From: Kudoa neothunni
Lineage: Eukaryota > Animalia > Cnidaria
Direction of reading: 5' to 3'
NCBI GenBank assembly: GCA_964304625.1
Contig: OZ199839.1
Location: forward strand, 263,970-327,969
DNA: 64,000 nucleotides
The translations under genes and the position numbers were made by a program. Below the pieces are notes generated by a model. It was not told where the DNA came from. It saw only the letters and a list, made by a program, of their open reading frames with translations, and ran no database searches. Positions 1 through 64,000 of the stretch are shown piece by piece; position 1 is the stretch's first letter; each line of letters begins with the position of its first letter.

Positions 1-1479
1 TCATTTTCATCCAAAAATATTATCTACACATATGAATATCCAAATTTTTCTATTAATTACTTTATAATGTTATTTTATCATCACATTACTTTAAAGTTTT
101 ATCTTGCTAGTTTTTCAATGAAATTGAAGAAAAAAATCAGTTATTTTTGTTTGAAAATAGGCGGTTTATTAATTCAGTTACTAATTCTTTAACCGTAACC
201 ATTCCCAAATCAATTTTAACGTATTAAAGTAATCGAATACGGCATATTTAAATATTTTTGGATATTCCTCTCCGAATAACACATTTATGCATAATATTTT
301 TCTCTAATTGGCTCCACCACACAAGTAGAGTTTTGGATAGAAGTAGGATCTGGATGTTTTTGAAATTATCGATCGATTAAGGACAATATGAGCACCGTTA
401 TAATGAAATAAAAACCTTCCTGTTTTCATTTATGAACCTCCGGTTCATATCTTTGAGGTCTGATAAAACATAGATGAAAATAATCACACATTCATTCGCG
501 AATGGCACTAAACTTAAAGCTATTTAATACTCCTAAAACAGTGATTTTTCCTAAAATTTTATTATTATGTGTAATTGAAATTTATATTGGGACATTGTGG
601 AAGTGATAAACATCGTGGCACGCTTTTGAATTGTTTTTCACGCTTACATTGTGCTAATTTTTAATAGTGGACGTACGCTGTATCAGCTGTTCATAAAAAT
701 GAGATGTCGCATCAAAATTTAATATGTATCCGGATTGTATCTTGACAAGATCGCGGGAAAATTTCTCATCCATAGGTAAATATATATAAAATCAGCGCTC
801 TCCTTCTCCGTGCAATTTGAGTTTTTCAGGACGTAAGCCTTCTGCAATTATTAAATTAACCCTCGTTTCCGTTAAAATCTTTTGTTCAAATATCTTTGGC
901 AATAATACAAGATTATTTGATCATTAAAAAGTTAGATAATAGTTTTTTTCTCGCATTGAAACTACCCAATTGTAAAAATTATTTTAATATCTATATTTTC
1001 CGGACTTAAATATTTTTCAAAATTTTGAAATGTTTGAATCTATGGTTTCATCTTGTTTAGAAAAATTTCTGAAAAGATTTAAATAACCTATTTTGAATTA
1101 TCGAACAATTTTGAAGTCAATATAAATTGGTCATCTGAAACGTTTTACCGTAATATCATTAGCACACGATATAGAGTTAAAAAAATTATAGTGATCAATT
1201 ATTTTTGTTATACCTTCATAAGGTATTTGAGAACTTGCAATGCTTGATTGAAGGTTTATAGTGCATCCATCAGATTAATGGGATTAAAATAAAAACGTGT
1301 TACGCAATAGCGAGACACAAGGTTTCTTCTAATTTGCTTTAGATACGCTTGTTTAAAATTTTTGTTTTTTCGTATAATTATCCATTTAAGAATACTGGAT
1401 ATGATTTTTATGTTTCATGTAGTGAATTAAAGCACATAATGCTAATAAAACTAAATTGCGCGGTATCGAGGCACAACTG
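1..1479 (-). mobile_element. Decayed pogo/Tigger-like DNA transposon, truncated by the window edge
   Basis: Minus-strand fragments read KLHGEGE.. (~795-825) and ILNFDATSHFYEQLIQRT (~670-725), matching pogo HGE..S and N.DETGLFY motifs. A TIR-like end ta|cagttgtgcctcgataccgcg ends at 1479. Many stops and frameshifts. Confidence 0.55.
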
Positions 1480-1661
1480 TATGTTAAAATGAGCTAAGTA
1501 TTAATTCGGAGACAATTATCAATTATTTTATTAGAAATAAAAATGGAAATTTTAAAGTTTAATTTTGTAATTTTTTTATGATAAAGTGCCCACTTGAGAG
1601 AATTGAAACAAGGAGGAACCTGATAATATTAAACTCAACAATCATACAAGTAAAGTTTGAG

Positions 1662-1693
<32 letters not shown>

Positions 1694-2229
1694 AATATAT
1701 TTGAATACGTATTGAGGATATCATTCTATCAAGACTATTTGATACACACCCAACAATGGTGGGAGTTTTTAAATTATCTAATGAGAAATTTCGCCGATAA
1801 AAAGAGTTTTTGATTATAGTTAAAAAATATTGATTAAATTCGACATTAAACCCTTATGTTATATAATATTTCTAAGTCATAAATAATTGTTATAAATTTG
1901 ATATAAAATATTGTCGTTATTACTATGCATGTGTATGCCATTTACGTAAATTAAACTGTTTCCAAAAGTTACACAAATTTATTATATTTTTAACTTATTT
2001 ATACTTTATTAGATTAGTTTATATAGTGTATCTAATTTATATTTTATTAATTTTTTTAATTAATTTAATCTGCTTTAATTTCCCACTGATGAAATCATTA
2101 CGTATTCCATGTTGCATAGCATTTGACCTCAAATATGTCCATCCTGAATATTTTCTATATTTATTTAGGGTACTTTTCATATCTATTTATAGGATTAAAG
2201 TCATTTGGAGAAAATTTTGAAGCTAAAAT

Positions 2230-2660
2230 CGAATGAATGCGTGCGCACACTAATTCAGAAATGAGATGAATAGTTGGGGCTGGAAGCGTGCATGTGCCGA
2301 TCAAAAGGAAGCCTACATCTTATGTGTTTTGAATTCGGAATGTATCACCGAAGTAACACATTATAACATCTTTAATGCATAATCTGACGTAGCGTAAATT
2401 GAGTTTCCACGAGTGTACGAAATCATGGAATTTTGATTTCCAAAATTGCGAGACGTTCCGAATGGCCTTTCTCGAATGTAGGAGACATAAGGTATATTAA
2501 TGACCAAATTTCTATAAACAAAATAATAAATTTACCATCTATTTATTTGGCTAGATATATCCAAAGAATCGATTTAAGGGAAGATCATTATAAATTTATT
2601 ACCTGTATATTTTCATAATTCCATTTTTGAACTATTGTTTTTTCTTTTGGCCCGCGTGAT
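2230..2660 (+). mobile_element. Possible hAT transposase C-terminal (dimerisation domain) relic
   Basis: ORF 2433 contains RRSEWPFSNVGDI, resembling the hAT SER.FS.AG.I motif. No termini found. Confidence 0.3.
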
Positions 2661-5093
2661 TTATTTTAATTAATGTTGACTTATTTGTTGACCGGAAAAA
2701 GTTTCATCATAGTTTCAATAAGCAGACAATTTTCTAAAAACGTTGCATGCATTAGATATACTAATTTGACATCACAATTATTTCAATTTGAAAAAAATTT
2801 ATAAGTTTTGGAGGTAATCAGTATTGAAATAAGATAGAAAATAGATATTCACGTGAATAACTAGCTTACACGGATGTATAAATAGACATTATTTATTGAA
2901 GGATGTTTTTTATTTTTAGTTGCTAACCAAATTGAATCGTTAACGGAGATATTACTGATAAATATAATACAATTATGTAATAAAATAGCTTTCCTTTCCG
3001 AAAGAAGACGACTACTAAAATTTAACATGACCTAAGTAAGAATTAATGTACGTAGTAGAATTATAAAAATTAATGTGGAATTATGTAGGAAATTTTTACA
3101 GTAATTTGTCGAACTGACCAAAGGAATTTAATTAGAAGAAAATTTGTGCTGCGTACGTACACATTATATAAATGTATCATTTATGAAAGAAAGAATATTT
3201 TCAAATTTAACCAACGATTTTTTAAGTGAAATAAAATAAGTATATGTGAGAGAAATTAATTTTTTTAGTATATTCTTCCGATTAATCTGACCAACCAATG
3301 AGTCTAAGTAAATTAAGCATAAATTAACGCGGTGTAGAATTAAAATGTACATGTTACGCAGATAAGAAAATGTTATGTAACAACCGATGAAAACATTTGG
3401 AAAGATTTTAAGTTTCAATAACGAATGTTAAAATATTAAAAAATAATTAAAATACACAAAGTTTAATAAATTTTTTTACTTAACCCTTCGAATCTAGATG
3501 TTGCCGAATTTTCAACTTGTGTGCATCTATTTAATTTTTGAAATGAGTGCTCCAATATTTGGATATTTTATATAAAGTTATTTAAAATTAAACCTAATGA
3601 GCAGATTTTTTTAAATCATTTAATTAATTTGGGGGTTAAAGAGTTAAATCACATCCAGAAGAAATTATAATTTCATTTACACATTCACACGCATTATTCT
3701 GAGTAAAAATGGTCATCAATTTTACTTATTATCTTTTCGATTAAATAATTCATTTATAGTTTGTGCTAACAATGATACCAAGCTGTAAGTCGACACGCAT
3801 GATATTTAGTTTTTGATACATATTTAATTTACGTATAAACTTTTAGAAAATTTATATTATTTAGGTTTATTCTATTATTAGCGATTAAAAAATAATATTT
3901 AATCAAATAGAAAAATTTATTTGTTGCTAATATAACATCTCTGAATGATTATTTTAAAAAAAGTACAATATAAAGTAAAATTAGTAACTTTTTAAAAATT
4001 TACATAACAACGAATAAAATGTATTCTTAAATATTACCTCCAAACACATTTTATTATATTCTACTAAATTATAAAATACGAATAATAACAAAACCTCAAA
4101 CATGCCTTAATTATCATGGTATTTCAATCTTTTTCTAAATTTAACAAAAAATAATTACGTAAACTATAAATTAATTGTAGTGAGTAGAAAAACATGCATG
4201 AAAAATTAAAAGAAGTACAACATGCAAAATACATGAAAATCATTGCCTTCAGAAATTTAATATGTAGTCGAATCATAAATAGAGTTAAAAATTTAAAAAG
4301 TTTTGTATAAAATTTTTATCCATTATTGTCAGGAACTATTTTTTCGAGCTTTTTAAACTAATATCAAATGGATTATGATAATGAATAAAATTATTCACCT
4401 ATAGATTTAAAAATTAGTTATCTATTAATATTTTGTTAAAACAATCAATATAAGTTTTTACTTTATACATCGATTGAGTAAGGTGATAAACTAATTAATG
4501 TTTTTAAGTCATTTTTTTCGTGTTGCAAACTCTACCTTCTTATAATGCCAAAATGAGATAAAACATCTGAAAATATAAATATAAAAAAATCATCAAATAT
4601 CTATCAAGAAATTTAATACTGTAAAAAAGAAGTAATTATTAACTAAATGAGACTGAAATAACGATTTAAATATAACAAAAAATACATTGATCTCCAAGTG
4701 GGGATTATAGCGGACAATTGGATTTTGAGGACATCCGATAGTTAATTCTAATAGATCATGACATTGATTTCAAATGGAAAAAAACGAACAAACAAAAACG
4801 GGGATGATTTATTCCCGCATGTGGATAATTCCGAGATGGATGTGACATTAGATAAGTCAGAATGTCTTAACATTGAAAAGAATGAGGCAAAGTTGGATGA
4901 TGATGATGAATTTGAATTTTAAATGGAAAATCCAAAGGAATATTTTATATCACAAAAAAAGTTGGAAATTAAAGTGACGATATTTAATGACCTACACGAT
5001 CTTATATTTCCCGCCGAGTATTTCAATTATGTTTGTGTCCGTATCCAATGCGTGAATCTGCCAACGTAAATAAATTCCCATTGTTTATCTTAA

Positions 5094-8000
5094 CCTTCTG
5101 ACAACTTTAGGGTCGATTAGGCCTCAAAGTAAAATTAAAACCGACATTACTCTTTGTGAAAACTTTAAAAATGCTTTATTTTTTTACAGTACATAATAAT
5201 AAAATTAGGGATAAATAATTACAATAATAATAGGAAAAAATTTTTATTTTCGGAGGATTTTTGGGGTCAAATTGACCCAAGTTTTTATTTTACAATTTTA
5301 TTATAATTTTTGTTAAGTAAAGTAATGGTGTTTTTTTAATTCTATCAACTCATTCTTTGGTAAAATAATGATTAATAAATCATTTTATTTTATATATAAG
5401 ATAAAGGATTTAGTGTATTTTTTCGTAAGATAGGCTACTGTTTAATCTATTGGGGTCAACTAACACTAATAGAGAAATAAAATAATGACTCAACAATCAA
5501 ATTATTAGAGTCGGTTCTATGATAGAAAATATTCATTAAAACTTGATTTTATTATTTTTGAATTATAAAGTTCCAAAGAAAAAAAAGATAGCGCCAAATT
5601 GAGCATGTGCCGAAAAGGGAACACAGAACCTTCCACGTGGGATTTCCTAATTAATAATTTGATACGTTGAATGTTTTCAGATGGTGACAATTGGCTACAA
5701 TAAATTAATTGACGCTGTTAATGAGCTTTGTGATAATGAAGAGATTGCTTCTGTAGATTTTATTACTCTTCCTCCTGAAAATGTGGATGAATTAACCGAT
5801 GAGAGGATAATGTAATACCAAATTTGGACATGGATATTGATATAATAAATATTCTTGAAATTTGTGGTGAAATTGAGGTGCAATATGAAGATCTTCAACC
5901 TGCTGATGGTAATGATAATGAAGATTGTACCTGGAATCTATTCCGCAAGAACACAAACAATGGAATTTTTAATGATCATCCTTTGTTGAATATATTAAAA
6001 GATATATGTGAAGAAGTTTTACAGAATTTTGATAATTATGGATCCTTCGATTATTTTCAATAACTTTTTGATGAAAGCATAATGTTAATGATTGTTAAAC
6101 AAACCGGTTTATATGCTTGACAGAAAAACGACCACACCTTCAATTTAATTTAACAATTTAACTGTTAACCAACTCAAGGCTTTTCTAGGCATACTGTTGT
6201 TATCAGGTTATCATACGTTACCACGCCAATATATGTATTGGGAAAACAGCATTGATTCAGGAGTAGAAGTGGCAAAAAGGCAATGACCTATAAGCAATTT
6301 AAACGCATTAAAAGGTATCTGCACTTAAACGCTAATTCTAAAGTATGCCACGATGATAAAATATTAAAATTACGACCTCTGATTGAAAAACTCAACCAAA
6401 ACTTTAAAAAATGTGGAATGTTTACCAAGAATATTTCCATCGATGAGCATATGATACCATATACAGGACATCATTCTTGTAAGATGTACATGAAAGGTAA
6501 ACCCGTTCGCTTCGTCTTTAAAAATGGATAATGGCATTTTCAAGCGAATATATTTATAATTTTTCTATTTACTCCGGCAAGTCAAAAAGTCAGAAACGTA
6601 TGATAAACAACTGGGATTCGGTGGGAGTTCAAAATTTTGTTAATGATTGTGATCTAAAAGAAATAAGCGGTGTGAAACTATTCTTCGATGATTTCTTTTC
6701 ATCATTCAAATTATTTGATAAATTATCCAAAAACAACATTAAGGAAACTGGAACAATCCGAGAGAATAGAATTTCTAAATGCTCTATAAGGCCGAAACGC
6801 TTAATAGAAAAAAACTCCGAGGCACAAGTGAACATTTTGTTACTAAATCGTCGAATATTTTGTTATCACATCGGAATGATACAAAATCTGTACTTGTTAT
6901 GTCCAATTGCTTTGGTCCATATCCAGCTAATAAAGTCAAAAGATATTGTAAATTCCAAAAACCTACTGCACAACTGATCAACCCTCTAATGTGTACATGT
7001 ACAATAAACATATGGGGGAGTATGTATAGCGGATAACTCAAGAGCTTGCTATCGGATAAAATTTAGATCCAATATGTTATCTATGGCCGTGATGAATTCT
7101 TGGAGGTTATCAAAGAAAATATTACGATCGGTCGATGGTCTCTTCTTAGCAAACAACAAAATGCGTCCATGTGTCAAAAACCATGCATAACATCTTCCTC
7201 AGATAAAAAAGAAAGAAGTGCGCTATTTGCCGGAGAACAACAATCTATTATTGCAAGAAGTGTAATGTTTATTTGCATATAGAATGTTCAGAAGGCCTTC
7301 ATAACAAATAACAATGCCATTTAATGTTCAAAATTCAAAAATTTGTTTTTATTTGAACGCGCATCTCAGCCAGCTCTATTAGGATTTTGCACGCCGAAAG
7401 TTTTACGTTCCCTTTTCGGCACTTTTGTAAAATCTATTTTTCTTCGCGTAAAGAAATTATTTTAAAATTTTTTTTCAAAAAGTGCAATAAAAATTATTTT
7501 TTTATGTTTCTGTATAATTCGAAAAATAGAACCCTTAATGGATTAATACCTTACCAATAATCTTGGATCTTGTTCGAAAATTATCGTACAAAAAAATGAT
7601 ACTTTGCGTACATTGCTTTAGTTGATAAGTTGAAGACTATATATTATTCATGCGAAAAAAATCTTGTAAATTTTAAAAATTTGATCCAAATTACCAAATT
7701 ATTTTAATAATTCTTACATATCTTCCATGAATGAACTGAGCATTAATATTTATTGCAACATGAGCATGTGGTTTGAGATTTTATATTAGTTCCTCGAAGA
7801 GAATATTTACATCGACGTCTTTTTTCGGCGATTTGGAAATTATTAGTCTGGTTCCCTAAATAGGGTGATTTTTCTTTGAGGTATTTGAGGTCCCATACAA
7901 TTCCTGATTTTCTAGCATTTGAGTTTATGAATATGTTATCTCAATTGAATCAGTTGAATCTTCTGATGAATCCAAAAAGCAGTCCTCAGGCTCGCTTCCT

Positions 8001-8488
8001 GATGATTCTAATTCGCTACTGAATTCGTTGTAATCACTCATCGACATTTGCTTAGTTAGATTTGAACATGAGGTGACAGTTAAAGTTTAGAATAAAAAAC
8101 AAACTTATAAAGTATTACGGTCTAGTGAAAATACACAAAATTACTAGTTTAGGTTATGTATTAAATTATTATTTACAGGAAATTAAAATATTTTCCCGCG
8201 AAAAGCCCAAATTATTATTTTAAACAATAAATTAGCTATTAGACAGTGGCTTACGTTTTACGATCATTTCCTAACAGCTTACGAACAATTACGTAAAAGA
8301 TTTAACAGGATTAATTGTTATATTTCATATCGTTTTATTGAAAAACTAGTCTAGTCGATAGAAATCGAAAATATCAGAAAATTCAGTTGGTAACAATTTT
8401 TGTAATTAGTTTATCAAATAATAATCTGGGGTCAAACTGACACCAAAAGACCTCCCTCCGAAGATGGTTTTTTGGCGACTTTAGAAGA
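5094..8488 (-). mobile_element. Decayed piggyBac element (outer), interrupted by a nested piggyBac
   Basis: TTAA at 5090-5093 and 8489-8492; ends ccttctga / ttagaaga. Subterminal ggggtcaa..tgac motifs at ~5263, ~5452 and ~8428. Minus-strand transposase N-terminus at ~7550-8048 (MSMSDYNEFSSELE..., RKSGIVW) resembles SKSGILW of the 42.6-kb transposase. Confidence 0.6.
5540..7542 (+). mobile_element. Decayed piggyBac (PGBD2/3-like lineage), nested
   Basis: Fragmented transposase ORFs 5824-7282 with ISIDEHMIPYTG, KGKPVRF, LFFDDFFSS, GTIRENR and a Cys-rich tail. Perfect 16-bp inverted repeat gtgccgaaaagggaac (5607-5622) / gttcccttttcggcac (7407-7422). TTAA at 5536 and 7543. Confidence 0.8.
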
Positions 8489-8656
8489 TTAATGGAAAGA
8501 TTAACAAGGGCTTCATATTATTGTGAAATTATCTATTTAAAAAAATAAATTTCAAATTGTATATAATTTCAATATTTGTTTAATACACAAAAATTCTCTA
8601 AGCAAAAGAAAAACTTAGTAAGGAAAAGGCTAATATCAATCCCATGATATTAATAA

Positions 8657-11129
8657 CCCTCTAACCGACTTGGGGTATATTACATGTATTACACCCCAAA
8701 GCACTTTTATTCTGACCATAAAATCTCGCGCGTTTTTTCAAATCTTTTAAAATTTGGGCTATTATCCTAAGTTTGTGAATTTAAGCATTTATTAAAATTT
8801 AACGAAAAAAAATTAATTGGATCACCCCCTTAAAAAAATCTATCTTCTCACCAACTTGAGGTGGGTATCACCTCAGACTTTTTTGCTTAAATTTACTTTA
8901 AAAATTATTTTAATTTGATTTGCAAATTTTCTCAAAATTCTATTGCAAGAATTTTGAGAAAAAATCGAAATTACTACAAAAAGTAATCCACTTCAGCTTA
9001 TTTCGATGACAATGTGCATTCCCGGCGAAAACCATGGTGGATATAACTCGCCTTTCCGCGGGCATAATAGCCTTGTTTTTTTAATTAAAAAATTCGATGT
9101 CGATGATATTTATGTTTAATTTTTTCATTAATTTTAAGTAAACGTTAATATGATATTTCAGTTCTGATTATAAATAAGTCTCAAAATAATAGAGAGGAGT
9201 TTACTCGAATAACGCTTCGTACACAAACAAGTTCCTGTAGAGAAATTACAATGAATGATTTTGATGAAAATCTGTCTTCTGAGAGTGAATTAGATGACTT
9301 CTTGTTAAAACCATCGAACTATACTGATGAAATTTCAGAAAGTGAGTTTAGTTATAATGCTACAACAAGCAAAAACGGAATTCTTTGGACAGTAAAGAAA
9401 CCTACGTAATCGAGGGCCTCTATGGAGAATATTATGAATTCCCATACTGGCCCAACCGCATACGCTAGCTACATAACGGGTCCCAAATATTTTGGATTGC
9501 TTTGTTATATTTTTCACAGCCCAAATTTGTGAAGAGATAACAAAATTCACAAATATATTTAGGAAAGCTAGATTTCGTGACTCATGGATTAATCTGGATG
9601 AAATAGAATTTAAAGGATTCTTGGGATCCCTAATATTAATGGCCGTTCATAATGATAGAGAGGAGCCATTGACTGAACTTTTCAATTTAACTGCAGGGTA
9701 GCCTATCTATCGGCGACTCTTCATTTATCACCAATTTCAGAAAATATTAAGATGTCTTCATTTTGATGACATGTCCACTAGAGAACAACGGAGAGAAAAC
9801 GACAAATTTTGTCCTATTCGTAATGTATGGAACATGCGGATACAAATATTGCCGATGTGTTTTGCACCTAATGAAGATGCTACTGTTGATGAGCAGTTAG
9901 TATCTTTTAGAGGAAGGTGTCTATTTAGGCAATATATGTAATTGAAACCAGCGAAATACGGGTTGAAGTTTTTTCTTCTTGTCAATCCATTGGATAATAA
10001 TATCGTAAATATTTCTCCATACCTTGGAAAAAACGGAGATGAAATTGACCGAAGCTATAGTGTTGGAGAAAGTATTGTCTTATCACTGGTAGCCCCTCAG
10101 TTTCATTCCGAAAGACCGATTATGGCAGACAACTTCTTTTCATCCTTAAAGTTTGCGACTAAGTTATTAGAGAGACAGTTAACGTATCTAGGGATCATTC
10201 GACATAACACAAGAGAATTATCACCATGTGTTTTTCCTTCCAAACACAGAGAGTTGTATAGGACCACCTTCGCATTTTTCAAAAAAAATATGTTAACAAG
10301 AAAAGGAAATGTGTGGTTATTTTGTCGACTGGGACTATTAATACGAACATTTCTAGTGAATATGAAAAGAAAAAGCCCCAACCAATATCGCGGTACAACA
10401 AAACAAAAGGGGTAATGGACACTGTTGACAGAATGTTGTCGTCTGTCTCTGTAAGACGATTTAACAGGAGATGGCTCATGGTTGTATTTTTCAATATGGT
10501 CGACTTATCATTAATAAATGCTTTGCGTTATGCAGAAACATATATAATGATAAAACGAAATTAAGATTCACTTTTTTGAAGGAAATGGCCGAGACCACCC
10601 TGTACCAGCCAGTCGCTGATGAACAGAAACATGAAAATAAATAAGTCATCAAAAGATCTTCTTCATCATCTCTCCAAAATTCAAGTGACTTATCATCAAA
10701 AATAAAACAAGGACGTTGCGTGCTTTTCCCACTCCAAAATAACATCAAATAAATGTTCGAATTGTAGTAAATTCTACTGCAAACTTCATTCTTCGAATAA
10801 ATGTACAGATTGTGCTTAAGTTAAATTCTCATTTTTTTACTATTTTATCAAAGTTTATTTTGCTTCAAAAATGTCGTTTTATGGCTGTTTGACAGTATTG
10901 TTTTGGTTTAATTTCTTCCGGAAACGTGCGATACATAACTGAAACTAATCGAGTGAGATTACTTAATGTGGTAATTTCGGGTTTTCTCAAAATTCTTACG
11001 ATAGAATTTTTTAAAAATTTGCAAATCAAATTAAAATAATTTTTAAAGTAAATATAAGCAAAAAAAGTCTGGGGTGATATTTACCCCAAGTTAGTTGGAG
11101 GGTGGTATTTTTTTTTGTAGCTTAGAGGT
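8657..11129 (+). mobile_element. Decayed piggyBac (PGBD4-like), same family as the 42.2-kb element
   Basis: Starts ccctctaacc and ends ttagaggt|ttaa. Frameshifted transposase 9251-10819 (ATVDEQLVSFRG, KPAKYGLKFF, MADNFF, MDTVDRML, terminal KCTDCA). Internal inverted repeat of ~110 bp at ~8860-8965 / ~10980-11090. Confidence 0.9.
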
Positions 11130-11230
11130 TTAATAACATCTGATAATATAAAAATAAATATTTCCAAGTTAATATTAACAAAAAATCTCCGCAAATACCA
11201 CATCACACACTACAACAATACAATCATATT

Positions 11231-12033
11231 TTAAGCGTCACTATTAATCAACTTTTTCAAGTTTCCTATTCGTTTGACATTGGCAATGTTGCTTTCAGAA
11301 TAGGCGCTATCATTTATTCGTCCGTTAATAACACTAAGTATGCGATTTAATGATTTATTGAGACCATCCTTGATTTGTGATCGCGCTAAAAATACTCATT
11401 CATATTTGTAACACAAACTATGATCACAACTTTGTTGGTCCGCATTGGAACACTCGGTGACAAAAGTTTTGTGGTGGATACTGATAATTTTTTTAAAGCA
11501 TGAACGTAAAGTTCCTACATAATCTTAGAATCTAATCTATTTCATTAAGTTACCTCCAAGATGGAGAAATTTGAAGTGGGCGTTAATTTCTGTGGTACTG
11601 TCTTCATCATTATTTATTTGGGTATCCATGAAATTCTCATTTGCAACTCTACTTATATTGTATAGAGACACAGCCGAGGATATCAACTGTTCTGAGTCTC
11701 TAGAAACACACAAAATTAATATGTTCGAATGTTTATCAGTGTATGGAGCTAGAATAAATAATATTAGTTATCATATTTGTTCAGCGCCTAACAATATTTG
11801 TGGTACCTGAAACCGAATGATATATTTTTGAAAGGCCGTAGGTACCGAAATATTTTCTGGTGATTTTCATTAGATGTGATTATTTTCATTAGATGTGATT
11901 TGATGTGTTTAACATTGAAAGTATCATTTCCTTCCAATTCATAAACTAAATATCTTCAATTTTTGTGGAAAAATTAAAATTCTATACATACAAACAATTG
12001 ATGTCGTGATTACCTTTTTTTCACTCTTGGCAT
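11231..12033 (-). CDS. Multi-exon hypothetical protein, head-to-head with MTR4
   Basis: ATG at 12033 followed by a gtaatc donor. Downstream exons bounded by GT-AG read RLRTVDILGCVSIQYK...HLE / ELYVHALKKL... / ...SQIKDGLNKSLNRIL...NSDA*. The phase of the 5' exons could not be resolved. No family recognised. Confidence 0.4.
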
Positions 12034-12149
12034 AAATATAAAAAGGACAAATAACGCCAAATCTTTAATCGAACAATCCTGCTTAAAAAACCACGCGCGC
12101 GCAACCCAAACGTGTTTGCTTCTAGTTATAGTTTGGATTGGTGAGTGTG

Positions 12150-15100
12150 ATGACGCAAAATATAATGACCAACCAGTCAACCGACAGTGAAGATGAGGAT
12201 ATGTTCAGCTGTTTTGATAGAAAACGAAAAATCGACCAAGAATCACCGATCGTTACTAGTAACACGGGCGAAGAAGCAGAACACGACGAACCGACAATTG
12301 CTCCTTCAACTACAACCGAATCACTACTTGTTGATAATAACGATGATGGTGTGGAAATGGAAACAATGTTAATTTTTTTGTATGCTGATTGCATTATGTG
12401 ATCAATTATCTAGAATGATGGATTATTACAAGAAAACAACTATTCGTGAATTGAAGTTTAATGGATCCGCTTCACATCAAGTGGTGATACCTGGTGATGA
12501 TGTTGAATATGTGGATTTGAAACCGAGAGGGAATTGTCCTCCAGCTAAAGTGTTTCATATTTTTATATTGCTGATTAATTGTTAATTATTAATATTAAAT
12601 ATTTAATTTGATTTAGTTAGTTAATTTAATTTAATTAATTTAATTTGCAGGAATATCCCTTCGAGTTGGACTCCTTTCAGAAAGAGGCAATCAAATGTAT
12701 TGAAAATGATCAAAGTGTGCTGGTGGCTGCACACACCTCAGCTGGAAAAACTGTCATAGCTCAATATGCGATTGCACAATGTCTCAAGAATCATCAACGT
12801 GTCATTTACACTAGTCCAATTAAGGTGTTTTAATCATTAGGCTGAATGTCTTCGACAAGTTAATGGTGATTGGTTAGGCGTTAAGCAATCAAAAATATAG
12901 AGAGTTGGCGGAAGAATTTGTGGACGTGGGATTGCAAACTGGCGATGTGACTATCAATCCCACCGCCAGCTGTCTTGTTATGACCACTGAGGTATGCTTA
13001 GTAACAAATTGAAATAGTTGCAACAAAGAGCGATTATTTTGTTTTGTTTGTGATGAATAACAAAGCGTATAATGTAACCGTTTAGATTCTTCGTAGTATG
13101 TTATATAGAGGTTCCGAGTTGATGAGGGAAGTTGGTTGGGTTATATTTGATGAAATCCATTACATGAGGGATACAAGTAATGCATCATTGGATTAATGTT
13201 GATTTTTTGATTGAACTGTTAAGCCCGCGGTGTGGTTTGGGAGGAAACAATTATACTGTTGCCACACAACGTTAGATATGTGTTTTTTATCGGCAACCAT
13301 TCCCGAACGCCACTCAATTCGCTCAGTGGATCGCTGTCACTCACACTCAGGTAATTGTGATTGATTTATTTGGTGGAAAAATGAAATTGATTAGCCCGTC
13401 CATGTTGTTTCTACCGATTTTCGACCTACTCCACTCCAACATTACATTTTTCCAAGTGGCAGCAATGGACTCTATTTAGTCTTGGATGAGGAGGTATTAG
13501 CGCAATTATTATTTTCCATTTTTAAGATATTTATCAAATTATTTGTAAGAGACTATGTAAATTAAGTAAATTAAAGTGGATTCAAAAATAGATGGTAAAA
13601 TCGGTGTATTTTTAAAACTTAAGTTATTATGCTATTTTGGAGCTTAAAATAAATTAAAAATTGTTGTTGAATAAATATTAGGTTGTAGTTAGAGAATATG
13701 TTAAAATCTCAAATACACCTACGTACTGGGTAATAACGAAGTATTTATTTGAGAAAAGACACGCATTAAATATGTAATTCAAACGTATTATTTAATAAGT
13801 TTTTTTTAAATTTTATACATTTAAAAATTATTGGAAATAAAATTAAAAGAAGATAATAGTAACTGAGGTGATTGAAACAAACCATTGTTGAATAATTTGT
13901 CCTAAGATGTTAATTAAATGTTCTCATTTATCTGTATTTGTTTCTGTTATCTACTTTTGAATGGGCGTTATTTTTAAAAATAATTTGATGTGGTTTAATC
14001 ACAGGATTCTTTAATTAATTCTTGTCTTATTTTTTAAAAATTAATGGGTTTTTTATCGACTTGCGAATTTTTTTGGGAATCACCACATGACTTACGTGAA
14101 TGTGATGGGGAGACCTTTTTTAAACAAAAAGAACTGATCATACTTGTATCGATGTATTATTCGAAAATATGACTCATATTAATTTAATGCAATTTATGAT
14201 TATATTCGAGGATAATTGTAGAACTAAATCGCGATTAAGTACCTATTCTTTTGAAAATTTTGCGAATTGCTATAAATAAAAACAACTATTTTAATCATCC
14301 AACATTCTGTTATCTGATTTTACGTAAAAATGGGATGAGAAGTTTTTGCCATATTGATTATTATGTTTTAAAGCCTTTTTTGAATGCTTTTACGTAGCAA
14401 TAATATATATATATATATATATATATGTAATCTATTTAAAGAATTGTGTTAAAACGTATGTAAGATGAGAGGAGAAAATTCAGTAAGTGTAGTCAAAATA
14501 AATTTCAGACTCATTTCTTTTTTTTAAATTTGAATCTCGCGTACTGTCCAAATAGTTCAATTTTAATGTATAAACTAATCAGATTTAATATTTAGAATCT
14601 TTTTTATTTCTTCTAATAACGTATTGTTGGTAAAAAAATAATAAACGTGTAAAAAGTCGGTATAGAACGTTTACCTCAATAATCACTTAAACATGTATCC
14701 CAGTATATTACAATTGAGATAAATAATAAAAATGTCGGTTGGTTTAAGGAATACTCTATCGACAAAACCGCATCGAATTTAGCATTGCCAAATATTTTTT
14801 GTGCTTTTAAATATTAATGGAGTTCAGACAAATGCCTTCACAAGTAGATTATTAAACCTCGCTGATTAATATTCTAAAGCAGAGGTTCTCAAATGTTTTT
14901 TCTTAAATTTACCCCTTAACTTGGAAGCGAAATTCACATCTACTTTAAGGTTGTATACGTATTATTGGATCATTTGGTTACACCTCTAGAAGATAAACGA
15001 GGTATAACTAAGACTGATAGTAGTTTTATAAATAGTTGTTAAATACCTATGCCTAAAACAATTTAAGCATTTCTATTAACCTCTTTATTGAGTCAAATAA

Positions 15101-18100
15101 CCATGAATAATATAACTTCTTAGAAATCTTGAAACACGTGACAAACGGCATTATGAAAAAATTGTCTGCATCCAATTTAGATGCCGCCTAATTTACTCCT
15201 GGTTGAGAATCCCTGATCTAAATAATTATTTACTTCGTTTAATAGTTTTATTTATTTTTATAGTCATCTAAGAATGTTTAACTAATTTAAATTTATTGTT
15301 TCGTCTTCGACACGCATGAAATAACTCAATTTTTTTGTGGAGTTATTCTTCAAATAATAATAATAGCTCCCATATACATAATTCAGTACGAAATTAATTA
15401 TATAAGGATCATCTAGTTGTAAAGTTATTATATCGGGGAATTTATTCCTGAGGATCCATGAGGCCAAAACTGGACAAAAAATTTTTATACGTTAGTTTCT
15501 ATATCAGTTTCATATTTGAGTAAAGAAAAATTTATCTGTGAAAATAGATTTAAGGAATAGTAATTTAAACTATTTTAGATATATCTATGCCATTTTTAAT
15601 AGAAAATAACTTTTGAAATAATAGCTTGCATAAAACATTCTAATATTTATTAAAAATTGGCCTACAATAATAATACAAGTAATATTAATAATTTAACAAC
15701 TCAAAAGAATTGTTAGTTTTAAAAATCAAGTTAAAAAATTGTTCGCAACGTTTTAACCCCGCGAACCTCTGTATTGTAACATTGAGATTTTAAGATTTGA
15801 GCTCGTAATTAAACATTATAAAAGATTATAATCGATATTTGCGTTTCATTAAGTTGTGAATCGGAAAGTTTATAATAGATTATCACTGGGGAAATTTTTT
15901 AGTGGAATTGTGTCATGGAAGAAGATTTTAATCTAATTGTGATATTTCTCTTAATTTTTGTTGATGATTAATCGTAAACTTTAATCGTTGGGTTTCTCTT
16001 TAAATGCTAACATTATTTAAAAAATTGTAATTTTCTATGGTTGAGAAATTAAATAGGTTAATGCGGACATAATTTCTTCTTTTATGCGTAAATCAAATGT
16101 TGTATTATATAATTATTTTTGTTTATCTTGTACGCTCTAAATCTCAATGAGTTAAGGCCGTTTGAATAAGAAAATGCAGCGTTAATCAATAAATTAGTTG
16201 ACTTTGTTAGGCAATTTGTTCTTCACATCTTTTATTTATGTTACCGACGATGTCTTGTTAGAATACTGAACGAATCTTCAAAAATTAGACTCATTTTTAT
16301 GTATAACATTATAAAGTTTTTAAATTTATTATTCTTAATTAATTAGTAAACAGTTCTGCATTTTGTAAGTAAAGCAGTTCACTAAAATTACTTGATTGTA
16401 TTTTAGCCTTTCGTGAATGTGCCATAACAACCTTTGTTAACTGTAGTAAAGTTAATTCAGTGCCTAACTTACATTAACCGCATATTTTAAATAGAGCTGT
16501 TAATAGCTTGATAAATTATTATCACCAGCAAAATGACGTCATAATAGTGACTTTTTATAGGGAGTTTTTCGCAGTGATACTTTTAACCGTGCTATGTCAA
16601 CTTTGAATGGACAAGATGACTCGCTTCTAGACAGCGACAAAAACAATCGAAACCATTCCAAAAAAGACAAATTCAAATCTCCCGCTAGAAAACAGTCTAT
16701 GAACACTTGTATTGATAATGTTTCGCGTCTTGTTGAACTTGGCATCAAAAAAAGCTATACACCCATAATTGTGTTCAGTTTCAGCAAAAAGGAATGCGAG
16801 GCATATGCCACAGGATTAGCTAAAATGAATTTGAATGATGACACCGAGAAATACAACATAGACAAAGTGTTTTCGAGTGCAATTGCATGCTTGTCTGACC
16901 AAGACAAAGAACTACCTCAAGTTAAAAATGCGTTACCACTTTTGTTGAGAGGTATTGGAATCCACCATTCGGGATTGATGCCAATTCTGAAAGAGATCAC
17001 TGAGATTCTATTTTCCGAAGGACTCATTAAGGTATTTGCAATGATTGATTACGGATTTGAACTGCTGGACTAATGTAAAATTGATATACACATGACATGG
17101 CTGTTTTAGGTGTTGTTCGCGACTGAAACGTTTGCGATGGGCTTAAATATGCCAGCAAGAACTGTGATTTTTACAAGTATAAAAAAATTTGATGGTACCG
17201 AACGCCGTACTCTCACCAGCGGTGAATATATTCAAATGAGTGGTCGTGCTGGTCGTAGAGGTTTGGATGATCGTGGAATTGTCATTCTCATTGCAGACAG
17301 CAAACTTGATCCAACTGAAGGAAGAAATCTTCTCCAAGGTGACCCTGATCAATTAATTAGTGCGTTCCGTCTCACCTACAATATGTTGTTGAATTTGCTG
17401 CGTCTTGAGGGAGTAAATCCTGAGTATATGGTTGAGAAAAGCTTCCATCAATTCCAAATCAGTTCTTCTATTCCCGAGAAATTGGAAAGTAACATCTAAG
17501 ATCATGATGTTTATCTCTCTATAGATTCACTTTTTCGCCTTCTCATAATGTTTTATGTTGTAGGGGTCAAATCGCTCGAAATAGAGTACGAAAGATTGAA
17601 TGTGACTGACGATGACAGCAAATCCGACGATATCGAATCATACATGATTTTGAAGAATAATGTTGATTCGATGGCGTTACAAGTGAACAACTATATTCGG
17701 GATCCTAAATATGTTCTTCCATACTTACAACCTGGAAGACTGATTAAAATCAAACACAAAGACGAAGATTTCAATTGGGGTTGTTTGGTTAATTTCCAAA
17801 AACGCAAACAAGGCTCCAATCATGTATATATCCTCGAAATTCTCCTCAACTGTGACAACACCACAATAAAAACCTCGTCCTACCAATTTCCAAAACCCGC
17901 TCCACCAAACGCTAAACCTAATCAAGTTGAAATGGTTGTACTTCCCGTTAGTTTGGAGATGGTAGATGCCATTAGTTGTATCAAAATTTTTATCCCTTCG
18001 GATGTCCGGTCTTCTGATGCTCGTCGTCGCATTTCAATGACCGTCAAAGAGATCGAGAAAAAGTTTTTGAACGATCTCCCTCTTCTTGATCCTATCAAGG

Positions 18101-20224
18101 ATATGCATATAAACGAGGAAGATTTTCTACAGCTACATTCTGCCTATCAACGTTTGTGTGATCGTTTGAGTGTGCATCCATTCCATCAAAAATACACCGA
18201 AATCACACAACAATCCGATAACGGGAACAATATTTATCTCGAGAAATTGAATAATAAAATGGCTTTGGGTCTTCAGTTGCGATTAGCTAAAGATGATCTC
18301 AAACATGTGAAGGATGTTGTTCAGTTGAACGAGTTGAAGTGCAGAAAAAGGGTTCTTCGAAGGTGATTGTTGTTGCTTAGTGTATGTTGGCCGATACGAG
18401 GGAATTTTAATCTAAAAAATGCATGGGGGCATGCACCAGCATTTTTTAATTCCAGACATCTTAAGATCCTTTCATATTTAAGTTTTTACCCTTGTTAAAT
18501 GTTTGACATTATTTGTCACAGGAAATGCTAAGATAATCCATAACAAAAAATTTACTATATCATTATTTCTATTTCGATAACAATATAGATTTATCTATAG
18601 TTATTAACTAAAATATAAAATATTATTGTTTAGCATATTTATTTTATAAACTAATAAAATAAGTTTAAAAGCGTTATTATTTAATGATTGTGATTAAATA
18701 ATGAATTTTTAATAAAATTTCAATATAGTTTATTTTCATGTTATTTTGATATTATAATTTATTTTTTACATTATCATCGTTATATTATAGTAATTAAATT
18801 TAACGTTGTTAAATAGTTTAATTTTTATCATTGTAGTCATAAATATTTAATTTGTGTCAACAAAAGAAATTGTATACATTTTTGGTTTATTTTAATATTA
18901 TTCATATTAATAGAGTTAAATAATTTGAAATAGACGAACTTTTGATTAATTATTTAGAATTTTCCTAAAAATTTGGAGAGTATATTATCGTTTGATTGTA
19001 TCCTATATTCACATATGTATAAACCAATTTTGAAATAATTAACGACTGCAGGCATTAAGTTAGCTATCAAATGTTGTTGATTTAATGCGAGTGGTATTTT
19101 TTAATTTTCACAAAATTTCTCTTAGATGGTGAAATTACGCAATTTTCGTTTGGTAATGGATGTTCTACCTAACTCAAAATTTTGTTTGTGCTATCCATTA
19201 GTTATTTATTTTTAACGTTTTTACAGTAATTGTTAGCTGAGGGTTATTTTCTGGATATATCACCCCTATGTCTAATTTGTAATCGTATTAAAATTAATAA
19301 GACAACTTTAATTTTTATAGTTAGCTGTTTTATTTCTTTGGCTATTTCAAAATTCGAGTATAACATCGGAAAACTCCATCCATATCAGTTGAATTTTTTG
19401 TGATTATAATTATCACATTCTTATTATTATAAATTCAAAACTTGTATCGCTAGTCACACGATTTCTGCAGCTGACACTACATATCGTATTGACGTTGGTT
19501 TTTTTAGGCTGGGATTCATATCGTCGGCTGATGTGATTGAACTTAAAGGTAGAGTTGCTTGCGAGATAAGCAGGTAAATTGAAAATAATTTTAACTTTTT
19601 TATTCGGTATCTATATGGATAACCTCATAACTTATATAGTGCCGATGAACTGCTTCTTACTGAAATGTTATTCAATGGAGTGTTCAACGAATTGAGCGTA
19701 CATCAAATAAGTGCGCTATTGAGTTGTTTCGTATTCCAAGAGAAGGTATACCTGTTTTATATTCTGCTTATTTTCCATCCGATTATAGACAAATACCACT
19801 GGAAACGTTAAACTTGAAAGCGAACTAAGCGGACCTCTTAAGATACTGCAAGATACCGCAAAGAAAATAGCCAAAGTTTCCAACGAAGCGAAATTCTCAC
19901 TTGATTCCACTCAATACGTGAATCAATTCGTATCCATGTTGATGGATGTTGTGTATACATGGTCGAAAGGTGCGTCGTTTTCCCAGATATCAAAAATGAC
20001 GGATGTTTTCGAAGGTTATTTCTAACATTTGACCAGTTATTCAACACCTGTGATTATATTAAATAGGAAGCATTATTCGATGTATAAGACGATTGGAAGA
20101 ACTTGTTAGACAACTATGCATGGCCGCGAAAGTTATTGGAAATAATGAACTAGAGGAAAAATTCTCACAGGCTGTGCAATGTATTAAAAGAGATATTATT
20201 TTTGCCGCTAGTTTGTACCTATAA
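12150..20224 (+). CDS. MTREX: Exosome RNA helicase MTR4 (SKIV2L2/MTREX), about 13 exons
   Basis: Spliced translation gives [69 protein letters not shown], the arch/KOW region and C-terminal [11 protein letters not shown]. Introns are GT-AG; the long ones are ~13494-16560 and ~18363-19508. Two apparent +1 insertions near 13283-13304. Confidence 0.95.
14880..15215. mobile_element. hAT (Charlie-like) MITE inside an MTR4 intron
   Basis: TIRs cagaggttctcaa / ttgagaatccctg; imperfect 8-bp TSD ttctaaag / atctaaat. Confidence 0.55.
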
Positions 20225-21370
20225 AGTATTATATGTTTAGTTATCTCGTGTTTTTAACCTTCGCATTAATCCCTTTTCCATTTAAATTCTAAAAGAAGCA
20301 ATAATTGTCAAAAACATTAGATGGATGATCAATCTAAGATAATCAAAAATAAGTCTCACACTTCCGGCTTGCTTTAAACATAACATCTCCAACACCTCTT
20401 GTGTATTATGAAATATAACAATTAATTTGGAAGACAACGAATTTAACTGTAAATAGTTAACAACTCTAAATTTAAAATTATTTACTCTAGTGGGAAGTTT
20501 CCTATGTAAATAATTTTTACAACTAAATATTATTTTTAATAAATGTTTTCCGCGTAATTTTTCATTAACCTTAATTTTAGCTTAAATAATTTATTAAATA
20601 AAAGGATTATCTTAAATACGCACGCGCATTGAATTTTTTCTTAAAGTAGGTATTTACGAGAATTTAAATATTTTATATTTTTTCAAAAAATTATCTGATC
20701 TATTCTTGGAATGCCAATTTTCGGGTTATGCATGACATTGACCTCACGACGAATGCAGCGGAACTACTTCATCTCCATTTCTCCTCAAGGTTCAATCAAT
20801 TTCATTCTAGCACTGATACTTTCATATATGAGCTTAAGGAAACCCAAAATTTAATGGAGCAGGGAATATATTATGTTTTGTGCCACCAAAATACTGAAAA
20901 TTCAAAATGCAAATAAAAAATGTGGAAAATTCGAAATATTTGCTCCCAATATGATAAATACTACGGAAAACTATTTTTGGAATCCATTACAAGAATTTAT
21001 AGTTGGAAATTTGATTAAATTATCCGTTAAAAAAATATATATTTCGCAAAGCTGATTACACAAATTCAATAATAGGATTGAAATCCGCTCGCTTCAAACT
21101 GATAGTCAATCGGAGTTAACAATCCCCCCTTATATTCTATTAATAACTGCTAACTTAATACCGTCAACTATTTACTTAATTTATCTATCTATATACATAA
21201 TTTAAATGGGCTTAAATCGCATTGAACAACCAAGAAAAGTCAAGTTAGCGGTAAATATTTGAATCGATTTAAATACAGCTAGAAAAATCAATCTGAGAAA
21301 AAACAGGATAAAAAAATTATTTAAACCACATTTCCGTTATTTTTTTCCACATATAAAAATAAAAGTTTAA

Positions 21371-24060
21371 CTACAATTTCTTTTCATCGGAATACTTGGA
21401 GGATTTTTGGTTTTTGTTGGTTTGTAATTTGCCATTGAAATCGCTTATCAGATCTCCGAACTAAAATGAGCGCATATTAACATAAGTCATTAAAAAATTC
21501 ATGAATACTGGATCAATTGGTTTAGTAGATGAAATTATTTGTTGGGATAAGGACAGAGGTTTGGGTTCCGCGGAGAAGTTATTTCCATCACTTTTTTCGA
21601 CAAAAGTATTGTCTAAAGTGGCGGACTAAACAAATTCAAAATCGGTATATCATTATTCAAACATTTATAAGAGAAAATACAGTGTTAGAAGCATCGTAAA
21701 GCATAAGGGACGACTGATCGGAGTTATGACTAATGATCATGGATTGAGCTTTGCTTTGCAATTCTGGGGATTTGGGCAGAATTTGCGACTCAAATGTGGA
21801 TGAATTTTCAAAGTCAATCCCAACACTCTCTCCCACACTTGCACCTAATGGATCCAGAAATTCTTGTGTGAAAGATGGGCAACTTTCACGTAACTTCAGG
21901 TGTTCAGGAAGATTGTTTTCAATTCCTACAACAATAGCTTCAAGTCTGGAGTAGTCGCTTTGATGTTTTTCATTCTAGAAAAAATCATTTAAAACTATTG
22001 CGACCGAAGCAACTGTATGAAGAATCAATTACCATCTCATGCATTTGCTGATTGGCTGAGTTAACGTGTGATATGAGCTCTGCTATTTGGGTCTTTTGTC
22101 GAACAATTACATCCTAGAAAAGAGCTCAAAACGACAGAAAATTCTCAATGACAGTTACATGAAGGTTGGTATTTTCATCTTGGAGAGATGAACATTTTTT
22201 GTGTAGCTTTTTTTTATCATTTTCCAGATTTTTAATCAACTGAAATTCACATAACATATAAATCACTCATTAAAAAACATACATTATCAACTTCGTTATC
22301 GGTATCATCTAAACCAAAATGTAAAAAATCATCCTCGACAAAAACCAACAAAAACCTTCAACAGTGGCAGTGGCAGCGGCAGCATTGGCTGTAGCATTAG
22401 TAGCGGTATTAATAGCAGTAGCAACATTAGAAGTGGGTGAACCTAGGAGGAGACTTCTTTCTGAGCTTGCACGGTTACTTTGAGGTTGGTAGTGTCTAAT
22501 TTCTTCGAGTTGTTTAGCCATAGTAAGACTTTGTTCGACAAAAGTTTCATTTGCTTTTTTCCATGTATTTTGCAAATCTCGATATTTTTCTTTTTCAGCG
22601 TTGAGTTCTATTTGGACTATATCAAATATAAAACAACTACAGTCACATTTAAGAGGATGTACATCTTTTTAGATTTTTTTTCAATATTTCATTCTCCTCG
22701 CATATATTCTCTAGATAAATCCCATATCGATTGAGTGGGTGAAGTGAAAAATTACCATTGTTGTTGAGCAGCGCTGTAGAATACATATGGAAATCGAATT
22801 TTTCATTCACACTAGTGGCCATATCAGAAAGTATAGCCACCAACTAAAGGTGATATCAACAGGGATTTGAATGGATTTCGACGGTGAGTTACTTTAGCGA
22901 AATTGTAGGAATCGGGTTGTTGTTCGTTGATTTTGTATTTATCCATTAATTTGGTGACGTCGCACTTATCAAAGTTTACATTTTTGCTGGAATTCTACAC
23001 ACAAATCTAAGTTGATAAGCTGTTATTCCTATCAATACTTTCAATTCTTCGGTGATATTTAACTGATATTCGTATTGTTTGACTTTTTTTTTCAACTCTT
23101 CAATTTCCTATTAATTTCAATTTCAATATCAATCAAATCAGCTACTTCGACAAAACATTAAATAGCAAGGTCGATAGACCACTTAACAGTGGATACAAAT
23201 ATCAATTTTGAAATTACTAATTCAAGCGGATTGACAATTGATTTCAAAATAGCACTATCCATTTGGGCCTACAAATCAATTCAATATTGGTTTCATAAGT
23301 GAATTTGGTTTGGAAATAATGCGTGTGTAATCAGAGGGTGAAGTACTTTGACAAAATCAGGATCTAAATCATCCTCCTTCATGTAACTCTCTAACAATTT
23401 GTGCGTATCTGCTAAATTCGAAGATTAACGAAAAACCCCAACAACAGAATACCATCCAAATTTTGAGAGGATGAAGCTTGAAGCTGTTCGCTGGCCAAAG
23501 TGATGGACTTTTTAAAATTTTGATTTTCCTTTCCCAACTCCACTTGATGGGGAATGAATCAATTTTAATCACCAAAGAACTTACCGGCTCTAGCAACAAT
23601 CGATTTAAGCAAATTGAATTTGGTTTCTAATTTGAATTTTTCGCTTTTCAAATTAGAAATTTGAGTTTGTAAACGTTTGGTGGTCACAATTTCAGCTATT
23701 CAACAAAAAATCATTAGAGATTTCAATTCGATACTTGCAATCATAATAATATCCAATATCCAATAGGATAATAATTTAATATTAAGGTTATTTAAGGGGT
23801 TCAACTTTGAGAAGGGGGATCTCTTTCAGTCATAAGATTTATTCTTCGGGATTGCCTAGTAACATTTTTTCTCGTGTATTCAACCCTTATTTAATACAGG
23901 AAAACAAAACTAATTATTATCGATCAGGTAAAACGTTAACATTTGTCGCTAAAGAATACAGTTAACTGTAAATAATGAAAATATTACTACAAAACAAGCA
24001 ATTAAATGTAGATTTTGAGTCTGAGTAAGAACGAGCCTTCTCTTTCCTGGAACTATCCAT
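21371..24060 (-). CDS. Rabaptin (RABEP1/2)-like coiled-coil Rab effector, multi-exon; start uncertain
   Basis: Spliced segments AQMDSAILKSIVNPLELEIEELKKK and FHMYSTALLNN...RDLQNTWKKANETFVEQ match rabaptin-5 AQEDAEKLRSVVMPMEKEI and LEMYVAVLN...LKHTWQKANDQFLES. Short GT-AG introns; stop TAG at 21371-21373. Confidence 0.7.
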
Positions 24061-24189
24061 AGTTCAAATCGATACCAATTTCAAACGACTATCACTAATA
24101 CGCTCGAATCTCATCAATTTAACATCAATATAATTAACAAAGTTTAGAACATAATCTTCATATAACCGCTGCAATCATAACAAAAATAT

Positions 24190-24887
24190 TAACTCATGCA
24201 GCAGTAGTATTGCGAGTCGAATAGGAGAATGCTTATTAAGGTATGGACTTTAAGTATATTGGTATAGGTCAAATAGAAATATTGTATCAACTATGCATTG
24301 TGCATTTATCGAATTGAACAGCTGCTTATCAAATGCGATTATAATAATTTGTTGAGAAGCCCTCAGTAAATCATAATAAAATTACCGTGCAATAACTGCT
24401 TGTTGTCAAGTTGTGATAACTCAATTACTCCGCTGTTATTTATGTTTCTATAGATATCATGGTGCACACTTGAGGGCGAATTTCCTATGGTGCTTGGTTC
24501 ACTGATTAGCATTGAGTTGCTATTGACACCGGTGTGACTTGGCGAAAAATCGACCAATGTTTCATAATTTTCATAATTGCCACTTGAGACGGAATTGGCG
24601 TGTGAACTGCTGATCGGGAGAGATTGTTTGTTGGAGTGTACACGATTAGACAAAAACAACTCGTTATATTCGAATGGAATTGTGGGTTTTAAGGTGGTGA
24701 TGTTGGATTGTGAGGAAACTTCGGGTTTCCTCATAAATTCTTCTCTTGTTGTTGCTATTTATTAAGTTATAAAAATAAATCCTGCACTTTACATAGCATT
24801 TCAATGGTAAATACGTGATTTCACAGGGGCTACTGATTTGGGTTGGCTCCTTAAAGAGGGTAATATTTTTCTTCTCGATTGGGACAT
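24190..24887 (-). CDS. Ser/Asn-rich hypothetical protein, or a 5' extension of the rabaptin-like gene
   Basis: ATG at 24887 (MSQSRRKILPSLR...) splices GT-AG in frame to ORF 24363-24734, which ends at a gtaatt donor. The 3' end is unresolved. Confidence 0.4.
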
Positions 24888-25283
24888 TATCTACAATTTT
24901 AGTCGGCGTATCTCCCTCAAAACCCCCAAAATAAAATTCTGATAAGATTCACGATCAAATCCACAATTTAAGTGCTTATTAGAAGTGATAATCACACTCG
25001 GAAAATCCACTTATCCCAAATCCCCTTTTCCAAATAGATATATCAGCGTTAAGCAGTCTAAGAAGTTGCAGCCGTTCAGTAATAAGCAAGTTATGAGAGA
25101 GCTATGGAGTTCATTGAATTTTTAACATTATGTGCAAATAAACTAACGTGCTAAGCATGAGAAATACACAATTGAATATCTTAACAGTGGCATATCTCAG
25201 GTATTGGACAGTAAAAAAACAACTAATCAATCTATTCACTAAAACAATTATTGTTTTTGCTATCAAAAACTCCTCTATATGTG

Positions 25284-26790
25284 TCATTGAACAAGCTTGT
25301 TTGCGTACTGGAACTCTTCAGACATGGTATGATGCAACATATCTATAGCTACCAAACAACTTTCACTTATCAGACGATTTGGATGTTTAGCAATTTCCAT
25401 TAGACATCCGAGGGACTTGTCCTATACAATTTAAAGTTGTCAGCTAGTTTTTATATAGATAGAAACCAGTATATTTTTCAAATACCGAAGATATAGAACC
25501 AAGTGCGATAGCACATTCATGCCTTACCATTGGGTGTTGATTTTCGTCTTTTAACGCCTAAAAATGTAAAAAATACATTATTCGAAATATATTCATTAAG
25601 AGAATGATGCTTAGTGCTTATGTGTAATAGACAATACCTCGATAATTGCAGTGACAGCAGTTTCACTCTGCAGTTGACCGAGAACAAAAGCTACTTCATG
25701 ACGAAATAAAGCACCACCAAAGCCAAGTCCCTTTGCTATTATCTATGAGATTATATATTGACGTTATTTATTGAGATGGCAATTGTTAATAGATTTTAGT
25801 TACGTTTATTGCTTCATCGTCAGCAATATTTCTTAATGTAAACATTGCTCTACAAATTTTAAATTTAAAACTCATTGATATACGAAAACCCATGAAACAA
25901 TGTGTTCGTTAGAGTTACCTATAACGTGTAAAAAGATCCGTATCTACATCTAAAAATAATGTTCTTAAATCGTCAATGCTGTTGTAATTGAGTGATGGTG
26001 TTGGATCGATAGTTGCCAAGTTACTTAAATTTTCATGAGACTTAAATATTGACAAGGTAACTCAACAACGTTGATTACCTCTCAGTAACTAAGCTTTCAA
26101 TATTTTCATTCTTATGATAATTGATTCGACGAATGGCCAACTGACATGTTTCCGCTATCTATCTCGACATTTCTATTGTCAACATACAAATAAATGTAAA
26201 CTTTATCACCTCGGTTATCGGACAATGCTCATATTCTTTTAAGAGTGTCACAGATGATTCATCAGCAATAGCACCCAATGCCTCCGCTGCCTTTAATAAT
26301 AACAATTTTCAGCATCCAACTAAACATTACAACCAACTCACTTCATGCCGAACTATTGCTGGCAATGATTCATTCTCCAGAACATTAATAAGACAATCGA
26401 TAGAAGATTTATCCTAAAATTTAATTGGATTCAATTTTAATAGATTCGAATCAGAATCGATGCGCCATCAATAGAAAAATAGTTATCCAACCTCCATTTG
26501 GCCCAAACAATAGGCAGCCTCATGTGCTATCAATTCCGAATCGTCATATAAAACTAAAAATTAAATCAAAATTTTATTAATATCAAAAAACTACCCTTGC
26601 TAACCCATTCTGCTGCATGTGGCCCTTTTATATTTTCTAAAGTAAACAACGCTCGATATCGCTCCGAGATTTTACTAGAGAAATGGATTAGGCTTGCCAA
26701 ATGTGGAAAGATTAATGAGGCATGTGCTTACCATTCTAAGTTGGTTAAAACTCTCCCGATTTCGTCTATTTTCTCAATACTCACCTCCAT
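25284..26790 (-). CDS. DOHH: Deoxyhypusine hydroxylase, multi-exon
   Basis: HEAT-repeat protein with RYRALFTL and all four His-Glu iron ligand motifs (AHEAAYCLGQM, VRHEAAEALG, FRHEVAFVLGQL, MVRHECAIALG). C-terminal ESCLVAIDM..EEFQYA. Confidence 0.93.
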
Positions 26791-28832
26791 TGTTCCACCA
26801 CCTTGCGTTTGTCGATTATCCCCGATATGGTCACTATTTAGCAGGGGATTCCTTTTTATTAACTAAGCCCTCCTCGAAAAAACCTTATTTATTTTTAGAT
26901 TTTTGAAAGATAAAATGTAAGCGGTTCAACATATATAAAAGAATTATTTTTAAACTAATTATCATAATTAGTATAACAAATTAAAATATGGTTTTAAGCT
27001 TAGAATTGCGTATGGAAATAAAATTTATAGTAAATATTTATAAAATGTAGAGATTTATAATGTTTGAAGAAGAATAAAAAAAGTATAAACTAAAAGATAG
27101 TCAGCGTTAACTTTTGAACCACATTGAGGTTATTTCACCTCCAAATGATTTTAATCCTTTCTTAATTCTTAAGTTTTTCTAAACATTACATTTGACCACT
27201 TTGGTCGTTATTTTGGTACGAAATTCGATAGATTTTTAGAATTAGCTAACTTTATTATTATTCTAGATGAAAATGTAACCACTGATTGATTACGTGATAT
27301 ACTCAGGAAACTCTAAATTTATTATGCCGCTGAAGAACAATTTTAAAAAATAATATAACGTATTTCATTTGTTATTGCCTGAATTTCTTGAGATACTTTT
27401 GAGAAAAATGTCAATAATTGCAACCGATAATACTGTAAAAGCTGACTCGTCTAATCTTGAAGAACGTCGTTAGCTTTCGTTCTATTTATCGTGTTACTTG
27501 ATATGTCAATTTTATTCCTGAATATTTTCTTTTGGAATCCTAATACTTGTGTAATTTTTCTTAATTTAATTCAATGATCAATTTGTTTATAATTTACCAC
27601 TTACACTACTCAATTAAACCAGAAATTTGATTTCTCCTTCATTTTTTGCCAATAACAATTTTCTTCTTAAGGTACAATTGAGTGAAATTTTTTGATTTTT
27701 GTTGTATTCTTTGCTTTTAAGAGAAATTTTAAGTTACTTTATGGCAGGAATGATAACATTAACTCTTTTATGACTGTATCGGTTTTTTATTTTAATTCAT
27801 CCTCAATAAACTTTGTTTCCAGTGTCGTTGACTCAAGTTTTATAAGCTAATTTTTAAATCGAAAGTCCGGTTTAAATATTGAGAGGACCAAAAAACTATA
27901 AATAAAATGGAGTTCAAAACGACTGTCTTATTATCCTTAATACATAAAAATTGCAATAATCCGTCACTTTTAACATTTGGAATACAGTTTTTTCGGCAGA
28001 ATTATAATTAACCCACTGTCAATACACAATATGTGTCTTATAAACTATTTTGTCGACGTGTATGGGATCATAGAAATGAATTATCTATAATTTTGATTAT
28101 AGATAAAAACTGGCTATTCACATTGTAAACAAGGTTAAGATGTCACTAGTTTCGACTATATTCAAGATTTAATGGCCGAGGCTATCGACTTGGTAAATTT
28201 TAATCCTACATTGCATATGCGGAATCGCAAGATAATTTTTAATTATGGCAACTCCTATTCACTAGCTGTACATAGATTTAATTATTTTTGACCCCACGCT
28301 TTGCTTTGCTTTTAGTGGTCAGTACTAATTAAAGATTGTCGATACTAATGACACCCGTGCATTATATATCGTGCAATAGCCACTCCAATTTTTTTATTAA
28401 TTTCTCGTGCGCCAACAAGTACGTAAAATCCTTAAGTGATGCATTTTCACTAACTTTTCATTAATTCAATTTGAATTAAAATAAATTACCAAATATACTT
28501 CTTTTCTTATAACTACGTATCTATTTTTTTAAAATAGATTAAATTAATATTCATATTAAACGTAGAAGCTGCTGTTCATAAAAAGCATCTCTAATTGAAT
28601 ATCTTCTGAGTCTAATGACCATATATTAGTATTGACTTATTAATAAGGAGTGAATATTTATTTACATTCGAATTTTTAAGTTGTTATGTTAAAAAAAATA
28701 ATTTTCAATTAATATGAATCCACACCGTGTGAAGTTGGTATAAATTAGTAGATTAAATGGAACACTTGAAGTTGTATCAAAATTACAATACAACATCGTA
28801 TCAAGAATAGACTAGTAATATTTGATATAATA

Positions 28833-30981
28833 TCATTGAGTCGAATTTTTAGACGGAGAAATTCTTTCGAATATCCGATCCAACTTTTTGTATACGTAAA
28901 ATATTCGTGGTCTCACATTAGGGTCATGATGCCAACAGCTGCTTATGAGCTCATGCAGATCCTTCGAAAGAGTAGAGTGATCCCATTCTGCACACAATGT
29001 TGGTCTCAAACGCTGTTCGCATACTATTGGGTACAATTGTTTGAGAGTTGGTTGTGGCTCTATCAGATCGTTGTATGGCTCCTCATGATCATAGAAACCT
29101 CCTAAAAAAATAATATCAACCACACTTCAAATCACTCACCTGATCCTTCGTTGATAGTGTAGCATCTGAATATCTCCCACATAACAAAACCCAACGAATA
29201 GATGTCCGCTTTGAGAAAATCATTGAATGATAAAGTTAAGTTTTCTACATTTGAATGAAGATTAAATGAAATAATTTCAGGGGCCATATATCGACGTGTT
29301 CCTACTGCCTAAATCGGATGGGGTCTTTGAACAAATCTATCGTTAAATTTATTATAATACATTGTGGAAAGATATATAAGATGATAATCTGAGTATTTGA
29401 TCCCCCTTCTTATTGGAATTGCTAATAGTAGAACTTTGATTTTCGTTGTTGTAACTTCCACCTGTGAAGGATTTTAGTTGGTCTCCGTCGGACGCTATTT
29501 GAGAACATTCTACCAAAGACATTCCTAGATCTGCAATACAGCATTGGCCATCATTTTTGAGTAGGATATTTTTGGTTTTTATATCACGATGAGCAATTCT
29601 TGGTTTCATTGTACCATGCCCAAGGATCTCCGAATGAAGATAGCTCAATCCAGCACATATGGAAATTATAATTTGCTTCAAATCAAAAAGATAACATTTG
29701 TTTAATGACAGACTTTGGTGATGAAAACCGCCGGCAAGATAATCATAAATTGAACCTTTGGGATGATGATCAAATATAAGCCAATATTCTTGTGGACCGT
29801 GATCATTGTAACAATCCATGGATATAAAACCTAGAATTTACCATTAACAACGCCTTAATGTCATTACTATTGTGGTTACATAATACATTTTCATGTCTTA
29901 AATGGTAGTTGTAATATATGGCTGCTTCATGAAGTGCAGATTCTGTTTCTGTGATTATTTTCACCACTACAGGGTTGTTTTTCCACACCCCAGAGTAGAC
30001 TTTGCCGAATTTTCCTGTTCCTATTAACGTATTTAGCTTAATTTGGCAGGAAATTCTAGATTCCAATAAAATTGGATGACCACTTCCACTCGAATCTATA
30101 TCATTGTTGATAGTTAGTGATTTTTATTCCGAGCGCATTTACTTGTTAGAATGGAACGATTATCTGAGGTTATTGCGAAAGAATTCTCGCAATCAAAAAG
30201 CGACGAGTAACTGGAATTAGTATTGATATTGGTGTGACTGGATGAAGACTCGGTTTCGTCATTGTCTTTGTATGTGTGCTCAAACACTGTCTCAGTATTC
30301 GTGTGATTAAGCAACCCGTTTTCCTCGCTATTATTTTCATTATTAGTGTTGTTAACAGTTGAACCGATTGGAGATGGGCTATTTTCAAATTTATCTTTAA
30401 TACGTCGATAAATTAAACATTTCCATGCATCCTTAATGCCATCCATTGTTGCCAATCGCTGTAAGATTCCACCACAAGAAAGCAGCAATACAACAGCAAC
30501 AATCGCAGCCATTAAAAGAATAAATTTCCATGAGACTTCTTCACGATTAAATTGCAAAAACTTACCATATTTGATGTAATCTTCTGTAAAGATTCATATT
30601 ATAAAATGGATATCAAATTTAGTTACCCGAAGAGAGTATATTTTCGACGGGCATATTTATTTCGCCGTTACATAATAACTCGGATGTGTTATTACGACAG
30701 CATCTAGTGTATACATTGATATCAGTCAAGTTGTAGCGGCAGAATAGGGCAATAACAGTGGCCTCTCCATTGGGCGGAATGCACGCTCTTTTGATTGTCA
30801 TTGGAGGCTCAGGTAATTTTTTCGATATAATAACACTTGCATAACAATAGCTATCAGTAAAACAAGTGTGACTACCACCGCAATCGTCACAGTAGCATTG
30901 ATACAAGGTTTCGGCAGATGAACCTTTCGGCTTCACTCCCCAAACGGCTAGCTCGATAATGACAATCACAAAGATAAACAT
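28833..30981 (-). CDS. TGF-beta/BMP/activin type I receptor Ser/Thr kinase
   Basis: Signal peptide; three-finger ectodomain (CYCDDC...C....C...CC....CN); TM FILLMAAIVAVVLLLSC; GS box SSGSG. Kinase motifs GTGKFG, VVVK, LRHEN, HRDIKTKN, DLG, GTRRYMAPE, KADIYSLG, CWHHDP..RP. About 6 exons. Confidence 0.92.
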
Positions 30982-32279
30982 TACGCGAGATGATTGGATG
31001 GGATCGAGGATGAATTAACAAGTTTCACAAGCTCAAAGCCAGATAAAGCTTTTTTTGGTAAAATAATCCTAAAATTTTATGTCGTGTTGATGTGACCCTG
31101 CTGAGTTATCTAGGTTGTGCTACAGGCTACAAATGCTAGAGACTAATATCCCCCTGGTGATAGCTTGCTCAAAACTAAATTACGCAAATTGTTTCATTTA
31201 CAATGCATCACTTCCCACCGATGATAAAATCGTATTTATCAATGACATCCTTGATATTTTTTGGATTTAAAAATATGTTTCTACTACGTATAAATATTTT
31301 AAAATTTATGAATGTTCATATTTTCATAAATTCGTTATTTTTCGTACATAATAATTGTCAACCTATATTTTTTTTATGGTTCAATAATAAAAATCCTAAA
31401 AGTAGTAAGATTTGAGTCCAATTTTTTTGGCTGATACCATTTTAATTCTACTGGAAAAATGAGATCCATTTTGACCTCCAACTTTTATTTTTCCATTTTA
31501 AAATACTCAGATAAAAATAATTCACTTTTTATAATTGGAGTCGACTTATGTAAACACAAAATCGCAATATTTAAAAATAATTTCCATCTTTGTTTGTGTA
31601 CATGTAAAAATCATCATTAAAATAGCAGGCATGGATTTTTTCGAAAATAATGTTGATGACGCTTGCATTAAAGACATTAACGATAATGTACTTGGTCTCA
31701 AAAACCTACAGGAATCTAATGATAATATTTTATTGACGATACAGTGTTCACTGACTCTGGTGATTCAATTATCATACCAAAAATTAGAGAGCATTAATAA
31801 ACACAAGACAGTTGCAAAAAATATGACGAATTTTTCCGAGAAGTGTCTGTTTATGTAACGCAAAGAATAAATAATATAAAGTTTAATTTAATTTAATTCA
31901 AATTTTCTACCAATTTTTTAATACATGCCTATTTTAATTATTTTTAACTTAAAACATACTTAAAATAATATATTGAATTACTATTTTCAACTTTAATAAA
32001 GCATTAACTATTATTAGAAAAAATTATTTTGGATTCGAAATTAAAGAATAGATATGTGATAGATTTATATACTTTGGATATTAAATCAACTACCTTTTTA
32101 TTGGAATGGATAACTGTGAATCATACTTCAACTTCAAGGTCTCGATATTGGGTTATTTAACGTTTGTTTCCAATCTGTTATTTAATCTATTTACTTAAGT
32201 ACATCAATCGTTATCAATTATCATAAGTAATCTACAGTATATATTTTAATTAAATTTGAATTATGTAAATACTAAAAAA

Positions 32280-33900
32280 TGCGGATTTATTTTAAGTCTC
32301 GCTACTGCGTAACCATTTTCTGTATTTTAATCTCATAATTCTTTAAATTTATTCCTACAAGTCCCCGTTTATCTAAATTCTAAGTTTTTGAGAAAATAAT
32401 GCAGGTAGAACGTTTGATATATTAATTAAATTAATAATACGATAACAATTTAAGGCTTCGAAGCACCTAAGCTTGCCAGATGAAGGATGTGCATCATAAT
32501 TCCAATAATTTAAAGATTGTCACACAATTTTAAATCTCGTTTAAACTAAAAAATTAGAATATCACTAAATTTGTGAGAATATAAAATACTTTAAAACAAC
32601 TGCCTAGCATAACAAGCTGACTGCGATGAGGGAACAAGTGAAAATATTTTCGGTATTCTAAATTATTGAAGATTTGATGATCTAACATTAAATACATTCT
32701 TATCGAGATTTTTGTTAAAATTCAAATATTTTTTTTTCGAATTTAAAAGTCTTTTAGTCCGAAAATATTAAATTATATTTATAAGCGAGAAATGAGATAT
32801 TTGTGAGATCTACGAATTGATATTTAACTTCCCAGATATCATTTCCATAAATATTGTTGATAAGACACAAAATTGGAATTAATAGAATTTTAAATTTATT
32901 ATCATTATTATTGTAAAAATGGTGTAATCATGCGAAGATTAATATTGGTTCCGTAAGAGGACAAAATTGATTTACTTGTTTGATTAAATAAAGAAATCAA
33001 GACATTTTGATTGAATAGAATATTTTTCGATAAAATATTCTTCACAAAGTTGTAGAAAAACACTCTCCTTCAAATTTGAAAAAATTGAAGGATCTGTATC
33101 GGAAGTTGTCCATTCATGGTAGAAATGAGTATATCCTCATAGAACAATGTTCTCTACGCCAAAAAACCGATTGTAATTTTGTTAGTATAAATATTTCAGT
33201 TAGAAATAATCATAATCTTGGTTCAACTCATTTATCTTAGAAATATGTAGTCTTGAATACATTAGTTTGTAGTGTTATGATAGAAATCTACGTTCAGTGA
33301 TGTTGTGTATCGTATTTTTTAACATAACAAGTTAACTCGATTGTAGTCAAGAAATTTGTTATAAAAATAACGAGTTTAAAACCTTTTTTTTTCTTACTAA
33401 AAATCCCTAAATTCTTTCCCTAAATAAATAAAATACGGAATTATTTTTTTAGGTCGAAATTTCTAAGAACTAATATTTTTGAAAATATAATCGAATTTAA
33501 AATTAAACATTATTTTTTGAGATTTTTGGAAATCATTTTATTGGATGATTAACCATAAACTTAACTACAATGGAAATAAACGAGATTTAAAATAAACAAA
33601 TAATTAAATCTTTCACAATAAATTAATTGACGTTTTAGAACTTGATGAATATAGTAAACTTGAGGCGATTGACGAAATATTTTCAACTTCAGAATTAAAT
33701 AATGCCATTAGTTAAATCAAAAATTTTCTTCTAAAACAAAATAAATACGGAGTTACTTGAATTATTGCCTGTTATAATCTAAGATGATTATAAAAACAAC
33801 GAACTCGGCACTCTAGATTAGAGCAATTTATTTGAAAAATCAATTAAATATTTGCGTTCGCGCAAACATATACTGATCCTAAAAAATTACGAGAGATTGA
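32280..33900 (+). mobile_element. Heavily decayed pogo-like relic; boundaries approximate
   Basis: gtctcgctactgcgtaac..ttttaatc (~32298) is an inverted copy of the subterminal sequence of the 1-1479 element (~1281-1317). No clean ORF. Confidence 0.3.
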
Positions 33901-35045
33901 GAACTTCCTGCATGTGGTAAAATTAGTCATATTTAGGTTGTTTTTATTGTAAAGAAGTTGTATGCTTAAAAAGTTTCGACAAACGACTTGTAGCTTTTAA
34001 CCATTAAATTCCTAAATTTTTTGTCGGCCTGAAAATAATTATACTACGTAAAAATGAATAGTTATAACGATTTAAAAAATTAAAATCCTAAGAAAATTTT
34101 TCTATTAGCAATTATCATCCAATTACAAGAAAAATGAAAATTAAATATAAATCCTATTCATATCCACCGTAGCCTCAAGAAATTTCGCAATAAATTTTAA
34201 ATTCATCGAGAATTTATTTTGTGTCATTGTTATAAACAACGACGAAATAATAATCTAAATGCTTACATCACTTAATTTTTTTGTGAACGCGCGCTAATAT
34301 TGATAACAACTCCTCATGTTTTAAATTGTTCAATTTCTAAGTATATCTAAAACTGAAGCTCCTAAATAATGATACAGCATATTGAATTGTAATATGATTA
34401 TTTTTTATCCTGAAGTATATATATATATATATAATTACGAAATATTATCATATAAATCATTATTTGATAATACGCAACAATAATTTATGCTTAACTTTAC
34501 TTATTGAAAAAAAATTCAAATATGTTAATTACTGTTTTTAAACTATTAAAAATTGTATATTTATCAATTATCTTTTATAATAATTATTACGATTATAATT
34601 AAAAATTAATTACATTCTTAATAATAATGCTATCATTAATTTTTAGTGCGTTTTTGTTATACTTCAACGAAAATATTTTTAATTTGTTCTTAAATAGATA
34701 CAAATCACTATAATATTTATATTTTAAATGCACTTTGTGGAAAATATAAAAATAAATCTCCATGGAGTTGCAATCTTTCCTTGTTAATTAAAATTTAAGA
34801 CGAACATTGGACAAAAAAGGCTTAAAAAACAAAACTATTTTACTGGAGGAGGCATTCGTTAAGTTATTCTTAGAAAAATGATTAAACAATTGCAAATAAA
34901 CTGCTGTAATAACTTCAACAATTCGTAACAAGATAAATTAAATAATTATTGTATATTTTGCCATAAAGAACTCAGGCCTTTTTTTATTCTCACAAATCAC
35001 TTCGGATGTGTATTTATTCATCAAATATATATATGTATACATATA

Positions 35046-36278
35046 CAGTAAGGTCTCAATATTGCGAGGCTCGATATAGGGTAGTCGATATTTTTTCAAA
35101 TTTCTGTAACCAACATTGCAACTTTTGGGATGTATATAGTCTTCTACTCTAGCTTTATGCGAAATAACATATAAAAAATGCTTTTTTGTAAAATTCAAGG
35201 TCTTACTATTGACAGTGGTTACTTCAAAATTTAATCCGATTAATCCACTAAATTACACATTCGAACATTCGGTATTGCGAAAGAAAAAAGAAATTATGTT
35301 AAAGAATTGGAACTATTCAATATTATGATTCAACTACCTCAATCTGAGAATCCAAAAAGTTACTCTATATCGCCGTAGAATATCACGAATTCTGTTATTA
35401 TGAGTTTTTTTCAAATTAAAATTAGTTATTCATCTCTGAATAGAATTTTATCTAATAAATCTGATATGATGAACTCTAATGGTGTTTCTTTCAGTAAAGG
35501 AATTACAAATAAAAAATACATCCAACTTCAATTTGCGTTATATGGCAGGACTGTGTCAGAACACCAAAAAAAGACAAATATTCTAGTTTATCACTGAGAA
35601 GGCCAAAATTTTTGCTAGCGATCTCAGATCACTGGTTTAAGTGGAGCAAAAGGTTTCCAGAAAAATTTTACGATTCTCCGTTGTTTAAAAATTCACTTTC
35701 CTTGGAGAAGGAGGGAGAAGTTGATGATAATATTGTCAATGACTAGATAATCCAATTTAATTAGGCAAAAAATAGATATGAACAACGAAACATATTAAAT
35801 CTTGGTGAGATCGCTCTTTCCTAAAAAGTATGCACCCAACAAACATATGGTATAAAGAAGGAGTTGAATTTTCGAGGAAATGAAACAACCAGAAAACCTG
35901 TAATAGAATTATAGAGTGCTAAATTTGTAGGAATAAAATATCCACATAATTTCATTGGTAAATTTAATGGGACACCCTGTTTTAAAGGAATTTATGAATT
36001 TTCTGTTAAATATTAACTATCAAAAAAATGGTTGAATGTCTTCAACTAACTGTTTGATATTTTAAAAACTGTTGACCAAAAATTCGCGTAAGATGAAGAA
36101 AAGTTCGTATATTATTAGATCGATGCTTTTCACATCTTTAATTTAACAATTCGTACAAAATGGATAATTATTTCGTTAAAAAATAATATATTTATTCTCA
36201 TGACTCAAGCGCCAATATTCTATATTAGGCGGTAAAAGCTCAGATCCCGATTTAGTGCGCAATATCGAGACCTTACTG
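35046..36278 (+). mobile_element. Internally deleted pogo/Tigger-like element
   Basis: 21-bp TIRs cagtaaggtctcaatattgcg / cgcaatatcgagaccttactg (1 mismatch) with TA on both sides. Relic motifs ILNLGEIAL (N.DET.L) and RKVRILLDRC. Confidence 0.8.
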
Positions 36279-37868
36279 TACATATATTCTCCATTTCAAG
36301 TTATAATTAAGTTTCGCGCAATATTTAAATTTATGATTTCAGCTTTGTTGAAAGAAACGATGGAAACAGTCAATTTATTTAACCAAACTAAATTGAATTC
36401 AAATTTAAAAATAGCTATTAAATCAATACAATTTTATAACATCGTTATCGTCCATAAAAGTAATTTTTCGAACAGTAGAACTATTATTAATAATCCTCTC
36501 TGAAATCTCACCATATTTTTTTTGTTTAGATGTGTCGTTATTGGATTAAAACTCATGATTATTTCATTATCGATAATATTCGAAATTCCTTAAAATTATA
36601 ATATTAAATAATCTTTCTCCATTTTCCATACTGATTCTTAGCATATGTAGATACATCACTTGAAGTAATTTTAAATTTTATCTACAATTTAATGAAAAAT
36701 CTCAACTACATATGTAATCTCTAATATAATTAATATGCTCATGACCAAATCATGAAAAAAGTGATGCGGTCACGAAACGGTGAAATAATTAGCAAGTAAA
36801 ATCCGTCCGAGTTGAGAGGTAGGAGGTTGTAGATATAACAAAAAAATTGTCATAGCAGCAACTAAACCGATTCGCGAAATTTACATCCACTTTGGTAAAT
36901 ACAAATATGCGAACTAAGGCACCTGTTTACACAAAATTTTGTTTAAAGATTAGCCTTCTCTGTTTAAAGCTTAACTATTGCTGTACCCTTACGGATCTCC
37001 TGAGTTATATTCGAGGTGTTATATTAACGAGGATTACGACTTTAACCGAACTACTTACCATTAGAGTGGTTTTCGTATTTTGAACTTATTGTTGAGTTCT
37101 CTATAGTTTAGAAAAAAACAACGATTAATTCTATGTGTGATTGTAGTTGTTATGACAAATATATTCGTCAATTCCTACTTTAGAATTTTCATTCAAATCA
37201 AGAATGGGTAATTTGTGGGAATGACAACCGGTTGTTATACTCTAATGTTTTTACAATATTATTATCAAGTAGGAGTTAAGTTATTGCCTTGTATTTGTTT
37301 CTATATCACCTATATCACATGATGTTCAATATCAGGCAGATATTTACATAAAGCATTGATATCAACAAGCAATCCAATCGAGTTTATTTTAGGGGGCTTC
37401 TAGGTACCAAACTTTAAATGTTATGACTGGATAGATCTCAACAAATAGCACTAACTATAAACTAATATTATGTTTAATTGGTGCAATTTAATATTAAGTG
37501 AAACCATTAGCTGTGGATCACAAGACGCCACAATCATACACAGGATTACTACAACACAAATAGTCATCATAATAGGATCTCGATTTATTCCGAAGGTAGG
37601 TATTGCTGTAAAATTAGGATTTTTTGAGGTTTTTTTTGGTGGTTTATATGAGAACGTTTGTGTTGATGGATTTGTGGAATTATCACCACATACGAGTTCA
37701 TAAAACCCGATCTCACGCTACCAACAATTTATAATCCACCCTATCAATCACATTGTTATACTGATCTGCTTTGGATACTGTGAGCGACTGTGCGAGTTGC
37801 TGTCGTGTCATTAACCCACAGGCGTAATAATATTCAATTAGTGTAGAGAAAATTCAACCACCCCAACC

Positions 37869-38548
37869 ATGCCTATTATTATCAGAAGAGCTGTTATCAA
37901 TGACTTGGTAGATATGCAGCATATGAACATTATGTGTCTTCCTGAGAATTACACGATGCGCTACTATTTGTATCATCTTTTGACATGGCCTGAACTCTCG
38001 TTTGTTGCGTACGAAGGCAAAGATAAAATTGTTGGATATGTGTTGGGAAAGTTGGACGACGATGATACCATTGATAGTCATCCTTCTCCTTCCAAACAAA
38101 AAATTGTGTTGGGTCATATCACCAGTTTAGCTGTTAAATTGTCATATCGGAAGTTGGGCATCGCGAAAGCATTAATGGATTTTGTTGAAAGGCAAATGGC
38201 AATGTTGTACTCAGCCACACATGTCACACTACATGTCAGGGTTGGTAACAGTGGTGCGTTGCATCTCTACCGCAAATCGTTAAAATTTCAAGTAACCCCT
38301 ACTCAGATTCTATAGATTCTATAGATGTTATGTTATGGTGGGGATGTTTCTCACATTTTGTCCTTTAGGTTAAAGCTGTCGAAAACAAATACTATGGAGA
38401 CGGTGAAGATGCATACATCATGGAAAAACCCCTCAATCGCCAATTTCATATTGATTTCTATCAATACACACTGCTAAGGGCCAAAGAAATCCACCAGAAG
38501 GTGAAAGAAGCCTTCATGGTTGATCACCTTAGCAAGGTGGTGTTCTAA
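37869..38548 (+). CDS. NAA10: N-alpha-acetyltransferase 10 (NatA catalytic subunit, ARD1), 2 exons
   Basis: MQHMNIMCLPENY.MRYYLYH.LTWPELSFVA, GHITSLAV..SYRKLGIA, TLHVRVGN.GALHLY. Intron 38291-38368; exon 2 KYYGDGEDAY.M; stop at 38548. Confidence 0.95.
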
Positions 38549-39721
38549 TTGGTTGTTCATGTTTTATTTCTATATGAATTTATTTTTTGAAAACTAGATC
38601 ATATTTTTATGTATATAAATGTTTATTGGGGCTGTTCTTTAGTCGCTTTACGTTTTTTCGCATATCACAAAATTCTTTCAATCTTGCGGTCTATTTAAAT
38701 GTAGAGTACTATTGAGCATTGTTGAGCGGCATGAATAGACTCTTAAATTTGAACCGTTGAACCTTTTGGAAATCCATATAGAATGGAATAATCTGCTTTA
38801 AAATTAACTTTAATCGTTGGATTTTAATAAATTAAGAAATAGTATTTTGATTAATTATAGCTGCTAAGCTGATTGTTGTATACCAGGGACGGACAGTCAT
38901 GCTAAACTGGAAAGAGGGTTGGAAAGTATTTAAATACTTTAGAAGTAATAAATTTTTCATAATACAATTAAAAATTGGCTTAGTAAATTTGCATTTTGAT
39001 ATTCAAAGAAGTACCGTTTTATTGTAGTGCGAGAAAAATATATCTAATATCTGGCATCTTTATGAGAAAATGAGTAGTTTTATTTGAAAATACGTATGAT
39101 TTTATTGATGTTGAATTTAAACTTTTACATACCTTAATGATGGGACGAAATCGTAAAGAACAATAATTAAACGTTTCCGTTCGCCACAATAAGACCAGGA
39201 ACAATCAATAAAAATAAGTAAAATTTGTTTGAGGGAATATTTTATCTTTATTTTGGTTTTTACACATTTATGTTTAGAAAAAAATGGATTATATTTAATT
39301 AACTTAGTTTACATTGCTATTTAGCTACTTTTTGTGCTGAGAAGATCGATTCCGAAAAATGAAGAAATTCTACAATTACTGTCTAATAAAAAAACTGTTG
39401 AACTTTATCGTTGATCTCCTTGGTGGGCCGGATGAGGAAAACCCTCGTGTCAAATTTGGCCTGCGGGTCAGTCGTTGTCGTCCTCTGTTATATAGGATAA
39501 TTGTTCTTTTTGATTTAAAATGAGAGCCAATGTAAAAATCTTCAAAGTAATAACTTGTAATCGGACTGATTTTTGTATTTATTAATGAATAATTTTAATG
39601 TAAAATTATACTAATAAAATATATATCAACGAAGAATATATTTTTTTGTTGGGCAATAAGAAACCAATTTCACGCACTTTTTAAAAACCTATTTGAGTAG
39701 AATATTGATTGACATAAGAAA

Positions 39722-39761
<40 letters not shown>

Positions 39762-40743
39762 AGTGTTCGTGTTTGTATTGTACAAATCTTCGCCTTATAC
39801 AGACTTCTTCATGATCATTTGAGACTATTATTATTATTATTATTATTATACTTTAAAAAAATACAAAATTAACTACTAAATTATAACTGAACTTTCTAAT
39901 TTTTTATAAAGTGATGAATTGATAGTATAAAATTTTTGGAGGTAGATTAACGCTGACGATATTAAGATTACTTTATCATGTGAATTTCAATATAATACAG
40001 TGATAAGCTTAGATAACTTTTATTTTCCGCCGCTAATACAAGTACAGAATTGTGATATTTTTTTTTATGAACATAGTGAAGACATTTTAGAACGTCTTCA
40101 CTTGCGTAGGCCAGGACGGCGGGGTAAACAATCACATGTTATTCATACGGGAGATTAATTCATTTGGAAAAATTACTTTCATTGCACTTTTAGTTTTGGC
40201 AGAAAAGGTGTTTATTATTTTTTTATGGATTTAATTGAAATTAACATATTTTCTTTACGTAAAACACTGTTTACAAAGTTTAGATCAATGGGTTAATCGG
40301 CGGGTTACTTAAAGCGATTAAAACTTCAAACAAGTTTTAAGAATTTTTAATTTTTAAATGTAGATAAAATCCACTCGTGGTGAAAGTAAAGAAGACCGGT
40401 ATACTACTGTTTATTCGATTAACACTGTCGTCAAAGGAACGATATTGTGATTAAAATTTGCATTTATTACTTTATTCGGCGGGTCAGTTTGAAGATTATT
40501 TTTGTTCTTCCAAGTTTTTCTAATCAAATCAACCCGCATTGAATCGAAGCGGAGTATTTCGATGCAACTAAATTTTTTTTACCTAACACGATTGTCGAAA
40601 GGATAATATTAAAAACAAATTATGAGGTTATATTGTTCAGCCAGGGGTGATATAAAGGGATTTATATTGTTTAATTCATCATGATATTTCTTTTTAATTT
40701 AATTTAACTCGTTCCCCGGCAAATTCCAGGTTTTCGCTCTAGT
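39722..40743 (+). mobile_element. Probable non-autonomous Helitron relic
   Basis: Begins a|tc(ta)n. Ends with a GC-rich near-hairpin ccccggcaaattccagg followed by ctag|t. Degenerate PIF1-like Walker A (G..GK.SHVI, needs an indel) near 40109-40145. Confidence 0.4.
39723..39756. repeat. (TA)n microsatellite; shorter ones at ~14403, ~34417, ~54824 and ~61311
   Basis: Direct reading. Confidence 0.9.
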
Positions 40744-41280
40744 CTATTATATAAAGCAAACCGGAGATCCGTGTGTGTACACGCATTTTTTAATCTTTAT
40801 AGAGAGACATATCGCTCCATTTTAGCAAACATGTGGGAAGATAAAATTTTATTTTAACACAGAAAAATACTTAAAAAATCATAAAAGATGTGCTTCCTAC
40901 AAAATGACTAAAAACATTTTCACGTGGTATGATTTGAGGATTTATGCAAACATATAGATTAAAGTTCGGGAACCTTTTTTGGTGGGAGAGCCATAAAGGC
41001 CACGTATTTTTTAAACATAATTCCACGAGAGCCATACCATGTGTTAGCTGCATGCATAGAGGCCATATTATTAAAAGCTACGCTATATATCGAACTAGGA
41101 ATACTAAACGGTTGATTACTAATAATCACCTTGGTAACACCATGTGTTTTAAAACTAAAAATAGAAATGCATATGCAGGTTCTATGTAATTCCAACATTT
41201 TAAACTAAAACAAATCACTAAATTATTTTTAATTGTATTTTTACGCTATTACTAATCAAAGAAGAATATTTCTCATCATC

Positions 41281-41748
41281 TTTTATCTTTTTTTACAAGG
41301 TAAAACCCCTGGCGCAACTTATTAGATGGCGGAATTCTGGTTGGTCAGACCTCCTCCATAACGCTGTAGGCACCGCAGGATGTAACATGAAACCCCGTCC
41401 CTTATCTTTATGCGGTAGTGTAGAACTTTAACCCACTAAACATCCTCGTCTCAGGGCGACCACCACCTCACACCCTATCCCTTTAAGGACGTTGGCTCTG
41501 TGAGGCTTGCAAATTACTTGCCTTTCGATGAGTTCCCGAGATTCCGACTCCTATTCACGCGGATTTGGCTGCTGATGCACCCCACCTCACCGCGAGCGTA
41601 CACTATAACCACAGCTCCCCAAACGGGGGATAGAGACCCACTGACACGGAAGTAGTAGTCTAACCACAGGCGGATTCGAACCCTTTACCACAAGGTACCA
41701 CAAGGTTCTGAGCCCGAGTGTCACACCAATGTGCTATCTGTCCTCGGC
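41281..41748 (-). mobile_element. tRNA-derived SINE
   Basis: Perfect 13-bp TSD atttctcatcatc at 41268-41280 and 41749-41761. Minus-strand Pol III A box tagcacattgg (41726-41736) and B box ggttcgaatcc (41672-41682). A-rich 3' tail. GC content well above the flanks. Confidence 0.88.
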
Positions 41749-42236
41749 ATTTCTCATCATCAATGCGACTTAGGGTTTTGCAGACGACTTCGTAGTCTGG
41801 TTAATAAGTAGTAAGATTAAACTTCATGCAGGCTTTTAGATATCCATCGCTTAAATGTCACCGTAGATTTGTCTTAATATCTTTTAAATGTAGAAAGGCT
41901 GCTCACATACATACATACATACATAACTATATTAGATTCTAATATAATATTATATTATTATGAGCTATAGATCGCGATAAAATATGACAAAACATATAGT
42001 TTGAGGGTATGTCATGCTCAATTAATGGCTTATTCCAAAGAATTTATGAAATTTTAGAAAAAGAGATTTATTTTTGTGTTGTAACTTTTTAGAATGAATA
42101 AACTATATCTATGAAAAAATCGGTCGAAAAAAGTCACGACACCATGCCGAATTTTGGTAGTTTGTAAATACCCCATTACCCAGAAATTTAGTAATAAGAG
42201 AATAATTTAAGTTTAAAGGAAGTCCAACATATTTAA

Positions 42237-44723
42237 CCCTCCAACGGATGAAAAAACGACCACCCTCCAACGGGATTTGGGGTAAAAAAGACCCCAGATT
42301 TTTTTAAATTTAATGTATGCAGAAAATTATTATAAACTTATGAGGGAAATATGGGAAAATTCTGCCTAAGTAACGCTGAGAAAATAATCAATTACTTCAT
42401 AATTAATCTTCAGTAATCCTCTTCGGCAAGATTAAGCAGATATCGCGATAAATCGTTTTTATAACGTATAATATGTTTAGTCTTATTTAAAATAATGAAA
42501 AATAACATTTTAGTAAAAAATAAAAGATAAAATATTTTCAAGGGTCCCTAATAAATTTGGTTTATATTAGCTAGCAATTTAGATATTTATTTGACGAATG
42601 GGCGCGACAGTAGAAACTTCCACATTTTGAGCATTTGGATGAGGTTTTCTTATCGTTTTCACGAGGACAATGTGCACATCTTCGTTTAGAAGTATTTGAA
42701 TCTGCAAAGTTGTATGTTTCCATAGAAGTTGGATGAGATCTTTTTGAACATTTTTTCATTTGGGAATTTCTCTCCAAAAGAGGTTTATACAACTCTCCAG
42801 CCATTTCTTTCAGAAAATCACGTCTCAATTTTGTGGAATCGTTAAATATGTGTTTATATAGACAAAATGAATTTATTAAAGTCAAATCCAACATATTATA
42901 AAAGACCACCATGGGCCAGCGTCGATTAAATCTGCGGACCGAAACGGAAGCCAACATCCGATCCACGGTATCTACTCCTCCTTTGGAACCATTATAATCC
43001 ACTATTGTTTCAGGCTTTTGTTTATGTGTATCGTTGGTTATGTTGGTGTTGGTTGTTCCTGAGGATAGGAGAATCACCGCTCTTCTTTTTTTGTTGACAT
43101 ATGAAGTGATCATATATTTATCAAAAAATATAAACATAGTGCTGAATAAGGAACGATTTCTAGACGGAAGAACACACGGTGGTAAATCTCTCTTATTGTG
43201 TCGAATTGTTCCAAGGTATGTCAGACGTTTGTCTAACAGCTTCTCGGCTAGTCTAAGGGAAGAGAAAAAATTATCTGCAACTATAGTTCTTCCTGAGTTA
43301 TACAAGGGAGCTGTAAGGGAAAGCACAATATTCTCACCAACACCACAGTTTTGGCTAGCTTGAGTTCCGTTCTTTCCTAGATAGGGAGAAATGTTTACAA
43401 CATATTTGTGGACTGGATCGACAGCTAGGAAAAACTTTAGGCCATATTTCGCCGGCTTCATCGGCATATATTGTCTAAATGAGCATCTTCCTCTAAACGA
43501 GACTAACTGCTCGTCAACGGTAACATTTTCACCGGGGAAAAAACATATAGGTAGAGTCTGGATCCACATGTTCCATATGTTGCGAATTGGACAAAATTTA
43601 TCCAATTCTCTTCTTTCAGATCTGGTGCTTGGATTATTAAAATGAATACATCGTAGAATTTGGCGAAAACGATTAAATGAAAAGATTTCGCGATACATCT
43701 CTCTCCCTTCCTTTATACTAAACATTTCTAAAAGAGGTTGCTCTCTGTCTTTGTAGACAGCCATCAAAATTAGTGTTCCGAAAAATCCTCTTAATTCAAC
43801 GTCGTCTAAATCATTCCATAAATCAGAAAAGTGTAATTTCCCGTGAACGTTTGTTTGTTTTATTATTTCCTGGCAAATTTCATCAGTGAAGAATATAAAA
43901 AAACAGTCCAACACGTTTTTGACTCTTTGTATGCAATAAGCTGTTGGCCCAGGTCGAGGATTCATGATATTCTCCTTCAGCATTTTTGATGGAGGTGGCT
44001 TATTCAATGTCCAAAGTATTCCGCTTTTGCTTGTCGTAGAATCCGCAGGATGTTCGCAATCTGATGTATCATCGGATTCTTCGGAATATTCAAGAACGGT
44101 TTCATCAATGTCGCTACTTAAAGGTTGATATTCATCGCTAAAATCCTCAGATGGTGCCATGATTATCTCAATGTGCGCAACAAACGATAAAATTGGTGTA
44201 TATTTCGCGTTAACTCTCATATACGGTCCTAAGGCTTAAATTATCTATAGCTTATTTTGTAGGGGATTATTTATTGCTAGTACACGGAGGTAATATGTTA
44301 ATTTTGTTTGTATTTAGCTAATAAACATTGACCTTGCGGTATTCATATAAACGATGGTTACGATATGTTGCGATTACATACTTAATCGGATTACGGCGGA
44401 TTATATTGATTAATAATTGCTGAATTTGACAGTATTTATTAGGCAGATTTTTTTTTAAATTTCCAAATCATCTTATAATAATTTTCTACATACGTCAAAT
44501 CAAAAAAAATCTGGGGTCTTTTTTACCCCAAAGCCCGTTGGAAGATAAAAATTTTGTTCGATAAGAAATAATCAATATTCCACATAAAGATTTTTATAAA
44601 TCTATTTATTAAAATAATTTAGGAGAATAGACGAAATTTTAAGTATCCCAGATAATTATAAAATATTCTATGGACAAATTAAAATCGTTTTGGGGTCTAA
44701 AAGACCCCAAGCCCGTTAGAGGG
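42237..44723 (-). mobile_element. Full-length piggyBac transposon
   Basis: TTAA TSDs at 42233-42236 and 44724-44727. TIRs ccctccaacgg / ccgttagaggg. Long subterminal inverted repeats. Uninterrupted transposase ORF. Confidence 0.97.
42571..44220 (-). CDS. piggyBac transposase (DDD), 549 aa; likely start at the second Met (MAPSEDF)
   Basis: Catalytic TVDEQ, VADNFF and GGVDTVD; KPAKYG; acidic N-terminus; Cys-rich C-terminal domain. Confidence 0.96.
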   Translation of the reverse strand: MRVNAKYTPILSFVAHIEIIMAPSEDFSDEYQPLSSDIDETVLEYSEESDDTSDCEHPADSTTSKSGILWTLNKPPPSKMLKENIMNPRPGPTAYCIQRVKNVLDCFFIFFTDEICQEIIKQTNVHGKLHFSDLWNDLDDVELRGFFGTLILMAVYKDREQPLLEMFSIKEGREMYREIFSFNRFRQILRCIHFNNPSTRSERRELDKFCPIRNIWNMWIQTLPICFFPGENVTVDEQLVSFRGRCSFRQYMPMKPAKYGLKFFLAVDPVHKYVVNISPYLGKNGTQASQNCGVGENIVLSLTAPLYNSGRTIVADNFFSSLRLAEKLLDKRLTYLGTIRHNKRDLPPCVLPSRNRSLFSTMFIFFDKYMITSYVNKKRRAVILLSSGTTNTNITNDTHKQKPETIVDYNGSKGGVDTVDRMLASVSVRRFNRRWPMVVFYNMLDLTLINSFCLYKHIFNDSTKLRRDFLKEMAGELYKPLLERNSQMKKCSKRSHPTSMETYNFADSNTSKRRCAHCPRENDKKTSSKCSKCGSFYCRAHSSNKYLNC

Positions 44724-45076
44724 TTAAAAACGCAACACATTAGCCTAGGATCAAACTGAAACCAAAGACGCTCGGAAGATTAAATAATGAATTAATTTGG
44801 CCACCATAGATCCAATATCCAGAGAAGTTATGGTTTTGTAGAGGTAAATTTAGTAGGTTAGATTTTTACTTTATCTTGAGAGAAGGGAGACCGAAATTTG
44901 CTAACAATTTGGGTGATGCGCATACCGTCTATGTGGCTGGTCTGAAAAATTAAGAACTCAACAAATTCAATAGTTTCTGATTTTAAATCGAAAGAAATGC
45001 AGCTAATTCAACTCACTATAGTATAAATATTTTTACGAATGAATTTTAGTAGATTTTATTCGACTCAATATGACGT

Positions 45077-48000
45077 CTAAAATCTAGACGTGATTTTGGA
45101 TTTTTGGGGTCGATTTGTCTTTTTATAGTAGATAAATCCAAAAATCGTAATGCCAGTTATGAGGATTAACGAAGCCAGTATTATTCCCGTTATCGCTGAT
45201 GGGCCAAGTTTTTTGGGAGGTGGTATTGGAGGTGGGCTAGTAAATAATTTATTGTTATGAAATCAATATTTATTATGGTATGTGTTAATAAAAATTACGT
45301 TGTAACAATGACTAGAATGTCATCATATTTTCTAAATCCAAATCTTGAGTCGCCCAAAATATAAATTTCGTCACATGTCAGTTTCATTTTAGGGGGTCTA
45401 ATAGTAAGAGAACGTGTTTTGAGCTCTAGAAAGAGTTTCAAAATTTACGCTAAAATGACTTCAAGTGTATTCTCGCTGTTTTCTCCTTGTGTTAAATCTA
45501 CCACAGTGTATAAATATGTTAGATATAGACACGTATCCACGATATTAGGCTTGGTCTATTCTCGAAGATTAGTTTTAGTATAAATGGAACATTTTATAAA
45601 ATATTTTCTATAAATTACATCTTTTTCACATGACCTCTTAATTTTGCCCATAATTGTGCTCAGAAATTGTATTGGAGTTGATTTTTTGATAGTAAAATAT
45701 TCATTGTATATCTGGAAGATAATCAATCATTATGAAATTGTGGTTATTGACACATACAAGTAAATGATGATTGGTCAAAGGTATGAATTGTTTAGTTATA
45801 GAGGAAAGGTTGCAGTATTCCGTTGATCTACGACAAATACCTTTTTCGTAAAGGTAGGTTTTAAGCATCATGGCACAATTCCCGAAATCAAATGCTCCAA
45901 TCATGGTTATTGTACCGTCCATCTTGAAGAATGAATCACAATGTGTATTAACATCTGACTCTTTAACAGCTATTTCGTTCCCAATACGCATACATGGATT
46001 TTGAAGAGGTTGCGAATGAGAAGAATCTTTACTTCTCTATGAGATAAAAATATTGTAATACTCATTTAAAAATTCATGTTACTTCGACTATATTTTTCAG
46101 TATTATTCTTCTCAACACCCCAAGTGAAGCACAACTGAAATTGTTAGAGTAGGCAGTATATCGTTGATTGTTAAAGGAGAATTTCATAATATATTTACTA
46201 TCATAGACATCTATCTCCTCCGTTAAAAATCCAACGAAAAAGTTCCTGGTATGCAGACCCATTACTATTCTATTTCCTGATTTTATCTATTAATGCATGT
46301 GTTATGATATATTATTCGAGTCAACTCTAAACACAGGAGTGTTAAATTTATACTTTTGGTAGTTGTTTATGAATTTTATCAAAAAAAAGGTAAAATCCCG
46401 ATCTAAGTCCATTAAGTAGTTCTTGACTTTCATAGTTTTTCTTTTGATAATAGCTCTCCAGTATACCCATATGTTCATTCATTATTTGTCGTATTTCATT
46501 AGGAGAGTTACTAAGACGGAATACCAACAATAATAATTATCATACATGCTAGAATTACGCGTAGTTTAACTCGTCTTCATAGACAAATCGTAAATATACT
46601 ACATCCGAGTTGATATTTTCCAGGCGGCAACGAGATTTAATTTTAGCCAGGCAATCAGTTATTTCAACTGTTTGAATTAGAAAAACTTATAATCGGCCGT
46701 TCATAAACAGAATATAAAGTTATTAGGGAAATGAAAAATAAACCAATAAAGATAAGATAGCGTCTCTTTCCACTACACCGGTGTATGTGCGGGGGATTAT
46801 AGGATTATATTTATTTCGCTTTTTCTATAGGTTACAGCGCGTTTACAAACAATTCAGCCCATAAAAATGATAAAATATATTTTTCAGATATTACTTATTT
46901 ATGTAAAATGATTACAGATTATAAAACTTAACTGTTATTTTTTGAAACATATTATCGATATATATTTTCAAGGTTTATGATTAAGGAATGCGATATTAAT
47001 CAGAAAAAAAGAATTATTTTCTTCATGAATACAAAAAAATAATTTATATTGTATCAAAATAAATTTTAGGTTAGAATTCACAATAGTCAACCGAGTGTCT
47101 TCACGTATAATCAACAATGTGAGGCGAACTCTATAGATAAAGTTCCACATATAAAATTGAAATCGCGAAATTTATTTTAACAATATAATATGGCGAAATG
47201 TGTACACAGATTATTTAAAAGTCAATTTTCCTCGTATACAGAAATGAAACAATGTCTCGATAATTTTATTAAAGTACTGTTGTAAAATATTAAATTCTTA
47301 CATCAAAATAAAGGAATCTGGTTTCTCCTACAGAAATGGTAGGAGCATCAAACTTAAAAATGAAGGTAATCAGTCGGATAATGTTAATAATAACAAAAGA
47401 ATAAAGGAAAGTCTTGAATCCGATTTGAACATCCCTTTCAGCTTAAAAAAATTAGAAACATGAAATATCGCACAAAGAAGAATACTCAAGAATCATTCTC
47501 AATGGAAGACCTTTCCAATAAATACGATGGTAAACTCTTGCTTGATATCTACAAAGAAACAGAATCGGATGAACTAAACGTTTTCTGTTTCACTACGAAA
47601 AAATATGAAAAATCTCTATTCTAATTATGGTCAAATTTTACATATTGACACAACCTACAAAGTAAACAAGTTATCCATTGTACCACTTTGCAGTAGTTGA
47701 TTCTCATGGACGAACTCGATCAATCTTCTTCGCTTTTGTTAAAAATGAAACTCAAAATTTTGTTGATAATGTGATATTTTCGTTTTCTAAATTAATGGAA
47801 GAAACAAAAATAACAAAAGTTATCTTTGTTGATAAGGATTCAACTGGAATTAATTCATTAAAGAGATTTTTATTTAATGCAAATATATTATTATGTTCTT
47901 ATCATGTAGAAAAATCAATGGAAAGAAAAATTCACTCACTTGAAGTCAATAAAAGTACAAAAAATAGATTAAAAACCCTTTCAAAACAAGCCATTTATTC

Positions 48001-49490
48001 TAAATCATACGATGAATATCTATTCTATTAGATGAAATAAAACAAACGAATAACACATACTTTTTTTTACCTTTCAAAATGTTGGTTAGGTATTTGTGAT
48101 GTGGGTACAATGTCTGAGAAAAAACATAATGACTTTTGGATCCAATACTAATAATAGAATTGAATAAGCCCATGGAAAACTCAAAAGTTTTTTATCTAAG
48201 CAATCTCCATTACCAAATCAGATAGATGAAATTCTTCGTTGTGTTAATATATTGGATAGCGAATTCAGTAACAAAGAACAACAATTATCTATGAACGCAC
48301 ATAGGATATCCAATGATGCTGAATTAAATCAACTCCTCATTCATTTTTCTCCTTACTGTTGGGAAAAATTTTTAGAAAATTTCAATTCCAATAATTATAT
48401 TACAATGTGGGAATCAAAAACTTATTTATTTGTTCATCTGAAATCAAACTTTGCTATGGTTATTAAAAGTAATGAAACAATCGTCTGTGACTGTCCATTC
48501 TTCCATACAGCATAATCTATCTTGCAATCATCTGATCACTCTAATGAAATTATCTATAATAAGTAGTGAAGCAATTGTTACAACAAGATGGACCAAAAAT
48601 AACCTTTTAAATGGAAAATCACCCGCTATATTTCCTGAAATTTGCGATGATAATTCACCATTGTCGAACTCATTTGTTGATAACGAAATGTTATTAGAGG
48701 ATTCTCCTTCAAAGGATGATAATGTGAATTTAAAGTTTCGACAAAACAATGAGCTAACGCAAAGAGTGCTAAACACATTAAATTCATTGGATGGAGAGGA
48801 GTATCGGAATTTTTACAATGAGATATTCAACTCACTTCAAAATTTTGAAAAAACTGTCACTCATAGTATAAGTGAAAAAATGCGCCAAATAAAATAATAA
48901 CATTACAAATGAAAGAGGTTATATCGAAAGGTAGACCTAGAGTCCCAAAAAATTATTTGAAATTTTCAAAATAACGTTCTGACTAGTTATTCTAATACAA
49001 AAAAATATATTTTATCATTTTTATGAGCTGTTTTGTTTGTAAAAGCGTTGTAACGTACAGAAAAAGCGAAAATAACATAATCCTATAATCCCCGCGCATG
49101 GACCGATGCAGTGGAAAGAGACACTATAAAAGATAAGATAATGTTTATTGCAAAAAAATTGTTGGGTTAAAATCAATTCATAATTTTTAAAATTAATACT
49201 CATTAAAAAAAATATATAAAAATACATACGCTTTAGACAGTTCTCGCCAAATTTTACCGGTATTTGAAATCTTCCAGTTTGTGGATCTAACATTCGAGCA
49301 TGGTAACAGATAAACGAAACCGTATTGTATGGATTTATAACTCCAACGATGCCATACTAAAGTGAAATCAAAACGGGACCAAGCATTAACAGAGTAGTAC
49401 TAAATAATTAGGTTCACAACCAACCTGGTACAGTCCATTGAGCAAAAATAATAGGAACAATTTTTGTATATAACAGCAAGTTATTCCCAT
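45077..49490 (-). CDS. CD39/GDA1 (E-NTPDase)-fold type I membrane protein with degenerate catalytic motifs, about 10 exons
   Basis: Manual GT-AG splicing gives a continuous frame: signal MGITCCYIQKLFLLFLLNG; YGIVGVINPYNT; ITDCLAK..VVYLRF; LLNGLRSGFYLF; IVMGLHTRNFFVGF; YTAYSNNFSC; QNPCM; GAFDFGNC; CLYLTYLY; IYILG; Pro-rich stalk; TM AITGIILASLILITGITIFGFIYY; short basic tail. Motif order and the Cys pattern follow CD39. Confidence 0.7.
46757..49127 (+). mobile_element. Mutator-like element (MULE, ZSWIM type), decayed, inside intron 2 of the NTPDase-like gene
   Basis: TIRs of ~130 bp (atagcgtctctttccact... / ...agtggaaagagacactat); near-direct flanks taaagataag / aaaagataag. Relic IDTTYKVN, FVDKD, CSYH, TNNRIE and SWIM finger CDC..CNH. 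Confidence 0.92.
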
Positions 49491-51558
49491 CCCACAATCC
49501 CAAAATAATGTTCAACAAACAATCACAATAATAATTTTCCCAAAGATCGTGCTTCTCTTGAAATATTTCGGGTTCGAAATAAACTAATCAATGAAGTGTT
49601 TTCTATGTTTATCACTATTATCGCAAGAATTAAATCTAATTCTTAATCTCGTAATATTTCAATCAATTTTGAATATTTGTTTATTTTAATTTTTAAATCT
49701 TTAATATTTCTTTTGTCGAAAAACCTAACTTGAAGTCATCATGAGCACTGGGAAGGTTAGTAGTGCGCCTATCCTTCTATTCTTGAACGTTTGAGCCCTT
49801 TTTAATGAGATGGAAGTTGAAAATAAGTTAAAACCCTTAAACTTTGATTAGCAGTTAATTTAATCGATTTATATGCTGTTAACTTTTGCAAATCGTTCTA
49901 TTTATAAAGAAATCCATAACAATCACATTAGATGAAATGAAAATATGTTTTTAAAAACTAATTTAAATGAGGAATAAAGCTTACTTTTAAAATATTTAAG
50001 ATATAAATAAAATATTTATTACCTGAGAATCCTCTTTCATCGTATTCGACTGTGTAATAATGATTTGCGATCATTTACATATCACAGACGTACATTTGTT
50101 TACTCCCTTACTTCCTTCGGTACATACAATAATCTTCCTTGAGAATGCAGCTGTATTTTCTATTAAATTCATAGTAACGATTAATGTGTAATTTGTTCAT
50201 AAAAATCTTATTAAATAAAGTATTTAATTTGATTATTATTATTACTAGCGCGAACTGTCCAGCTTCGTACGGGATTGGGGACATTTCATCATAGAAATAT
50301 ACGGTCAAAAATTAAAGAAATATTAGATTCTTGAGTAGCCCAGATGAGACACTAAATAAATCTTTTTTTAAAATCTCACTTTAAACGACTGTGATTCGCA
50401 CCGGAAAAAATTTAGATCATTTTGGAGAGATTATGAAAGTGGAAAAACCTGAATAACTCGATAATAACTTACGATGATTGATCTTGATTGCTCAAATTAA
50501 TATCTTTATCCGGCACATTTTTACACCCTTTCATCAATATCGTTGTAAAGCCTCTTAATATGAACAAAAATATTTAAATAATTGAATAAAGAGATATTTC
50601 AATCTATACATTAAACCTTATTGCTCAAAATTAAGTTTAGTGGTCGCTATAACGAAATTTGGTGACCTAGTTTCAGTATGTAGGGATTGAAACCATCTGA
50701 TTATAACATACGCTCCAATTCTTGATTAATTTAGAAAATTTTCATATTTTTGCTATATTAAATTCCACCTGTAGAACTTTTAAAGTGTACTTATCAAGCC
50801 AAATATATTAAAAATTCCCCAAATAAGGAATGTATTTAAGCACATATCCAAATGAACATATCTACTTTAAATGTACAGATAAATAAACGATATAAGCTGT
50901 ATCCTGAAATCGTGGATATATAGGTTAAGACTGAACCACTAAAAACGTTTAAAACAACTTGCAGAAGTTCAGTATAGATAAATGACACCATGAAAAAACA
51001 GATATAATCCTATTGTTGAAGCCACGTAATTCGCTTAACCAACCTAACATCGAGGACAACACAATTTCCTACATTAATTTTGAATTGTAGTCAGTGTAAT
51101 AACAAACAAAAGAATTTTTAAATTATCGTAAACTATTAGAAGTTTTATATATATCGATATATAAGGAAAAAAAATTTTCCGCACACACACAAGATAGTGT
51201 CTATTTGCACCAGGGCTGCCAGCGGAGTTTTAAAGAAAACCCAAGGATGGATGGTTGAAAAACACTAGTGTAAAGTACAACAAAAAAATAGAATCGTATT
51301 TATTAAAGTTTTTAACCTTCTTCCGATTCAATAATTACGTCTTCTGGCATTAAATTTAAATTTATCGCCGTATGATTGAAACGTTTTGGAACGAACACTC
51401 ACAATTTATTACCTCTTAGTTCAAAATATATTTTGAAACAACGTTTAAATTTTGTAATAATATGTGACAATCTTTACCCAGTAAACTATCTAATCGTGTC
51501 ATGTTAAACAATCTAACGTGCTATCGTTCAAAATCGCAAATATTTAAACCTTGCATGA

Positions 51559-51710
51559 CAGTGGTCCCCAAACCCCTATGGGTGTGAACTATGGGATAGT
51601 TGGGAAGCGAGATTCGACTACAAAAAAAAATAATTTTTGAGAACTTCTGATTCAGTTACACCATATCGTATGCAGGTGGGTGCGAGTCCAATTTTAGTTG
51701 GGAAGCACTT
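51559..51710. mobile_element. hAT MITE
   Basis: TIRs cagtggtcccca / tgggaagcactt; 8-bp TSD ttgcatga / ctgcatga. Confidence 0.6.
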
Positions 51711-51885
51711 CTGCATGATATAATCTGAATAGGATACGTCATTAAAAATATAAATATTAATATCGTACGTAAAAAATTGTGTTATTCTTTAATATTTATA
51801 AGTTTTCAATAAAAACCCAAGATTTTGTATTAACCGGAAAAACCCCCAAAAACCCAAGACTCCCATAAAAAACCCCAGTCCTGAG

Positions 51886-53880
51886 TTGCACTCACTCGGT
51901 GCATGCGCGGAGGATTAAAGCATTACCTGTATGTGTGCTTTTACTCTTATATTAGTCATTTCAAATAATTAATAATAGCTGCAAACACCAAACAATATTT
52001 TTTTAATTTACTTTTAAAACCGTACGTCAATTATTATCTATCGTAAAAATTATAGTCATATTTATTCCATAAAACAATTTTATGCCAACTTTCATGTATT
52101 AGAAATAAAACAATGGTTAGATAATAATTCCAAGAAAGACTTTTGTGAATATATCTTTATGCAATTTATTAGTTTTTCGCGTGGTGAGTTCAGAAGAGCA
52201 CGATTTATTCAACAAACGATCCTGTTCATCTGATAATTTAAACAGTATAATAAAAAACTATCAAAAAATTTATTATATTCTGAAAGTGCTTACTCATTTT
52301 ACTTCATATTGAATGAAATATATTCGACCAATCCAACGTATTTTCAATATTTGTAAAAGAAATTGGATTAATATTCAAAACATTTGGGCTCATTTTCATC
52401 GTCACAATGCTCTGACATTGAGATTAAATAGAAATAACAGAATTGAACCAGAGCATGACAAGATAAAAAATTTATATCAAAGTCATCTTTAATTCATTAT
52501 GTTAACTCAATACTCAATTACTGTAAGACCATCCATGGTGATGATTTATAAAAAAAGATCTGATTCTCATGAAGAAGAAAATTGATGATGTTGATGACGA
52601 TATTTTGGCAATAATAAATCGTTTCACCAGCTTTTCCGCTGATAAAATCAAATTAGAGGCTAAAAATCTGAAATTATTATCAATTTGGAATCTAAAAAAC
52701 ATGTTCTTTATTTACATTGTATCTTGTTCAGCAATGGTTACGTTTCAACGTAGTATATACAAGTATGATTGTACATTTTATTGCAATAATAAAATCTTCA
52801 ATTTTAACTTCTGATTCTATATGCATTGGAAGGTAGTTTATACAAACAATGATACAGTATTCTTCGATCAAGTTGCAAGTTACTGGCGTATTTTGTAATT
52901 ACACTCGATTAAACTGCAGGATGTTCAATTAAACACGAAAATTTCTCACAAAATTAAAAATTTTATCGAATTGATCCGAAAAAAATAATTAAACATTTGT
53001 ATGCTCCAAAATAATTCTAATGTTAATTTTTTCAGTTGAAGAGCGGACGCAAAGTTAAACTGAGGATGTTACAAATAATGTTGGGAATATATCAATGAAA
53101 TCTTATTCGGGTTTTTATCGATATATTCAATCAAGTCTTCACGATTTTTTGGCTATCTACTCTTTACTATGGATTTAAGTTGAGCAAAAATTTCTTCGAT
53201 TAAATTAAAAAAGGGCGGATATGGATATGGTAGCAATAATTTTTTCATTATTTTGAATAAGCGTTCCTACGATTTCATTTTTATATTCTACATCCATTAT
53301 AATACTGTAAAACGCCATTGACTTGCAACTTGATCGAGAAATATTGTATATTCCTCGATAATAATGATTTGTGCAATGTAACAGACGACGATATTTCAAC
53401 AACTTTAAACTCCCCCAGAATCGACTCACAAAATATCGGCTTGAATGTTTTACCAACAAATATAAATTTGAAATCAAAGTTTAAAAACACTAAACAATTA
53501 TGTTCTGAAATATTGGATCAATTAAACACACTTTGTGGTATTCAATACAACGAATTTTAAAGAGTCTATAAAATTTAAAAGATCAATACGAGAATAAAAC
53601 CACATTTTCCATTAATCAACTAAATGAAAAAAATCCCAGCTCATGCAATTTTAATTTTCGTTCCATTAAAGATTAAAGTAAAAATAAGACCAAAACAAGT
53701 AAAAAATTGTATTGATTATTTAAAAGTAGAAAAAAATATTTCTAACATTTTATTCATTTTTAGAAAAATTTTATTTATCATTTTTGGGTATTAATGGTTT
53801 TCTGCAACAATTAATATAAGAGAAAAAACACGTATACGCGTAATGCTTTAATCTTCCGCGCATGCACCGAAGGAATGCAA
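51886..53880 (+). mobile_element. Second, more decayed MULE
   Basis: TIRs tcggtgcatgcgcggaggattaaagcattac... / ...gtaatgctttaatcttccgcgcatgcaccga. Relic RNNRIEPEHDKIK and CTFYC. The TIR core resembles the 46.8-kb MULE. Confidence 0.8.
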
Positions 53881-55439
53881 AATTTGCATTGCAAATCAAG
53901 GCGTCCATTGAGATTATCGGAAAAAACCTAAGGTCGCGAATAAAACACAATAGAATTATTAAAATAACAAAAAAATTTAAACACGTTTTCTAATTATTAT
54001 CCTCAATTGAATCATCTTTATTATCTTCACAACCCTCAGTTAGGAAGGTCGATCTATTTTTCAAGCGCTCAGGGTATCGTTTGTTTACAACACCGCTCCT
54101 CACGTCATGTATTAGTTTATTTGTTGGTCGCGATGTTAAAAACGTGTTATTATTTCTTCTGATCGACTGCTTTGCGAGAAGTTTACATTTTACAGTTTTA
54201 ACATTTAATGAGTTAGTTTGTTTAATTTATGCTGTGTTCATTAATGAATAAGTTCGTTCAAAGTTTGCAATAGCTGAAATTTCTATCCTTAGCATATAGA
54301 TCAATCCAATATTTAAAATCTACTTTTAACCAATCTTGATTGGAGCACATTGTTCCACGCTCTTGCTTGATCTCCGTTTGAAATTTCACACATACTTTAA
54401 AATAATAAACGTCAATAACTTCAAAATGTGTTATTAAAAAAATTAGAAAATTATAAGACAGCGTTGACGTACCCAAATACAGTCAGAATAATAAGAACAA
54501 TTGATTAAATAACAATTATCCAAGGGGCGGAAGACAGCACGTTGCCGACAACCGTGATATATTTTTAAAATTTCGAATAATTTTAATTCTCTCCATTAGT
54601 AAAACAATAAATTTGATTATTCTACCTAATTCTAACACTTATTATTTATTAACTAATCTCAAAGATTTCAATAATCTAAAAGTTTTGTAAATAAACGAAA
54701 AACCCTAGATTTGGCTTAAAGTTAAAAACTCCCCAAGAACCTAAAGTTAATAGAAAAATCTCATGGTTTGGACGCCCTGGTGAAAATAGTCACCATCAAC
54801 AAACATACCGGCAGTCTTCCTTCATATATATATATATATATATAAGGGTTTATAGGGCCTCCTGCTGCTGGCCCTCGTGAAATATCCTATTATAATCCAG
54901 ATCATTATATATTTTCTGTATATTTCACAACTGATTTTTGAAAATTAAACAAAAATCCGTATTATAAAAAAATGTTCATTGTAAGCTACAATTGGTAGAC
55001 AATTTTATTCCTACCGCGCGCACTCAGAGTGGATTTTTGTTAGAATGTGGCTTTTACCATGGTAAAATATATCAGATGTCATTATATTTGTCTAATTTGA
55101 TAATTCATAGGTCACGGATTTGCTCTTATGAGCCACAAATAATTAAATATCGCAGATTTTTAAAAATTTAATCTCTATAAAGCTTGTAAGAATTATGAGG
55201 ATCCAAATTTACTTGAATAATGACCTCTATCTTTTTTAATGCCGTCTAAATATAATCTTGGTAGTGAGAATCATTATAAAATAATTTAGAAAAAAATATT
55301 ATTAGCATTTTTAAAAATTGTGACACTTTTTGAGATTTAAATCTTCATTATTATTTTATTTGTTGCTTCAAAACTTTTTTCTGTTACATAAGGTGCTATA
55401 AATTTTAATTTTTTAATTTATGACGGTTGCTTTACAAGA

Positions 55440-56730
55440 TGTTTCAGAATAATCCGATATATTTCAAAATAAAGCGGACGCAGTACAAAAACAAAAGGAA
55501 TTGTTTTTAATCGTGTTAAAGTAATTTATTTTTTATATTTTATTAATTATATGAAATGATATTATAGTATAGTATTGCTAATATATTATTACGACATAAT
55601 GGATGAAAGCAAAAAAATATAAAGCCGTAGATCAAACATTATATGATCCAATTATGACTCCTAAAGCAAGAATCCGTCAAAAAATATCTGAAATGATTGA
55701 TTTTTAGGTTCCCCAAATATATAAAATTCACTCTTTTATTAAGACCAATCCAGAAACCCACAGCTACGTCGCTTTTGTAAAGAAAAATGGGCGACACCTG
55801 AAAAATAATACTGATCTCGAAAACAGAGGAAGAGAAATCGTTGGCCGAGATAACAGCAGCATAAAAAACTACTCTTCATAGACGGGAACTTTTCAAATAG
55901 TACTGCATACCTACCGGCAAAATCCCCTGGACTAACAAAAAAGCGACTTAAACTAAATGTCCATGTTATTTTGACGGATTCTCATAAAAGAATGATAGTT
56001 GAATATGCCTCCAAGATTATAGGGCTGAGAAGAAAGATTATTGTTTCTCTGGATGAATGTGGATTTAATTTAAATGTATCGAATAATTACGGTTAATCGG
56101 AACCTAATAAATACGCTATCGCCATTGTACGCTCTTCTAATGGACGAAATATATCTATATGGGCTATTTTACCATTCAAGGAATAATTGACCATAAATCC
56201 TGCATGGTAGATTCCACAAGGTCCAGTTTCTTTATAGTATAGAGAAAATAGTTATGGAACGAAAAATCTCTTCTAAAGTCATCCTCATCATGGATAAAGT
56301 TAGGTTTTATCATTTACAAGGGGAGAAAAGTCTGATGAATGCTAACTCGATTCAATCACTCAATTTGCCATTATATTCTCCTAAGTCTAATTCCATTGAG
56401 AATGTGTTTTCGGATTTAAAATGAAAAGTCTCAAGTTACTGCTTAAGAAACAAAAATAGAGATGTTTTGATAGATTACACAACAAACTCCATTAATGAAT
56501 TTAATCTAAACGGTTATCAATTTTTTCAACCTTGCCAGAAGAATATGGGACAATGTGTATAAAGGATTAAACAATTAAATAATATTAGCTTTTTTCTATA
56601 ATTTCGAGTGTATACATATAATCTGTAGTTTTTCATAAGTTCAAAATATGTCTACCGCGTTTTTGATTGTTTCTGAAATGTATCTGACTAGTCTTAAAAT
56701 GCGCCCGATAAATATTGAAATGAGTCCTAT
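55440..56730 (+). mobile_element. Tc1/IS630-type DD34E transposon relic; boundaries approximate
   Basis: VSLDECGFN, GRNISIWAI, LIMDKVRFYH...LPLYSPKSNSIENVF with 34 residues between D and E. Stops and frameshifts. Confidence 0.8.
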
Positions 56731-57917
56731 TAATTTTGTAGATATAATCCGCAGAATATCCTTCGCATTATTGTTTGAACTTTCCTGTTAAAATTGATGA
56801 TTGGATCAAAGATTGTTGTCTTTTATAAAACTTATTTGTTTTATATTGCGCTTTACATATTAAGAAACGAACACCATAGGTTAAATTTTAAGATGTAGCC
56901 TTATACTGTTATTTTATTAATTTAATGTGTACGCTACTCTTTATATTCTTGGATCGCTCTCAATCAATTCGGCAATGAGATTATTAGTACAGAAAATCAA
57001 TATTCCTATGGGATAAGATTAATTCGTTGGATAAATACAAGAAATTTTTATTCAAAATACTAATATAATCACCCCTTATTTTTGAAAATTTTATTACGTA
57101 TATTGATTTATGACAAGTTAAATCGCAGTATAATGACAGTTTTCGTACCTCTCAAAGTAAGGTTGTTTTGTTCCATTTCTATTTATATTTATCAGTAATA
57201 TTTCTGATTATGATTTTAACTGATTAATAATTCAGAATAATAAGAAAATTAGTAAACGATATTCATCCAATAAATTGCGTAAACTTATTAATCACATGAC
57301 TTTTAATTTGGTCATTTTCTGTCTCATTTGAACAAAGATTTCTCTAAAACAAAAAATAATCTAAAATTATTAATTTCATATTTATAAAATATTAAGTTCC
57401 ACAGAAATTTGCTTAGTTATACCAACTGTATTTTCATATTGTGTTGAGTTAAATCTATATCGTTAAAGTTGAAAAAGGAAATAAAAATGACGTTTATTTA
57501 TTTTTAAATAATATGTATTACTAATCCATTAATTCTTTTCAAACTGAGGCGATCGATTTCCCAGTCCAAAGAAACATATTAGCCCTTGTAGGGAAATAAT
57601 TGTTTTTAATTCTTCAATCAATTCTAATTGAATGATAATAATTAATATCAATAAATAAATATAATTGGAACACTACGATAATATAGGTTTTAGTTAATTA
57701 AAATATTATAAATTTCACCAAATATTGTATTGTGTCGTAAAATTTTTGGAATAACTTAAATAAAAATATTTAGGCTCATTAACAATCTTTTGTATAGAAT
57801 GTATTAAGAAAAATAAATTAGTATTATTGAAAGGATTATTTAAACAATATAATAAAGTTTAATGGGATGTATGATGAAAGCAAATGATTTAAATAGAAAT
57901 AAAAGTTTTAAATTGAT

Positions 57918-59455
57918 TTATTTCGTATTAGTTGGTTTAAAACTTGAAAATATTTTTCTGTTGTTTGTTAGCTGTATAGGACGATAATTTCCACAAAGGG
58001 ATTTCCCATCAATCCCTTTAAGTGAGTTAAGTATGAAAAACTAAATGTGAAAATTAGTTTAATCTCTTACAAAATTGTTACATCATCAGGGTCTCCATTT
58101 ACTACATTTTTGAAGATTACCCATGTAACTGATTCAGAGCATGGAGGGGTAGTAAGAGAACCTCGATAGGTAAAGTATTCTGGATTTTTTGACGTTTTAA
58201 ATGAAGGAAACATCAACGAACCAGGGACACCTTCGGTAAGTGTGTATTCGGTATCTGGAGGCCTTTGATAGAAAACTGAACAAAGATTTGAAAAATTTTT
58301 ACTTGCATTTGTAACGAGAGGGGCGTATTTCACAAAATAACGAAGTGTACTATTTATTCTGGATGCCTGAATATATTCAATATGAACCAACGAATTTTAT
58401 TTTAGACTCACTTTTATTCGGCTAGAAATTATGAGAAAACCGTCGCTGTGTGAATTAGCTTCCGTTGAACTATTATATCTTGTGTTTTGAAATAAGTAAT
58501 GCATCTACATATACATTATAGGGATGATGTTATTTAAACATGTGTAATGCAACCTCTCCAGAGTAACTCGATCCATCGACAGTGTGTTCAGTGCCGACAC
58601 TTTTATTACATCCAAAATGAAGATGTACGTGCTGTAGCAGATATTCTTCAGTGCCAGTAAACCCTCCAGTCAACAAAAAGTTGGTTTTTCCTTCATCTAT
58701 GTCAAGGCCATATGAATAACCATTATTGATAAATTGCCCAAATATCATATTATTATCGGAATGTATGCTAAAAATCATTGGATCTATTTTATCCGCCATT
58801 GAACTATCAGCCTCATCAGATTCGATTGCTATTGGTGATTGTCTGGTGCCACTGCTACATTTATCGTAGTGTTCACCCCATTTATTTGGCCCAAATGCTT
58901 AATATTGAATTCATTAATTTTTTACTCATTTCATGAGTCTATATACTCGAATCCGTATCACGATAACCCCATAATGTGGGTTTTGGTATAGCGGCGGTTG
59001 TTGTGGTTGTAGTGGGTGGAGGGATGGTAGTTGTTGTAGTAGGCGGAGGAGTGGTAGTGGTTGTAGTAGGTGGAGGAGGAGTGGTAGTTGTTGTAGTAGG
59101 CGGAGGTGTAGTTGTGGTTGTAGTAGGTGGAGGTGTAGTTGTCGTCGTAGTGGTAGGCGGCGCTGTGGTCGGTAACACGGTTGTAGTTATTAATGTGATA
59201 GGTCGTTGAGTAATAACAATAGTTTCGGTGCAACCATCACAGGGTTTTGTTTTGGCTTTGGATGCAGTAGAAAGTATAGTTTCTTTGAAACCATCAGGGC
59301 GTTCTTTTACTGAAGCTGAAGCATTGCTGCTAACCTCAACATTGGACCAACTCCTCCCTATCAATTTAAATTCAATTATATATTTGTTTAGCTAAATTAA
59401 ACTCACCATTGTGTAAATATATAATCAAAAGTAAATTACAGAAATGTGATAACAT
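57918..59455 (-). CDS. Secreted alpha-carbonic anhydrase with an N-terminal Pro/Thr mucin-like stalk, about 6 exons
   Basis: Signal MLSHFCNLLLIIYL; WGY..GPNKW..C..G.RQSPI; HVHLHFG; GTEHTVDG..YSGE|MHY; YFTYRGSLTTPPCSESVTW; NYRPIQ. All three Zn-binding His present. Confidence 0.93.
58994..59185 (-). repeat. Coding tandem repeat (P2-4 T5-7)n, mucin-like
   Basis: About six PPPTTTTTT units with varied third codon positions, in the carbonic anhydrase exon. Confidence 0.9.
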
Positions 59456-59570
59456 TGATATATTAAGGACGAAAATTGTTCTTTTGAAATGGTGAGTAGG
59501 TCACAGGTAGAATAGCAGATGGAGTGCGAGCTTCTATTGACTTTCACCATGCATACCAAGTTAAAAGTTT

Positions 59571-60586
59571 ATGCGATATTTTTCAAGTTTTATACTCTTT
59601 ATTACTTTATTAAATATTAAAAAGAACGCCCCACAAAGTAATACAGAGGAAGTATTGAGCGATTCGAGAAATTTGACCAATCCATACGACTTTGAGATAA
59701 ATAATTTGCTTTTTATTGATCCCTCTTCGAGTAACCACACTTTATTTATTATAAATATTAAATTAATCAAATTATATGAAATTGTAGGGTATGTCTATAC
59801 CAAAAGCTCATCCAAGGGGTCAGTTAACGATTGCGATCTTGGGCATTGTGAAAACACACTCCCAGATCACGAACAGAATCTAATTGAGAAAATTTTGTCT
59901 TTTAATAATAATAAAACAAAGAATGATGACGGTATTATTCAAACATATTTGTGTTATTTTAAAAAATATCTAAAAGAAAAATCCGGCAATAAAGATGCGA
60001 AGGAGTCATGGGACGAGCTGTGTCAATTTGGTCAACATCAATCTCCAATCAATATAAAGAAAGCATCTGCAGTCAAACCAAATGAATTTAGTATCATTTA
60101 CAATCTTGATATATCTAAAATAGAATGGAGACCATTCTACAAAAAACACAATTTTGGGGTTGAAAATATATCCAACTGTACACAACCTCATCTCTATGTG
60201 AATTCGTCCATGTTCAACTTGAACAACAAAGCCTACTGCCTTAGTAATATTCATATTCATCTGAGTTGTGATACAGATACCTTTGGATCAGAACACGCTC
60301 TTGATTTTGAAAAATTTCATGCCGAAGTAACAAAAATTAAACTTTTTAATTGTAAATAATATTAAATTCTTAGCTTCATTTGGTGTACATCGATTATTCT
60401 AGCTTAAAAAATACGAGTGACGACAATAATGACCAGCTCACAATTTATGAAGCTGTTTTTTTACGAGTATTTGGATCACTATTTATTTATTTTGATAAAT
60501 TTCAACATGTAGGTATCCAATTCATACAGCCAATTAAATATCCTGGACAAACTGTTGAAAACTTTAATAAATTACAACTTCACTGG
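59571..60586 (+). CDS. Divergent secreted alpha-carbonic anhydrase-like protein; 3' exons uncertain, possibly extending to ~61678
   Basis: Hydrophobic N-terminus; WDELCQFGQHQSPINI; NIHIHLSC; GSEHALD..FHAE|LHLV across GT-AG introns. No clear GSLTTPPC found. Confidence 0.75.
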
Positions 60587-61857
60587 TATTTATTTAATCA
60601 GTTTTATTTACCTAATCATTCATTATTTTATTAAAATATCGATATAAAATTTAGTTATTTTTTAATATAGCAAATAATAAAATAGGCTAATTAAAAATTA
60701 TTTATTTAAATTATATAAGTAATTTTTTAAAACTCTGTAAAGACAGATTTTATTTTTCTTACTAAAAAAGTATATTATATTTAATTGTTTGTGTCATTTA
60801 GTATATAATGAATAAATTACCTATCTCACATTTTATTTTTTTCCTAAATAAATATATAATATTATTGGGATATCTAAAACAAAAAGTTTAACTTGAAAAA
60901 TAACTTTCTGACTGATCTTTCAAATTTTGTTTGTATGCATTTAAATATATAGGTTATTATACTTAAATAACCCGTTTTTCCTATAATATTTCCCCTTTAA
61001 TTATTATATTGTGTGATAAAATCAAAATATATTTTTTAAATTAATTTACATGACATGTATTGAGCGAATTATTTTATTTAATGTTACATGTTTGGAGCAT
61101 GCTCAATATATTGATTAAAAGTTCAATACTTTCTTGGGTATGAAAAGGAAAATGTTTATACTATGAATACAAAACAAAATTAAATATTTCTTAAGATACA
61201 TTAATTGTGTGGTCTAATATATAGTATAAAGTCAATCAAAGATTGTGCCTGAATTTTGTGCGTTCAGATACACACGGGACGTAAAAAGGTTAACATATTT
61301 AACTATTAAAATATATATATATATATATATTAAAATTTTAATATCTCAGTAAATAACTACTATTTTTACTATTGTTTCATTAAAAATTAATATATATATT
61401 TAAATTTGTTGATAGAGAAATAATATTATTCGTTATAAACTTAATATCGCCACAAAATTTCGGTAATAATTTTAATTCATCTCTGGATAATCTAAGTTTT
61501 TTTATTAAATAATTAAGTAGTTTAGAAAACAAAATTTTTGATATAAAGTATTTGTATTACATCACTTTATGGTAGAAAAGTTCGATTAAAGTTTATTTTA
61601 GAGCTTTTTGAAGTAAGATCAACGTGTCTCTCCGGTAAATTCAAGGGAAGTCTGAGTACGATTCTCGGAAATAATTAAATCAATGATTTAAATGGTCGTA
61701 TTATTAGTTCTTAATAATTTTAATAATTGCGTCCACCCGTTTATATTTATTTGTGCAATAGTGTATTGTAAAAAATATAAGTCAAAGAATACGTAAATAC
61801 CAGTTCTAATGAATTTAAGTCGCTTTTCACCCATTTACAATACTCACTGTGAAAGTA

Positions 61858-62021
61858 CAATCGAACCCAGTTTATCCGAAAATCGCATTATCAGAACAAT
61901 TTTTAATATATATTTGAAAATATTGTCAATTTTAAATAAAAAAATGTTGTTTAACCAAAATTTCAGTATCCGAAAGGAAAATGCCAGGTCCCAAAATTTT
62001 CGGATAAACGGGGTTCGACTG
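61858..62021. mobile_element. pogo/Tigger-derived MITE, 164 bp
   Basis: TIRs caatcgaacccagtttatccg / cggataaacggggttcgactg, flanked by TA. Confidence 0.8.
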
Positions 62022-62087
62022 TAATTACCGCATTTTATATTACATAGCAAAAACTTAATGAATTATTGGAAATTTCGTAAAAACCTA

Positions 62088-63833
62088 AAGTCGATATTGG
62101 ATATTGCGTAATTTTTTTGCGGCTCCAAAAATTACACAATGTCGAGACACGCGCACAAAAAAAATGCTTTATTTAAACATGTTTGACACGTTTATCTTAG
62201 TTATAGTCAATTTAATTAATTATCTGATATATAAGAAAATTATTTCAAGTCGAAAAGAATAGAAATGTCGATTTTTATAAACAAGTGTAATAATTTTCAA
62301 TTGATGTCGTTTTTTAGATGATAATTAAAATATTTGATTCACCATTGGAGTGAGAACTAAGATTAAAGATGCAGCTTCTTGAATAAATGATTTTCTTAAT
62401 ATACTTACTGTCTTTCTAACATATTTTACGAAACTTTTGTTGGTACATTATCAGATTCTATTTTAATTTGAATTGGGGTTTTGTGATTGATGAAAATTGT
62501 AATTTTCATTTTTATAGTTAAGAACGATGCCATCATTAAAGGTAATCTTCCTTGTTTTTGATCAATAATAAAAATTTCAAAGATATGGTTTTAATTTATA
62601 AGTTGGTCCTTTTTACCATTTTTATCATCTCTTTCCGTCTCCCTGTCCTAACACAATCGGAATAAATTTAAATGTTCGCATTAGCTTTTATTTTCATAAT
62701 ATATTGGATTTTTTGAAATGTTCACAATAATTTTTGTTGTAATGCAGTTCCATGCCATGCTTTTCGGATTTGAAATTGCATCACGTAAAGTGTATTTAGA
62801 ATTTGATGAATCATCAAATAATATCACATGAGTACACATTATATTTTTTTAATTTTAAAACAATGAAATCACCCCTATATGGATTTGTTGGAAAATAACT
62901 GTTGTATTTTTAGTTAAATAATCTTTATATTATCATAACAAAAGATTTCCTTTGGATGTGCTGGGCACTGGCCCAGCAAGATTAGCATCTTTACGTTCTT
63001 TGTCACCATTTTAGAATTTATCTTGTTCATTTCCTGAAAAATATAGCCAAAATCATCGAGAAATTTTTTGGAGCTCAATACACCTAGTGTATGTTTTAAT
63101 CCCCTTAAAACACCTAGGATTTCAATATTTTCAAAATATTGATAATGGCAAATTTTCTCTACATAAAAAGTGTGATACCAAAATCGTTATGGTTTTCTTG
63201 TTAACTTTATCCTTTGTGTCACTTTCCTTCCTTTAATACGTTACTGCTCATAAAACATAGCGGTATCATAAATATTTATTATCTCTTGGGCTATTGGTGT
63301 TTATCAAATTTTTACTTTTATAGATCCGTTAATTTATAGATGCGAGAATAATGTGCTCGCAGCTTCATCATGAAAATATTTAAAAATGATTCCAAATTTT
63401 TTTCAAACTTCGCTACACATCTCTTGCTTTCTTTATAATTTTGAACTTTATTCTTTTTTGCAATGATAATAAACGTTTTAATAATAAGTCTCCAGAAAGA
63501 ATTTGATTATACGTGTAATTTTTGATAAATTTCTTCACTTGTACCGATGAATCTTTTATTTAAATGCTTTTCTTATTTCCTGCTAAGTCTAAATTGTTCA
63601 GCTTGATTTCATGAGAAGGAATTCTGTCCGCATCGGCTGTCCTCGAATATATATATTCAGATATATCAAAAATAACCATACTATCAAGGATATATTTTTT
63701 AACCGTCATTTTTATGGCATCTTTAATTGTTTTTATTGAGATTAAACACCGTATTATTCTAATTTTCCCCAAAATATTACACTGTTTCCTTCATATATTG
63801 AAGGTAAAATTACGCAATATCCAATCTCGATTG
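62088..63833 (-). mobile_element. Decayed pogo/Tigger element
   Basis: TIRs of ~28 bp (tcgatattggatattgcgtaatttt / aaaattacgcaatatccaatctcga) with TA flanks. Relics FHDEAAS, MLILLGQCPAHP (LLDNCPAHP) and LRDAI...AWNCIT..I.N. Confidence 0.8.
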
Positions 63834-64000
63834 TATATAACAACCCTAAACCATATGACATAAGAAGAAAAATATTCGGAATTTAATTGGGAAATTCTAC
63901 TCCAAAATTAACCAAAAACAAAAAATACCACTCATTCAATTTATTATAAGTAAGCATTAGGTTTCTATTTCGCCCATCTCGCGTCTCAGTTCCATTTCAG

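What the first reader, a model, noticed from the sequence alone, without database searches (positions are those of the whole stretch)
45077..49490. Hidden CD39/apyrase-fold surface protein with all five catalytic motifs erased but the frame intact
Seen: about 10 short exons join in phase at GT-AG sites into signal peptide, ectodomain, Pro stalk, TM and short basic tail, with no internal stop. Known: CD39 has ACR1 YGIVLDAGSSHT, ACR2 VYLGATAGMR, ACR3 ITGQEEGAYGW, ACR4 LDLGGASTQ and ACR5 GWTLG. The collinear segments here are YGIVGVINPYNT, VYLRFVYEDE, LNGLRSGFYLF, MGLHTRNFF and IYILG. The scaffold and Cys residues (NPC, GNC, CL.LTY) are kept, while both DXG phosphate loops and the catalytic Glu are lost. 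Inference: a pseudoenzyme repurposed as a receptor, adhesin or surface antigen. Its single-pass topology differs from the two-TM CD39.
Basis: partly seen in the sequence, partly recalled or inferred. Interest (0 to 1): 0.8.

Follow-up and report, generated by a model that had tools for sequence, protein, structure and literature searches.

The report
Dead apyrase surface-protein family, fish parasite
This gene of a fish-muscle parasite (very probably Kudoa neothunni) encodes a membrane-anchored surface protein built on the ATP-degrading enzyme CD39 but lacking its catalytic residues; it is one of about 65 such copies, which probably bind host molecules or vary the parasite's surface rather than break down ATP.

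Summary
Observation confirmed: ten minus-strand GT-AG exons join in phase into a 474-residue type I membrane protein. The CD39 fold is supported at family level. The exon-6 profile ranks rat NTPDase1 first in the PDB (E 0.005). A paralogue's exon 4-5 model retrieves NTPDases as its top 47 Foldseek hits (best E 9e-4). The window's own exons alone miss Pfam. The gene is one of at least ~65 copies in a genome matching Kudoa neothunni. Two genes with the catalytic motifs intact and the same intron phases exist; the one read to its end is also single-pass, so that topology predates motif loss. All ~40 derived copies inspected lack both DXG loops; some keep the catalytic Glu, this one does not. dN/dS is mostly 0.2-0.5; one young pair shows excess amino-acid change. 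Best reading: a pseudo-apyrase family serving as variable adhesins or surface antigens. Not shown: transcript, inactivity, ligand. No paper on it was found; this scan noted the same family at other loci before.

The parts
49401..49490 (-). Exon 1: start codon and signal-peptide-like hydrophobic stretch
   Evidence: KD11 2.11; paralogues and the intact relative have the same exon
49230..49356 (-). Exon 2: ACR1-equivalent strand (49321-49356), DXG loop replaced; ends in PVKF...C as in both intact-motif relatives
   Evidence: the register rests on exon position and alignment, profile comparison alone was not significant
46757..49127 (+). Degenerate MULE DNA transposon inside intron 2 (TIRs 46757-46884 and 49001-49127; transposase in pieces)
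   Evidence: PF10551 E 1e-8; many copies, nearest 94-96% identical
46559..46667 (-). Exon 3: TDC helix cysteine and ACR2 equivalent (46567-46596), FVYEDEL in place of FIGTGGL
46354..46510 (-). Exon 4: ACR3 equivalent (46384-46416); catalytic Glu position is Ser (or Arg if shifted by one)
   Evidence: hhalign with L074 exon 4, E 0.0014
46083..46286 (-). Exon 5: ACR4 equivalent (46236-46265), VMGLHTRNF in place of VVDIGGSSL; conserved F-x-C
   Evidence: E 0.0019 to L074 exon 5; paralogue fragment, Foldseek NTPDase1 E 8.8e-4
45758..46036 (-). Exon 6: disulfide-rich part of domain II, five Cys
45619..45711 (-). Exon 7: helical segment with one conserved Cys
45449..45555 (-). Exon 8: C-L-x-L-T-Y helix (Cys conserved across the family)
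45299..45397 (-). Exon 9: ACR5 equivalent, probably DSRFG (45337-45351); Trp lost
   Evidence: the register against L074 could not be fixed by hhalign
45077..45236 (-). Exon 10: Pro-rich stalk, single TM helix (about 45125-45193), short basic tail, stop
   Evidence: KD19 2.47

Best explanation
The gene is an intact member of a large Kudoa multigene family (at least ~65 loci) descended from a cell-surface NTPDase of the CD39 / NTPDase1-2-3-8 type. Shown from sequence: the exon structure, the CD39-type scaffold and cysteines, loss of both DXG loops and of the ACR3 Glu, type I topology, family expansion and mostly purifying selection. Inferred: the protein is secreted by its signal peptide, folds into the disulfide-locked two-lobed ASKHA (actin-like) ectodomain, and is held off the membrane by a stalk (short and Pro-rich here, up to hundreds of Ser/Thr residues in paralogues). 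The former nucleotide cleft carries Tyr and acidic residues where Gly and Thr were, so it should neither bind metal-ATP nor hydrolyse it. The stable, diversified ectodomain then acts as a binding surface at the host or cell-cell interface (adhesin, ligand binder or variable antigen). The tail is too short for a signalling domain. ATP and ADP hydrolysis at the parasite surface would be left to the two intact-motif relatives (C1 885 kb, C3 5.318 Mb).
For: Fold: family exon-6 profile (34 seqs) best PDB hit rat NTPDase1, E 0.0049, four Cys in register; 6 of 34 members hit PF01150, best E 9.7e-5; AF2 model of the window's exon 6 gives NTPDases as the top 15 Foldseek ranks (weak, E 0.47 and above) and as the only VIA hit (Z 2.2); AF2 model of a natural exon 4-5 read-through of paralogue L008 gives NTPDases at ranks 1-47 (E 8.8e-4). 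Bridge: L074 has all five motifs, a signal peptide, one TM and the same first seven intron phases; family profiles match its exons 4, 5, 6 collinearly (E 1.4e-3, 1.9e-3, 1.7e-6); L092 is a second such gene, read through ACR4. Motif loss is family-wide. Selection: NG86 dN/dS 0.2-0.5 in 15 of 17 pairs; L078/L083 pN/pS 0.53, p 5e-6; L061/L062 pN 0.104, pS 0.046, introns 0.016, p 0.003. Mucin-like stalks and TMs in paralogues. Members in a second organism's contigs at 34-44% identity.
Against: No single exon of the window gene hits PF01150. Whole-protein search and folding were left out by rule. No ligand, localisation or activity data. The gene carries a 2.4-kb transposon in intron 2, and its nearest paralogue L005 has a frameshift in exon 5. 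dS is near saturation for the window gene's own comparison (2.3). The one pair with excess amino-acid change includes L062, which has five 1-nt indels.
Confidence: 0.68

Rival explanations
1. This particular copy is a recently silenced pseudogene of the family: the MULE in intron 2 disrupted splicing or expression and the exons have not yet decayed.
For: The nearest MULE copies are 94-96% identical, so the insertion is young. Simulated neutral substitution at 3.3% leaves all exons stop-free 21% of the time (5.6% at 6.7%). Several paralogues look broken or gave no model (L005, L062, L065, L069, L070, L040).
Against: All 18 splice sites and 1425 coding nt are intact, with no frameshift, while the transposase is in pieces. 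Many paralogues have a long intron 2, with exon 2 beyond the fetched 850 nt, so a long intron there seems tolerated.
Confidence: 0.12
2. The protein is non-catalytic but works inside the parasite's own purinergic or glycosylation machinery: a regulatory or decoy partner of the two active NTPDases, a nucleotide sink, or a secretory-pathway or spore-wall structural component, not a host-facing binder.
For: CD39-type enzymes oligomerise (own knowledge); active relatives with the same topology exist; basal members keep the ACR2 Thr or ACR3 Glu; most pairs show plain purifying selection.
Against: About 65 copies at 15-45% identity, variable mucin stalks and a pair with excess nonsynonymous change fit host-driven diversification better. 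The cleft residues here are acidic and bulky, which is unfavourable for nucleotides.
Confidence: 0.13
3. The cleft has been rebuilt for a different catalytic activity (another substrate or chemistry), so it is a new enzyme and not a pseudoenzyme.
For: A Tyr is the majority residue at the ACR2 site and D-P-x-x-G is conserved at ACR5.
Against: No polar residue is invariant in exons 2-5 across the family. The invariant positions there and in exon 6 are Cys, Gly and Pro, which are structural.
Confidence: 0.05
4. The CD39 resemblance is coincidental and the family has another fold.
For: Each single test is only moderately significant; the exon-5 sequence profile did not hit NTPDases in the PDB; VIA gave no clear hit for the exon 4-5 model.
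Against: Independent tests on different exons point to the same family in the right order, and intron positions are shared with intact NTPDase genes.
Confidence: 0.02

Closest known systems
Cell-surface E-NTPDases (CD39/NTPDase1, 2, 3, 8; Pfam PF01150 GDA1_CD39; PDB 3ZX0, 3CJ1)
   Same: Scaffold and order of segments. Counterparts for the ten ectodomain Cys (four seen in register; the rest by inspection against CD39 from own knowledge). C-terminal TM. The intron positions appear to match vertebrate ENTPD1 (from memory, not verified; one search found no paper).
   Different: Both DXG loops, the ACR2 Thr/Gly, the ACR3 Glu and the ACR5 Trp are missing. Cleavable-type signal peptide instead of an N-terminal TM. 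Stalk. About 65 copies instead of four.
The two intact-motif surface NTPDase genes of the same genome (L074, C1 about 884-886 kb; L092, C3 about 5.318 Mb)
   Same: Exon-intron phases, signal peptide, PVKF...C at the end of exon 2, Cys pattern; single C-terminal TM and basic tail in L074
   Different: They keep DAG/DVG, GTGGLR, the Glu and DIGGSS (and NWTLG in L074). L074 has no stalk exon, and its intron 8 is phase 0.
Parasite NTPDases with adhesion roles (Trypanosoma cruzi TcNTPDase-1, Leishmania E-NTPDases; PMC8630654)
   Same: NTPDase fold used at the host-parasite interface, with evidence for adhesion
   Different: Those are active enzymes with all five ACRs, in one or two copies.
mt-PCPH/ENTPD5, a catalytically inactive NTPDase (PMC3829800, title and abstract; PMC4090452 abstract)
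   Same: Inactive member of the family
   Different: A truncated frameshift product of one gene, not a full-length, selected, expanded family.
Variant surface protein families of parasites, including the VSP-, RIFIN- and STEVOR-like genes of the myxozoan Sphaerospora molnari (10.64898/2026.02.11.705288)
   Same: Multi-copy, signal peptide, Cys-rich ectodomain, one TM, short tail; proposed role in immune evasion or attachment
   Different: No sequence or fold relationship seen. That paper does not mention apyrase, CD39 or NTPDase. Switching of expression is not shown here.

Membership tests
GDA1/CD39 (PF01150) fold lineage | Profile match to PF01150 or to NTPDase structures | tested here: met
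   Met at family level: E 0.0049; 6 of 34, best 9.7e-5; E 8.8e-4. Not met by any single exon of the window gene; below the Pfam cut-off.
GDA1/CD39 (PF01150) fold lineage | Complete two-lobed ASKHA fold | not testable with these tools
Active E-NTPDase | ACR1 DXG phosphate loop | tested here: not met
   No Asp-x-Gly in exon 2; the DXG aspartates coordinate the metal (PMC12489842).
Active E-NTPDase | ACR2 (A/G)T(A/G)G(M/L)R | tested here: not met
   FVYEDEL aligned to FIGTGGL (weak: E 0.05)
Active E-NTPDase | ACR3 catalytic Glu | tested here: not met
   LNGLRSGFY aligned to VAEDETEAEY
Active E-NTPDase | ACR4 DXGG(A/S)S loop | tested here: not met
   VMGLHTRNF aligned to VVDIGGSSL
Active E-NTPDase | ACR5 Trp (xWxLG) | tested here: not met
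   No Trp in exon 9 in either register
Active E-NTPDase | Divalent-cation-dependent NTP/NDP hydrolysis | not testable with these tools
   Needs an assay
Cell-surface subfamily (NTPDase1/2/3/8) | Ten ectodomain Cys in five disulfides | tested here: inconclusive
   Ten suitably placed Cys are present and conserved in paralogues; four are aligned by a tool; the full pairing is from own knowledge.
Cell-surface subfamily (NTPDase1/2/3/8) | Two TM helices, N- and C-terminal | tested here: not met
   One TM plus a signal-peptide-like stretch, as in intact L074; no signal-peptide predictor was available.
Variant surface antigen family | Multi-copy, surface-type topology, diversified ectodomain | tested here: met
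Variant surface antigen family | Surface exposure, immune recognition, switched or stage-specific expression | not testable with these tools
   No reads available

The most novel reading that the evidence does not exclude
Kudoa has turned the CD39 ecto-apyrase scaffold into its main variant surface-protein repertoire: 65-75 non-catalytic, stalked, diversifying ectodomains that bind host receptors or rotate as antigens during infection of muscle cells or the invertebrate host. This would be the first expanded pseudoenzyme family known for the GDA1/CD39 fold.
Probability: 0.4. Interest if true: 0.85.

Novelty: new variant of a known kind. Interest (0 to 1): 0.68.

Why it matters
If right, it gives a fold and an origin to roughly 1% of the genes of a myxozoan (about 65 of about 5,300 predicted proteins, PMC12239612) that standard annotation would leave as orphans. 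It names concrete surface candidates for host recognition and immune evasion in a genus of fish-muscle parasites, where such molecules are poorly known. It also offers a graded natural series from active ecto-apyrase to pseudoenzyme within one genome, with the active relatives still present. That makes the long-suspected non-enzymatic, adhesive side of CD39-type proteins directly testable.

Tried and rejected
Pfam on the ten single exons gave no PF01150 hit, and PF01150 over the genome finds only the Golgi-type gene and a weak ACR1 hit on L074. The representatives search with the exon-6 profile gave two true hits; most others were long multi-stretch proteins matching only the short G-x-Y-x-x-x-C-x-x-L part and were rejected as repeat artefacts. 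Exon-5 sequence profiles against the PDB gave only chance hits, including a hemolysin at E 0.4; rejected. VIA on the exon 4-5 model was uninformative. The ESM Atlas gave only sub-threshold PAC2 hits. hhalign could not fix the ACR1 and ACR5 registers. Homologue searches with MTR4 and the Golgi-type NTPDase did not name the organism; the identification rests on assembly statistics. Dating the MULE by TIR divergence (6.7% per arm) was rejected as an overestimate, since sister copies are 94-96% identical. Literature searches found no myxozoan NTPDase or expanded pseudo-NTPDase paper. Searching or folding the joined spliced protein was left out.
Full report
Gene model. All nine introns are GT-AG, the phases are 0,1,2,0,0,0,0,2,2, and the 1425 nt give 474 residues with no internal stop. 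Eight introns are 44-67 nt. Intron 2 is 2562 nt because it holds a degenerate MULE transposon with terminal inverted repeats at 46757-46884 and 49001-49127 (PF10551 E 1e-8). Exon 1 has a signal-peptide-like stretch; exon 10 has a Pro-rich stalk, one TM helix and a short basic tail. The search and the fold of the joined protein were left out. Exon alignments were concatenated only inside a script for a tree.

Organism. G000 has 40,260,978 bases in contigs of 17.15, 12.04 and 11.05 Mb plus about 18 kb. PMC12239612 gives 40.2 Mb, N50 12.0 Mb, three chromosomes plus a mitochondrial circle, GC 30.4% and 49-bp introns for Kudoa neothunni, a myxozoan parasite of yellowfin tuna. The match is close, but no marker gene was checked. 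That assembly came from about 7-fold read coverage, so single-base indels in paralogues may be errors.

Fold. No single exon of the window gene hits PF01150. Exons 5 and 6 do find many paralogues, and family profiles recover the link. The exon-6 profile ranks rat NTPDase1 first among 177,635 PDB sequences (E 0.23 with 17 sequences; E 0.0049 with 34, four Cys in register). Six of 34 members hit PF01150, best E 9.7e-5. The AlphaFold model of the window's exon 6 (pLDDT 72) returns NTPDases in the top 15 Foldseek ranks, each weak, and NTPDase1 as the only VIA hit (Z 2.2). A natural stop-free exon 4-intron-exon 5 frame of paralogue L008 returns NTPDases at ranks 1-47, best E 8.8e-4. Different exons thus point to the same family in the right order. 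Domain I (exons 2-3) was not folded.

Intact relatives. The weak ACR1 hit (C1, about 885 kb; L074) is a complete gene with DAGSTGT, IGTGGLR, ETEAEY, DIGGSSLQ and NWTLG. It has a signal peptide, one C-terminal TM, a basic tail and the same first seven intron phases as the window gene. Its exon 2 hits PF01150 at E 3e-4, and the only PDB hits of its exon 5 are NTPDases. A second such gene lies on C3 at 5.318 Mb (L092; read through ACR4 and exon 6). A third, Golgi-type NTPDase has a different structure. Family profiles built without L074 match its exons 4, 5 and 6 collinearly (E 1.4e-3, 1.9e-3, 1.7e-6). The single-pass topology therefore belongs to Kudoa surface NTPDases in general and is not a mark of the dead copies. 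From memory, these intron positions are also those of vertebrate ENTPD1, which would place the origin in the NTPDase1/2/3/8 group; I could not verify this.

Motifs. Against these relatives the window protein has no Asp-x-Gly in ACR1, FVYEDEL for FIGTGGL in ACR2, Ser at the ACR3 Glu, GLHTRN for DIGGSS in ACR4 and no Trp in ACR5. The ACR5 equivalent is probably DSRFG, since D is invariant and G nearly so in 17 members, not IYILG; neither register could be proved. The two DXG aspartates bind the metal cofactor in all productive NTPDase complexes (PMC12489842). That single substitutions at these Asp, Glu and Trp positions abolish or cripple activity is my own knowledge of the mutagenesis literature. 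Loss of apyrase activity is therefore very likely but not measured.

Family. The wider exon-6 profile gives 69 matches, about 66 loci besides L092, and the exon-5 profile adds up to nine weak ones. They lie on all three chromosomes, singly and in tandem clusters. Twenty-four derived copies plus L074 have open exons 3-7 with short introns; several others look broken. No derived copy inspected keeps DXG in ACR1 or ACR4. The loss is graded: L078/79/83 keep E-M-G in ACR4; L071, L072, L081, L082, L085 and L087 keep the ACR3 Glu; the rest keep nothing. In an exon 3-6 tree rooted on L074, the Glu-retaining copies branch outside a weakly supported clade (63%) that contains the window gene, whose sister is L005 (99%). 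With one outgroup and long branches this does not prove the order of events. Most copies end in a Ser/Thr-rich stalk, a TM and a short tail; L061 has over 300 residues of repeats. Two contigs from one ENA metagenome carry members at 34-44% identity to different subgroups, with the same exon layout, so the family predates this species.

Selection. Pairwise dN/dS is 0.2-0.5 for most pairs, and 0.23 for the window gene against L005 with dS near saturation. L078/L083 shows clear purifying selection (p 5e-6). The young pair L061/L062 differs at 10.4% of nonsynonymous sites, 4.6% of synonymous sites and 1.6% of intron sites (p 0.003 and 2e-10). This suggests diversifying selection on the ectodomain, but it is one pair and L062 has five single-base indels. 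For the window gene itself, intact frames since the transposon inserted are only weak evidence of function: sister elements are 94-96% identical, and neutral substitution at 3.3% leaves the exons stop-free 21% of the time, though that ignores indels and splice sites.

How it most likely works. Shown: scaffold, motif loss, topology, expansion, constraint. Inferred: a disulfide-locked, glycosylated (two sequons) ectodomain on a stalk, with a cleft that no longer binds metal-nucleotide, used as a binding or antigenic surface, while L074 and L092 retain ecto-apyrase activity. I put this at 0.68, a silent copy at 0.12, an internal regulatory or structural role at 0.13, new catalysis at 0.05 and a wrong fold at 0.02.

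Comparison and novelty. It descends from the GDA1/CD39 family but fails every catalytic membership feature, so it should not be filed as an NTPDase. Precedents are partial: active parasite NTPDases with adhesion roles (PMC8630654), the truncated inactive mt-PCPH (PMC3829800) and unrelated variant surface families in Sphaerospora molnari. No paper describing this family or any expanded pseudo-NTPDase family was found in the library searched, which lacks most subscription journals. This scan has noted the same family at other loci of this genome; I saw those notes after my own analysis and they are not independent support. New here, as far as those short notes show, are the two intact-motif relatives with shared introns, the larger copy number, the graded loss and the pair with excess amino-acid change.

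Verdict. A real feature, a new variant of a known kind; interest 0.68.

Noticed in passing
window 42266-44542 (ORF 42571-44220, minus): piggyBac-type transposon with an open 549-aa transposase (PF13843 E 1.5e-71) and 129-nt TIRs only 78% alike; a second terminus-like copy at 44689-44729, about 350 nt from the gene's stop codon.
   Followed up: partly
window 46757-49127: The MULE's two TIRs differ by about 12% while sister copies are 94-96% identical; no clear target-site duplication; over 30 related places in the genome.
   Followed up: partly
L074 (G000:C1 about 884-886 kb, minus) and L092 (G000:C3 about 5.318 Mb, minus): Two intact-motif surface NTPDase genes with signal peptide that Pfam barely or never detects; candidate active ecto-apyrases of Kudoa.
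   Followed up: yes
L061/L062 (C3 2.04 Mb, C2 7.35 Mb): Young duplicates with near-identical introns but about 10% nonsynonymous divergence, and a stalk of over 300 residues of an 11-residue Thr-rich repeat.
   Followed up: yes
L020/L021 (C2 11.538 and 11.578 Mb): Two copies 100% identical over 2705 nt, 40 kb apart: a very recent duplication or an assembly duplication. Other equal-scoring pairs: C2 7.504/7.528 Mb, C1 16.157/16.181 Mb.
   Followed up: no
G000:C1 0.90-0.94 Mb and 16.15-16.31 Mb: Tandem clusters of very divergent family members; the first lies 20-55 kb from the intact gene L074. L090 and L091 from these clusters also show no recognisable motifs in the stretch read.
   Followed up: partly
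paralogue loci L006, L009, L011, L013-L015, L018-L021, L056, L059, L063, L064, L066: Exon 2 is not found within the fetched 850 nt upstream of exon 3, so intron 2 is often long in this family; possibly a repeated site of insertions.
   Followed up: no
window 58067-59364 (minus) and 59571-60634 (plus): Two divergently oriented alpha-carbonic-anhydrase-like genes; the minus-strand one seems to carry a Pro/Thr-rich mucin-like segment, the plus-strand one a long N-terminal extension (PF00194 E 3e-11).
   Followed up: no
window 16594-18366, 29352-30981, 37869-38315: MTR4-like helicase, a TGF-beta type I receptor-like kinase gene and an N-terminal acetyltransferase (NAA10-like), the latter two recognised by eye; ordinary neighbours with no link to the finding.
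   Followed up: no
L088, L089 (ENA ERZ28624939): A metagenome sample holds contigs of a related organism with members of this family, probably an undetected myxozoan.
   Followed up: partly
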